This document shows, one piece after another, positions 1-45,319 of a DNA stretch of 45,319 nucleotides. This stretch comes from an uncultured Gammaproteobacteria bacterium. GTDB lineage: Bacteria > Patescibacteriota > Microgenomatia > Levybacterales > UBA12049. A program made the translations under genes and the position numbers. The stretch lies in assembly GCA_964364105.1 (NCBI GenBank), contig CAYILI010000002.1, forward strand, positions 1 to 45,319, written 5' to 3'. Under the pieces are notes generated by a model. It had not been told where the DNA came from. It worked only from the letters and a program-made list of their open reading frames with translations, and made no database searches. How positions within the stretch are numbered: the stretch's first letter is position 1; each line of letters begins with the position of its first letter.

Positions 1-56
1 ATTTTTGTATAAACACGAACTGTGTCTCCAACTCTGAAATCAATAGTTGTAATCAT
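1..56 (-). CDS. Partial CDS (first 18 codons, runs off window); possibly ribosomal protein L19-like
   Basis: ATG at 56..54 on the minus strand, reading MITTIDFRVGDTVRVYTK. FRxGDTVxV resembles the L19 N-terminal motif. Too short to be sure. Confidence 0.25.
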   Translation of the reverse strand, partial: MITTIDFRVGDTVRVYTK

Positions 57-81
57 AGGTGTCTATTATAGCCTGAAACTT

Positions 82-1791
82 CTATTTTTTCAATCTGCTT
101 ACTGCGTCAATAAATCCCAGGAATAACGGGTGGGGTCTTAGAGGTCGGCTTTTGTATTCGGGATGACCCTGTGTACCCATGTAAAACGGATGCTGAGAAG
201 AAGGTAATTCAATAATTTCTACCAAACCTTCCTCAACCGATCTTGCTGAAATAACAAATCCTTTTTCTTCAAACTTTTCTAAATAATCATTATTAAATTC
301 AAATCTATGTCTATGACGCTCTGATGTCAAACCTTTTGATTTATCAATAAAGTCGTCATATTTGTCATAAAGTCCATATGCCTTTGTACCGGACTTAACA
401 GTTGCCTGCCAAGATCCTAATCTCATTGTGCCGCCGTAAGCCCTTCGCTCCATGATTTCTTTTTGTTTTGGCATAAGATGAATCACTAAGTTTGATCCTT
501 TTTCATCATTTTCCTCAGTATTTGCATCTTTTATGCCCAACACATCTCTTGCGTATGAAATTACCGCCAGCTGCATACCATAGCAGAGTCCAAGATATGG
601 AATTTTTTTATCCCTTGCATATCCGGCAGTTTTTATCATGCCTTCTGCGCCTCTTAAACCCCAGCCGATTGGTACAATAATACCATCCGGATTTCCGATC
701 AGCTTTTCTAAATCTGCATTATCTTCCGCTTTTTGCGCATCTATCCAATGAGTTTTTACAGGTACTCCAAGCTCATATGAGGCGTGATCTATTGCATCAA
801 AAAGCGCAGCGTAGCTATCTCTCAGCTGATAATCACCTGTTCCAAAATATTTACCGATTATTGCAACTTCTACGTGGTCTTTCTTTTCTTTAACAGCTTT
901 AACTTTTTCAACAAATTTTTTCCAATCTGAAAGATTTGATTCACGGACCGTAAGATTTAAGCTCTCAAGAATTTTCTTTCCTAACCCTTGCTCCTGCAAA
1001 ATTAGAGGAACTTGATATACGGACGGGAGATCAGGACTGGAAATAACCTTTTCAGGGCTTACATTACAAAATAGAGCAAGGCGGTCCCGTCTTCTCTGAT
1101 CTAAAAACTTTTCAGATCTGCAAATTATAAAATCTGGCTGAATTCCTAAAGAATTAAGAGTTCTTACAGATAGTTGTGTAGGCTTGGTTTTAGGCTCTCC
1201 TAAATGTGCGGGGGTCGGAACATAGCTTACATGAACATGAATCACGTCTCCCGGATTTTGTAATGTCATAATCCTGCTTGCTTCGTAGTAGAAAACGTTT
1301 TGATATTCCCCTGCGGTCCCTCCAAGTTCAATAATTACAATATCAGCATCTTTTTTTTCAGCTAAACTTTTAATCCTCCGGGTAATCTCATCAGTTATAT
1401 GGGGTATTGCTTCTACGTCTTCCCCGTCATATTCAAATCTTCTTTCTTTGTCAATTACAGTTGAGTAAATATTCCCCATTGTGACAAAGTTGTCTTTACC
1501 CATATCTTCATTTAGAAATTTTTCATAAGTTCCTATGTCCATGTCTGCTTCAGTTCCGTCTTCGCAAAGAAATGTATCACCGTGTTCAATGGGGTTAATT
1601 GTACCTGCGTCAAGATTGAGATAATTTTCAAATTTTAAAGGAGAAACGTTGTATCCTGCAGATTTGAGTATGAGAGAGAGGGATGCTGAGGTGATGCCTT
1701 TTCCGATACCGGAGATGACTCCGCCGGAGACAAAAATGTATTTTACCCTTTTATTTTTGTTATTACTATCGGGCACGATTAATACTATCAA
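82..1791 (-). CDS. pyrG: CTP synthase
   Basis: 569-aa ORF. N-terminal synthetase domain (KYIFVSGGVISGIGKG) and C-terminal glutamine amidotransferase domain (GLCYGMQ, HRHRFEFN). Confidence 0.95.
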   Translation of the reverse strand: MIVLIVPDSNNKNKRVKYIFVSGGVISGIGKGITSASLSLILKSAGYNVSPLKFENYLNLDAGTINPIEHGDTFLCEDGTEADMDIGTYEKFLNEDMGKDNFVTMGNIYSTVIDKERRFEYDGEDVEAIPHITDEITRRIKSLAEKKDADIVIIELGGTAGEYQNVFYYEASRIMTLQNPGDVIHVHVSYVPTPAHLGEPKTKPTQLSVRTLNSLGIQPDFIICRSEKFLDQRRRDRLALFCNVSPEKVISSPDLPSVYQVPLILQEQGLGKKILESLNLTVRESNLSDWKKFVEKVKAVKEKKDHVEVAIIGKYFGTGDYQLRDSYAALFDAIDHASYELGVPVKTHWIDAQKAEDNADLEKLIGNPDGIIVPIGWGLRGAEGMIKTAGYARDKKIPYLGLCYGMQLAVISYARDVLGIKDANTEENDEKGSNLVIHLMPKQKEIMERRAYGGTMRLGSWQATVKSGTKAYGLYDKYDDFIDKSKGLTSERHRHRFEFNNDYLEKFEEKGFVISARSVEEGLVEIIELPSSQHPFYMGTQGHPEYKSRPLRPHPLFLGFIDAVSRLKK

Positions 1792-1825
1792 ATTCCGTGC
1801 TTGTAGTCAAATTCAGTCGATCCCG

Positions 1826-1834
1826 TGTTATAAT
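1826..1834 (+). promoter_or_regulatory. Candidate extended -10 promoter element for tRNA-Gly
   Basis: TGtTATAAT at 1826..1834, ending 10 nt before the tRNA 5' end. No clear -35. Confidence 0.35.
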
Positions 1835-1843
1835 TTTAACATT

Positions 1844-1914
1844 GCGGGATTGGTTCAGTGGTAGAATATTTCCTTCCCAAGGAAGAGACGCGAGTTCGAT
1901 TCTCGTATCCCGCT
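1844..1914 (+). tRNA. tRNA-Gly (anticodon CCC)
   Basis: Hand-folded cloverleaf: acceptor GCGGGAT/ATCCCGC, D arm GTTCAGTGGTAGAAT, anticodon stem TTTCC/GGAAG with loop TTCCCAA, T arm GCGAG-TTCGATT-CTCGT. No encoded CCA. Confidence 0.85.
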
Positions 1915-1918
1915 CAAG

Positions 1919-2356
1919 CTATTGCGCTTTTGGGATTATGAGCTTCATACCTGGAGCAATATTATCAGGATTATTTTCTAAACCATTTGCTTTTGCTATA
2001 TCGATCCATCTAAATCCATCGCCGTAAAACTTAACTGCTACATCCCAAAGTCCTTCTCCTTCTTGAAGCGTATAGGTCATTTCATTAACTGGAGCTTCAA
2101 GTTGTGGAATATCCTTTTCGCTAATCGTTGGCGTTGTTCCCTCAAGACCACTTTCTTTAATGAATAAGAAAAATACTACTGAAATTCCAAGAACGACGAC
2201 TGCCCCTAAGATTAATGAAATATAAGATTCACCTAGTTTTAGCTGTGAGGAAATATCTTTTGCGAATTTATTTTGAGAAGTTCTGACTTCTATTTTTTCA
2301 GAAGCCTTAAGATTTTTTCTGGAAACTTTTTTTGTAGATCTTTTTTTTATTACCAT
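1919..2356 (-). CDS. Membrane-anchored LysM domain protein
   Basis: 145 aa with one TM helix (ISLILGAVVVLGISVVFFLFI) and a C-terminal LysM-like motif (YTLQEGEGLWDVAVKFYGDGFRWIDIAKANGL..PGMKLIIP). Confidence 0.8.
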   Translation of the reverse strand: MVIKKRSTKKVSRKNLKASEKIEVRTSQNKFAKDISSQLKLGESYISLILGAVVVLGISVVFFLFIKESGLEGTTPTISEKDIPQLEAPVNEMTYTLQEGEGLWDVAVKFYGDGFRWIDIAKANGLENNPDNIAPGMKLIIPKAQ

Positions 2357-2404
2357 GATTACATTGATAATCCAAGTATATCACATTAGTCAATAGACGC
2401 CCAA

Positions 2405-2433
2405 TTGCGAGAAATTCCCTCTTCTGCTAAAAT
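2405..2433 (+). promoter_or_regulatory. Candidate sigma70-type promoter upstream of tRNA-Asp
   Basis: TTGCGA (2405..2410), 17-nt spacer, TAAAAT (2428..2433), about 45 nt upstream of the tRNA. Confidence 0.35.
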
Positions 2434-2477
2434 ACATGATCAACCATTAGCTATAAGCAATTAGCCATTAGCGAAAT

Positions 2478-2553
2478 GGGGTGGTAGCTCAGTTTTGGTT
2501 AGAGCGCTTCCCTGTCACGGAAGAGGTCGCGGGTTCGAGTCCCGTCCACCCCG
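2478..2553 (+). tRNA. tRNA-Asp (anticodon GUC)
   Basis: Acceptor GGGGTGG/CCACCCC, D arm GCTC..GAGC, anticodon stem CTTCC/GGAAG with loop CTGTCAC, T arm GCGGG-TTCGAGT-CCCGT. Confidence 0.9.
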
Positions 2554-2712
2554 CTACATTCAGCTCGCTTCGCCACAATTAGTTTACATAATTGTGGCAG
2601 GCTCGTGAACGTAGCTAGCCTCAGTTATTATAGCCATTTCCAAATACTCCACATGTTGCAGTTTGCGAGCATGAATTGTAGCCCGCAACAAATCATCTCG
2701 CACCACTCATGA

Positions 2713-3006
2713 TTGTTGTACACTAGCTTTGTGTATTATTTCTACATTCTCCGAAGTTTGAAAAACAAAAAACTTTACCTTGGCTTCACTCCAAATTTAA
2801 GAGAACGAGTTAAATCCCACAACGATGGAGAAAACAAAGCAACAAAACCATACGCTCCGTACGAATTAATCTATTATTCAGCGTTTAAAAATAAAACTGA
2901 TGCAATAAATTGCGAAAAATATTTCAAAACAACAGCTGGCTGGAAAAGATTAAATGCAATGCTTGAAAATTATCTTAATAAAAAGAAAAGTAATTTAGAA
3001 GTTTAA
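2713..3006 (+). CDS. Small GIY-YIG nuclease-family protein (UPF0213-like)
   Basis: YYFYILRS..KLYLGFT..LRERVKSHNDG matches the GIY-YIG pattern. The real start may be GTG at 2731 (VYYFYIL). Confidence 0.75.
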   Translation: MLYTSFVYYFYILRSLKNKKLYLGFTPNLRERVKSHNDGENKATKPYAPYELIYYSAFKNKTDAINCEKYFKTTAGWKRLNAMLENYLNKKKSNLEV

Positions 3007-3036
3007 CTTAATTTAATTTGGTGGTATTATCTTTTT

Positions 3037-4797
3037 GTGACTAATAAAGAAATTGCGCAGCTTTTCAGAGACGTAGCCGCTTCTTACTCCATAAAAAATG
3101 AGGCAAAATTCCGCTTCCAAATGCTCGCCTACATAAATGCAGCTGACGCAGTCGAAGGTCTTTCACTCCAAGTAAATGATTTATATAAGGAAGGGGAATT
3201 AGACCAAATTCCTGGAGTTGGGCCTACGATTAAACAGAGACTTGAAGAACTTCTTGAAACTGGTAAAGTAAAACACTTCGAAGAAGTAATGAGTGGAATT
3301 CCCTCGCCAGTTTTTCTACTTATGAAAGTGCCAAGTATTGGCCCTAAAAAAGCATATAGGCTTGCTACAGAATTTAAGTTAAATAAAAATGAAACTGCGA
3401 TAGAGGATTTAAAAAAGGTTGGAAAGGCTGGAGAAATTGCAAAACTTGAGGGTTTTGGAGAAAAATCTCAAGCAGACATTCTCCAAGCTTTAGAAGAATA
3501 TAAAAAAGGTTTTGGTAAAACTACTAAAATGCTCCTTCCTTATGCAGGTGAAATCGCAGGGGAAATGATTGCATATTTAAAATCAGATAAAAACGTAAAA
3601 GAAGCGATGCCCTTGGGCTCTTTGAGGCGAAGAAAGCCACTCGTTGGCGATATCGATATCGCAGTGATATCAACTAATCCTGAAAAGACAATTGATCATT
3701 TCGTAAAATACCCAAGATCTAGCCGAATAATTGAAAAGGGCCCAAGCGGCTCCTCATTACTAACCACAGGAGGCGCACAAATTGATCTTTTAGTTTTAGA
3801 GCCAGATCAATGGGGCTCACTTCTTCAACACTTTACGGGAAGCAAGGATCATAATGTTCATCTCAGAGAATATGCTCTTAAGAATGGTCTTTCTCTAAAT
3901 GAAAAAGGGATAAAGAATGTAAAAACAGAAAAGCTTGAGAAATTTTCAAAAGAAGAAGATTTTTACAAAAAACTCGGAATGGACTTCATTCCGCCAGAAA
4001 TGCGAGAGGATACGGGCGAAATAGAACTAGCATTGCAGCATAAACTACCTAAGATTATTGATGTGAAAGATATAAAAGGAGATTTCCATCTTCATTCAAG
4101 TTTTCCGGTTGAACAATCTCATGACCAGGGACAAAGTTCAATTGAAGCAATGACGCTTAAAGCGAAAGAGTTGGGATACGAATATTTAGGTTTCTCAGAA
4201 CACAATCCCAGTCAATCAAAACACACGAAGTCTCAAATTGTTAGTCTAGTTAAAAAAAGAAATGAGGAAATAGAGCGGATTTCAAAAAAACTAAAACTTC
4301 CTATTTTTAAATTAATGGAAACAGATATTTTGCCAGATGGATCCCTAGCATTGCCAGATGAAGCTCTCGAGATTCTTGATGGCTCAATCGTTTCTATTCA
4401 TAGTGTTTTTAAGATGGATAAGGACACTATGACGAAAAGAATTATAAAAGGTCTTTCACATCCGAAAGCGAAAATCCTAGCTCACCCAACTGGAAGATTA
4501 CTAAACGAGAGAAATGGTTACGAAGTAGATTTTGAAAAATTATTCAAGTTTTGCCGAGAAAATAATAAAGCACTCGAGATTAATGCATACCCAAATAGAC
4601 TAGATCTTGAAGGGCCAGTTATCAGAATGGCAATTGAAGCTGGCGTTAAGCTAACAATTGATACTGATTCACATGAAGTTTCTCAAATGGAATTAATGCC
4701 ATACGGAGTTTTTCAGGCGAGACGAGGCTGGGCAAAAAAATCTGACATAATTAATTGCCAAAAATCAGAAGTTGTTGTAGAATGGTTTAAGTCATGA
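3037..4797 (+). CDS. polX: Family X DNA polymerase with C-terminal PHP phosphoesterase domain (PolX)
   Basis: 586 aa with HhH motifs (IPGVGPTIKQRL, VPSIGPKKAYRL), a nucleotidyltransferase motif (GSLRRRKPLVGDIDI) and PHP histidines (GDFHLHSS, FSEHN). GTG start. Confidence 0.9.
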   Translation: MTNKEIAQLFRDVAASYSIKNEAKFRFQMLAYINAADAVEGLSLQVNDLYKEGELDQIPGVGPTIKQRLEELLETGKVKHFEEVMSGIPSPVFLLMKVPSIGPKKAYRLATEFKLNKNETAIEDLKKVGKAGEIAKLEGFGEKSQADILQALEEYKKGFGKTTKMLLPYAGEIAGEMIAYLKSDKNVKEAMPLGSLRRRKPLVGDIDIAVISTNPEKTIDHFVKYPRSSRIIEKGPSGSSLLTTGGAQIDLLVLEPDQWGSLLQHFTGSKDHNVHLREYALKNGLSLNEKGIKNVKTEKLEKFSKEEDFYKKLGMDFIPPEMREDTGEIELALQHKLPKIIDVKDIKGDFHLHSSFPVEQSHDQGQSSIEAMTLKAKELGYEYLGFSEHNPSQSKHTKSQIVSLVKKRNEEIERISKKLKLPIFKLMETDILPDGSLALPDEALEILDGSIVSIHSVFKMDKDTMTKRIIKGLSHPKAKILAHPTGRLLNERNGYEVDFEKLFKFCRENNKALEINAYPNRLDLEGPVIRMAIEAGVKLTIDTDSHEVSQMELMPYGVFQARRGWAKKSDIINCQKSEVVVEWFKS

Positions 4798-5345
4798 ATA
4801 TAACAATAATTATTGCAGTAGTAATTGGAGCACTAGTTCTCTTCGGGTTGTATTTATACAACTCCCTTATCGCAGCAAAGCTCAGGGTAAATGAAGCTTT
4901 TTCTCAAATTGATGTTCAATTAAAAAGAAGAACTGATCTTATTCCTAACCTAATAGAAACAGTTAAGGGTTATGCTAAGCAGGAAAAAGACGTATTTACA
5001 AAAGTAACTGAACTTAGATCTGACCTCATGAACGCAAAAACTCCAGAAAAGAAAGCAGAAGCTAATAACATGCTTACTGACGCATTAAAATCAGTTTTCG
5101 CAGTTGCAGAAGCATATCCACAACTCAGATCAAGTGAAAATTTTAAAGCTCTCCAGGATGAACTGTCAGATACAGAAAATAAAATTGCTTACTCAAGACA
5201 GTTTTATAATTCAAATGTTTTGGACTTTAACACAAAGCTTCAAATCTTCCCAAACGTTCTTTTCGCTAAGATTTTAAATTTTAAACCTGCACAGTTCTTC
5301 GGAGCTACAGAAACCGAGCGAAAAAACGTTAAAGTGTCGTTTTAA
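4794..5345 (+). CDS. lemA: LemA family membrane protein
   Basis: N-terminal TM helix, then the LemA signature (QIDVQLKRRTDLIPNLIETVKGYAKQEK, AVAEAYPQLRSSENF, TENKIAYSRQFYN). Overlaps the polX stop by 4 nt. Confidence 0.9.
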   Translation: MNITIIIAVVIGALVLFGLYLYNSLIAAKLRVNEAFSQIDVQLKRRTDLIPNLIETVKGYAKQEKDVFTKVTELRSDLMNAKTPEKKAEANNMLTDALKSVFAVAEAYPQLRSSENFKALQDELSDTENKIAYSRQFYNSNVLDFNTKLQIFPNVLFAKILNFKPAQFFGATETERKNVKVSF

Positions 5346-5347
5346 CG

Positions 5348-5414
5348 ACATCCTGAGCTTGTCGAAGGATCCAGTAACCAACAGGAAAGATTCTTCGTTT
5401 CACTCAGAATGACA
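5348..5414. repeat. Dispersed GTCATYCTGAG..CGAAGRATC-type palindromic repeat, two inverted units
   Basis: ACATCCTGAGCTTGTCGAAGGATC (5348..5371) faces GATTCTTCGTTTCACTCAGAATGACA (5389..5414). About 17/25 positions are complementary by eye. Lies in the lemA-htpX spacer. Confidence 0.6.
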
Positions 5415-5422
5415 AACCTATT

Positions 5423-6310
5423 ATGAACATCTACGGTGCTATTTCAGCAAACAAGTGGAAAACTTGGATTATCATGTCTTTATTTGTGGTTTTTATTGCC
5501 ACATTAGTTTATGCTATGAGCAAGGCATTTGGACTTAGTGCACTTTCATTAACAGGCATTTCCCTAATAATTGCAGGCGTAATGAGTATTGGAAGTTTTT
5601 ATTACTCAGATAAACTGGTAATAGCAACATCTGGTGCAAAACAAATTAAAAAAGAAGACTATCCTAAGTTTTATAGAACTGTAGAGAACCTTGCGATAGG
5701 CGCAGGACTCCCCCTTCCAAAAATATACGTAATAAATGACCCTTCTCCTAATGCTTTTGCAACAGGCAGAGATCCAAAACATGCTGTAGTTGCAGCGAGC
5801 ACAGGACTCTTAGACATAATGACTGATACTGAACTAGAAGGAGTTATCGCGCATGAACTTTCGCATATCAAAAATTACGACATCAGACTCGCTGGAGTCA
5901 TAGCAGTTTTGGTAGGATTTGTAGCTATTCTTTCAGACCTGTTTATTAGAATGACTTTCTTTAGAGACTCTGACGACAACAAAGGAAATGCGATATTTTT
6001 AGTAATTGCTATAGTTCTTGCAATTCTTTCTCCAATCGCAGCCTCTTTAATTCATCTCGCAGTTTCCAGAAAAAGAGAATTACTAGCTGATGCTTCAGGC
6101 GTTCTTTTAACAAGATATCCCGAGGGGCTTGCTTCAGCCTTAGAAAAGCTTAAAAATGACCACACTCCTCCAAAAACAGCCAGCAATGCTACAGCACATT
6201 TATTTATAGAAAACCCATTTGATAATAAAAAGGTGAAGAACATGTTTACAGGTCTATTTAATACTCATCCACCCCTTGAGGAACGGATTAAAATTCTCCG
6301 CTCAATGTAA
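5423..6310 (+). CDS. htpX: M48 zinc metalloprotease HtpX
   Basis: HELSHIKNYD zinc motif, four TM segments, C-terminal NTHPPLEERI. Confidence 0.9.
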   Translation: MNIYGAISANKWKTWIIMSLFVVFIATLVYAMSKAFGLSALSLTGISLIIAGVMSIGSFYYSDKLVIATSGAKQIKKEDYPKFYRTVENLAIGAGLPLPKIYVINDPSPNAFATGRDPKHAVVAASTGLLDIMTDTELEGVIAHELSHIKNYDIRLAGVIAVLVGFVAILSDLFIRMTFFRDSDDNKGNAIFLVIAIVLAILSPIAASLIHLAVSRKRELLADASGVLLTRYPEGLASALEKLKNDHTPPKTASNATAHLFIENPFDNKKVKNMFTGLFNTHPPLEERIKILRSM

Positions 6311-6317
6311 TGCAGGT

Positions 6318-6400
6318 ATCCGTCTGAGCTTGTCGAAGGATCTACACATTGTCATTCTGAACTCGCTTGCAGTGAGCTTGCCGAATCTGTTTCAGAATCC
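6318..6400. repeat. Second copy of the GTCATYCTGA-type repeat family
   Basis: ATCCGTCTGAGCTTGTCGAAGGATC (6318..6342), then GTCATTCTGAAC...TTTCAGAATC (6351..6400) with ATTCTGAA/TTCAGAAT arms. Lies in the htpX-murT spacer. Confidence 0.6.
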
Positions 6401-6424
6401 CCTTCAAAATGCTAGAATCAAACT

Positions 6425-7729
6425 ATGCTCAATTTATTTCTCATTTTTTTTGGTAAAATGTTTATTAACCTTAGTCGTCTTTTAAACCTGGGAAACGGAT
6501 CCACCTGGCCAGGCCACATCGCTTTAAAACTAAATCAAAATTTTATACGGCAAATGCTAGCTTCCCACCCCAAGGGTGCAAAGCTAAAGATTGTAATTAT
6601 TGCAGGAACCAATGGTAAAACCACCACGGGAAGACTTATTACCTCAGTTATAAGAGAAGATGGAAAATCCTATCTACAGAATAAAGCTGGAGCAAATCTG
6701 CTTAACGGTCTCGCATCTACCCTTATAAAAGGCGCTAGCCTTCCAAGGCCTGGCCTTGGAAGGCTAAACGTCAATTATTTGATTTTTGAGTGTGATGAAT
6801 ACGCTTTGCCTGAAGTTATTGATCAAACAAATCCCAATTATATAATATGCCTCAATCTTTTCAGAGACCAATTAGACAGATACGGCGAGATTGATTCAAT
6901 AACAAAAAGGTGGTCCGATTCGTTCAAGAATCTAACTTCGAAGACTACGCTTATTTTAAACTCAGATGATCCTCAAGTTTCATATCTTGGCAAAAATACA
7001 AAGGCCCTCGTTAAATACTTTGGGCTCTCAGAGATCGGTGAAAAAAACACCAAACATGGCGCCGATTCAATTTATTGCCCGAAATGCTCTGCAAATCTTG
7101 AATTTGAAAAAGTATTTTTTTCTCATCTTGGTATTTGGAAATGTCCAAAATGCAAGCTAAAACGCCCCACCCCGGATCATGACAAATCAAATACCTATCC
7201 CCTCCCGGGAACATATAATAAATATAATACGATCGCTGCATCTTTAGTTTTAAGTCTTGAAGAATTAAAAGAAGAAGTAATAAGAGACGCATTTAATAGG
7301 TTTTCTCCAGCTTTTGGAAGAGGTGAAAAAATAATTTATAAAGGAAAACATATCCAAATTTTTCTATCTAAAAATCCTACTAGTTTTAACGAATCATTAA
7401 GCACGGTTAAAGAGCTTGGAGGGAAAAATCTTGTAATTCTTTTAAACGATAAGATCCCAGATGGGCTTGATGTGAGCTGGATTTGGGATATAAATTTCGA
7501 AGAAATTTTAGAAAAAGATATGAATATTGGAATTTCAGGTGACAGAACTTATGACATGGCTGTGAGACTTAAATATGCGGGATTTTTTGCTCATCATAAT
7601 GAAAACGCTGAAACAATAATTGATAAGATGCTCGACTCCTTAGAAGCAGATGAAACTCTCTACTTCTTGCCAAACTATTCAGCTATGCTTGATATTAGAA
7701 AATTATTAACAGGTAGAAAAATACTATGA
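6425..7729 (+). CDS. murT: Mur-ligase-family protein MurT (lipid II isoglutaminyl synthase, ligase subunit)
   Basis: P-loop IAGTNGKTTT, LFRDQLDRYGEID, a Cys4 ribbon (CPKC...CPKC), and C-terminal DVSWIWDINFE / LPNYSAMLDIRK as in MurT. The start may lie a few codons downstream. Confidence 0.8.
   Translation: MLNLFLIFFGKMFINLSRLLNLGNGSTWPGHIALKLNQNFIRQMLASHPKGAKLKIVIIAGTNGKTTTGRLITSVIREDGKSYLQNKAGANLLNGLASTLIKGASLPRPGLGRLNVNYLIFECDEYALPEVIDQTNPNYIICLNLFRDQLDRYGEIDSITKRWSDSFKNLTSKTTLILNSDDPQVSYLGKNTKALVKYFGLSEIGEKNTKHGADSIYCPKCSANLEFEKVFFSHLGIWKCPKCKLKRPTPDHDKSNTYPLPGTYNKYNTIAASLVLSLEELKEEVIRDAFNRFSPAFGRGEKIIYKGKHIQIFLSKNPTSFNESLSTVKELGGKNLVILLNDKIPDGLDVSWIWDINFEEILEKDMNIGISGDRTYDMAVRLKYAGFFAHHNENAETIIDKMLDSLEADETLYFLPNYSAMLDIRKLLTGRKIL
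6562..6586 (-). repeat. Inverted copy of the RAYT-flanking REP-like repeat, inside the murT coding sequence
   Basis: TTCCCACCCCAAGGGTGCAAAGCTA contains CCACCCCAAGGGTG, the exact 14-nt reverse complement of the core at 16375..16388 and 17083..17096. Flanks are also similar. Confidence 0.6.
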
Positions 7730-8457
7730 AACAAAAATTAACTATCGGCTGGTTATATCCAGAACTCATGAATATCTACGGAGACAGAGGAAATATTACT
7801 ACTCTAATAAAACGCTGTGAGTGGCGAGGAATAAAAGCAGAGGTTGTCGAATTAAACCCAGGGTTTGACCATAAGCAATTAGCCATGTGCCATTTGCTAG
7901 TTATGGGAGGAGCACAGGACAAACAGCAGTCAATTGTTAACGAAGACTTGAGACGCCATCATAAAGTTCTTTCTGAAATGATTGACAATGGCACACCAGG
8001 GCTTTTTGTTTGCGGAGGATTTCAGTTCTTAGGAAATTATTATAAAGAAGCAGATGGAACTATTATTGATGGTTTGGGAATATTTGATTTAAATACCCAG
8101 AATCCTGGAGAAAATGAAGAGAGACTTATTGGAAATATAGCGATAAAACCAAACATTGACGGAATCGACAAACCAATTGTTGGTTTTGAAAATCACGGCG
8201 GCAGAACTATACTTGGTGCTAACGTAAAACCTTTGGGAACGGTAATCAAAGGCCATGGAAATAATGATGACGGGACAGAAGGGGCTATTTACAAAAATAG
8301 TTTTGGAACATATCTACATGGACCAATTCTTCCTAAAAATCCACATTTCACAGATCACATATTAAAGCTTGCTCTTAAGACAGACGAACTTGACCCTCTT
8401 GACGACAATATTGAAAACCAGGCCCACTCCCACGTCTTAAAAATCCTCGGTGTCTGA
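7726..8457 (+). CDS. gatD: CobQ/GATase-like glutaminase GatD (partner of MurT)
   Basis: LYPELMNIYGDRGN, VCGGFQFLG (nucleophile Cys), GFENHGGRT, GTYLHGPILPKN. Overlaps the murT stop by 4 nt (ATGA). Confidence 0.8.
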   Translation: MKQKLTIGWLYPELMNIYGDRGNITTLIKRCEWRGIKAEVVELNPGFDHKQLAMCHLLVMGGAQDKQQSIVNEDLRRHHKVLSEMIDNGTPGLFVCGGFQFLGNYYKEADGTIIDGLGIFDLNTQNPGENEERLIGNIAIKPNIDGIDKPIVGFENHGGRTILGANVKPLGTVIKGHGNNDDGTEGAIYKNSFGTYLHGPILPKNPHFTDHILKLALKTDELDPLDDNIENQAHSHVLKILGV

Positions 8458-8537
8458 TATATCGATGTATCGATATATGATGCAATAATTGCGTTTGTTG
8501 AATAGGAAGAGCTCTTAGAATATAATTAAGCTCATGA

Positions 8538-8617
8538 ATCCCGTTAGAAAAATTTATTACTGTCAATACAATTTAAATTTAAGACTGCAAGCTGTGAAGG
8601 AGGATTTCTAACGGGAT
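8538..8617 (+). promoter_or_regulatory. Perfect 13-bp inverted repeat in the gatC leader, occluding the start codon
   Basis: ATCCCGTTAGAAA (8538..8550) is complementary to TTTCTAACGGGAT (8605..8617). The 3' arm abuts the SD GAAGGAGGA (8596..8604) and covers the A and T of the ATG at 8616. Confidence 0.45.
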
Positions 8618-8900
8618 GAAGCTTGACGTAAAACACATTGCTAAATTAGCAAATTTAACTCTTTTTGAAGAAGAAGAAAAAAAGTTTGAAAAACAGCTAG
8701 AAGAAACTGTCGAATACATTGAGGGATTAAGTGAAGTTGATACTACTAATATTGAGCCAACTTCTCAAGTTACAGGACTTGAAAATGTCACAAGAGAAGA
8801 TGAAATCTCCCCCTCTCTTTCCCAGGAAGACGCATTAAAAAACGCTAAATCAACTCACAAAGGATATTTCAAAGTGAAAGGTATTCTTAACAATGAATAA
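8616..8900 (+). CDS. gatC: Asp/Glu-tRNA amidotransferase subunit C
   Basis: 94 aa. IAKLANLTL..EE..F..QL..ILEYI..L.EVDT..IEPT pattern typical of GatC. Confidence 0.9.
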   Translation: MKLDVKHIAKLANLTLFEEEEKKFEKQLEETVEYIEGLSEVDTTNIEPTSQVTGLENVTREDEISPSLSQEDALKNAKSTHKGYFKVKGILNNE

Positions 8901-9501
8901 TTCCTCAACTTTCTATATAGTTAGACATTCTGAAACGGATTGGAATGTAAAACATCTTATGCAGGGACATTCAGATTCAGAACTGACATCAAAAGGAATA
9001 AAAGATTCAGGAAAATTAGCAAGGAAATTTAAGTCAATTAATTTTGATTTAATATTTTCTTCAGATCTATCAAGAGCTAGACGAACAGCTGAAGCAATTT
9101 CTTTAGAAAGAGATATTGCATTAAAAACAACAGAACTCATAAGAGAGAGAAGATATGGAGAATTTGAAGGAAAACCAAATACTGAATATGAAGCCGTCAA
9201 TGAGGCGCTTGATAAATTATCAGAAGAACAGAAATATACATACAAGCACTCACCAGGTATAGAAAGCGATGAAGAAGTGGTAAATAGATTTTTAACTTTT
9301 ATAAGAGAGGTTGCTGTAGCAAATCCGGAAAAAACGATTCTTGCAGTTAGTCATGGAGGAATAATGCGGGCTTTTTTGAAGAAACTGGGTTTAAAAAATA
9401 CTATTCGCGGGGGAATTAGAAATAATGCTTACATAAAGCTAGAAACTGATGGAGTTGAATTCGACATTAAGGAAACAAGCGGAATTACATTTTCTGATTA
9501 A
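8893..9501 (+). CDS. Histidine phosphatase (phosphoglycerate mutase-like) family protein
   Basis: RHSETDWN catalytic RHG-type motif, a second SHGG histidine motif, and SDLSRARRTAE. Overlaps gatC by 8 nt. Confidence 0.85.
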   Translation: MNNSSTFYIVRHSETDWNVKHLMQGHSDSELTSKGIKDSGKLARKFKSINFDLIFSSDLSRARRTAEAISLERDIALKTTELIRERRYGEFEGKPNTEYEAVNEALDKLSEEQKYTYKHSPGIESDEEVVNRFLTFIREVAVANPEKTILAVSHGGIMRAFLKKLGLKNTIRGGIRNNAYIKLETDGVEFDIKETSGITFSD

Positions 9502-9502
9502 T

Positions 9503-10933
9503 ATGTTAAATAAATTAAATCTCAAGCAAGCTAGAGAGGGACTAAGGAATAAAGATTTTTCCTCAGTTGAACTGACTAAAGCATGTCTTGAAAGAATAAA
9601 AGCAACTGACGACAAGCTAAATGCTTTCGTGACATTAACTTCAGATGAAGCGCTTAAGAATGCCGAAGCTGCAGATAAAATTTTAGCCTTCCAAGGCCAG
9701 GCCTTGGAAGCTAAACCACTATTGGGGATTCCAATTGCTATAAAAGATAATTTTTCAACTATGGGAATCAGAACTACAGCTTCAGCCAAAGTTCTCGATG
9801 ATTACATTCCCCCATTTGACTCAACTGTTGTCAGAAAATTAAAAGATGCAGGAATTGTAATGCTTGGGAAAACTAATATGGATGCGTGGGCACACGGATC
9901 CAGCACGGAAACCTCTGACTATGGTTCTACAAAAAACCCTTGGAACACTAGTCATTTACCTGGAGGATCCTCTGGTGGCTCTGCAGCGTCAGTTGCCGCT
10001 AATCAATGCATAGCCGCAATCGGAAGCGAAACTGCCGGTTCAATTAGACAACCAGCATCGTGGTGTGGAGTCGTTGGACTGAAACCAACTTATGGCAGAG
10101 TCTCAAGGTATGGAGTTATTGCAATGGGTTCAAGTCTTGATTCACCAGGGCCAATTACAAAAACTGTTGAGGATTCAGCTCTACTTTTAGAAATATTAGC
10201 GGGTCAGGATAAATTGGATTCCACAACCTCTCCTAAGAATGTTCTAAATTACACGAAAAGCATGAAGTCAAATTTCAACGATTTAATAGTCGGAATTTCC
10301 GATGAATATTTTATAGACGGACTTGATCCTGAGGTTGAAAAAGCTGTAAAAGACGCTATTTTAAAACTGGAAAAAATGGGAGCGAGAATCGAGAAGATCA
10401 AACTGTTTGATCCTAAATATGCAATTGATGTCTATACAATTATTCAGCGCTCTGAAGTTTCGTCCAATTTAGCCCGATACGACGGAATTCGTTACGGAAA
10501 AGGAAGAGAAACTTTTGGTGAAGAGGCAAAAAGAAGAATAATGTTTGGAACGCACGCACTTTCTTCAGGATATTATGATCAATATTATAATAAAGCTTCA
10601 AAGGTTAGAAGCGTAATCATAAACGATTTCAAAAAAGCATTTGAAAAAGTTTCGGTTATAATTGCTCCAACATCTCCATCGCTCGCACTCCCAATCGGCT
10701 CAACTAAAAATCAGTCAATGTTTGGAGAATTAGCTGATGTTTTAGTGGAGCCATCTTCAATTGCAGGTCTATCTGGAATTAATATTCCAGTTGGTTTTTC
10801 ATCCAATAACTTACCAATAGGCATGCAAATAATTGGTCCTCAGTGGGGAGAAGAAATAGTTCTTCAAACAGCTTATAAATACGAACAAGAGACTCAAAAT
10901 GAAGATTGGAGAAAAAAAGAACCAGATTTATGA
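9503..10933 (+). CDS. gatA: Asp/Glu-tRNA amidotransferase subunit A
   Basis: Amidase signature (GGSSGGSAASVA, GSETAGSIRQPA). I prefer the ATG at 9503 (MLNKLNLKQAREGL, right after the upstream stop) over the track start at 9449. Confidence 0.9.
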   Translation: MLNKLNLKQAREGLRNKDFSSVELTKACLERIKATDDKLNAFVTLTSDEALKNAEAADKILAFQGQALEAKPLLGIPIAIKDNFSTMGIRTTASAKVLDDYIPPFDSTVVRKLKDAGIVMLGKTNMDAWAHGSSTETSDYGSTKNPWNTSHLPGGSSGGSAASVAANQCIAAIGSETAGSIRQPASWCGVVGLKPTYGRVSRYGVIAMGSSLDSPGPITKTVEDSALLLEILAGQDKLDSTTSPKNVLNYTKSMKSNFNDLIVGISDEYFIDGLDPEVEKAVKDAILKLEKMGARIEKIKLFDPKYAIDVYTIIQRSEVSSNLARYDGIRYGKGRETFGEEAKRRIMFGTHALSSGYYDQYYNKASKVRSVIINDFKKAFEKVSVIIAPTSPSLALPIGSTKNQSMFGELADVLVEPSSIAGLSGINIPVGFSSNNLPIGMQIIGPQWGEEIVLQTAYKYEQETQNEDWRKKEPDL

Positions 10934-10943
10934 TTTAAGATTT

Positions 10944-12266
10944 ATGAATAAATATACGCCAGTAATCGGACTTGAAGTACATGTAGAGCTAAAAACAAAG
11001 TCAAAAATGTTTTGTGGATGTTCTTCAGATTATTTTGGCCAAGAACCAAATACTCACACTTGCCCAGTTTGTCTTGGTCTACCCGGAGCTCTTCCTGTCC
11101 CAAATAAAAAAGCGATTGAATGGTGTATTATGATCGGCCTTGCTCTAAATTGTAAAATCCCCGACTTCTCAAAGTTCGATCGAAAGAATTATTTTTACCC
11201 AGACTTAGCTAAAGGCTATCAAATCTCTCAATACGACCTCCCTTTTGCTGAGAAAGGATTTATAGAGCTTTCAAACGGCAAGACAATTGGCATAACCCGC
11301 GTTCACATGGAAGAAGATACTGGAAAACTTTCGCACGAAACAGTGAATGGTGAAAAAGTTTCTCTAATTGATTTCAACAGATCTGGAGTTCCACTTGTAG
11401 AAATAGTAACTGAGCCTGATTTTGATAACGCAGAGGATGTAAAAGAATACCTTCAGCGACTTCAACAAATAGTTAGATATCTGGAAGTCTCAGACGCAGA
11501 CATGGAAAAAGGAAATATGAGGCTTGAACCAAATATTTCACTTCGCCGCGAAGACCAAACCGAGCTTCCAAATTATAAAGTAGAAGTAAAAAATATTAAT
11601 TCATTTAACTTTGTGAGCCGTGCAATTGAATTTGAAATTAAACGTCATACCGAAATTTTAGATAAAGGTGAAACTCCAGCGCAGGAAACTCGCGGATTCG
11701 TAGAATCAAATAGCTCAACTGTCTCCCAAAGATCTAAAGAAGATGCAAAAGACTATAGATATTTTCCAGAACCTGATATTCCCCCGCTTAGATTTACCGA
11801 GGAATATATTGCAGAGATTGCTTGCCAACTTCCCGAACTTCCACATACAAAGATTAAAAGATTTATAGATACATATGCACTTTCCTCATATGATGCAGAG
11901 ATTCTAACAAGAGACAGATTTACTGCAGATTTCTTTGATACTGCGGCAAATTTTGCTCAAGAACAAGGAATGAAAAGAAAAGAATTGGCAAATTACATTA
12001 TTAACAAAAAGCCAGATCTTTCAAAAACTACACCAGAAGAACTAGTAAAAGCTGTCGCTTCTTCAAACCAAGTTGCGGATGTAGATGAAGCTAAATTAAT
12101 TGAAGTAATTGATAAAGTTTTGTTAGAACAAGCTAAAGCAGTTGCGGACTTCAAAAGCGGCAAAGAAACCGTTATAATGTTCTTAGTTGGCCAAGTTATG
12201 CGCCAATTCCCTGAAAAAATTGATGCAGGGAAAGTTAAGGCGAGTTTACTCGCGAAATTAAAATAA
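10944..12266 (+). CDS. gatB: Asp/Glu-tRNA amidotransferase subunit B
   Basis: MNKYTPVIGLEVHVELKTKSKMFCGC..CPVCLGLPGALP is canonical GatB. I prefer the ATG at 10944 over the track start at 10899. Confidence 0.9.
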   Translation: MNKYTPVIGLEVHVELKTKSKMFCGCSSDYFGQEPNTHTCPVCLGLPGALPVPNKKAIEWCIMIGLALNCKIPDFSKFDRKNYFYPDLAKGYQISQYDLPFAEKGFIELSNGKTIGITRVHMEEDTGKLSHETVNGEKVSLIDFNRSGVPLVEIVTEPDFDNAEDVKEYLQRLQQIVRYLEVSDADMEKGNMRLEPNISLRREDQTELPNYKVEVKNINSFNFVSRAIEFEIKRHTEILDKGETPAQETRGFVESNSSTVSQRSKEDAKDYRYFPEPDIPPLRFTEEYIAEIACQLPELPHTKIKRFIDTYALSSYDAEILTRDRFTADFFDTAANFAQEQGMKRKELANYIINKKPDLSKTTPEELVKAVASSNQVADVDEAKLIEVIDKVLLEQAKAVADFKSGKETVIMFLVGQVMRQFPEKIDAGKVKASLLAKLK

Positions 12267-12267
12267 T

Positions 12268-13092
12268 ATGCCAGACGGATTATCTCCCGAAATTAAAATA
12301 AGTAGAAATCCTCAAACTCAAGCACGGGTAGAAAACGTCAGAGATTCACTTCAACAAAAATTTCCTGAAGCTTCTGAACAACATTTAAATTTTCAAGCAA
12401 GATCAAAGGTTGCAAATGAAATGATGATGAGAATTGTTAGAAGAATGCTTGGAAAAAAAGCACAAAATGCCGAACAAAGAGCAGAAATAGCAGAAGAAAA
12501 CTCCATGACCGACGCACTGACAGGATTAAAGAGCAGAAGATGGTACGACGAGCAGTTAGCAACTAAAATGGCAGCGCTACAAAGACACTCTTCTGAAAAT
12601 CAGGGTTTCTATCTAGCTCTCTACGATTTAGATAACCTAAGACAATGGAATGATCATTTTGGTTATTCAGGAGCAAATGAGGTTCTTAAAAACGTAAAAA
12701 AAATAGGTACTAGACCAGGAGAAGATATCGCGAGAATTGGAGGCGATGAATTTGCTCAATTAATTAATTCTGGAACAAATGAAGAGGAAATACTTACGAT
12801 AGTTAGGAGAAATGCGGATTCTTTTCATCAATCAGGAGAGGAGACAATTCCTGGACTTTCACTAAAAGAAGGAAGACCTACAAACTCACAACCTCCAACA
12901 GAATCTACCTTTTCTGTCGGAATGATAAGAGTAACTCCTGGAATGACCCTGGAAGGAATTCAAAAATTGCAAGAAACCGCTATTGCGAAGGCTAAACTAC
13001 AAAAAGACTCTATCGCAATTTCTAGAGATGGGGTAACGGTAGAATTAGTTCCTAGACACGCTGAACCTACACCACAACCTGTTCAAATTTAA
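12268..13092 (+). CDS. Stand-alone GGDEF-domain protein (putative diguanylate cyclase)
   Basis: DALTGLKSRRWY, YLALYDLDNLRQWNDHFGYSGANEVL, and an intact RIGGDEFAQL. No recognisable sensor domain or TM segment. Starts 1 nt after the gatB stop. Confidence 0.75.
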   Translation: MPDGLSPEIKISRNPQTQARVENVRDSLQQKFPEASEQHLNFQARSKVANEMMMRIVRRMLGKKAQNAEQRAEIAEENSMTDALTGLKSRRWYDEQLATKMAALQRHSSENQGFYLALYDLDNLRQWNDHFGYSGANEVLKNVKKIGTRPGEDIARIGGDEFAQLINSGTNEEEILTIVRRNADSFHQSGEETIPGLSLKEGRPTNSQPPTESTFSVGMIRVTPGMTLEGIQKLQETAIAKAKLQKDSIAISRDGVTVELVPRHAEPTPQPVQI

Positions 13093-13093
13093 T

Positions 13094-16000
13094 ATGGCGG
13101 ATTTTGTACACCTTCATAATCATTCAGAATACTCACTTCTCGATGGTTTATCAAAAATTGACGAAATGGTAGCGCAGGCTAAAGCCTTGGGCATGAAAGC
13201 CCTAGCGATTACTGATCATGGAAATCTTTATGGTGCAATTAAATTTTATAGAGCTTGCAAAGAGGCTGGCATAAAGCCAATTATTGGGTGTGAAATTTAT
13301 ATATCTCGTCGCACACGTCATGATAAAGAAGCTGGACTTGATTCTGATTCTAACCATTTAATTCTACTTGCAAAAAACGATACTGGCTATAAAAACCTGA
13401 TGAGAATTATCTCTATCGCAAATCTTGAAGGTTATTATTACAAACCAAGAAGTGATATGGAGCTTCTCAAACAATACAGCGAAGGCTTAATCTGTCTTAG
13501 TGCGTGCGTAAATGGGTATGTTTCGGAACCGCTTCTCGAAAACCAGGAGGAAACAGCAGAAAAAAGAGCAAAAGCGCTTTCAGAAATTTTTGGAAAAGAT
13601 AATTTCTACTTAGAAATTCAAAAACATTTAAACGTCAAAAAACAAGATGAACTTAATGAAAAACTTATAAAACTTTCCAGAAAACTGGGAATTCCGCTTG
13701 TTGCAACTAACGATAATCACTATGTAAAAAATGGAGACGCAGAAGCTCAAGAAGTACTTCTTTGTATTCAGACCCAATCTACATTAACCACTCCTAATAG
13801 AAAACTCTCCATGATTGACTCCCCTGACTTTTATATGAAGAGTTCTGAGGAAATGACTGGGCTATTTATCCAAACTTCAGATGCAGTTGAAAACACAGTC
13901 AAGATAGCCGATATGTGCGATTTAGAAATTCAGCTGGGAAAATGGATCATGCCTGTATTTGATGTTCCTGATAAAACATCTTCTGGAGATTATTTAAGAA
14001 AATTGGTAAATATTGGACTTAAGAAAAGATATGGAGAAATTACAGAAGAGACAAACAAACGAGCAGAGTACGAACTCTCAATTATTATTGGCAAGAAATA
14101 CGAAACATACTTTCTAATCGTTGCTGACTTTGTGAGGTGGGCTAAATCTCAAGGAATAAGCGTAGGTCCCGGAAGAGGTTCTGCGGCTGGCTCTGTAGTA
14201 TCATATGCGCTTGGAATTACTGACATAGACCCATTCTTTTTTAATCTTCCGTTTGAAAGATTTTTAAATCCAGACCGCCCATCAGCTCCTGATATAGATT
14301 TAGATTTTGCAGATACAAGACGCGATGAGGTTATTGAATATGTCACTAAAAAGTACGGTAAAGATAAGGTGGCTCAAATTATTACTTTTGGAACCATGGA
14401 AGCCAGGGGTTCAGTTAGAGATACGGGGCGAGCTATGGGAATGCCTTATTCAGGACCAGACAGAATTTCCAAAATGATCCCTCCAGGATGGCAAGGACAT
14501 GCTATGACCTTGGATACTGCACTTGAACAAAGCCCTGAGTTAAAGATGGCTTACTCGACAGAGTCTGAAACAAAAAAACTTCTTGATTTAGCAAGAAAAA
14601 CTGAGGGAGTAGCTAGACATGCCTCAGTACACGCCGCCGGGGTTGTGATCGCAGACAAACCCTTAACAGACTACACTCCCCTTCAAAAAGAAACGAACGG
14701 TGACAAGGTTATCACTCAGTATGACATGTACACAGTCGGAGAGGACGGAGTCGGGCTTTTGAAAATGGATTTTTTAGGACTTCGCAACCTAACCATTATT
14801 GAGGAGGCTTTAAACTTTATAAAAATAAATAAAGGAGTTGAAATTGACCTCTCCACCCTCCCTTTGGACGATAAGAAAACATACGACCTTTTATCAGAAG
14901 CAGAAACTACCGGAATATTTCAACTTGAATCAGCTGGAATGCGTCGGTACATTAAGGATCTGAAGCCCACTTCAATTTTTGATCTTATGGCCATGGTAGC
15001 GCTTTACAGACCAGGTCCTATGGCAAATATCCCTGAATTTATCGAAAGAAAAAGAGATTCTTCGAAAATTAAACTCCCGGATAAAAGACTTGAGGAGGCT
15101 CTTAAGCAATCTTACGGGATGCTTGTCTATCAAGACGATGTTTTGCTCACAACTATCGCCATCGCAGGCTATACATGGCTTGATGCAGATAAATTTAGAA
15201 AAGCGATGGGAAAGAAAATTCCTGCTGAAATGAAAAAACAAAAAGAACAGTTTATGACAGGTGCTGTCGCAAACGGATTATCTCAAAAAAAGGCAGAGTC
15301 TATTTTTAATCTTATTGCACCATTCGCAGGATACGGATTTAATAAGGCTCATGCCGCTTGTTATGCAACAATTGCTTACAGAACCGGTTATCTTAAAGCC
15401 AACTTTCCAGTAGAATTCATGACTGCACTTCTCACCGCGGAGTCTAGGGGCACAACAGGTCCTGCAAAAAACGAAAAAATAGCGCAGGCTATAGCTGAAT
15501 GTAAAAGGCTCAATCTTACTGTTCTTCCGCCAAACATAAATAAATCAGGACGGGATTTTACGATTGAGGAAAAAACTATGACAAGATTTGGGCTGTCAGC
15601 TATTAAAAATGTTGGAGAAGCTGCTATTGCAAATATCCTTGAAAACAGGGACAAAGGAGAATTTAAAAGTTTTGAAGATTTCTGTAAAAGAGTAAATCTA
15701 TCAACGATTAACAAGAAAACTATTGAAAGTCTTATAAAAGCTGGGGCCATGGATATTTTTGGAAACCGTGCTCAGCTTTTATCTAACTATTCTGACATTA
15801 TTGAAAATGTGAATCGCATAAAGAAAAATAAAATGGAAGGTCAATCAAGCCTTTTTGGGGAAGAGTCTGAAGAAGAATCAATTCCCAAACCTCAAACTGT
15901 TGGAGACTTCTCTCCAAATGAAAAACTAGCATTTGAAAAGGAATTTTTGGGCTTTTATTTAACATCTCATCCGCAAATGGCAAATTTAATCGCTGTTAAA

Positions 16001-16312
16001 TCTCTAACTAGTCACGACATTTCCCAGCTTGAAGAAGTGGTAGAGGGAAAATTTGTGACTGTGGGCGGAATAATTGAAACAACGCGCAAGATATTTACTA
16101 AAAAAACCGGAGCCGAGATGGCTTTTATTAATATAGCTGACGAAAAAGGAGTGACAATTGAAATAGTGGTATTTCCAAAAGTTTATGACCGACATAAAAG
16201 TCTTATCTCAACAGACTCACTGATAATTGTCGAAGGGAAGCTGGACACAAAAAATGACAGGCCGGTAATACTCGCTGAAAAAATCTCAACGATGAAATAT
16301 TCCCCAGCCTAA
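13094..16312 (+). CDS. dnaE: DNA polymerase III alpha subunit
   Basis: 1072 aa with an N-terminal PHP domain (FVHLHNHSEYSLLDG), a polymerase core (GPGRGSAAGSVVSYALGITDIDP, DIDLDF), HhH and a C-terminal OB fold. Confidence 0.95.
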   Translation: MADFVHLHNHSEYSLLDGLSKIDEMVAQAKALGMKALAITDHGNLYGAIKFYRACKEAGIKPIIGCEIYISRRTRHDKEAGLDSDSNHLILLAKNDTGYKNLMRIISIANLEGYYYKPRSDMELLKQYSEGLICLSACVNGYVSEPLLENQEETAEKRAKALSEIFGKDNFYLEIQKHLNVKKQDELNEKLIKLSRKLGIPLVATNDNHYVKNGDAEAQEVLLCIQTQSTLTTPNRKLSMIDSPDFYMKSSEEMTGLFIQTSDAVENTVKIADMCDLEIQLGKWIMPVFDVPDKTSSGDYLRKLVNIGLKKRYGEITEETNKRAEYELSIIIGKKYETYFLIVADFVRWAKSQGISVGPGRGSAAGSVVSYALGITDIDPFFFNLPFERFLNPDRPSAPDIDLDFADTRRDEVIEYVTKKYGKDKVAQIITFGTMEARGSVRDTGRAMGMPYSGPDRISKMIPPGWQGHAMTLDTALEQSPELKMAYSTESETKKLLDLARKTEGVARHASVHAAGVVIADKPLTDYTPLQKETNGDKVITQYDMYTVGEDGVGLLKMDFLGLRNLTIIEEALNFIKINKGVEIDLSTLPLDDKKTYDLLSEAETTGIFQLESAGMRRYIKDLKPTSIFDLMAMVALYRPGPMANIPEFIERKRDSSKIKLPDKRLEEALKQSYGMLVYQDDVLLTTIAIAGYTWLDADKFRKAMGKKIPAEMKKQKEQFMTGAVANGLSQKKAESIFNLIAPFAGYGFNKAHAACYATIAYRTGYLKANFPVEFMTALLTAESRGTTGPAKNEKIAQAIAECKRLNLTVLPPNINKSGRDFTIEEKTMTRFGLSAIKNVGEAAIANILENRDKGEFKSFEDFCKRVNLSTINKKTIESLIKAGAMDIFGNRAQLLSNYSDIIENVNRIKKNKMEGQSSLFGEESEEESIPKPQTVGDFSPNEKLAFEKEFLGFYLTSHPQMANLIAVKSLTSHDISQLEEVVEGKFVTVGGIIETTRKIFTKKTGAEMAFINIADEKGVTIEIVVFPKVYDRHKSLISTDSLIIVEGKLDTKNDRPVILAEKISTMKYSPA

Positions 16313-16363
16313 CGATTCCTAGACTTTAAATTATACTTTGAAATTATAAACGAATTTTTTTCC

Positions 16364-16388
16364 CTAGCTTGACACCCTTGGGGTGGAA
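16364..16388 (+). repeat. REP-like repeat, upstream flank of the RAYT gene
   Basis: CTAGCTTGACACCCTTGGGGTGGAA with a CACCC-TTG-GGGTG hairpin. A partial tandem copy, TTGACACCC, recurs at 16394..16402. Confidence 0.7.
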
Positions 16389-16393
16389 TTCTG

Positions 16394-16422
16394 TTGACAC
16401 CCACGGAAAATATGATTAATCT
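16394..16422 (+). promoter_or_regulatory. Candidate promoter for the RAYT gene
   Basis: TTGACA (16394..16399), 17 nt, TAATCT (16417..16422). The ATG at 16431 would then be nearly leaderless. Confidence 0.3.
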
Positions 16423-16430
16423 ATGATTAT

Positions 16431-17075
16431 ATGCCTTCAAGAACTGTCCCATTCGTAAACGGACAATACTACCACATATACAACCGCGGTGTAGAAAAAA
16501 GACCTATTTTTAACAGCAGAGTTGACCGACGTCACTTCATGAAAACAATTATTTACTACCAGCTAGAAGGCCCTAAACCAAAGCTTTCCAATTTCTTTAA
16601 GTATAAACTTTTTGAGCCAGATTATAATAAAAGAATAGTTGATATTGCTTGCTACTGTCTCATGCCTAATCACTTTCATTTTTTATTGAAACAGCTAAAA
16701 GATGGCGGGATCACAGAATTCGTAAGTAAATTAACCAATAGTTACACGAAATATTTTAACACCAAAGATAAAAGAATTGGGCCTTTATTTCAAGGGGAAT
16801 TTAAATCTGCATTAGTTGAATCTGAAGAACAGTTATTGCACGTTTCAAGATACATTCATTTAAATCCTTTAGTCTCTTATTTGGTAAAAGACCTTAATTC
16901 CTATGAATGGTCTTCTTATTTAGAATATATTAATGGAAATAAAGGTTTATGCGCTAAGGAAGATATTCTTTCTTTTTTCAAATCACCTGCTGAATATAAA
17001 CAATTTGTTTTAGATCAAGCTGATTACGGAATAACATTGGAAAACATCAAACATCAAATCCTTGAAGAAATCTAG
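16431..17075 (+). CDS. REP-associated tyrosine transposase-like protein (IS200/IS605 Y1 HUH superfamily, COG1943 type)
   Basis: HUH motif in CYCLMPNHFHFLLKQ, GPLFQGEFKS, and a catalytic-Tyr motif VSRYIHLNPL. The gene is bracketed by near-identical 25-nt repeats. Confidence 0.75.
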   Translation: MPSRTVPFVNGQYYHIYNRGVEKRPIFNSRVDRRHFMKTIIYYQLEGPKPKLSNFFKYKLFEPDYNKRIVDIACYCLMPNHFHFLLKQLKDGGITEFVSKLTNSYTKYFNTKDKRIGPLFQGEFKSALVESEEQLLHVSRYIHLNPLVSYLVKDLNSYEWSSYLEYINGNKGLCAKEDILSFFKSPAEYKQFVLDQADYGITLENIKHQILEEI

Positions 17076-17096
17076 CTTTACACCCTTGGGGTGGAA
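17072..17096 (+). repeat. REP-like repeat, downstream flank of the RAYT gene
   Basis: CTAGCTTTACACCCTTGGGGTGGAA, 24/25 identical to 16364..16388 in the same orientation. Its TAG is the RAYT stop codon. Confidence 0.7.
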
Positions 17097-17153
17097 AATA
17101 ACTAAACAGCTATATTTGCATAAAAAAATTCTTAACAATTAATATTCCCCATC

Positions 17154-17182
17154 TTGACGAGGCCATCTTCAGCCTGTAAAAT
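17154..17182 (+). promoter_or_regulatory. Candidate sigma70-type promoter of the atp operon
   Basis: TTGACG (17154..17159), 17-nt spacer, TAAAAT (17177..17182), 14 nt upstream of the atpB ATG. Confidence 0.45.
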
Positions 17183-17195
17183 ATAGAAGATTTAA

Positions 17196-18053
17196 ATGGC
17201 AAGTTTTGCACCGGAGGTGTTTTTCCAGGTAGGAAAGCTTCCGATAACTAATACAGTTCTAAACACCATCTTAGTAGATGGTTTTTTAATTCTCCTAGCA
17301 CTTTCTGTGCGAAGTAAGATCGCACTTATCCCAGGAAAATTCCAAAACATAGTTGAAATGCTTATTGGTGGTTTTTATGGTTTTGTGGAAGGTATATCCG
17401 GAAATAAAACTGCGAAAATTTTTCCCTACTTCATGACTTTTTTCCTGTTTATTCTTGTAGCTAATTGGTCAGGACTAATCCCCGGAATCGCCACATTTGG
17501 AGTTGAGCAAATTGAAACTAGCCACGGAGAAACAACAAAACACATAATTCCCCTTATTCGTCCTCTGACGAGCGATTTGAATGCTACTTTCGCCCTCGCA
17601 TTAATCTCTTTAATTGCAACCCACATTCTCGCAATTAAAACATTAGGAATTAGTGAATACTTATCTAAATTTCTGGCATTTCTTCCGTTTATAATTTCAT
17701 TATTAAAAGGAAAAGCTAAATTTAATTTAAATCCAAAAGACCCTATCGGGTTAGTTGTAGGAGTTGTAACTCCCCTAGTTATGGTATTTGTTGGAGGATT
17801 AGAGCTCGTCTCAGAATTTGTTAAAGCGATCTCGCTTTCTTTCCGTCTTTTCGGAAATGTTTATGCCGGAGAAGTTGTTTTAGAAACAGTTCAGGGATTA
17901 TTTGCTTTTATTTTTCCTCTTCCCTTTTTTATGCTTGAAGTTATCGTAGGTGTCGTGCAGGCATTAGTTTTTGCTATGCTAACAATGGCATTTATGGTAA
18001 TATTATCAACGCCTCATCATGAAGAAGAGGCACATAAGGAGGTGAGTCATTAG
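17196..18053 (+). CDS. atpB: F0 ATP synthase subunit a
   Basis: Multi-TM protein with the conserved LSFRLFGNVYAGE motif (essential Arg). First gene of the atp operon. Confidence 0.9.
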   Translation: MASFAPEVFFQVGKLPITNTVLNTILVDGFLILLALSVRSKIALIPGKFQNIVEMLIGGFYGFVEGISGNKTAKIFPYFMTFFLFILVANWSGLIPGIATFGVEQIETSHGETTKHIIPLIRPLTSDLNATFALALISLIATHILAIKTLGISEYLSKFLAFLPFIISLLKGKAKFNLNPKDPIGLVVGVVTPLVMVFVGGLELVSEFVKAISLSFRLFGNVYAGEVVLETVQGLFAFIFPLPFFMLEVIVGVVQALVFAMLTMAFMVILSTPHHEEEAHKEVSH

Positions 18054-18259
18054 TGGAATTTAGTATTTCCGGAGGATTAATTGTAGCACTCGGAGGAATG
18101 TTCCCTGCTTTGGGAATTGGTCTTATTGGAGCAAAAGCTATGGAGGCTATTGGAAGAAATCCTGAATCATCAGGAAAAATTCTTCCTGCAATGCTTTTAG
18201 GTATGGCGTTTGCTGAAGCTATCGCAATTTATTCTCTTATCTTGGCATTCACAGGATAA
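18053..18259 (+). CDS. atpE: F0 ATP synthase subunit c
   Basis: 68-aa two-helix hairpin with loop GRNPE and carboxylate motif MAFAEAIAIYSL. GTG start overlaps the atpB stop. Confidence 0.9.
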   Translation: MEFSISGGLIVALGGMFPALGIGLIGAKAMEAIGRNPESSGKILPAMLLGMAFAEAIAIYSLILAFTG

Positions 18260-18270
18260 TTTAATTAATT

Positions 18271-18774
18271 ATGGAATTTTTGAAAGATTTTGGGTTTAAT
18301 CCCGTTCTTTTAACTGCACAGATTATTAACTTTTTAATAATTTTAATTGTGCTAAAGAAATTTATGTATAAGCCTGTTCTTGACATGCTCAAGAAACGGG
18401 AAAATGAGATTAAAAAAGGCCTTAAAGAGTCAGAAGAAGCGCAGGAGAGATTAATTAAGGCAGAGGATAAAGAAAAACAAATCCTTCAAAAGGCAAGAAG
18501 TGAAGCAGATAAAATGCTTCTTGAAGCGAAAAATGAAGCTGACGGACTCAAAACAGAAAAGATGACACAAACAAGAGCAGAAGTAGAAAAAATGCTAGAC
18601 CAAGCTAGGCTCACAATTGCCCAAGAAACGAAAGAGGCTGAAGAAAGATTAACGAAAAAAGTCGGAGGAATCGCAATCGCACTTTTAGAAAAGTCACTTG
18701 TAGGAATTTTCGGAGAAAAAGAACAAAAAATAATTCTTAAAAAGGCTACCGACCAATTACAGAAAAATAATTAA
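18271..18774 (+). CDS. atpF: F0 ATP synthase subunit b
   Basis: N-terminal TM helix followed by a long charged coiled-coil. Operon position supports the call. Confidence 0.8.
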   Translation: MEFLKDFGFNPVLLTAQIINFLIILIVLKKFMYKPVLDMLKKRENEIKKGLKESEEAQERLIKAEDKEKQILQKARSEADKMLLEAKNEADGLKTEKMTQTRAEVEKMLDQARLTIAQETKEAEERLTKKVGGIAIALLEKSLVGIFGEKEQKIILKKATDQLQKNN

Positions 18775-19127
18775 TGAAGAAAAATATAATTAAAAAAATA
18801 GCAAAAGAAAGCTTTAATAAAAATGAGCTGGATGAAAAAACTGTTATGAAAGTCGCAAAAGTATTGAAAAGAGAAGATCTAAAGGTGTATATTAAGGACT
18901 TAAAAAATATGGACGCTAAAAAAACAGTTACAGTTACTATCCCCACATCACGTGGAGTAGGTGACATGAAGAAATATTTTGATAGAATATATCCAGGAAA
19001 AAGAATTGTTTTTAAGGTTGACGAATCACTTCTGACAGGAATTAAGGTAGTAGATTACGATAATGTCTATGAGCTTTCTTTAAAAGGCCTACTTGAACAT
19101 TCATTAAGAGGAGCAACAAATGATTGA
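18774..19127 (+). CDS. atpH: F1 ATP synthase subunit delta (OSCP), unusually short
   Basis: Sits between atpF and atpA. C-terminal VDESLLTGIKVVDYDNVYELSLKGLL resembles the OSCP C-terminal domain. Only 117 aa. Confidence 0.65.
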   Translation: MKKNIIKKIAKESFNKNELDEKTVMKVAKVLKREDLKVYIKDLKNMDAKKTVTVTIPTSRGVGDMKKYFDRIYPGKRIVFKVDESLLTGIKVVDYDNVYELSLKGLLEHSLRGATND

Positions 19128-20646
19128 CGAAAACAGCATAATCAACGAATTAGAAAAAAATCTAATGAGCTGGGGCAAAGATCCTAAGACTCAAAACGTG
19201 GGCACTGTAGAAAAGAATACAGACGGAGTTATCATGGCTTCTGGCCTTTCTAAAGCGACCATGGGAGAAAGAGTAGTATTTGATAACGGAATTTCAGGAG
19301 TAGTTCTTAATTTGGATGAAGATTACGTTTCAATAATTCTCCTAGGGGAAGGCTCGGGAATTAAAGAAGGAGACACTGTAAAAACAACAGGAGAAATGCT
19401 CTCAATTAATGCTTCTGATGATCTTTTAGGTAGAGTCGTAGACCCGATCGGAAACCCTCTCGACGGAAAAGCAAACATTAAAAAGGGTAAATTAATGCCT
19501 TTAGAACATATCGCTCCAGGAGTAGTAGAGAGAGAAAAAGTTAATACTCCGCTCAAGACTGGTATAAAAGCAATTGACGCTATGTTCCCTATTGGACGCG
19601 GACAAAGACAATTAATTATTGGTGATCGCGGACTTGGTAAAACTGCAATCGCAATTGACACAATCATAAATCAGAAAGAATTCAGAAAAAAAGGCTCTAA
19701 ACTTAGACCGGTAGTTTGTATTTATGTAGCAATCGGACAAAAAAGATCGACTATTGCTCAGATCATGGGAAGACTTCAGGAGTCTGAAGCAATGGAGTAT
19801 TCAATAATTGTTTCTGCTTCCTCATCAGATCCAGCAGCTCAACAATACCTAGCTCCATATGCAGGTGCAGCAATTTCTGAATATTTCTTAGAAAAAGGAC
19901 AAGATGTTTTAATTGTTTATGATGATTTAACAAAACATGCCTGGGCATATAGACAGATTTCTTTGGTTTTAAAGCGCCCAGCGGGTCGCGAAGCTTATCC
20001 TGGAGACGTTTTCTATCTTCACTCGCGCTTACTAGAGCGCGCTGTAAGACTAAATGAAAAAAATGGCGGAGGTTCAGTTACTGCGCTTCCAATTATTGAA
20101 ACTCAGGCAAATGACATCTCAGCCTACATTCCTACAAATGTTATTTCCATAACAGACGGACAGATTTTCTTACAGTCCGATTTGTTCAACTCAGGATTTA
20201 GACCTGCTATTAACACAGGAACTTCAGTATCCCGCGTAGGAGGAGATGCTCAGACAGGAACACTTAAGTCAGTTGCAGGAAAAATGAAGCTGGAACTCGC
20301 ACAATTCGCAGAATTAGCAGCATTTTCTCAATTCGGATCAGAATTAGACGCAGCTACAGCAAAATCCCTTGAACGCGGAAAAAGAACTCAAGAAATACTA
20401 AAACAAGGTCAATACCAACCTCTTTCTGAGGTTCTAGAAGTTGTAAGTATTTGGGCAGTAACTAATGGATATCTTGACGATGTTGCAATCGATCAGGTTG
20501 GAAGATTTGAAAAAGAATTACACGCATACGTCAAAAGATCTCAGGCTAAGCTTTTGACTACTCTAGAATCCGGAGCAAAAGTAAATGAAGATGTAGCTAA
20601 AGAATTAGAAAAAGCAGTAAAAGACTTTAAAAAAAGTTTTAAATAA
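19120..20646 (+). CDS. atpA: F1 ATP synthase subunit alpha
   Basis: Walker A GDRGLGKTAIA, plus PAGREAYPGDVFYLHSRLLERA. Confidence 0.95.
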   Translation: MIDENSIINELEKNLMSWGKDPKTQNVGTVEKNTDGVIMASGLSKATMGERVVFDNGISGVVLNLDEDYVSIILLGEGSGIKEGDTVKTTGEMLSINASDDLLGRVVDPIGNPLDGKANIKKGKLMPLEHIAPGVVEREKVNTPLKTGIKAIDAMFPIGRGQRQLIIGDRGLGKTAIAIDTIINQKEFRKKGSKLRPVVCIYVAIGQKRSTIAQIMGRLQESEAMEYSIIVSASSSDPAAQQYLAPYAGAAISEYFLEKGQDVLIVYDDLTKHAWAYRQISLVLKRPAGREAYPGDVFYLHSRLLERAVRLNEKNGGGSVTALPIIETQANDISAYIPTNVISITDGQIFLQSDLFNSGFRPAINTGTSVSRVGGDAQTGTLKSVAGKMKLELAQFAELAAFSQFGSELDAATAKSLERGKRTQEILKQGQYQPLSEVLEVVSIWAVTNGYLDDVAIDQVGRFEKELHAYVKRSQAKLLTTLESGAKVNEDVAKELEKAVKDFKKSFK

Positions 20647-20699
20647 TTAAATTAGAGCCTACGGCCAAAAGCTGTAAGCTAATAGCAGAAAGCAAAATT

Positions 20700-22956
<2,257 letters not shown>

Positions 22957-22958
22957 AA

Positions 22959-23007
22959 TGTCATCCTAAACCTTTCGTTGTCATCCTGAACTTGTTTCAG
23001 GATCTCG
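22959..23007. repeat. Third locus of the GTCATCCTGA-type repeat (two tandem half units plus a hairpin)
   Basis: TGTCATCCTAAACC.. then TGTCATCCTGAACTTGTTTCAGGATCTCG. ATCCTGAA/TTCAGGAT form an 8-bp stem. Lies in the atpD-atpC spacer with no T-tract. Confidence 0.6.
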
Positions 23008-23032
23008 AAATAAATTCTGGGTAAAGAAACTT

Positions 23033-23446
23033 ATGAAATTAAGCGTAGACGTATTAACTCCCCAATCAAAAATTTTTTCTGGCGAAGCAGATGAAGTTTT
23101 AGTTCCAACTGTAAATGGTCAACTTGGCATTCTCCCAAACCACGTAGCACTTCTTACTCAAATTCTTCCAGGAGAATTAGAGATAAAAACTGGCGGTAAG
23201 TCCCAATTCGTCGCTATCATGGGCGGATATTTAGAAGTAGGAAATAATAAAGTAAATATTTTAGGAGATTATGCAGTTAGAGCTGAGGACATAGAAATCG
23301 CTAAAGTTGAACAAGCTAAAGTAAAGGCTGAAAAGATGAAACAAGAAAAAGTAAGTATAGAAGATATTGCTGGGATTGAAGCTGATCTTAGAAGATCAAT
23401 ACTTGAACTCAAAGTCGCCCAACGCCGCAAATCCCCCAGAAGTTAA
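23033..23446 (+). CDS. atpC: F1 ATP synthase subunit epsilon
   Basis: 137 aa with an N-terminal beta-sandwich (VLVPTVNGQLGILPNHVALLTQL-like) and a helical C terminus ending ..IEADLRRSILELKVAQRRKSPRS. Confidence 0.9.
   Translation: MKLSVDVLTPQSKIFSGEADEVLVPTVNGQLGILPNHVALLTQILPGELEIKTGGKSQFVAIMGGYLEVGNNKVNILGDYAVRAEDIEIAKVEQAKVKAEKMKQEKVSIEDIAGIEADLRRSILELKVAQRRKSPRS
23408..23427 (+). repeat. atpC-tail core repeat R1 (inside atpC itself)
   Basis: CTCAAAGTCGCCCAACGCCG, followed by CAAATCCCCCAGAAGTTAA (tail KSPRS, then stop). Confidence 0.85.
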
Positions 23447-23850
23447 TCCGAATCTCTTGTACCCTCTAGATAATCTAAATTTGTGTATGTTACTTCTAAT
23501 GTAGAGGTCCGTTTGTATAATTGTTCTTGCATTCGTCTAAGTTCGCCAATTCTATCATCCCCTATATCAAGCCCTTCTGCAGAGCCTAGGGTAAACTCCC
23601 ACGCCAGACTTGTTTGAATATGTGCCCGCTCTCTTTCACCAGTTACTAAATCTTCAACTGCTTTTCTTTGCGCTGGACTTAACAATGCTCCTTCCAAAAC
23701 TGACCTAGCTCTATCTATTCTAAGCTGGGTAAAGTCCACTTCATTCCCAGGCTGAAGAGCCTCCTCGCTAATTTCTGGCAAGACCTTCATCCCAGAACCT
23801 TGCGGTCTTCGAAACCTTTCAGTGATTTTTCTTCTTAAATCAATCTCCAC
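23443..23850 (-). CDS. Hypothetical protein (segment 1 cargo), no family recognised
   Basis: 135-aa ORF filling segment 1. Its stop (23443..23445) interlocks with the atpC stop TAA (23444..23446). Confidence 0.5.
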   Translation of the reverse strand: MEIDLRRKITERFRRPQGSGMKVLPEISEEALQPGNEVDFTQLRIDRARSVLEGALLSPAQRKAVEDLVTGERERAHIQTSLAWEFTLGSAEGLDIGDDRIGELRRMQEQLYKRTSTLEVTYTNLDYLEGTRDSD

Positions 23851-23923
23851 CCGGCAATTCTACAATTAAACGAAGACCTTTGCAATTAAAAATTACCATC
23901 AAGGAGATGGATATAAACTCAAA

Positions 23924-23943
23924 ATCAAACTCGCCCAACGCCG
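23924..23943 (+). repeat. atpC-tail core repeat R2
   Basis: ATCAAACTCGCCCAACGCCG, followed by AAGATCCCCGAGGAATTAG. In frame this reads LKIKLAQRR-RSPRN-stop. Confidence 0.8.
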
Positions 23944-23962
23944 AAGATCCCCGAGGAATTAG

Positions 23963-24385
23963 CTATTCACTGCTTGGAGGATTTGGAAGCTCAACGCCAC
24001 GCCCAGCATCATGATCTTCCCATGCCTGACCTAAACTATCTTCCAAATCAGGAACCACGCCAGAGTATCTTTCCCATGTTGGAGATGCAGCACTTCCAGC
24101 TCCAACTGGAGACATAATTTCGCCTTGAGGAGTTAATTCAGCTCCCCCTTCTGGCCCTATCAAACGGGCTTGGGCAACTCGCTCATTATAGCCTGGCATA
24201 GCTTCAGCAGCTACCCAGACTTCTTCAGCAGCTACAGTACCTAACTTCCACCTTGGATCATCTGGAGGAGATACTGGTTTACGCTTGCCATCTAATATGG
24301 CTTGACGTCCTTCTGCTACTCTCCTCTCAACTTCTACTCTTGGAGTATCTTTTATTGTTCTTCTATTACCTGGATCACCTTCCAT
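23963..24385 (-). CDS. Hypothetical acidic Pro/Gly-rich protein (segment 2 cargo), copy 1
   Basis: 140-aa ORF, no family recognised. An ORF with identical translation occurs at 25360..25782. Confidence 0.5.
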   Translation of the reverse strand: MEGDPGNRRTIKDTPRVEVERRVAEGRQAILDGKRKPVSPPDDPRWKLGTVAAEEVWVAAEAMPGYNERVAQARLIGPEGGAELTPQGEIMSPVGAGSAASPTWERYSGVVPDLEDSLGQAWEDHDAGRGVELPNPPSSE

Positions 24386-24430
24386 AATTAACTCAAATAT
24401 AGCACTTTTAAAGATTTTGTAAATATATCA

Positions 24431-24451
24431 ATCAAAAGTCGCCAACCGCCG
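24431..24451 (+). repeat. atpC-tail core repeat R3 (variant)
   Basis: ATCAAAAGTCGCCAACCGCCG, followed by CCTCCGACCTCGATAA. In frame this reads KVANRR-LRPR-stop. Confidence 0.8.
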
Positions 24452-24623
24452 CCTCCGACCTCGATAATTTGCTCCCATAATTTACTCTTTGAGGAAAGAT
24501 TTTTCGAAAATAAGATATTTGCTCAAAGTATACTACTATGTACTAACATACTTTATAATTAAACGAGCTTTAAATCACTTTCCCACTTTCCGTGTGGGAA
24601 CTCAGATTAAAAGCAGTGATCAG

Positions 24624-24704
24624 GAGTTTGCGGAAATCGAAGCACAACTTAGAAGAAGCTTACTCGAGCTTAAAGTCGCCCAACGCCGCAAAAGATCATC
24701 TTAA
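24624..24704 (+). pseudogene. Displaced atpC 3'-end remnant (last ~26 codons)
   Basis: EFAEIEAQLRRSLLELKVAQRRKRSS versus the atpC end DIAGIEADLRRSILELKVAQRRKSPRS. DNA similarity extends about 60 nt upstream of the core. The rest of track ORF 24489..24704 has no atpC similarity. Confidence 0.7.
24669..24688 (+). repeat. atpC-tail core repeat R4
   Basis: CTTAAAGTCGCCCAACGCCG, followed by CAAAAGATCATCTTAA (tail KRSS, then stop). Confidence 0.85.
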
Positions 24705-24761
24705 ATATTATTTCAAACCTATAGTTTGACATTAAGGCTAATTCTGATATAATCCGTCCCT

Positions 24762-25310
24762 ATGTCATACCACGAAGGAAGAATTTTTATTCAGGACCCT
24801 AGGACTAACATCGATCCCTATAGAAGATTTACGAGTCCCGGACATCTTGGCGAGGAATTCAATGTCAGATCAGACTCCGAACAAGATAATATTTTTACCA
24901 AGCTCGTAGATAGTGGAACAATTGGTCCGGAAAAGTACCCAAGAGCGCTTGATTTGTACGCAGGCGACGGTTCATGGGCTAGAAGATTCGTAGAACATGG
25001 CTGGGATCCTCAAAACGTAACCTGTATTGATAGAGACAGAACAGAAACACCATTAGTACCAGAGGCTAGATGGATTTATATGGATTTATTTTACCTTGCA
25101 GAATTTTTGAGAGAACATTATAGATTACCTGCCGGCGCTGAAGCACTTAGACACAGATGGGACTTGGTAGCAAGCTCCTACGGAGCAATTGTTGCAAAAG
25201 ATCCTCGAGCTGATCAACTTCTCTTGGCTCAGTTTTTTGTACGAAAAAAGGGTGCTATGATTGTTGAGCGAGATTTCAGTGTTAAAAAAGATGGCCGCCT
25301 ACCTAGGTAA
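24762..25310 (+). CDS. Methyltransferase-like protein (segment 4 cargo), divergent
   Basis: 182 aa. ALDLYAGDGSWARRFVEHGW..VTCIDRD resembles SAM-binding motif I of RsmD/amino-MTases (LDLFAGSG). IYMDLFY sits where motif IV DPPY/F would be. Confidence 0.45.
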   Translation: MSYHEGRIFIQDPRTNIDPYRRFTSPGHLGEEFNVRSDSEQDNIFTKLVDSGTIGPEKYPRALDLYAGDGSWARRFVEHGWDPQNVTCIDRDRTETPLVPEARWIYMDLFYLAEFLREHYRLPAGAEALRHRWDLVASSYGAIVAKDPRADQLLLAQFFVRKKGAMIVERDFSVKKDGRLPR

Positions 25311-25320
25311 GACAATCGAG

Positions 25321-25340
25321 CTCAAAGTCACCCAACGCCG
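25321..25340 (+). repeat. atpC-tail core repeat R5
   Basis: CTCAAAGTCACCCAACGCCG, followed by AAGATCCCCGAGGAATTAG. The downstream sequence is the same as after R2. Confidence 0.85.
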
Positions 25341-25359
25341 AAGATCCCCGAGGAATTAG

Positions 25360-25782
25360 CTATTCACTGCTTGGAGGATTTGGAAGCTCAACGCCACGCC
25401 CAGCATCATGATCTTCCCATGCCTGACCTAAACTATCTTCCAAATCAGGAACCACGCCAGAGTATCTTTCCCATGTTGGAGATGCAGCACTTCCAGCTCC
25501 AACTGGAGACATAATTTCGCCTTGAGGAGTTAATTCAGCTCCCCCTTCTGGCCCTATCAAACGGGCTTGGGCAACTCGCTCATTATAGCCTGGCATAGCT
25601 TCAGCAGCTACCCAGACTTCTTCAGCAGCTACAGTACCTAACTTCCACCTTGGATCATCTGGAGGAGATACTGGTTTACGCTTGCCATCTAATATGGCTT
25701 GACGTCCTTCTGCTACTCTCCTCTCAACTTCTACTCTTGGAGTATCTTTTATTGTTCTTCTATTACCTGGATCACCTTCCAT
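25360..25782 (-). CDS. Hypothetical acidic Pro/Gly-rich protein, copy 2 (translation identical to 23963..24385)
   Basis: Lies within the 518-bp duplicate 25331..25848, offset 1397 bp from 23934..24451. Confidence 0.5.
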   Translation of the reverse strand: MEGDPGNRRTIKDTPRVEVERRVAEGRQAILDGKRKPVSPPDDPRWKLGTVAAEEVWVAAEAMPGYNERVAQARLIGPEGGAELTPQGEIMSPVGAGSAASPTWERYSGVVPDLEDSLGQAWEDHDAGRGVELPNPPSSE

Positions 25783-25827
25783 AATTAACTCAAATATAGC
25801 ACTTTTAAAGATTTTGTAAATATATCA

Positions 25828-25848
25828 ATCAAAAGTCGCCAACCGCCG
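25828..25848 (+). repeat. atpC-tail core repeat R6 (variant, same as R3)
   Basis: ATCAAAAGTCGCCAACCGCCG, followed by AAGACACAGAAATTAA (tail RHRN, then stop). Confidence 0.8.
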
Positions 25849-25870
25849 AAGACACAGAAATTAATTAAAG

Positions 25871-27403
25871 TTATTTTATAATTATCCTAAATTTTGCAGA
25901 GCTATTATCATGACTTATTTGCTTGAAAACGTACTTCCCTAAAGAAAAAGTATCTCCATCTCCAAAAACAGGACCATTATCAAATGCTTCAAGCAAATAC
26001 GTGGGGCTACCTACTGCATTATTCCAAGAATGTATCATTGCCCCAGATCCAAGTCTATACGGACTGTTTTCATCATAACCTGATTTATCTCCTCGATATT
26101 CTATGTAAAAACTAGGATAATTTGGTATGTTAAACCTAATCAATCTAGGATTTATATCCCCTTCAAGTTTGTTAATCGTAAAAGTTCCACCCTCGGTTGT
26201 TGTAGTTATTGCTGATTTGGGCAAAATACCCAATTGCTTTAAATGTGGCCCATTCATTTCAGAAAGATTTATGCCCATAGCATCTGCCTTGTCGCCATAT
26301 TCGATAGCTTTGCCTGTACATGAAACAGGTGAAAGACAATCATTTTCTAATAATTTTGCATGATTTAATTTCAGATTATGTCCGATTTCGTGTGCCATAA
26401 CCCGCAGACTAAACTCTCCTATTCCTGTAACTGAAGGATTTCCCCCAAGTGTTCCTATTCCTCCATAATTACAACTGTTTTTAGAATATACAAAAATTAC
26501 TCCGTAAAATGATGTTGAAAAAGGGATGGGATCATAGTTACGCGCCCAAGAAATTAATTTATCGAAACCTTGGTCGCTGCAAATCTCACTAGAGCTAAAG
26601 GGGGTCTGAATCCAAGCATTAGCAACCTTTCCAGATATAGTAATTTTCCCATCTGATAAGGTTTTATAATACGTTCTTAGTGAATCACTACATGTTGGGT
26701 CACAAAAAAACTGCTTAAGCATTTGGCTTCTTGAATAAGGCGTAGTCCTATTGTCTGTAAAATTTATAGGAAGAACAGCAAATTTTTTAGTGCCCGTTGA
26801 AGCTGCAGTCTCCGTAACAGACAAAACAGATTTTATATCAGTGCTCTTAGCAACTAAATGATTTCCGATTTTGTATCCGGATACCGCAACTTTATCAATT
26901 GATTCCATTTTCTCCTCGTCAGGCATATTATCAAAAGAAACGCTAATTATTGAATCTGGAGTTTGAACAAAATATCCAGTTTTCTTAGTTCCGGTTTCAA
27001 AATTATCCGAATGATAAGGAACTAGGGTGCCTGTTAAATCTGCTTTTTCTTCAATTAAGAATCTCTGACTTAAAGGAAATGAGTTGCGAAGATCTGGATT
27101 CATTGCTTTACCTAGAAACTCTCGAGGATTATCATAAGCTAATTGTTCCATTAGCGTTCTCCTGTCCTCTAACACAAAACGGTTAACTCCTTGTTTATTC
27201 ATTCTATTGTTTTCAAGAACTTGAGTATTGAGAGAATCTATTGACATTTCTGCCGCCTGACTTCGTGTTTCTTGCTTTTGACTATTTGTTGACACAAAAA
27301 CGACGAGAGGAAGAAGCAAAAGGAGAATAATTGAGGAAAGAATTATTATTTTTTCTTTTGAAGAAATATCGTGGATATAGCCAGTGAATTCTTGAATACT
27401 CAC
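25871..27403 (-). CDS. Secreted or membrane-anchored zinc metalloprotease, metzincin/reprolysin-like (segment 6 cargo)
   Basis: 510 aa with an N-terminal signal anchor (IIILSSIILLLLLPLVVFV) and MAHEIGHNLKLNHA, an HExxHxxxxxH zinc motif. Confidence 0.75.
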   Translation of the reverse strand: MSIQEFTGYIHDISSKEKIIILSSIILLLLLPLVVFVSTNSQKQETRSQAAEMSIDSLNTQVLENNRMNKQGVNRFVLEDRRTLMEQLAYDNPREFLGKAMNPDLRNSFPLSQRFLIEEKADLTGTLVPYHSDNFETGTKKTGYFVQTPDSIISVSFDNMPDEEKMESIDKVAVSGYKIGNHLVAKSTDIKSVLSVTETAASTGTKKFAVLPINFTDNRTTPYSRSQMLKQFFCDPTCSDSLRTYYKTLSDGKITISGKVANAWIQTPFSSSEICSDQGFDKLISWARNYDPIPFSTSFYGVIFVYSKNSCNYGGIGTLGGNPSVTGIGEFSLRVMAHEIGHNLKLNHAKLLENDCLSPVSCTGKAIEYGDKADAMGINLSEMNGPHLKQLGILPKSAITTTTEGGTFTINKLEGDINPRLIRFNIPNYPSFYIEYRGDKSGYDENSPYRLGSGAMIHSWNNAVGSPTYLLEAFDNGPVFGDGDTFSLGKYVFKQISHDNSSAKFRIIIK

Positions 27404-27452
27404 TAACTAAATAATATGAAGTTTTAATCCTTATTGCAAGTTTCTCCTCGAA

Positions 27453-27475
27453 CTCAAAGTCACCCAACGCCGCCG
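27453..27475 (+). repeat. atpC-tail core repeat R7 (distal end of the array)
   Basis: CTCAAAGTCACCCAACGCCGCCG, followed by AAGACCTCAATAA. In frame this reads LLELKVTQRR-RRPQ-stop. Confidence 0.85.
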
Positions 27476-27531
27476 AAGACCTCAATAATTTGCCCTTTGG
27501 GGTGATATTTTTGTAAAATATACCTCAGTCC

Positions 27532-27568
27532 GCCGAAGTAACTCAGTGGTAGAGTAACTCTTTCGCCT
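27532..27568 (+). pseudogene. Truncated tRNA (5' half only, up to the anticodon loop)
   Basis: GCCGAAG-TA-ACTCAGTGGTAGAGT-A-ACTCT-TTCG aligns position by position with the 5' half of the adjacent tRNA-Thr. No anticodon 3' stem, T arm or acceptor 3' strand follows. Confidence 0.6.
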
Positions 27569-27578
27569 GCCCGCCATC

Positions 27579-27650
27579 GCCGACATAGCTCAGGGGCAGA
27601 GCAGCTGTTTCGTAAACAGCAGGTCGTTGGTTCGATTCCAACTGTCGGCT
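27579..27650 (+). tRNA. tRNA-Thr (anticodon CGU)
   Basis: Acceptor GCCGACA/TGTCGGC, D arm GCTCAGGGGCAGAGC, anticodon stem GCTGT/ACAGC with loop TTCGTAA, T arm GTTGG-TTCGATT-CCAAC. Confidence 0.9.
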
Positions 27651-27666
27651 CAAGATAAATAAAAAT

Positions 27667-28470
27667 ATGGATAAAGAAAATACAGATCCAATTGAAGAAA
27701 AAACAAAACCCATTGAACCACCTATAGTTGACGGAGATAAAAAATTGGAGGAAACTACTAATATGCCGAGAAGCTCTCGTCTTTCTAAGAAATTTCAAAA
27801 GAAATCCAGGAATACTTTAATTCTTAGTATTTTAGGAATTATTGCTATTCTTTTTCTTATGCTCAGATACGGACTTCCTTTAATTAGTGACGCTAGTTTT
27901 TTGTTTGGAAGAGTAACGAGCTCCCCTGACACGGAAAACAAAACTGAAGATAAAAGTTTTCTTGCTTCTCCTGACTTAGACACACTTCCCGAGGCTACTA
28001 AAGAAGAATTAGTTACAGTGACTGGTACTTCACTCGGCGGAGAAAAAGTCGCAATTTATTTAAATGGAAACTTAGAGGAAGAAGTAACTGTTAAAGATGG
28101 GTCCTTTGAGTATGAACTCAAACTTACAGACGGCGGAAATATTATAAAAGCTAAAGCCATAAAAGGAGAAATGGAAAGTGAATTCTCAAATTCTGTAAAT
28201 ATTTCATTAATTAAAGAGGGTCCTGAACTTTCCATCGATTCCCCGGGAGAAAATGCTGAGCTAAAAGGAGCAAACCCAATCGAAGTTAAAGGAAAAACTG
28301 ACGCAGATGTCACGGTTACAGTTAACGATTTTCAGGCTGTGTCATCAAGTGACGGATCGTATTCATATATGCTGACCCTAAAAGAAGGCGGAAATGAAAT
28401 AAAAGTGGTCGCAGTAGACTCAGCTGGTAACAAAACTGAAAAAACTATCCGCGCGAATTATTCTCGGTGA
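27667..28470 (+). CDS. Membrane-anchored protein with two Ig-like repeats
   Basis: One TM helix (LILSILGIIAILFLML), then two similar ~80-aa modules (..GSFEYELKLTDGGNIIKAKA.. / ..GSYSYMLTLKEGGNEIKVVAVD..). Confidence 0.55.
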   Translation: MDKENTDPIEEKTKPIEPPIVDGDKKLEETTNMPRSSRLSKKFQKKSRNTLILSILGIIAILFLMLRYGLPLISDASFLFGRVTSSPDTENKTEDKSFLASPDLDTLPEATKEELVTVTGTSLGGEKVAIYLNGNLEEEVTVKDGSFEYELKLTDGGNIIKAKAIKGEMESEFSNSVNISLIKEGPELSIDSPGENAELKGANPIEVKGKTDADVTVTVNDFQAVSSSDGSYSYMLTLKEGGNEIKVVAVDSAGNKTEKTIRANYSR

Positions 28471-29630
28471 CCACTGCTCTCGGTAAGTCCAATAACTATC
28501 CACATCCAGATCATTATAAAACTGTAAAAAAGACTATTCAGTAAAAAGCTGTTGGCAATTAACCCCGCTAAAGATATGACTAAAATCCAGGCATATGGAT
28601 TTTTCTTTAGGTTGTTCAAGCCTAGCTTAAATATCTTGTATAAAAGAAGCATATATGCTAAAAATCCTGGAATTCCAGCAGTTGCCAGAATCAGAGCAAA
28701 ACTATTATCAGACCCGGCCCCTGCGTGACTTGGATATTCTACCCAGTCTTTTTGGATGTAACGGTCCCGGGCATATCTAAAATTGTTAAACCCTACTCCA
28801 AATACTGGATTTTTTTCGAAAACAAACAAAGTCTGCTTGGTATTTTCGATTCTCTGAGCGAGTGATGGCATTCTGAATAAATCAGTGTTCACTGTATGGA
28901 AATTTGGAGAAAGGGCAATGGTAATTAAGACTAAAACTCCGATCAAACCCCCGATCAACTTATAATTTTTGTTTAGCAAACTATAAGTAAAAGTGCTGAC
29001 TAAAAGCATTAAAATCGCACCTCTGGAATAGGTTAAAATCAATGCAATAAAACTTACGAGAAGCAATCCATAATACGTGTATTTATTTTTAAACTTCTGG
29101 AAGTAAATAAAAATAATAAATAAAACTATAAATACTCCAGCAAAATTAGGATCTAAAAATGAGGAAAAAAGTCTATAAAGATGATCATCCCAACCCAGAT
29201 AATATAAATTTTTAAGACTGGGGTAGTAAAGATATTGGATAAAACCAAATAAAAGAATAAAGATTCCGGATACTAACATGTAAGATTTAATATTCCTCAA
29301 ATATTTTTTTCCTATATCTACAAAGACAAAATATAACGAAGCATAAAGTGACCACCTGATTAGATATAAAAGCCCAACTTTTATTTGCACGATGTCAAAA
29401 TTTCCTAAATTATAAATTTGCGACAAAATACAAACTATTAAAAACAAGATTATTGGAATTTTTAATTTATATTTGCTTTTTTTAACGAAAAAAATCCACG
29501 AGATTACAATTCCCAAAATTACAATGTCGATAAAACCTACAGAAATTGACTTACCTAATTGAAGTCTTAAAAGCTCTGCAAAAGTAAAAATTATAAAAAA
29601 TATTGGAAGCAAAAATTTCAGTAATACCAT
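28458..29630 (-). CDS. O-antigen ligase (Wzy_C) family membrane protein
   Basis: 390 aa, polytopic, with the LTYSRGAILMLLVS motif typical of O-antigen ligase/polymerase-like proteins. Confidence 0.7.
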   Translation of the reverse strand: MVLLKFLLPIFFIIFTFAELLRLQLGKSISVGFIDIVILGIVISWIFFVKKSKYKLKIPIILFLIVCILSQIYNLGNFDIVQIKVGLLYLIRWSLYASLYFVFVDIGKKYLRNIKSYMLVSGIFILLFGFIQYLYYPSLKNLYYLGWDDHLYRLFSSFLDPNFAGVFIVLFIIFIYFQKFKNKYTYYGLLLVSFIALILTYSRGAILMLLVSTFTYSLLNKNYKLIGGLIGVLVLITIALSPNFHTVNTDLFRMPSLAQRIENTKQTLFVFEKNPVFGVGFNNFRYARDRYIQKDWVEYPSHAGAGSDNSFALILATAGIPGFLAYMLLLYKIFKLGLNNLKKNPYAWILVISLAGLIANSFLLNSLFYSFIMIWMWIVIGLTESSGHRE

Positions 29631-31180
29631 AATTCTTTGTTGTTAGTATACACGGAGACGTTAGTCAAGTTATTCCGGTGAACTAATTTCCAGTATGAAA
29701 ATCTTCCGGGAAGTTCCGCATTCTGGGTAGCAATGTAATTAAATTTATCACCTTTCTTTACATAGCTTTCATGAATAAATGGAAAATCAACATAATATAA
29801 ATTATGAAATCCGAAAAGCAAAACTTTATCCGTGGGCTTTATGTTTTCCGCAAACCATCCGTTGGTGTCATAAAAATCTCCAAAATTAAAATTAAGATTT
29901 TTAGTTAAGAATTCACTCTTAGATTCTTGACCTAAAACGACAGGTAAATATCTGACATTTGCTACTGCCCTGTACCCGATCGTAACTACAAACACGAAAA
30001 GCACAATACCAATCAAATACTTTTTAAGATTTTTGTCATTTGTATAATGAATTACCGCTCCTGCGAGAATTGAGAATGCCGGCAAATACGGCAGGATAAA
30101 CCTCCCACCTCCGGTTTTAGGAGTAATTAACCAAATAATTAAAGCAATTAATGAGTAGACAGTTACAATTTTTAATTCTTTTCGCATTTTTTTAAAATAA
30201 ATAACTATCAACGGAAGGAAAATGAGATAAATTGGAGAAATTGGATCAGCAGATCTTAGAAATAAATTTATTAAGTCATTTATTGGATTCAAGAAGCTCC
30301 CTTCCAGTGGATATCCGCTAAAAATTGGGTAAATTGGATTCCCTGTCGTTATAAATGCATAAAAGAACCATGGAAGTGCTACTAAAAGTGCTACAGAACC
30401 AAACAGCAGTGAATTTTTTAAAGCAAGCTTTCTATCTTTTTCTAAATAGAAAATTAATAATCCAAAAATCGGTATACTTCCTAAGGCAATAAGCTTTACG
30501 CAGACCGCAAGTCCAACCAAAACTGAGGATTCTATCAGCATTGACGTTTTCCTTGTCTTAAGGAACTCTAAAAAGCCCCAAAGAGCCATAACTTCAAAGA
30601 AGGACCTTATTAAATCTACATAAGCGACCGTTGACTGCCATGCGACCACCAAACTCCCATAAAAAACGAGCACTGAAAGCATCGAAATTTTCTCGTCAAA
30701 ATATTTTCTGGAAATCTTGTAGACACATATGCTCGTTAAAATGCCAAATCCCCACTGAATTAGTTTTGGAATAATTTCGGATCCTGTCAAAAGCCCCGGA
30801 ATAAACAACATTTCCCCAAGCTTCGGCATGACAGAATAGTAAAAAAGTCCGCCATTTATATAAAACAGTCTTCCTTCTTCTATGAAAATCTTTGGAATTG
30901 TTAAGTGATACCAAAGAGCGTCAAAAGAAAGCTCTGGTGCTAGCGCTCCAACTAAATTTACTAGCGTAAGAACACCGAATAATGCTAAAAACGGCCTTAT
31001 TTTTTTATTTTTAAGATTCAATTTCGGCAAATCTTCTTTATGTTTCTTGAAATATAAATAGGCTCCCGCAATAAATATTAAAGAGGAAACTAAAACAGGT
31101 CCACGAGTTAAAGCTCCTAAAATTCCCAGAGAAAAAATAATATAACTATAGATTCCGATTAGAAAGGCTAGGGCAAACAT
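29618..31180 (-). CDS. Large polytopic membrane protein, ArnT/PMT-like (GT-C fold) candidate
   Basis: 520 aa. About 12 TM segments followed by a soluble C-terminal domain, an architecture shared with neighbouring paralogs. Confidence 0.5.
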   Translation of the reverse strand: MFALAFLIGIYSYIIFSLGILGALTRGPVLVSSLIFIAGAYLYFKKHKEDLPKLNLKNKKIRPFLALFGVLTLVNLVGALAPELSFDALWYHLTIPKIFIEEGRLFYINGGLFYYSVMPKLGEMLFIPGLLTGSEIIPKLIQWGFGILTSICVYKISRKYFDEKISMLSVLVFYGSLVVAWQSTVAYVDLIRSFFEVMALWGFLEFLKTRKTSMLIESSVLVGLAVCVKLIALGSIPIFGLLIFYLEKDRKLALKNSLLFGSVALLVALPWFFYAFITTGNPIYPIFSGYPLEGSFLNPINDLINLFLRSADPISPIYLIFLPLIVIYFKKMRKELKIVTVYSLIALIIWLITPKTGGGRFILPYLPAFSILAGAVIHYTNDKNLKKYLIGIVLFVFVVTIGYRAVANVRYLPVVLGQESKSEFLTKNLNFNFGDFYDTNGWFAENIKPTDKVLLFGFHNLYYVDFPFIHESYVKKGDKFNYIATQNAELPGRFSYWKLVHRNNLTNVSVYTNNKELWYY

Positions 31181-31253
31181 ATTCCTCCTCTACAAAGAAG
31201 TGAAATTAAGTAGTGGACAAGAACCAGAACAGAAAAAGCTACGAAAAATGGAG

Positions 31254-32015
31254 TTAGTCTTTTTGCCATAAAAGCCACAGCTTTCCCCGGACAAGAAAAG
31301 AATGAAAGCTCATAAGTGTTGCATGAACTAGACCCGGAATACCATCCAAAAATCCAAGTTTTATGAAATAGTTCACGATAAATTTGGCTTTTGGATATAA
31401 AATAATCGAAAGAGCATTTGCTCTAACACCTTTCTCCTTTAACTCTTGCGCCCTAAGATCTGTATAAAAATTAATTTCTCTTAAGAATTCAGAGATTGTA
31501 GGATGAGGATAATGCTTTATTGGGTTTACTAGAACTCCCACATTACTCTTTGTTTCCCAAGTTTCATGAACTTTTCCCCGCAGTTCTCCTTTATTTTTAT
31601 TAAAAAGTCTTAAAAGCTTAGTTCTCCCAGTTTCCCCATGCAACAGTTCTTTTCCCCAGATAAAATCACGTCTTGGAATTAAAAAACCGGAAAATTCATC
31701 AGAAATCCTTTCCTTTATTTCAGTTGCCAGATCAGAACTTATTCTTTCGTCTGCATCTACGAAAATTACCCAGTCGTTTTTAGTTTTTTCTACACCAAAT
31801 TTTCTTTGAGCGGAAAAATCCCCATCAAGACATCTTCTGAAGAACATTAGATTTGGGTGACTTTTTTCAAAAACCTCTATTAATTCTTTTGTGCGATCAG
31901 TAGAATTATCATCAATGATTATTATCTCTTCAGCAAATTTTAAAGCTTCTAGACAGTCTACGATATTTTTTTCTTCATTTTTTGTTAGAACTATAGCTGA
32001 GATTAGATAGGACAT
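31254..32015 (-). CDS. Family 2 glycosyltransferase
   Basis: SAIVLTKNEEKNIVDCLEAL..IIIIDDNSTDRT..FVDADE (DxD). Confidence 0.85.
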   Translation of the reverse strand: MSYLISAIVLTKNEEKNIVDCLEALKFAEEIIIIDDNSTDRTKELIEVFEKSHPNLMFFRRCLDGDFSAQRKFGVEKTKNDWVIFVDADERISSDLATEIKERISDEFSGFLIPRRDFIWGKELLHGETGRTKLLRLFNKNKGELRGKVHETWETKSNVGVLVNPIKHYPHPTISEFLREINFYTDLRAQELKEKGVRANALSIILYPKAKFIVNYFIKLGFLDGIPGLVHATLMSFHSFLVRGKLWLLWQKD

Positions 32016-32019
32016 AATT

Positions 32020-33471
32020 TTATTTTATCAGAACAATAGTCTTTTTTTCTGTTTTAGTAATATATATAGCTCCGTCCTCATATATATAATTTTCAGGCTT
32101 CCATTCTGTCGCATTATATATTCCATATTCAATCCTAGAATTAGCGTCTAACTTTCCACCCTTCCACCAGACTAAATATCTATAATGATTAATATCAATA
32201 TTTGACTTAAAATTTTTCCGCTCTAACTGGAATCTTTCGCCACCTGAGTCATTTACTATAAATTCAGAAGCTTGGATAAGTTTTTTTAAACCCCCAACCT
32301 CAGTTGACCTATATTCTTTTAATAAAAAATATGAATTTAACACTGAGACTACAATAATTATAAGGTATCCAACTTTCCGCTGATATTTTTTTAAGGCAAG
32401 TAAACTAACTGAAACTAAAATTACAAAATATGGAAATAACATCGTAAGGTATGCACCACTGCTTTCTCTTTGGGAAATAAACCCCCCAAACAAAACAAAG
32501 GAAGTAAAATAAAAAATCACATAATTTATTTTTAGCCCTTTTGTTTTATAAAGTTTATAAAAAAGTAAGATATTAAGAACTATTACAGTTACTAAAATTA
32601 AGGACGATACATCTTCACTTCGATAAAAAAATATTCGTCTAAATTCGTAAAGAAAAAAGGTTATAAAACTTTCCCAACTAGGATGCGGGTCTTGCGGAAT
32701 TATTTTAATTCCTACACTTCCCAGCGCTTGGAAAAATAACCATCCCGCAAATTTTATTGTTTGAAAAAATCCATTCTTGAAATCATAAATTAAAATTGGA
32801 ATCATTGGAGTTAATGCAGCAACGGATAAAAAAATAGTTCTCTTGTTAAATATTTTTGCCCATTTTTTCTTTTTCCAAATTCCATAAAAAAGAAACATAA
32901 ACAAAATTATCGGAAATAAAACTGTCGCAAGTTCAAAGTTATATAAAAGCGCACAAATAAAAATAGCTACTGGAAAATAAATTGTTTTTCCTTTTACAAA
33001 TCTAAAAAATGCCAAGATAAAAAGAATGGAAAGAAGCGGAATTGGAGACGTATGATAAGGCATTCTGGAATAAATTATTATAAGTGGGGAAGTCGCATAA
33101 AGAACTCCCGAAACTATTGCGGTTTCTTTTGAAAATAAATCTTTACAAACTTTATATATAACTAGAATTGTTAGTAAATCCAAAAGAACTGAAAAATATC
33201 CTGCATGTACAGGATTAAAATTCCCTATCCATAAAATCCCGGCAAGTATATAAGTCCAAATGGGTCCCTGATGAAGCCAAGTGTGAGAAGATGTTATTCC
33301 AACTAGCGGAATATTTCCATTCACCAGTAAATCTTTAGCGGAAATAAAAAACCACCCTTGATCAGAAATCATATTCATCTGGTCTGAGATTGCATAAAAC
33401 CTAAGGAAACCTCCAAATAACAAAACCAAAATTAAAAATATAAATTCTTTTTTCCTTAATAAATTAATCAT
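32020..33471 (-). CDS. ArnT/PMT-like (GT-C fold) membrane glycosyltransferase candidate
   Basis: 483 aa, polytopic. The N-terminal region is paralogous to the decayed gene at 34665..36258 (..NIPLVGITSSHTWLHQGPIWTYIL..). Confidence 0.6.
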   Translation of the reverse strand: MINLLRKKEFIFLILVLLFGGFLRFYAISDQMNMISDQGWFFISAKDLLVNGNIPLVGITSSHTWLHQGPIWTYILAGILWIGNFNPVHAGYFSVLLDLLTILVIYKVCKDLFSKETAIVSGVLYATSPLIIIYSRMPYHTSPIPLLSILFILAFFRFVKGKTIYFPVAIFICALLYNFELATVLFPIILFMFLFYGIWKKKKWAKIFNKRTIFLSVAALTPMIPILIYDFKNGFFQTIKFAGWLFFQALGSVGIKIIPQDPHPSWESFITFFLYEFRRIFFYRSEDVSSLILVTVIVLNILLFYKLYKTKGLKINYVIFYFTSFVLFGGFISQRESSGAYLTMLFPYFVILVSVSLLALKKYQRKVGYLIIIVVSVLNSYFLLKEYRSTEVGGLKKLIQASEFIVNDSGGERFQLERKNFKSNIDINHYRYLVWWKGGKLDANSRIEYGIYNATEWKPENYIYEDGAIYITKTEKKTIVLIK

Positions 33472-34567
33472 TTATGATTTGCTTAAAAAGCTTAGTTAAT
33501 TCATTAACGTTTCTGTCCCAATTATAGTTCTTTTTCATATGTATTCTTCCCCTTATTCCCATTTGCCTAAACACTTTATCGTTTTTTAAAAGATACTTTA
33601 TCTTTCTTGCAATAATCTTAGGATCTTTTGGGACCAAATAACCCGTAACCCCATCTATAACTGTTTCTTTATATCCTCCTTCATTTACCGCTATCACTGG
33701 AACACTACAACTCATTGCATCAAGCGGCGTAAGACCAAAGGGTTCATTATGGCCGAGACTCAAGACAATTTTTGAACTCTGATATAAATGCCTTAGCTCA
33801 TTAATATCCGTTACCCATTCTATGTCTCCTAAAATTTTTTTTATTATTATTTCTTTTGGCAGTATCTTTTCTACCTCTAAAAGAGTCGGGTATCCTTCAA
33901 GGAGATGGGACGAACCAATAAATAAAACGTCATATTTCTTTTTTGTTTTCGATGGAACAAAAAAATTTGAGTCAACACCATATGGAATGCTTTTACTTTT
34001 TAGTCCGTAAGTTTTTTTAATCATTTCTACTTCATACTTTGAACCGGTAATTATCTTATCCGCCGATTTAATATTAATTAAATCTAAATTTTTTCTAATA
34101 AATCTATTTGTTTTTTCGTAAAATGTTCTAAAAAGATCAAGATTTTTAGGAATTCCCAAAATCGGTTCATAAATAAATCTGTAATTGGTATTATGACAAA
34201 AGAGTACTTTATTTTTATTTTTAAATAGAAGAATAAATGGTGCCTCTATGTACTTAGAACCATTAACAAATAAAATATCGTAATCTTTTTTTCTAATTTC
34301 TCCAGCAATTTTTTTATGAAGTAAAAACAGCTTAAATAACTCTACGGAATCTTTATAGATTCTTGTTTTCCAATTATTTCCCTTCCATTTTTTTGATTTA
34401 AATTTATAAACAAATGTATTCGTATAATACTTTTCATAATTAAATTTGTTATTTTCCTGCGTCGTATATAAATCGACTATATGATCTTTTTTAAGTCTAA
34501 TCGCCATTTCATTTATGACTTTTAATGCTCCTCCCTCTGGAAGTTCATGAAATACTGCAATTCTCAT
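33464..34567 (-). CDS. Family 4 (GT-B) glycosyltransferase
   Basis: EPFGLTPLDAMSCSVPVIAVNEGGYKETV (E-x7-E type motif). Confidence 0.85.
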   Translation of the reverse strand: MRIAVFHELPEGGALKVINEMAIRLKKDHIVDLYTTQENNKFNYEKYYTNTFVYKFKSKKWKGNNWKTRIYKDSVELFKLFLLHKKIAGEIRKKDYDILFVNGSKYIEAPFILLFKNKNKVLFCHNTNYRFIYEPILGIPKNLDLFRTFYEKTNRFIRKNLDLINIKSADKIITGSKYEVEMIKKTYGLKSKSIPYGVDSNFFVPSKTKKKYDVLFIGSSHLLEGYPTLLEVEKILPKEIIIKKILGDIEWVTDINELRHLYQSSKIVLSLGHNEPFGLTPLDAMSCSVPVIAVNEGGYKETVIDGVTGYLVPKDPKIIARKIKYLLKNDKVFRQMGIRGRIHMKKNYNWDRNVNELTKLFKQIIND

Positions 34568-34664
34568 AAATATGTATCTGAACTATACAAGATGCTTATT
34601 TACTGGTCAATGATTTATTAGAAATATCTCTATTAAGATCCTAAAAAAATAATATACTTACCAT

Positions 34665-36258
34665 GTGAAAAAACGGACCCCAAAAAATAAAATTTCCCTT
34701 ATTACATTTCTTTTCTTAATTTATTCAACAATTCTTTTTCTACCTAGACTAATTTCTTTTCTTACTAAGTCTGATTATTTTAATGGAGATTTTGCATTTT
34801 ATTATTTTCTGACAAAAGACATTGTCATAAACCACAATCTCCCACTACTGGGGCATGTTGTGGGTGAAATAGGTGGTTTTGCTCAAGGACCTCTATGGAG
34901 TTATTTACTTGTGCCATTTTTCATAATTTTTAATGGAGATCCAATTGGCGGAAAACTATTTATGTTTTTAATAAGCTTATTAATTTATTTTACTGGCGTT
35001 TTATTTGCATGAAAAAAACTTGGAAAACTTGAAGGAATATTTATAGCATTCTTCTTAGGTTCATCACCATACCTAATAAAATGGACAAATCTCGCATGGC
35101 CGCCTTACATCGTACCGTTCTTAATGATTTTATATTTTCTATTTTTATATTTATTTTTATCTAAAAAAGAAAATAAATATTTTTATGCTTCTTCACTTTC
35201 GCTTAGCTTAATGGCGTATTTTGAAATTGCTTCTCTAGGATTATTGTTACCAAGTTTTATTTTTATTCTGTTTTATTTTGTCTATAGAAAATTACTAAAT
35301 CTTAAATCAACTACAACTTCTCTAATTATTTTTTCAATTTCTTTTATTCCACATTTAATCTACGATCTTACCCATAATTTTTATAACACGAGAGGATTTT
35401 TATCCATTTTATTTGGAACAAAAAATTCGGAGAGCTATCCAATTCTCTTAGTGCTGCAGGATAGGCTTCATCTTATTAAAACGGACCTTTCTGCTGTGTT
35501 CTCAATACATGACTACAAAATTCTCCTTATATTTTTTGTTTTTTTAATTTTTGGTTTATATATGTATTTTAAAGATAGGAAAATTAAAATCTGGAAAAAA
35601 ATCTTCATAGCAAATTTTTTGGTTATTATTTGTACTACATTTATTGGATTAATTCTAATTCCTGTTGAACGAGCATCTTTTTGGTGGATTACATATTTAA
35701 CGATTACATACATTTTCATTAGCGGAATCATTTTGGGATATATGTTTAGAAAAAATATTTTATTTAAATTAATTATTTCACTAATTTTTTTAATTTCCAT
35801 ATACTCATTTTTCCAAAATGCAAACTCTTTAATTAATATTTATCAACAGTATAAGAATTTTAAAAATGAAATAAGAGTTCAGGATCCAATTGAATACATT
35901 TACCTAGATTCAAAAAATAAACCTTTCAATGTAATTTTTTTGACAGGAGGAGAAAAAAATAATTGACTATAAGTATATGTTTTCGCAAATTGGAAAAAAA
36001 CATAATACTTATTTTTATCCAACCAACATTGATCCAAGCTTTACTTCTGGAGGAGGTAAACCAGTTTATATAAAAGAAATTAAACAATTCGATAATTTAA
36101 GTAGTGGAACCTATTACATGGTAATCTCAAATCGATCGCTTGAAAGTGGATACGCAAAAAGAATATTAGATAGAAACAATTTTGGTGAAATAATTTACAC
36201 CAAAAGAATAAGTGACGAGTATGAAGGTTTTACAATTCAAAAAAGAATTTTAAACTAA
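34665..36258 (+). pseudogene. Disrupted ArnT/PMT-like membrane glycosyltransferase paralog
   Basis: Track ORFs 34665..35012 and 35124..35966 are in the same frame, separated only by TGA at 35010..35012. ORF 35977..36258 becomes contiguous after a 1-nt shift inside the A7 run at 35953..35959. Confidence 0.55.
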
Positions 36259-37119
36259 AAGCTTTCTTAACTTTCTTAAAAATTTAACTCTTAAAAAATG
36301 CCTAAGTTCCAATACGTGAAGTGGGAAATTATTTGGTTTTGTCTCTTTATTATTTAATAAAAGATCCCCAAACTTATCCTGATTATTTATTACATATTTT
36401 GGAAGCGTATTTATATCCACTGGTTTAAATTTCCATCCAAATCCAAATGGATCCTTTCCTTCAATCATCGCTTTTTTAATTCTTTCAGGCGTATTGTATT
36501 TATCATTGTTATATTCTTGATGAGAAAAAGAAGCAATCTTAAGTTGGATTTTTTTAATGTCCCCAATATAAGACATATGCCATCCCCCATCGGGAATTTC
36601 TAGATCAATGGGCATAAACCTCGCAGCATAAACACTTGGAAAATGCTTTAAGTCTTTATATAAAAACATCATTGTTCCAGGCCATAATCCCCTATTCTTG
36701 CTGACATTGTTTAAGTAATAATAAGACATTTCTTGCATAAAAGTTTTATGTCTTCCAGGCTTATCTTTCCATTTAAGAATTTCTTCTGGTTTGGGAATTT
36801 CATCTACGCATGACACAAGAACTATGTCATTTGACTTAGAGTTTTTCGGAAGACCTCTTACAACACTCCCTAATTGATGCGCTTCAATTATCCATGGATT
36901 AGTAACATTTGGACTATCATCAATCACGACATGGATTATTTTGTGTAAGAATTTTTTATATTTTTTTTTGTTATCTGAAAAAAATAATGGCTTTTTCTTA
37001 TTTGTAAATGTAACAGTTGATTCAACTAAAATAAATTTGTCGACAACTGAATCTAATTCATTAAGCCTAATGTCTAAAAGCTCAAACTCATTATAAAAAT
37101 TAAAACAGTCGTAAATCAT
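36250..37119 (-). CDS. Family 17 glycosyltransferase-like protein
   Basis: MIYDCFNFYNEFELLDIRLNELDSVVDKFILVES..TF resembles the GT17 (beta-1,4-mannosyl-glycoprotein GlcNAc-transferase) N-terminal signature. Confidence 0.65.
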   Translation of the reverse strand: MIYDCFNFYNEFELLDIRLNELDSVVDKFILVESTVTFTNKKKPLFFSDNKKKYKKFLHKIIHVVIDDSPNVTNPWIIEAHQLGSVVRGLPKNSKSNDIVLVSCVDEIPKPEEILKWKDKPGRHKTFMQEMSYYYLNNVSKNRGLWPGTMMFLYKDLKHFPSVYAARFMPIDLEIPDGGWHMSYIGDIKKIQLKIASFSHQEYNNDKYNTPERIKKAMIEGKDPFGFGWKFKPVDINTLPKYVINNQDKFGDLLLNNKETKPNNFPLHVLELRHFLRVKFLRKLRKLLV

Positions 37120-38351
37120 TATGCGGAGATATTTAAATTACTATTTTTCTGAAATTCTCTTCTTTTTACAACAGGCACATATAATAAGTAATAATCCTTC
37201 TTGCCATTTCTTCTAGAAATTACTTTCTTGGAAATCTCATTAAAAAAGTTCCATGAAAGAATAACTACATTTAATTTATTTTTTTCATTTCTGATTTCGT
37301 CAGGAGGTTTTATAGTAATGTTCATTCCTGGAGTTTTAAAATTCCACTTAAGTTCATTATCATCTACTATATAATCGAGCTTTAATTTAAAGAAATTTAA
37401 CATTGTATTTCCTTTTGCAGATGCTCCGTACCCTATCACTTTTTCATTATTATGTTTTAATTTCTTTATTAAAGTATTCATATCTTTTTTATTTTTATTT
37501 ATTCTTTTAGAGAAATCTATATATGTTTTTTCAGAATACAGCCCAAGTTTTTTTTCCTCTTTAATTAAATTTTCAACTTTCATACTTTCTCTCCCAGTTT
37601 TTTTTAAAAAGAATCTTATGCTTCCACCGTGAATTTGAGTCTCATTAACGTCAACTATTACTAGGTTCATTCTATCCGAAAGAGTTTTAAATGAATTTAC
37701 TAAAAAATAAGAAAGATGCTCATGATAAACCGTATCAAACTCATTATGAGATATCATTTTTTGTGCATACGGAAATTCTATTATTATGATTCCATCTTCA
37801 TCTATAGCTGTAACGCTGTACTTAAGAAACAAGTCTATTCTATTTACATGAGCAAAAACATTAGTTGCTGTAATTATGTCAATTTTTCCTTTATATTTTT
37901 TTGCAATCTTATCTGACCAATAATCTACGATAACTGGAATTTTTTTCTTTTTTGTAATTTGTCTTAGATTTTCTGCAGGGTCTACCCCAAACACATCGCA
38001 CCCTAAATCTCTAAAATATTCAAGCTGAGTTCCATCGTTACATGCAATATCTAAAACTTTTGGTTTTTTTGCTTTAACTCTTTTTATAGCATCCTCTGCA
38101 AGATCTTTCGTATGATTCCTAAAAGACTCTGTAGTTCCACTAACATATAAATAATTTTTAAACATCGTAGGAGGATTTACCACTACACTTAATTGCGAGT
38201 GGAAACAATTCCTGCAAATCATTACTTTCAAGGGATATTTTCTTAGCTTCTCTCCTTTATGAAAACTATTCGCAAGGGGCTGAAGACCTAGGTCAAGATA
38301 AAGTTTTAACTTCTTTTCTCCACAACATCTGCATTCATTAATTTTCTTCAT
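37119..38351 (-). CDS. NDP-sugar C-methyltransferase-like SAM-dependent methyltransferase
   Basis: N-terminal Cys4 zinc ribbon (CRCCG..CRNCFHSQL), a class I MTase core (VLDIACNDG) and a C-terminal domain. The track starts at 38378. The ATG at 38351 abuts the upstream stop. Confidence 0.7.
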   Translation of the reverse strand: MKKINECRCCGEKKLKLYLDLGLQPLANSFHKGEKLRKYPLKVMICRNCFHSQLSVVVNPPTMFKNYLYVSGTTESFRNHTKDLAEDAIKRVKAKKPKVLDIACNDGTQLEYFRDLGCDVFGVDPAENLRQITKKKKIPVIVDYWSDKIAKKYKGKIDIITATNVFAHVNRIDLFLKYSVTAIDEDGIIIIEFPYAQKMISHNEFDTVYHEHLSYFLVNSFKTLSDRMNLVIVDVNETQIHGGSIRFFLKKTGRESMKVENLIKEEKKLGLYSEKTYIDFSKRINKNKKDMNTLIKKLKHNNEKVIGYGASAKGNTMLNFFKLKLDYIVDDNELKWNFKTPGMNITIKPPDEIRNEKNKLNVVILSWNFFNEISKKVISRRNGKKDYYLLYVPVVKRREFQKNSNLNISA

Positions 38352-38352
38352 A

Positions 38353-39234
38353 TTAAATCCGCTCCGACTGATGGGCATCTTTAAAATTTATCATCAAGTC
38401 TTCAATTATCGAATCCGCACTGTCTTTAAATCTAAAATTAAATTTCTTTTCAAATTTTTCGGTATTTATAGAAAAGTTATATGATTTCGAAGGCTTTGTA
38501 ATTTCAAGATCAGATTTTGTATTTTTTACCACAGATTTTGCAATTTGTAAAATTGTAGCATTAAAGCTTGCTAAGTTATAAATTCCTGGTTTTGGCTTTA
38601 CAGAAGTTATTCTATAAACTGCCCTACTTAAATCATTTATTCCAAGTATTGGTCTATGAAAATCAGGATTTGAAACAATAATTTTTCTTTTTTCGATTCC
38701 TGTTTTATACATTTTATTTATCATTAGATCCACTCTTAAATTCGGGGAAAAGCCATTTACAGTACCAAATCTTAATCCATAAATGTCTTTATTTGATAGA
38801 TGCGCATAATAATCAATTTCTTTTTTTGTTAAATCGTAAAAAGTGGATGGAACATATCTATCATATGTTTCATCGACATATGAATTCTTAGTATCTCCAT
38901 AAACGCTTGAAGAGCTTGCATAGATAAATTTCTGATCCTCTATTTTCTCTAGTAAGTTTATAAAATTAACAACGTTATTATTAAAGCTGTCAAACATTTT
39001 ATCCTCACACATCTTTACACTTGAATACCCTGCGAGGAGAATTATATTTTTGAAATTTTTGAGATATTTTTTTGTTAGAAGATTGTAATTCTCTTTTTTA
39101 TTTTTTGGATTTGTAAAATTACCAAATAATTCAAGATCAACTGTATGAACATCATGGTCTTTGTTTTTTAGAAAAGTATAAAGATAACTTCCTATATACC
39201 CACACCCGCCAATAATTAATGTCTTATCACTCAC
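38353..39234 (-). CDS. NAD-dependent epimerase/dehydratase (SDR) family protein
   Basis: Rossmann motif IIGGCGYIGSYL. YxxxK region present (YDLTKKE). Confidence 0.8.
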   Translation of the reverse strand: MSDKTLIIGGCGYIGSYLYTFLKNKDHDVHTVDLELFGNFTNPKNKKENYNLLTKKYLKNFKNIILLAGYSSVKMCEDKMFDSFNNNVVNFINLLEKIEDQKFIYASSSSVYGDTKNSYVDETYDRYVPSTFYDLTKKEIDYYAHLSNKDIYGLRFGTVNGFSPNLRVDLMINKMYKTGIEKRKIIVSNPDFHRPILGINDLSRAVYRITSVKPKPGIYNLASFNATILQIAKSVVKNTKSDLEITKPSKSYNFSINTEKFEKKFNFRFKDSADSIIEDLMINFKDAHQSERI

Positions 39235-39262
39235 GAACCAAGATTATATCAGACAGAATTTT

Positions 39263-40480
39263 CTATTTAAAGATTTTATAGAGGAAATATAAAAGAAGAG
39301 GAAGTGTTGATAAAGATCCTAGTGTTGCAGCGATTCCAGCACCTACTATACCAAAGCTCAGAATAAGAGGATAAATTAATGCAATCATTACTAAGAATGC
39401 CAGAATGCTTATAAAAAAATTATATTTTTGTTTTTTAACAGCATAGAATATTGCCCCGCTTGGACTAAAAACTGCAGCTATAAATGCAAACACAGACATA
39501 ATCTGAAGTGCTCCTGCTGCTTCAATCCATTTTTCTCCTAGAAAAATTCTAATAAGTTCTATGGGAAAGAATATAAAAAGAAGAACTAAGGGAAGAGTCG
39601 CTGCAGCAATCGTAACTGTTGTTTTCATGTAGGCTCTCCTTAATCTTTTCTTATCTTCCGCAAACTGTACGTATACTGGAAAGGTTACCTTAGCGACCAC
39701 TTCAGCAAGCTCTGTCGTAGGAAGAAGCGCAATCGTATAAGCCATATCATATATTCCTAAAGAGGATGTCCCCAAGACACGACCCACCACTATATTATCT
39801 CCGTTTCCAAATAAGTAACCAAAAATTCCCGACGAAGTTATCCATTTACTGTGCGAGATTATGTCTTTAAAAATATTTTTTTCAAAATTAAATCTTGGCC
39901 TAGGATTAACTACATAAAAAGAAACAATTACTTCAAAAATAGCTCCTCCGACTAACCCCCAGACTAGAGAAATTGGATCCCTGGTCACAACAACAAGAAG
40001 TAGAGATATTAAGGTTTCTACCAGAACAATGCTAATTCTGTAATAAAATTCTTTTTTAAAATTTAATTCTTTCTGAAATTTTGCAACTGATGGATTTATA
40101 AAACCTCTAATTAACGGGGCAAAAGAAATCAGCACTAGAAGGTTATATGCATCCTGGGATTTAAAAAATGCCGCAACTAATCCTGCAGATAAAAAGATTG
40201 CTAAAAATATCAGTATTCCTCTGGCAATAGATATAATCCACGCTGTATTAATATATTCCTCAATATTTTCTTTCCTCTGAACTAAAACAACGTTAATTCC
40301 CGTTTCTGTAAGAGTCTCAATAAGAGAAAGCATCAAGGTGGCGATTCCAAACACACCAAACTGAGAAGGAGAGAGAATTCTGGCGATTATTATCGTTCTA
40401 AAAACCGATGACCCTCTTGAAAAAAACTTTAGGGCTCCTATCCATGAGACACCAATAACTGCAGTTCTTAAATAACCCAC
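39263..40480 (-). CDS. Oligosaccharide/polysaccharide flippase (Wzx-like, MOP superfamily)
   Basis: 405 aa, about 12 TM segments, N terminus typical of polysaccharide biosynthesis flippases. Confidence 0.7.
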   Translation of the reverse strand: MGYLRTAVIGVSWIGALKFFSRGSSVFRTIIIARILSPSQFGVFGIATLMLSLIETLTETGINVVLVQRKENIEEYINTAWIISIARGILIFLAIFLSAGLVAAFFKSQDAYNLLVLISFAPLIRGFINPSVAKFQKELNFKKEFYYRISIVLVETLISLLLVVVTRDPISLVWGLVGGAIFEVIVSFYVVNPRPRFNFEKNIFKDIISHSKWITSSGIFGYLFGNGDNIVVGRVLGTSSLGIYDMAYTIALLPTTELAEVVAKVTFPVYVQFAEDKKRLRRAYMKTTVTIAAATLPLVLLFIFFPIELIRIFLGEKWIEAAGALQIMSVFAFIAAVFSPSGAIFYAVKKQKYNFFISILAFLVMIALIYPLILSFGIVGAGIAATLGSLSTLPLLLYFLYKIFK

Positions 40481-40500
40481 AGAATAATTATAACAGGCAA

Positions 40501-43047
40501 TTATTTTTTATACACTGTAATTGTTAAAGGAGATGAATCTAGCCCAGCGCCAGTATAATTTTTATCGTTTACCAGAAGCCATTTAGTGTCTTTTTTAAAC
40601 TCTTTAATTATTTTATATTTTTCTTTAATAAGGCGGTTAACTAAATTTCTCTTCGGAGAATTAAACAGAATTTCTCCCTCTACTTTATGATTTGTAATTA
40701 CAATTATACCTGGGAGCTTCTTAGTTTTTGCGTCAATTATTTCATAATTAAATTCATTTTTAATCCCAACACCATACTCTTTAAAATAAAATTCTTTTTG
40801 TAATTTATCTGGTATGTTTTGATAAATTGGAATATTTTCAAGTCCGATTACTGATTCAGCTGGAATATTTTGTGATATCCACTCAGATGACTTCTCCTGA
40901 ATACTCTTAGTATATTTTGTTTCTATCCACGCTAGGGAAAAATAAATCTGCGTTAGTATAATGAGAATTAAAATTAAATTGGACAGAATCTTAAATTTAC
41001 CTCTCTTGCTCCATAATCTCCATGCAATAGAAATTATTAATACAAAAAAAGGAAGGAGTACTAACGCTCTATTCCCCCCTGCATATGCCTTGAGAGTTAC
41101 TAGGCTAAATAGAAAAAGAAAAAATGAAACGGCAATAAATATTTCTAATTTGTACTCTTTAAGAGATTTTTTTAATCCAGTTTTTAAAAATGAAAGAATT
41201 AAAAATGATAAAGAGAAAGAAAATAAAGTTACCAAACCAAAACCAAAGATTATTGCATAGTGTTTAATGAAAACATATAAAACTATATTCCCTCCTCCTC
41301 TCACATTTTCTGTTGCTGCTGGAAATATAACCAGGTTTTCATAAAGATATCTATAAATATTTCCAGTACCAAACAGGGTATCGGGAAATCCAAATAAAAC
41401 TGCGGTAATAAAAACAGAAAGTAATCCTAGAATCATGTATTTAAAGTTTTTGATTCTTTCACTCTGAAACCAAAAATACGAAAAAAAGTACATTGGAATT
41501 AAAGGCAAAACGCTTATCTTAACTGCCAATGCCATCCCAATCGGAATAGCTGCAGTCACGTAATTTGTATTACTCGGGTTTTTGGAAAATCTAAGCATAA
41601 AAAATATACTTAAAAGTATGAAAAACATTAATGCGATATCGTACTTAAAATAACCGCTAAGCATTAGCCAAAGCGGATTAAATGTAAAAAGAGTAACAGT
41701 TAATCGCTTGGGAAGATTTATAAAGCCTGCAATTCTATAAACTAATGCTATAGATAGAATTCCCCAAATAATCGTGTTGATTCGAAGTAATACGAAAATA
41801 TTTTGCCTAGCGATTAGATCATCAATTTTTAATTCAAAAGGATTTATTAAACCCAACAAAGTAAAAGGAATCAAATAAAATCCAGAAAGAATAAAGTGAA
41901 GCATGGTGCCATTTGCTGAACCTTCTATGTTTGGGGTTCCGTATGCAAACGTAGACCTCACAGCCTGAAGCTGATGCCATTCATCCATATGATATGGAAA
42001 TGGATGGAAAAGATTTGGAATTCCATAATTAATAGTTATAAGCATTAATGAGACGTAAATTAATAGCACAAATATGAGATATTTATTATTTTTCAAACTT
42101 AAAATAATCTTATTCAGATTAAATCTTTTAAAAATTCCAAACGTCGTACCCATCAAGACCGCAATGTCCGAAGTAACCTGAAGTAGAGGTAAAACAAATA
42201 TAGCTCTTTTGTCTCTTACGTACTTATAGTTTTTTAAAACTGCCCATATGAAATATATTGGAATAAAAATTAAGAAAATTAGCAGTCCCTCTATTGATCG
42301 CTCCAACAAACAAAGAAATAAAAAATAAAATCCTATAAAGTATCTTAAGTAAATTAAAGGAACTTGCGGTCTAATAAATAGTGCCCTTCCATCCCCTTTT
42401 GCATAGTTTAGAAATTGAAAAAATGCCTCTCTCAAGCTATTTTTCTGCTCCCAAAAAACCACCGCACTCTTAACAAACTTAAATCTTGTACCTTTTTCTC
42501 TTAAATTTTTAGCAAATACCAGATCTTCACAAGTATCAAGCCACTCGGGATATTTATTTTTCCCCCATATTTTTTTTCTAAAAGCTATTGAGCGTGAAGA
42601 AGGTAAGAATTCATTTTCATTTATTTTGTCAGGCATTACACATGTGTATGCGGACAAACATTTTTTAAATATATTTCCAGTAACTGGTTTATAAAAACCT
42701 GAAACCACATCTACTTCCAGGTCTTCAAATGGTGCAGAAATATTCTTAACCCAATTTTTATCAAGACTGCAACCAAAATCTGTTGCAAGAATTATTTCAT
42801 TTGAAGAATTTTTAACAGCAAAATTCCGGCCTACTGATCTATTACCTGTTTTTTTAAGCAATTTTATTTCTATTTTTTTATGATTTTTTTTAATTACACT
42901 CAGGATTTTTTCAACTGTTTTATCCTTACTTCCTCCATCCACAATTATTAATTCGTCCGGAAAACTTGTCTGCAAAAATAAAGACTTAAAAAACTTCTCA
43001 ACACTTTTTTCTTCGTTTAGAACAGTCGTAATTAGAGTAGTTTTCAT
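40501..43047 (-). CDS. Fusion protein: N-terminal GT2 glycosyltransferase plus large ArnT/PMT-like polytopic domain
   Basis: 848 aa. TTVLNEEKSVEKFF..LIIVDGGSKDKT (GT2), then more than 12 TM segments and a soluble C-terminal domain. Confidence 0.7.
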   Translation of the reverse strand: MKTTLITTVLNEEKSVEKFFKSLFLQTSFPDELIIVDGGSKDKTVEKILSVIKKNHKKIEIKLLKKTGNRSVGRNFAVKNSSNEIILATDFGCSLDKNWVKNISAPFEDLEVDVVSGFYKPVTGNIFKKCLSAYTCVMPDKINENEFLPSSRSIAFRKKIWGKNKYPEWLDTCEDLVFAKNLREKGTRFKFVKSAVVFWEQKNSLREAFFQFLNYAKGDGRALFIRPQVPLIYLRYFIGFYFLFLCLLERSIEGLLIFLIFIPIYFIWAVLKNYKYVRDKRAIFVLPLLQVTSDIAVLMGTTFGIFKRFNLNKIILSLKNNKYLIFVLLIYVSLMLITINYGIPNLFHPFPYHMDEWHQLQAVRSTFAYGTPNIEGSANGTMLHFILSGFYLIPFTLLGLINPFELKIDDLIARQNIFVLLRINTIIWGILSIALVYRIAGFINLPKRLTVTLFTFNPLWLMLSGYFKYDIALMFFILLSIFFMLRFSKNPSNTNYVTAAIPIGMALAVKISVLPLIPMYFFSYFWFQSERIKNFKYMILGLLSVFITAVLFGFPDTLFGTGNIYRYLYENLVIFPAATENVRGGGNIVLYVFIKHYAIIFGFGLVTLFSFSLSFLILSFLKTGLKKSLKEYKLEIFIAVSFFLFLFSLVTLKAYAGGNRALVLLPFFVLIISIAWRLWSKRGKFKILSNLILILIILTQIYFSLAWIETKYTKSIQEKSSEWISQNIPAESVIGLENIPIYQNIPDKLQKEFYFKEYGVGIKNEFNYEIIDAKTKKLPGIIVITNHKVEGEILFNSPKRNLVNRLIKEKYKIIKEFKKDTKWLLVNDKNYTGAGLDSSPLTITVYKK

Positions 43048-43077
43048 TATTGATTCGACGGGATACGGAGGACAGTT

Positions 43078-44043
43078 TTATTTTCCAAGCTCTTTATGTA
43101 CAAATTTATTAATAACACTCATCCCTTCAAGAGGAGTTACTTTTGCTTTCCATTTAAGCTCTTTTTGGGCCTTTGAGTAATCACAAAATCTTCCCCTAAC
43201 ACCTTGTATTTTATTTAGTTGATGCTGCTTTTTAACACTTATTCCTTCAATTTTACATATGATATCAACTAACTCGTTTATACTTACGTGGTCTGATGTT
43301 CCGATATTTACAGGATCTTTTATACTGGAGCTCATGAGCTTATAGATGGCTTCTACACAGTCGTCAATGTAACAAAATGATCTCACCTGTTTACCGTCTC
43401 CCCAAATCTTAACTGTACCCCCCTGACCCGCCTCGATAACTTTTCTAGTTAGTGCCATTGGCGCTTTTGATCTTAACGTATCGATTAAACATTCAGCGCC
43501 ATATATATTAAAAAACCTAGCAATTCGCACTTCAAGTCCATGATCTGCTTCGTAGGACTTATACATTCTTTCAGAAAATAATTTTTCCCATCCGTACTCA
43601 CTATCTGGATTAGCTGGGTATACATCACTTTCTTTTAAAGGTTTTGAATCTATTTCTGTTTGTTTATTTTCGGGATAAACACATGCTGAGGAGGAATAAA
43701 ACAGTCTCTTAACACCAGACCTGACTGACGCTTCTGCTGTATTAAGATTAATTAGAGCGTTGTCACGAAGTAAATCTGCTTTATTTGTGATCGTGTACTC
43801 TATACTTCCATTCTGAGCGGCAAGAGCATAAACCTTAGATACTCCTTCAGTTGCTTCAATCGCATTCCTAAAATCTCTTAAATCTAAAATTCTAAAATCA
43901 TTAAAATCTGAAAGATCGGAAAACTGAGGATAAACTATATCTACGCCTCTTACAAAATATCCTTTTCTTTTAAGAAACCTAGCCAAATGATGACCTATGA
44001 AACCGCCTGCCCCAGTAACCAAAACCTTTTCTTGTTTTTTCAT
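43078..44043 (-). CDS. NAD-dependent sugar-nucleotide epimerase, GDP-mannose 3,5-epimerase-like
   Basis: VLVTGAGGFIGHHLA, SSACVYPE..LKESD..PANPDSEYGWEKL, WGDGKQVRSFCYIDDCVE and GVRGR track my recollection of GDP-mannose 3,5-epimerase. Confidence 0.7.
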   Translation of the reverse strand: MKKQEKVLVTGAGGFIGHHLARFLKRKGYFVRGVDIVYPQFSDLSDFNDFRILDLRDFRNAIEATEGVSKVYALAAQNGSIEYTITNKADLLRDNALINLNTAEASVRSGVKRLFYSSSACVYPENKQTEIDSKPLKESDVYPANPDSEYGWEKLFSERMYKSYEADHGLEVRIARFFNIYGAECLIDTLRSKAPMALTRKVIEAGQGGTVKIWGDGKQVRSFCYIDDCVEAIYKLMSSSIKDPVNIGTSDHVSINELVDIICKIEGISVKKQHQLNKIQGVRGRFCDYSKAQKELKWKAKVTPLEGMSVINKFVHKELGK

Positions 44044-44106
44044 TTGCTTTGTAAGATGTGAACTATATTAACACATGAATTTAACGTTAACAACGCTTGA
44101 GGATTT

Positions 44107-45015
44107 TTAAATATTAAAAAAATGTTTAATCTTTTTAACTTTGTATTTAGTAAATAGTCCTACGTAATCTTTGGGAGAATAATAAAGACTTAATATTGAG
44201 ACAATAATTTTAGTTAAGGGGTTGCCCCCTCTACAAATCCTTGCAGCTTCGCACGCCTTCGTATAAGCTTGTGGCTTAATTTTTACGATTTGAGGAGGGA
44301 GATCTGGTGATGAAAAAAGTTTATTGATAATTCTAATGTGGCCTAGTGCCATATCTAAGCCCTTGTGTCTTAGGGTAGCTGCGCCTTTGTGAGTTCTAAA
44401 TGTTGAAAGAAATTTTGGAATTCTTACAAAGTCCCCTAAAAGCGCAGCTCTAAGTATAAAATCAAAGTCTCCAACATATTTAAATCTATCATCTCTTTTT
44501 TTTAATTTTCTTATTACTTTTTTTCTGAAAAATGTTGCAGGCCCTGGAGTCATACTATGCATCTTTACCATATATTCAAAGCTATACTCAGGGGTTACTA
44601 CTTTTTCTATTTTCTTTCCTTTTTCATCAATCTTAATCCAATCTGGATACGCGCCAATTGCTTTTGGATTCTTTCTCATTGCCCTTACAATTTCTTTAAT
44701 TGCTCCAGGAAGAAGTGGGTCATCTGAATTTACAACCCCTATTATTTCGCCATTTGCCATCCTAAAGCCTTTATTGACCGCATATTGCTCTCCCCTGTTC
44801 TTATGAGAGTCAAAAATTAATTTATTTTCAAATTCACTAACAACATCCTTAGTGTTATCAGATGAATTTCCGTCAAGAATAATGTATTCAATATTTTTGT
44901 AATCCTGACTTAAAACGCTTTTTATTGTTTCTCTCAAAAAAGCCGCTCTGTTGTAAGTTGGAGTAATCACAGAGACCAATGGCATATTTTTGATTTTCTT
45001 TTTCGGCTGTTTCAT
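44107..45015 (-). CDS. Family 2 glycosyltransferase
   Basis: VSVITPTYNRAAFLRETIKSVLSQDYKNIEYIILDGNSSDNT..NSDD. Confidence 0.85.
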   Translation of the reverse strand: MKQPKKKIKNMPLVSVITPTYNRAAFLRETIKSVLSQDYKNIEYIILDGNSSDNTKDVVSEFENKLIFDSHKNRGEQYAVNKGFRMANGEIIGVVNSDDPLLPGAIKEIVRAMRKNPKAIGAYPDWIKIDEKGKKIEKVVTPEYSFEYMVKMHSMTPGPATFFRKKVIRKLKKRDDRFKYVGDFDFILRAALLGDFVRIPKFLSTFRTHKGAATLRHKGLDMALGHIRIINKLFSSPDLPPQIVKIKPQAYTKACEAARICRGGNPLTKIIVSILSLYYSPKDYVGLFTKYKVKKIKHFFNI

Positions 45016-45060
45016 GAGTGATATTATAATTTGTGAGTTTCTTTGTTACAATGCTAGAAA

Positions 45061-45319
45061 ATGAAAAAAAGTAAACCTTCCTGGACCCCCGATAGACCAG
45101 TTTCTAGTGGGGCGACTGCGTATCACATAGCAGTTGTCAACACTTCTTGGCACAAAGATAATATCAAAGAACTTATTAAAATAGTAAAAAACAAAACCCA
45201 AGCAAATGACGTTATTGTAGATTTTGGAGCTGGAACTGGGTCCTCAGCAATATACCTTCTTAAAAAACTTTCTATAGCTAAATTAGTACTAGTCGATAAT
45301 TCCCCATCTTGGCTTGGGC
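45061..45319 (+). CDS. Partial class I SAM-dependent methyltransferase (runs off window)
   Basis: Open from the ATG at 45061 to the window end. Contains motif I VDFGAGTGS. Not in the supplied track because it has no stop. Confidence 0.6.
   Translation, partial: MKKSKPSWTPDRPVSSGATAYHIAVVNTSWHKDNIKELIKIVKNKTQANDVIVDFGAGTGSSAIYLLKKLSIAKLVLVDNSPSWLG

Follow-up and report, generated by a model that had tools for sequence, protein, structure and literature searches.

What process places copy after copy of the end of an ATP synthase gene behind the gene itself, each followed by different DNA? We addressed this question in a window of 45,319 nucleotides, the whole stretch of DNA analysed, from an uncultivated groundwater member of Candidatus Levybacteria (CPR). 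With a probability of roughly 0.85, we consider the interval between atpC and tRNA-Thr to be a hotspot at which one lineage of Candidatus Levybacteria exchanges gene cassettes horizontally.

Repeated atpC ends and the modules between them

The atpC 3' core occurs seven times on the same strand, confined to the atpC-tRNA-Thr interval (Table 1); no copy was found elsewhere in the 45 kb window. Five copies match TCAAAGTCGCCCAACGCCG with at most one mismatch, all on the plus strand (23409, 23925, 24670, 25322 and 27454), against a shuffled-sequence expectation of 0.00; the other two, R3 (24431) and R6 (25828), differ by indels (ATCAAAAGTCGCCAACCGCCG). This confirms the seven recurring cores in one orientation described in an earlier, sequence-only reading, and speaks against a generic dispersed repeat. 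Each copy, read in the atpC frame, reaches its own stop after 4–6 codons, where that reading had given 4–5. Its account of the stops was likewise correct: A ends at 23443, overlapping the atpC stop (TTAA), B at 23963, abutting the R2 tail stop, and E at 25871, 6 nt past the R6 tail stop. The proposed 20–80 nt mimic of the atpC tail at the end of each segment holds in spirit, the R4 copy being 65 nt at 78% identity on the DNA level and a 31-codon atpC fragment on the protein level.

Table 1. Coordinates of the array, its borders and the transposase gene in the window
Feature	Position	Strand	Remarks
Y1 (IS200-like) transposase	16431–17075		Y1_Tnp, 34.2 bits (cut-off 23)
atpC (F1 epsilon subunit), last atp operon gene	23033–23446	+	PF02823, 3.7e-26; 146 homologues, named Candidatus Levybacteria
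Final 39 nt of atpC	23408–23446	+	Core R1 (23408–23427); tail KSPRS and stop (23428–23446)
Module A	23428–23923	-	Tail (+ strand); ORF 23443–23850, 135 aa, all-helical ORFan; promoter-like site 23885–23857
Core R2, ATCAAACTCGCCCAACGCCG	23924–23943	+	Tail RSPRN and stop, 23944–23962
Module B	23944–24430	-	ORF 23963–24385, 140 aa ORFan; promoter-like site 24423–24396
Core R3, indel variant	24431–24451	+	Tail LRPR and stop, 24452–24467
Segment C	24452–24668	+	PF00401 hint; matches P0106/P0109-type C-termini
Foreign atpC 3' fragment, 31 codons and stop, KSSDQEFAEIEAQLRRSLLELKVAQRRKRSS	24609–24704	+	Holds core R4 (24669–24688); tail KRSS and stop
Module D	24689–25320	+	ORF 24762–25310, 182 aa; DLYAGDG motif
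Core R5, CTCAAAGTCACCCAACGCCG	25321–25340	+	Tail RSPRN and stop, 25341–25359; junction also in L001
Module B', second copy of B	25341–25827	-	ORF 25360–25782
Core R6, same indel variant as R3	25828–25848	+	Tail RHRN and stop, 25849–25864; B/E junction also in L002, L003
Module E	25849–27452	-	ORF 25871–27403, 510 aa; promoter-like site 27439–27411
Core R7 and tail RRPQ with stop	27453–27488	+	Native tRNA promoter region comes next
Promoter-like TTGCCC-18-TAAAAT in block TAATTTGCCCTTT	27490–27519	+	
Truncated type-1 tRNA-Thr, 5' half to anticodon loop	27532–27565	+	97% to intact L210 tRNA
Intact tRNA-Thr(CGT), other allele (type 2)	27579–27651	+	Right border of variable interval

We see almost no chance that a short repeat was chimerised or collapsed during metagenome assembly. 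Relatives' contigs often break right behind atpC, module B is present twice, and R7 lies outside the coverage of the independent assemblies; against this, the Hainich groundwater locus L001 (ERZ1292617), from another sample and another assembler, is 99.97% identical to window positions 22450–25385 and covers R1–R5. L002 (ERZ27247828), 99.8% identical to 25322–27404, covers R5/R6, and the same junctions recur in L003 and L004, so that R1–R6 are all reproduced independently. Comparable two-copy structures occur in L124, L126, L233 and L235, and L124 has the equivalent of R7, an E homologue joined to the core.

The repeats are not evolved attC-like sites but true fragments of the atpC alleles that other Levybacteria carry. 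The R4 fragment matches P0106/P0109-type atpC ends, tail KRSS included, and R7 with 10 nt upstream matches the L217-type end; the R3 tail and the TAATTTGC that follows it resemble the R7 tail and native downstream sequence (82%). The left ends of the units differ (-74, -10, -6/-5, -3 to 0, and +1), and unit length ranges from about 20 to 96 nt.

Six modules, in the order A, B, C, D, B', E, separate the copies, each delimited by a directly repeated atpC 3' end of 20–95 nt. They had been described as six segments with at most one ORF each on either strand; modules do lie on both strands, with the corrections that B and B' are duplicates (99.6% identical, spaced 1397 nt apart) and that C holds no credible gene. 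The left part of C repeats, in diverged form, the sequence natively behind atpC, its right part, from 24609, is the foreign atpC fragment, and an 11-8-11 palindrome lies at 24525–24554. The cargo genes are mostly lineage-restricted ORFans, each with a promoter-like site of its own, which in module D is a perfect TTGACA-16-TATAAT match (24726–24753). The module A protein falls into 3 clusters among 1.8 billion representatives and has a homologue (47% aa) at a different position in L126. The module D protein, found in only 4 clusters and modelled at pLDDT 45, is possibly Rossmann/methyltransferase-like, an assignment that is unproven. The module E protein combines an N-terminal membrane segment with a HEIGH zinc-metalloprotease motif, and its homologues (43–45% aa) stand immediately behind atpC in L124 and L125.

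Exchange among related loci

We compared the interval across about 20 related loci and about 25 cassettes. They do not share one invariant arrangement: near-identical strains differ in cassettes, and both alternative and cassette-free states are present. Over the 1422 nt that end at window position 23422, L213 and the window are 99.93% identical; L213 then continues into another tail, RR, encoded by common AGA codons, and another cassette, giving the arrangement atpC-RR-B-E that it shares with L003. L208, L209 and L212 have zero cassettes between atpC and HAD, and content differs in L124, L125, L126, L210, L217, L226, L234 and L235. In L124–L126 and in L208–L232, a species-specific tail stands before differing cassettes.

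In L233, module B is 94% identical in nucleotides to that of the window, the adjoining atpC end 78.6% and the adjoining D 66%. Judged by sequence identity, module B has evidently moved horizontally between species at least once, and from strain to strain modules have been acquired, deleted, duplicated or replaced. In AtpC proteins with at least 90% identity (113–125 of the first 125 residues shared with the window), ...ELKVAQRR is followed by ten different tails, a result that, together with L213, supports the earlier proposal that exchange between copies alters the AtpC tail and keeps atpC. The break points lie within the GC-rich block GAA CTC AAA GTC GCC CAA CGC CG or at its edge; atpC therefore stays intact, and its tail is whichever one stands after the exchange point. 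The array is genuine, and the modules that atpC 3'-end copies delimit within it are exchangeable one by one.

Proposed homology-guided exchange and its rivals

We propose, at about even odds, that the hotspot was built and shuffled by Campbell-type, homology-guided recombination in this short GC-rich, rare-codon block. The incoming molecule would already carry a cargo gene and one atpC 3' fragment, and a single crossover with the resident atpC end or an internal copy would duplicate the fragment to both sides of the insert. Any two copies could then loop out and delete the modules between them, and ordinary double crossovers, from copy to copy or from atpC to the tRNA-side flank, could swap module blocks between relatives. 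Pairing would most likely be guided by homology, with host recombination or annealing functions acting on a short conserved block in DNA taken up from relatives. Across species, this block would be the sole stretch conserved on the DNA level, kept uniform by frequent conversion. We consider an integrase of the integron or phage type less probable.

Several observations favour homology-guided exchange. The left ends of the units vary, and no one exchange point fits all junctions, since those of B require exchange right of core position 10, that of L213 requires it left of position 13, and the constant-tail groups add to the conflict. The core sites have no hairpin, dyad symmetry, dif-like arms or single-strand fold, in line with the earlier statement that they are unlike palindromic attC or dif, and no recombinase was found in the array, the window flanks, the cassettes or the related loci. 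The whole core falls in rare codons (joint probability 2.7e-6) and is invariant in at least four lineages whose 13 upstream codons vary synonymously; this invariance extends to the left of any plausible crossover, where site-specific exchange would not homogenise the sequence. L226 and L227, which use common codons, have no repeats. Finally, scars of the type "gene-end fragment plus insert" occur at unrelated sequences, the dnaE 3' end and tRNA-Thr 5' fragments, which points to a more generic recombination process; the 13-nt block TAATTTGCCCTTT, which in relatives lies ahead of HAD and ahead of tRNA-Thr, similarly marks the ends of a HAD-Hint_2-YcaO segment missing from the window's genome.

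The main rival, which we hold to be unlikely, is an unlinked chromosomal site-specific recombinase acting on the ~20-nt non-palindromic core, integron-like or Xer-dependent and pdif-like, with the atpC copy as an attI-like and the cassette copies as attC-like sites between which single-gene circles are inserted and excised. The absence of a recombinase gene from the 45 kb window and from about 20 related loci, the core's lack of symmetry or fold, its homogenised left part, the shifting exchange point, the range of unit lengths and the scars elsewhere all count against it. In its favour, the cassettes have sharp ends that recur, the copies all point the same way, the nucleotide sequence of the rare-codon core is conserved from species to species, and the cassettes are tiny (0.24–1.6 kb) and free of mobility genes, like integrons and pdif modules. 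Module B has identical ends in four left contexts (A/B, D/B, RR/B and another species' atpC/B); the tail always goes with the right-hand cassette and core polymorphisms with the left-hand one, an integron-cassette geometry that a crossover defined near the CGCCG/tail boundary predicts exactly. The two copies on either side of one cassette share identical runs of only 8–14 nt (25 nt in L126), short of what RecA needs in model bacteria and too short for classical homologous recombination. In 8 of 9 independent cassette right ends, atpC homology starts no more than about 10 nt from one common position, which a sequence-specific enzyme explains more simply than random breakpoints; as a counter-argument, longer repeats may be unstable and shorter ones unable to pair.

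Serial site-specific integration, suggested by the earlier reading, is weakened by the variable-length foreign atpC pieces and by the lack of one fixed crossover point, and we consider it somewhat more doubtful still. Integrase-bearing elements (phage, ICE/IME or tycheposon-like) would have integrated repeatedly at the atpC 3' end, leaving integrase-less, CIME-like passengers after accretion and excision, with the autonomous element missing from the sampled genomes. Direct repeats of a gene 3' end with an element-supplied replacement end are the classical integrase footprint at tRNA and protein genes, and tycheposon islands have been described in which newer elements displace older ones inward with partial target copies between them. 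The most widely distributed tail type, RRPQ, stands at the array's far end beside native sequence, as predicted, and the GC content of cassettes A, B and D (0.43–0.50) exceeds that of the surroundings. However, the roughly 25 cassettes, drawn from five or more lineages, contain no integrase gene or recognisable remnant of one, no relatives of core or cargo were found on viral contigs, the modules consist of single genes and not of multi-kb remnants of elements, and left boundaries and exchange points vary.

Comparison with known systems

The absence of an integrase, transposase or resolvase, claimed for the array and its surroundings, holds for the immediate neighbourhood; a Y1 transposase gene does lie in the window, 6.3 kb upstream of the array. 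Such an enzyme, or a rolling-circle relative, might make circles that include adjacent gene ends and re-enter by recombination, a route already proposed for the ISCR elements of complex class 1 integrons; we give it very little credence here. The gene is flanked by 25-nt hairpin repeats and inserted in the dnaE 3' end, where an 11-nt duplicate and a homologous replacement tail repeat the architecture of the atpC modules, and it is missing in L125, L208 and L226, loci with few or no core repeats. Against this, no cassette end carries hairpins or REP-like sequences, and L124, L126 and L233 have arrays with no such transposase seen nearby. Capture of flanking DNA is not known for IS200/IS605 elements.

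Membership in the integrons is rejected: the array has no intI, no folding attC-type site and no common cargo orientation. The term "integron-like" survives as an analogy only, for an array whose cargo genes, read from both strands, carry their own promoter-like sites.

Architecture of the atpC array

The interval between atpC and tRNA-Thr is partitioned by seven copies (R1-R7) of a ~20-nt core from the atpC 3' end. R1 ends atpC itself (PF02823, 3.7e-26), the gene with which a complete atp operon closes. Five copies match the 19-mer TCAAAGTCGCCCAACGCCG at one mismatch or fewer, all on the plus strand and all within 23409-27472, and dinucleotide-preserving shuffles gave 0.00 matches; R3 and R6 are two extra copies with the indel variant ATCAAAAGTCGCCAACCGCCG. 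In each of the seven copies, the core is followed in frame with atpC by 4-6 basic codons, here called the tail, and a stop. The modules between copies (A, B, C, D, B', and E) hold cargo genes in the strand order -,-,+,-,-, and the geometry described in the sequence-only reading, with minus-strand cargo stops against or near tail stops, proved exact when ORF coordinates were checked. GC content is 0.43-0.50 in A, B, and D versus 0.33-0.40 in the surroundings. A sigma-70-like match lies just 5' of each cargo ORF start, in D as a perfect TTGACA-16-TATAAT (12/12 positions); the modules thus resemble self-contained units of expression, consensus matches being no proof of function. The gene-less segment C contains an AT-rich 11-8-11 inverted repeat (AAAGTATACTA CTATGTAC TAACATACTTT).

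Coordinates of array modules, repeats, and neighboring features in the window and in contigs of related loci (L numbers)
Feature	Contig	Coordinates	Strand	Detail
Module A	window	23428-23923	minus	ORF 135 aa
Module B	window	23944-24430	minus	ORF 140 aa
Module C	window	24452-24668		no credible gene
Module D	window	24689-25320	plus	ORF 182 aa
Module B'	window	25341-25827		99.6% copy of B
Module E	window	25849-27452	minus	510 aa, HEIGH metalloprotease motif
Core copies R3, R6	window	24431; 25828		indel variant
R4 unit	window	24609-24704
Inverted repeat in C	window	24525-24554
tRNA-Thr(CGT)	window	27579-27651
tRNA-Thr border	window	27532-27651
tRNA-Thr border	L208	13560-13718
tRNA-Thr border	L234	6185-6347
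tRNA-Thr border	L235	1965-2095
Y1 insertion in dnaE	window	16296-17152
Y1 transposase ORF	window	16431-17075	plus	PF01797, 34.2 bits
Direct repeats of Y1 insertion	window	16364-16388; 17072-17096		25 nt
ACACCCTTGGGGTGGAA	window	16372; 17080; 6563		6563 is a variant
CTGAGCTTGTCGAAGGATC	window	5353-5371; 6324-6342; 22986-23004		22986-23004 is a variant
GIY-YIG ORF	window	2713-3006	plus	97 aa
dif-like 28-mer	window	29785-29812	minus
Hint_2 and YcaO pair	L208	11134-13366
Hint_2 and YcaO pair	L125	12886-15106
GNAT gene	L210	3295-3870
GNAT gene	L234	6351-6902
GNAT gene	L235	2099-2653
(T)AATTTGCCCTTT	L125	12040-12080; 12760-12800; 15150-15180
(T)AATTTGCCCTTT	L126	2330-2360
(T)AATTTGCCCTTT	L210	2350-2380; 3060-3095
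(T)AATTTGCCCTTT	window	27486-27500
Insertion in ERZ27247828	L213	3200-3265
Insertion in ERZ27247828	L002	2087-2127	reverse

The array is no assembly artefact, an explanation to which we give practically no chance. A contig from another Hainich groundwater sample (L001) reproduces window 22450-25385 at 99.97%, covering R1-R5, and the R5/R6 junctions are repeated in three further contigs (L002, L003, and L004) at 99.6-100%; R7 lies outside this independent cover.

By sequence comparison, the repeats are pieces of genuine atpC genes belonging to other Levybacteria. The unit at R4 encodes KSSDQEFAEIEAQLRRSLLELKVAQRRKRSS followed by a stop and matches C-termini of the P0106/P0109 group of AtpC homologues, including the tail KRSS. 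R7, taken with 10 nt upstream and its RRPQ tail, matches the atpC end of the L217 type, and the R3 tail with the following TAATTTGC matches the R7 tail with its native downstream sequence at 82%. All window tails are found elsewhere as genuine AtpC tails. RRRSPRN is encoded by both the tail of B and that of L208 through different codons; held across synonymous changes, it appears to be under protein-level selection and is probably not junk. A decayed internal copy also occurs, with a 1-nt deletion in the tail of B in L002 and L003.

The core is conserved at the DNA level. LKVAQRR is written CTC AAA GTC GCC CAA CGC CGC, with 4/5 codons (CTC, GTC, GCC, CGC, CGC) each having a usage of 8-12% in this genome and a joint probability of 2.7e-6 for the codon series. 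At least four lineages share GAA CTC AAA GTC GCC without any change, and the 13 codons before it vary freely at synonymous sites. Two related loci, L226 and L227, have common codons at the core position and no repeats. Scanning a genome collection with the short degenerate AAASTCRCCMAACGCCG gave 119 single chance matches in unrelated high-GC genomes, a metagenome scan with the AtpC alignment and generic patterns gave uninformative loci (best at most 54% identical), and viral contigs searched with the core gave three chance matches in contigs of 63-66% GC. Rfam matched the tRNA alone.

The cargo is largely without recognizable relatives. A, B, and D are lineage-restricted ORFans, with 3, 2, and 4 clusters, respectively, in very large protein searches. 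Across Pfam, PHROGs, NCBIfam, and PADLOC, solid assignments are confined to the E metalloprotease motif and to the receiver domain of RR, a cassette present in related strains, with weak methyltransferase or nuclease hints otherwise. For D and A, AlphaFold gave models (pLDDT 45 and 60, respectively) below the quality usable for structure search, and viral contigs searched with A, D, and E yielded no relatives.

Cassette traffic and AtpC tails in related loci

Among about 20 related loci recovered, with AtpC homologues carrying the name Candidatus Levybacteria (CPR), the interval from atpC to tRNA-Thr is hypervariable. About 12 arrangements occur between atpC and the tRNA-Thr/Glucodextran_B-domain gene, with differing whole-gene cassettes and no mobility genes. 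In L208, L209, and L212, a HAD-Hint_2-YcaO segment directly follows atpC, with one core copy and no cassette. L125 has an E homologue and then HAD-Hint_2-YcaO; L124 has an E homologue between two core copies; L126 has a receiver-domain gene (RR'), core plus tail once more, a gene of 166 aa, HAD, and a homologue of A; and L210, L217, L226, L234, and L235 have yet other genes after atpC. The window lacks HAD-Hint_2-YcaO in this interval. HAD, Hint_2, and YcaO are 73-95% identical in amino acids between genomes, a divergence like that of the core genome, and the cargo families E, RR, and A are just 43-48% identical.

Two further features of these loci deserve mention. The Hint_2-domain protein and YcaO form a conserved pair that adjoins atpC in L208 and L125 and may be a peptide-modification pair. 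In L210, L234, and L235, a GNAT acetyltransferase gene that the window lacks separates tRNA-Thr from the Glucodextran_B-domain gene; this insert is bordered in L210 on both sides by the start region (ATGGATA...) of the gene downstream.

Cassette movement is apparent at strain level. Up to 23422, inside the core, L213 matches the window at 99.93% across 1422 nt, and past this point it carries another tail (ERRKRSS, in common AGA codons) and the receiver-domain cassette, which in L003 is followed by core-B-core-E. Together, these contigs indicate a strain with atpC-RR-B-E where the window has atpC-A-B-C-D-B-E. Module B also crossed a species boundary: L233, from a different species with an atpC 3' end 78.6% identical to that of the window, carries B at 94% nucleotide identity, a core copy, and a D homologue at 66%, with mosaic breaks at the cores. 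Overall, B has been seen with four different left-hand contexts and with three on its right. Members of the 90% AtpC cluster match the window at 113-125/125 over the first 125 residues and carry ten tails (RSTRN, KRN, RSPRN, KSPRS, KRSN, RRSS, KRSS, KRIS, KRTS, and RSPRS).

The alternative and empty cassette states that the sequence-only reading had proposed to seek in relatives thus exist (L213/L003 and L233; L208/L209/L212), and its expectation that exchange would leave atpC intact with a new tail is borne out by the tails of these near-identical AtpC proteins. We consider it very likely that the locus is a hotspot of exchanged cassettes with moving AtpC tails, a description far more secure than the enzymology. 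Separately, sample ERZ27247828 carries an insertion between the RR cassette and the core before B, with inverted-repeat-like ends (CTGTACAAGATGAGGACATCGGTAACA and the complement of TGTTACCGATGTATCTCATCTTCTGCATAT). It is probably an IS or MITE; L213 and L002 both stop inside it, and L003 is uninterrupted there.

Exchange geometry and candidate mechanisms

The array geometry is Campbell-like. We propose, at a probability of about 0.5, that the array is built by homology-guided exchange. An incoming molecule carrying one atpC-end fragment and cargo would recombine with a resident copy, Campbell-type insertion would leave a hybrid copy on either side of the insert, and recombination between copies would delete or exchange modules. 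Host functions would carry out this exchange, probably on DNA taken up from relatives. The break between L213 and the window falls inside the atpC end. Incorporation may resemble that of Neisseria minimal mobile elements, in which DNA taken up by the cell undergoes homologous recombination in the flanks.

The exchange points are informative. In the four contexts of B, core positions 1, 7, and 10 go with the left cassette and the tail goes with B, placing exchange right of position 10; L213 demands exchange left of position 13. A narrow overlap (positions about 10-12) would fit solely if the R3/R6 variant AACCGCCG arose by conversion. In a constant-tail group, the species-specific tail (RTPRN versus RSPRN) precedes different cassettes in L124-L126 and L208-L232, which suggests exchange after the stop. 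Unit left ends fall at -74, -10, -6/-5, -3..0, and +1, and the identical run between two copies around one cassette is 8-14 nt (25 nt in L126). We favor homology-guided exchange because unit lengths vary and exchange points appear to do so, the whole block is homogenized, including left of any crossover, every unit is of foreign-allele origin, structured site and recombinase are both lacking, and similar scars occur at unrelated sequences (dnaE, tRNA-Thr, and a promoter block). Most unit left ends are nonetheless tightly clustered, the linkage pattern of B is clean, and identical runs are very short, all of which speak for a site-specific enzyme; that an unlinked dedicated recombinase moves the cassettes is, in our judgment, unlikely. 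A broader reading, that Levybacteria and perhaps other CPR own a previously undescribed gene-capture platform with the end of atpC, an essential gene, as primary site and an unlinked recombinase, is a tentative possibility. If true, the short non-palindromic atpC-end copies would be cassette-borne sites in an integron-like system with another enzyme and site logic, rewriting the epsilon C-terminus at each event.

Pfam scans of window ORFs on both sides of the array and synteny with annotated relatives revealed no recombinase in the window or in any related locus. The statement in the sequence-only reading that no integrase, transposase, or resolvase lies within or next to the array holds for the immediate neighborhood only: a Y1 transposase lies 6.3 kb upstream, the only mobile-DNA enzyme seen. 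Capture mediated by such an HUH enzyme is very improbable: IS200/IS605 and RAYT-REP systems have hairpins or REP sequences at mobilized ends, and here there are none at cassette ends. The hairpin repeat ACACCCTTGGGGTGGAA is restricted to two copies and one variant, at no cassette end. Folding the seven junctions as ssDNA on both strands gave no shared hairpin, with 12/13 z-scores between -1.6 and +1.1 and the R4 region at -2.36 on the minus strand; attC-like or HUH-hairpin structures at the junctions were rejected on this basis. A search for 11-N6-8-11 dyads at the cores was negative, and the junctions have no dif-like arms.

Accretion by visiting integrase-bearing elements would account for features shared with serial integration into a gene 3' end, in which direct repeats of the target end flank inserts and each insert restores the end; the seven copies and in-frame tails conform to this. 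However, no integrase gene or remnant was found in about 25 cassettes (window, L124-L127, L208-L213, L217-L219, L226, and L233-L235), and we regard accretion as distinctly unlikely. Target-site duplication by a transposase was rejected, as flanking copies differ and their tails are homologous to other atpC alleles. One-sided homology-facilitated illegitimate recombination on the atpC side was also rejected, since it would delete rather than duplicate recipient DNA; it fits the truncated tRNA-Thr at the right border.

The scars elsewhere are of three kinds. The IS200-type Y1 transposase lies inside the dnaE 3' end, bounded by direct hairpin repeats CTAGCTT(G/T)ACACCCTTGGGGTGGAA; AATATTCCCCA is duplicated, the old dnaE tail is displaced to just before atpB, and the homologous replacement tail SLTIPRL (stop) is the counterpart of ILTQTRLGL (stop) in L208. 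L125, L208, and L226 lack this insertion. Type-1 tRNA-Thr 5' fragments precede the intact tRNA-Thr in the window (34 nt) and in L208, L234, and L235 (11-12 nt); unrelated inserts follow each truncated fragment, and three tRNA-Thr(CGT) alleles exist among close relatives. The promoter block TAATTTGCCCTTT is repeated at the ends of the HAD-Hint_2-YcaO segment, the segment missing from this genome.

Other repeats and genes were noted in passing. A block (T)AATTTGCCCTTT with a -35-like TTGCCC occurs before HAD, after HAD, and before tRNA-Thr; recombination between its copies would remove HAD-Hint_2-YcaO, which is the state of the window. The hairpin repeat CTGAGCTTGTCGAAGGATC, in two 100% identical copies around an M48 peptidase gene with a variant between atpD and atpC, looks like a REP-like or terminator element. 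A free-standing GIY-YIG nuclease-domain ORF lies just 3' of tRNA-Asp.

Significance and comparison with known systems

CPR bacteria have tiny genomes and few recognizable mobile elements, and their gene exchange is poorly understood. The feature is real and well supported, and is best filed with the known hotspots for islands and cassettes; the phylum itself is poorly understood. Single self-expressed ORFan genes move at strain and species level through one spot with no local mobility gene, and the C-terminus of a housekeeping protein is repeatedly replaced as a by-product. The 20-nt core offers a marker for following cassette traffic in metagenomes. A dedicated recombinase, if one exists, would make this a new cassette system; otherwise, the locus is a clear natural case of short-homology recombination building arrays, which bears on the origin of integron-like architectures and genomic islands.

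Integrons carry an intI tyrosine recombinase by the array, with attI and a Pc promoter, and their attC sites are imperfect inverted repeats (R''-L''...L'-R') that fold as ssDNA hairpins. Their cassettes are mostly promoterless, in one orientation, and expressed from Pc; a CALIN is an attC cluster lacking the integrase. The atpC array shares with both tandem single-gene cassettes separated by a repeated site, sites in one orientation, and site polymorphisms that go with the left cassette while the first following bases go with the right. With both it also shares a cargo consisting largely of ORFans. Like a CALIN, it has no integrase next to it, and as in integrons, single-gene cassettes occur in different orders and contexts (RR-B-E versus A-B-C-D-B-E in related strains). 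In contrast to integrons, it has no IntI and no attI/Pc platform; its sites are not imperfect palindromes, show no ssDNA folding, and are copies of a protein-gene 3' end, translated at the first position; its cargo genes are spread over the two strands and have individual promoter-like sites; and the exchange point appears not to be fixed. The earlier label 'integron-like' is thus apt for the array layout and not for intI, attC structure, orientation, or promoters.

Xer-dependent elements (IMEX at dif and the pdif modules of Acinetobacter plasmids) are small, recombinase-less tandem modules moved by a host enzyme. A dif-like site spans 28-31 bp, with two inverted recombinase-binding arms and a 6-8 bp center, and IMEX lie at the replication terminus. 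The array similarly consists of small recombinase-less modules in tandem. In the 45-kb window, cumulative GC skew climbs between about 2 kb and about 23 kb, where it peaks, and then falls, though coding strand confounds this signal: left of the array almost every gene is on the plus strand, and right of it on the minus strand. A location at the replication terminus is therefore conceivable. The core lacks the 11-6-11 dif architecture. The only dif-like 28-mer in the window, GGATTTCATAATTTATATTATGTTGATT, matches E. coli dif at 21/28 positions, including both inner arms and 5/6 central bases; it lies 2.3 kb from the array and is probably due to chance, because it is inside a PMT_2 coding sequence and absent in relatives. 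We rejected the dif hypothesis for the cores, which are not dif-like, with the best dif-like match elsewhere and not conserved.

CIMEs are tandem integrase-less segments between att copies derived from a housekeeping gene 3' end, mobilized only in trans. They are decayed ICEs or IMEs, several kb long, whose cognate integrase family can be identified. The array resembles them in its tandem integrase-less segments between housekeeping-gene 3'-end copies, but no cognate element is known here, and its 'att' copies differ from one another in length and apparently in exchange point. CIMEs and accretion in streptococcal ICE/IME systems are reviewed in PMC5704250.

In tRNA-linked islands built by serial integration, such as the Prochlorococcus tycheposon islands, elements and their remnants pile up at a single conserved gene with partial tRNA copies between them, newer inserts push older ones inward, and strains differ by gain, loss, and duplication only within the island (bioRxiv 10.1101/2020.12.28.424599). 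The atpC array likewise shows stacking at one gene with partial copies, and strain-level gain, loss, and duplication. It differs in that the target is the end of a protein-coding gene, so the protein C-terminus changes with each event, and in that its modules are single genes of 0.24-1.6 kb with no integrase, replication module, or remnant seen.

Neisseria minimal mobile elements, as summarized in the part of PMC3082526 that cites Snyder et al. 2007, comprise two conserved genes enclosing differing whole-gene cassettes with no mobility genes, incorporated by homologous recombination after DNA uptake, and by definition have no internal flank repeats. Set against that summary, the array matches in its conserved flanks, different whole-gene cassettes, and lack of mobility genes, and departs in that a piece of the left flank comes with every module. 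Modules can therefore stack, and the end of the flanking gene is rewritten.
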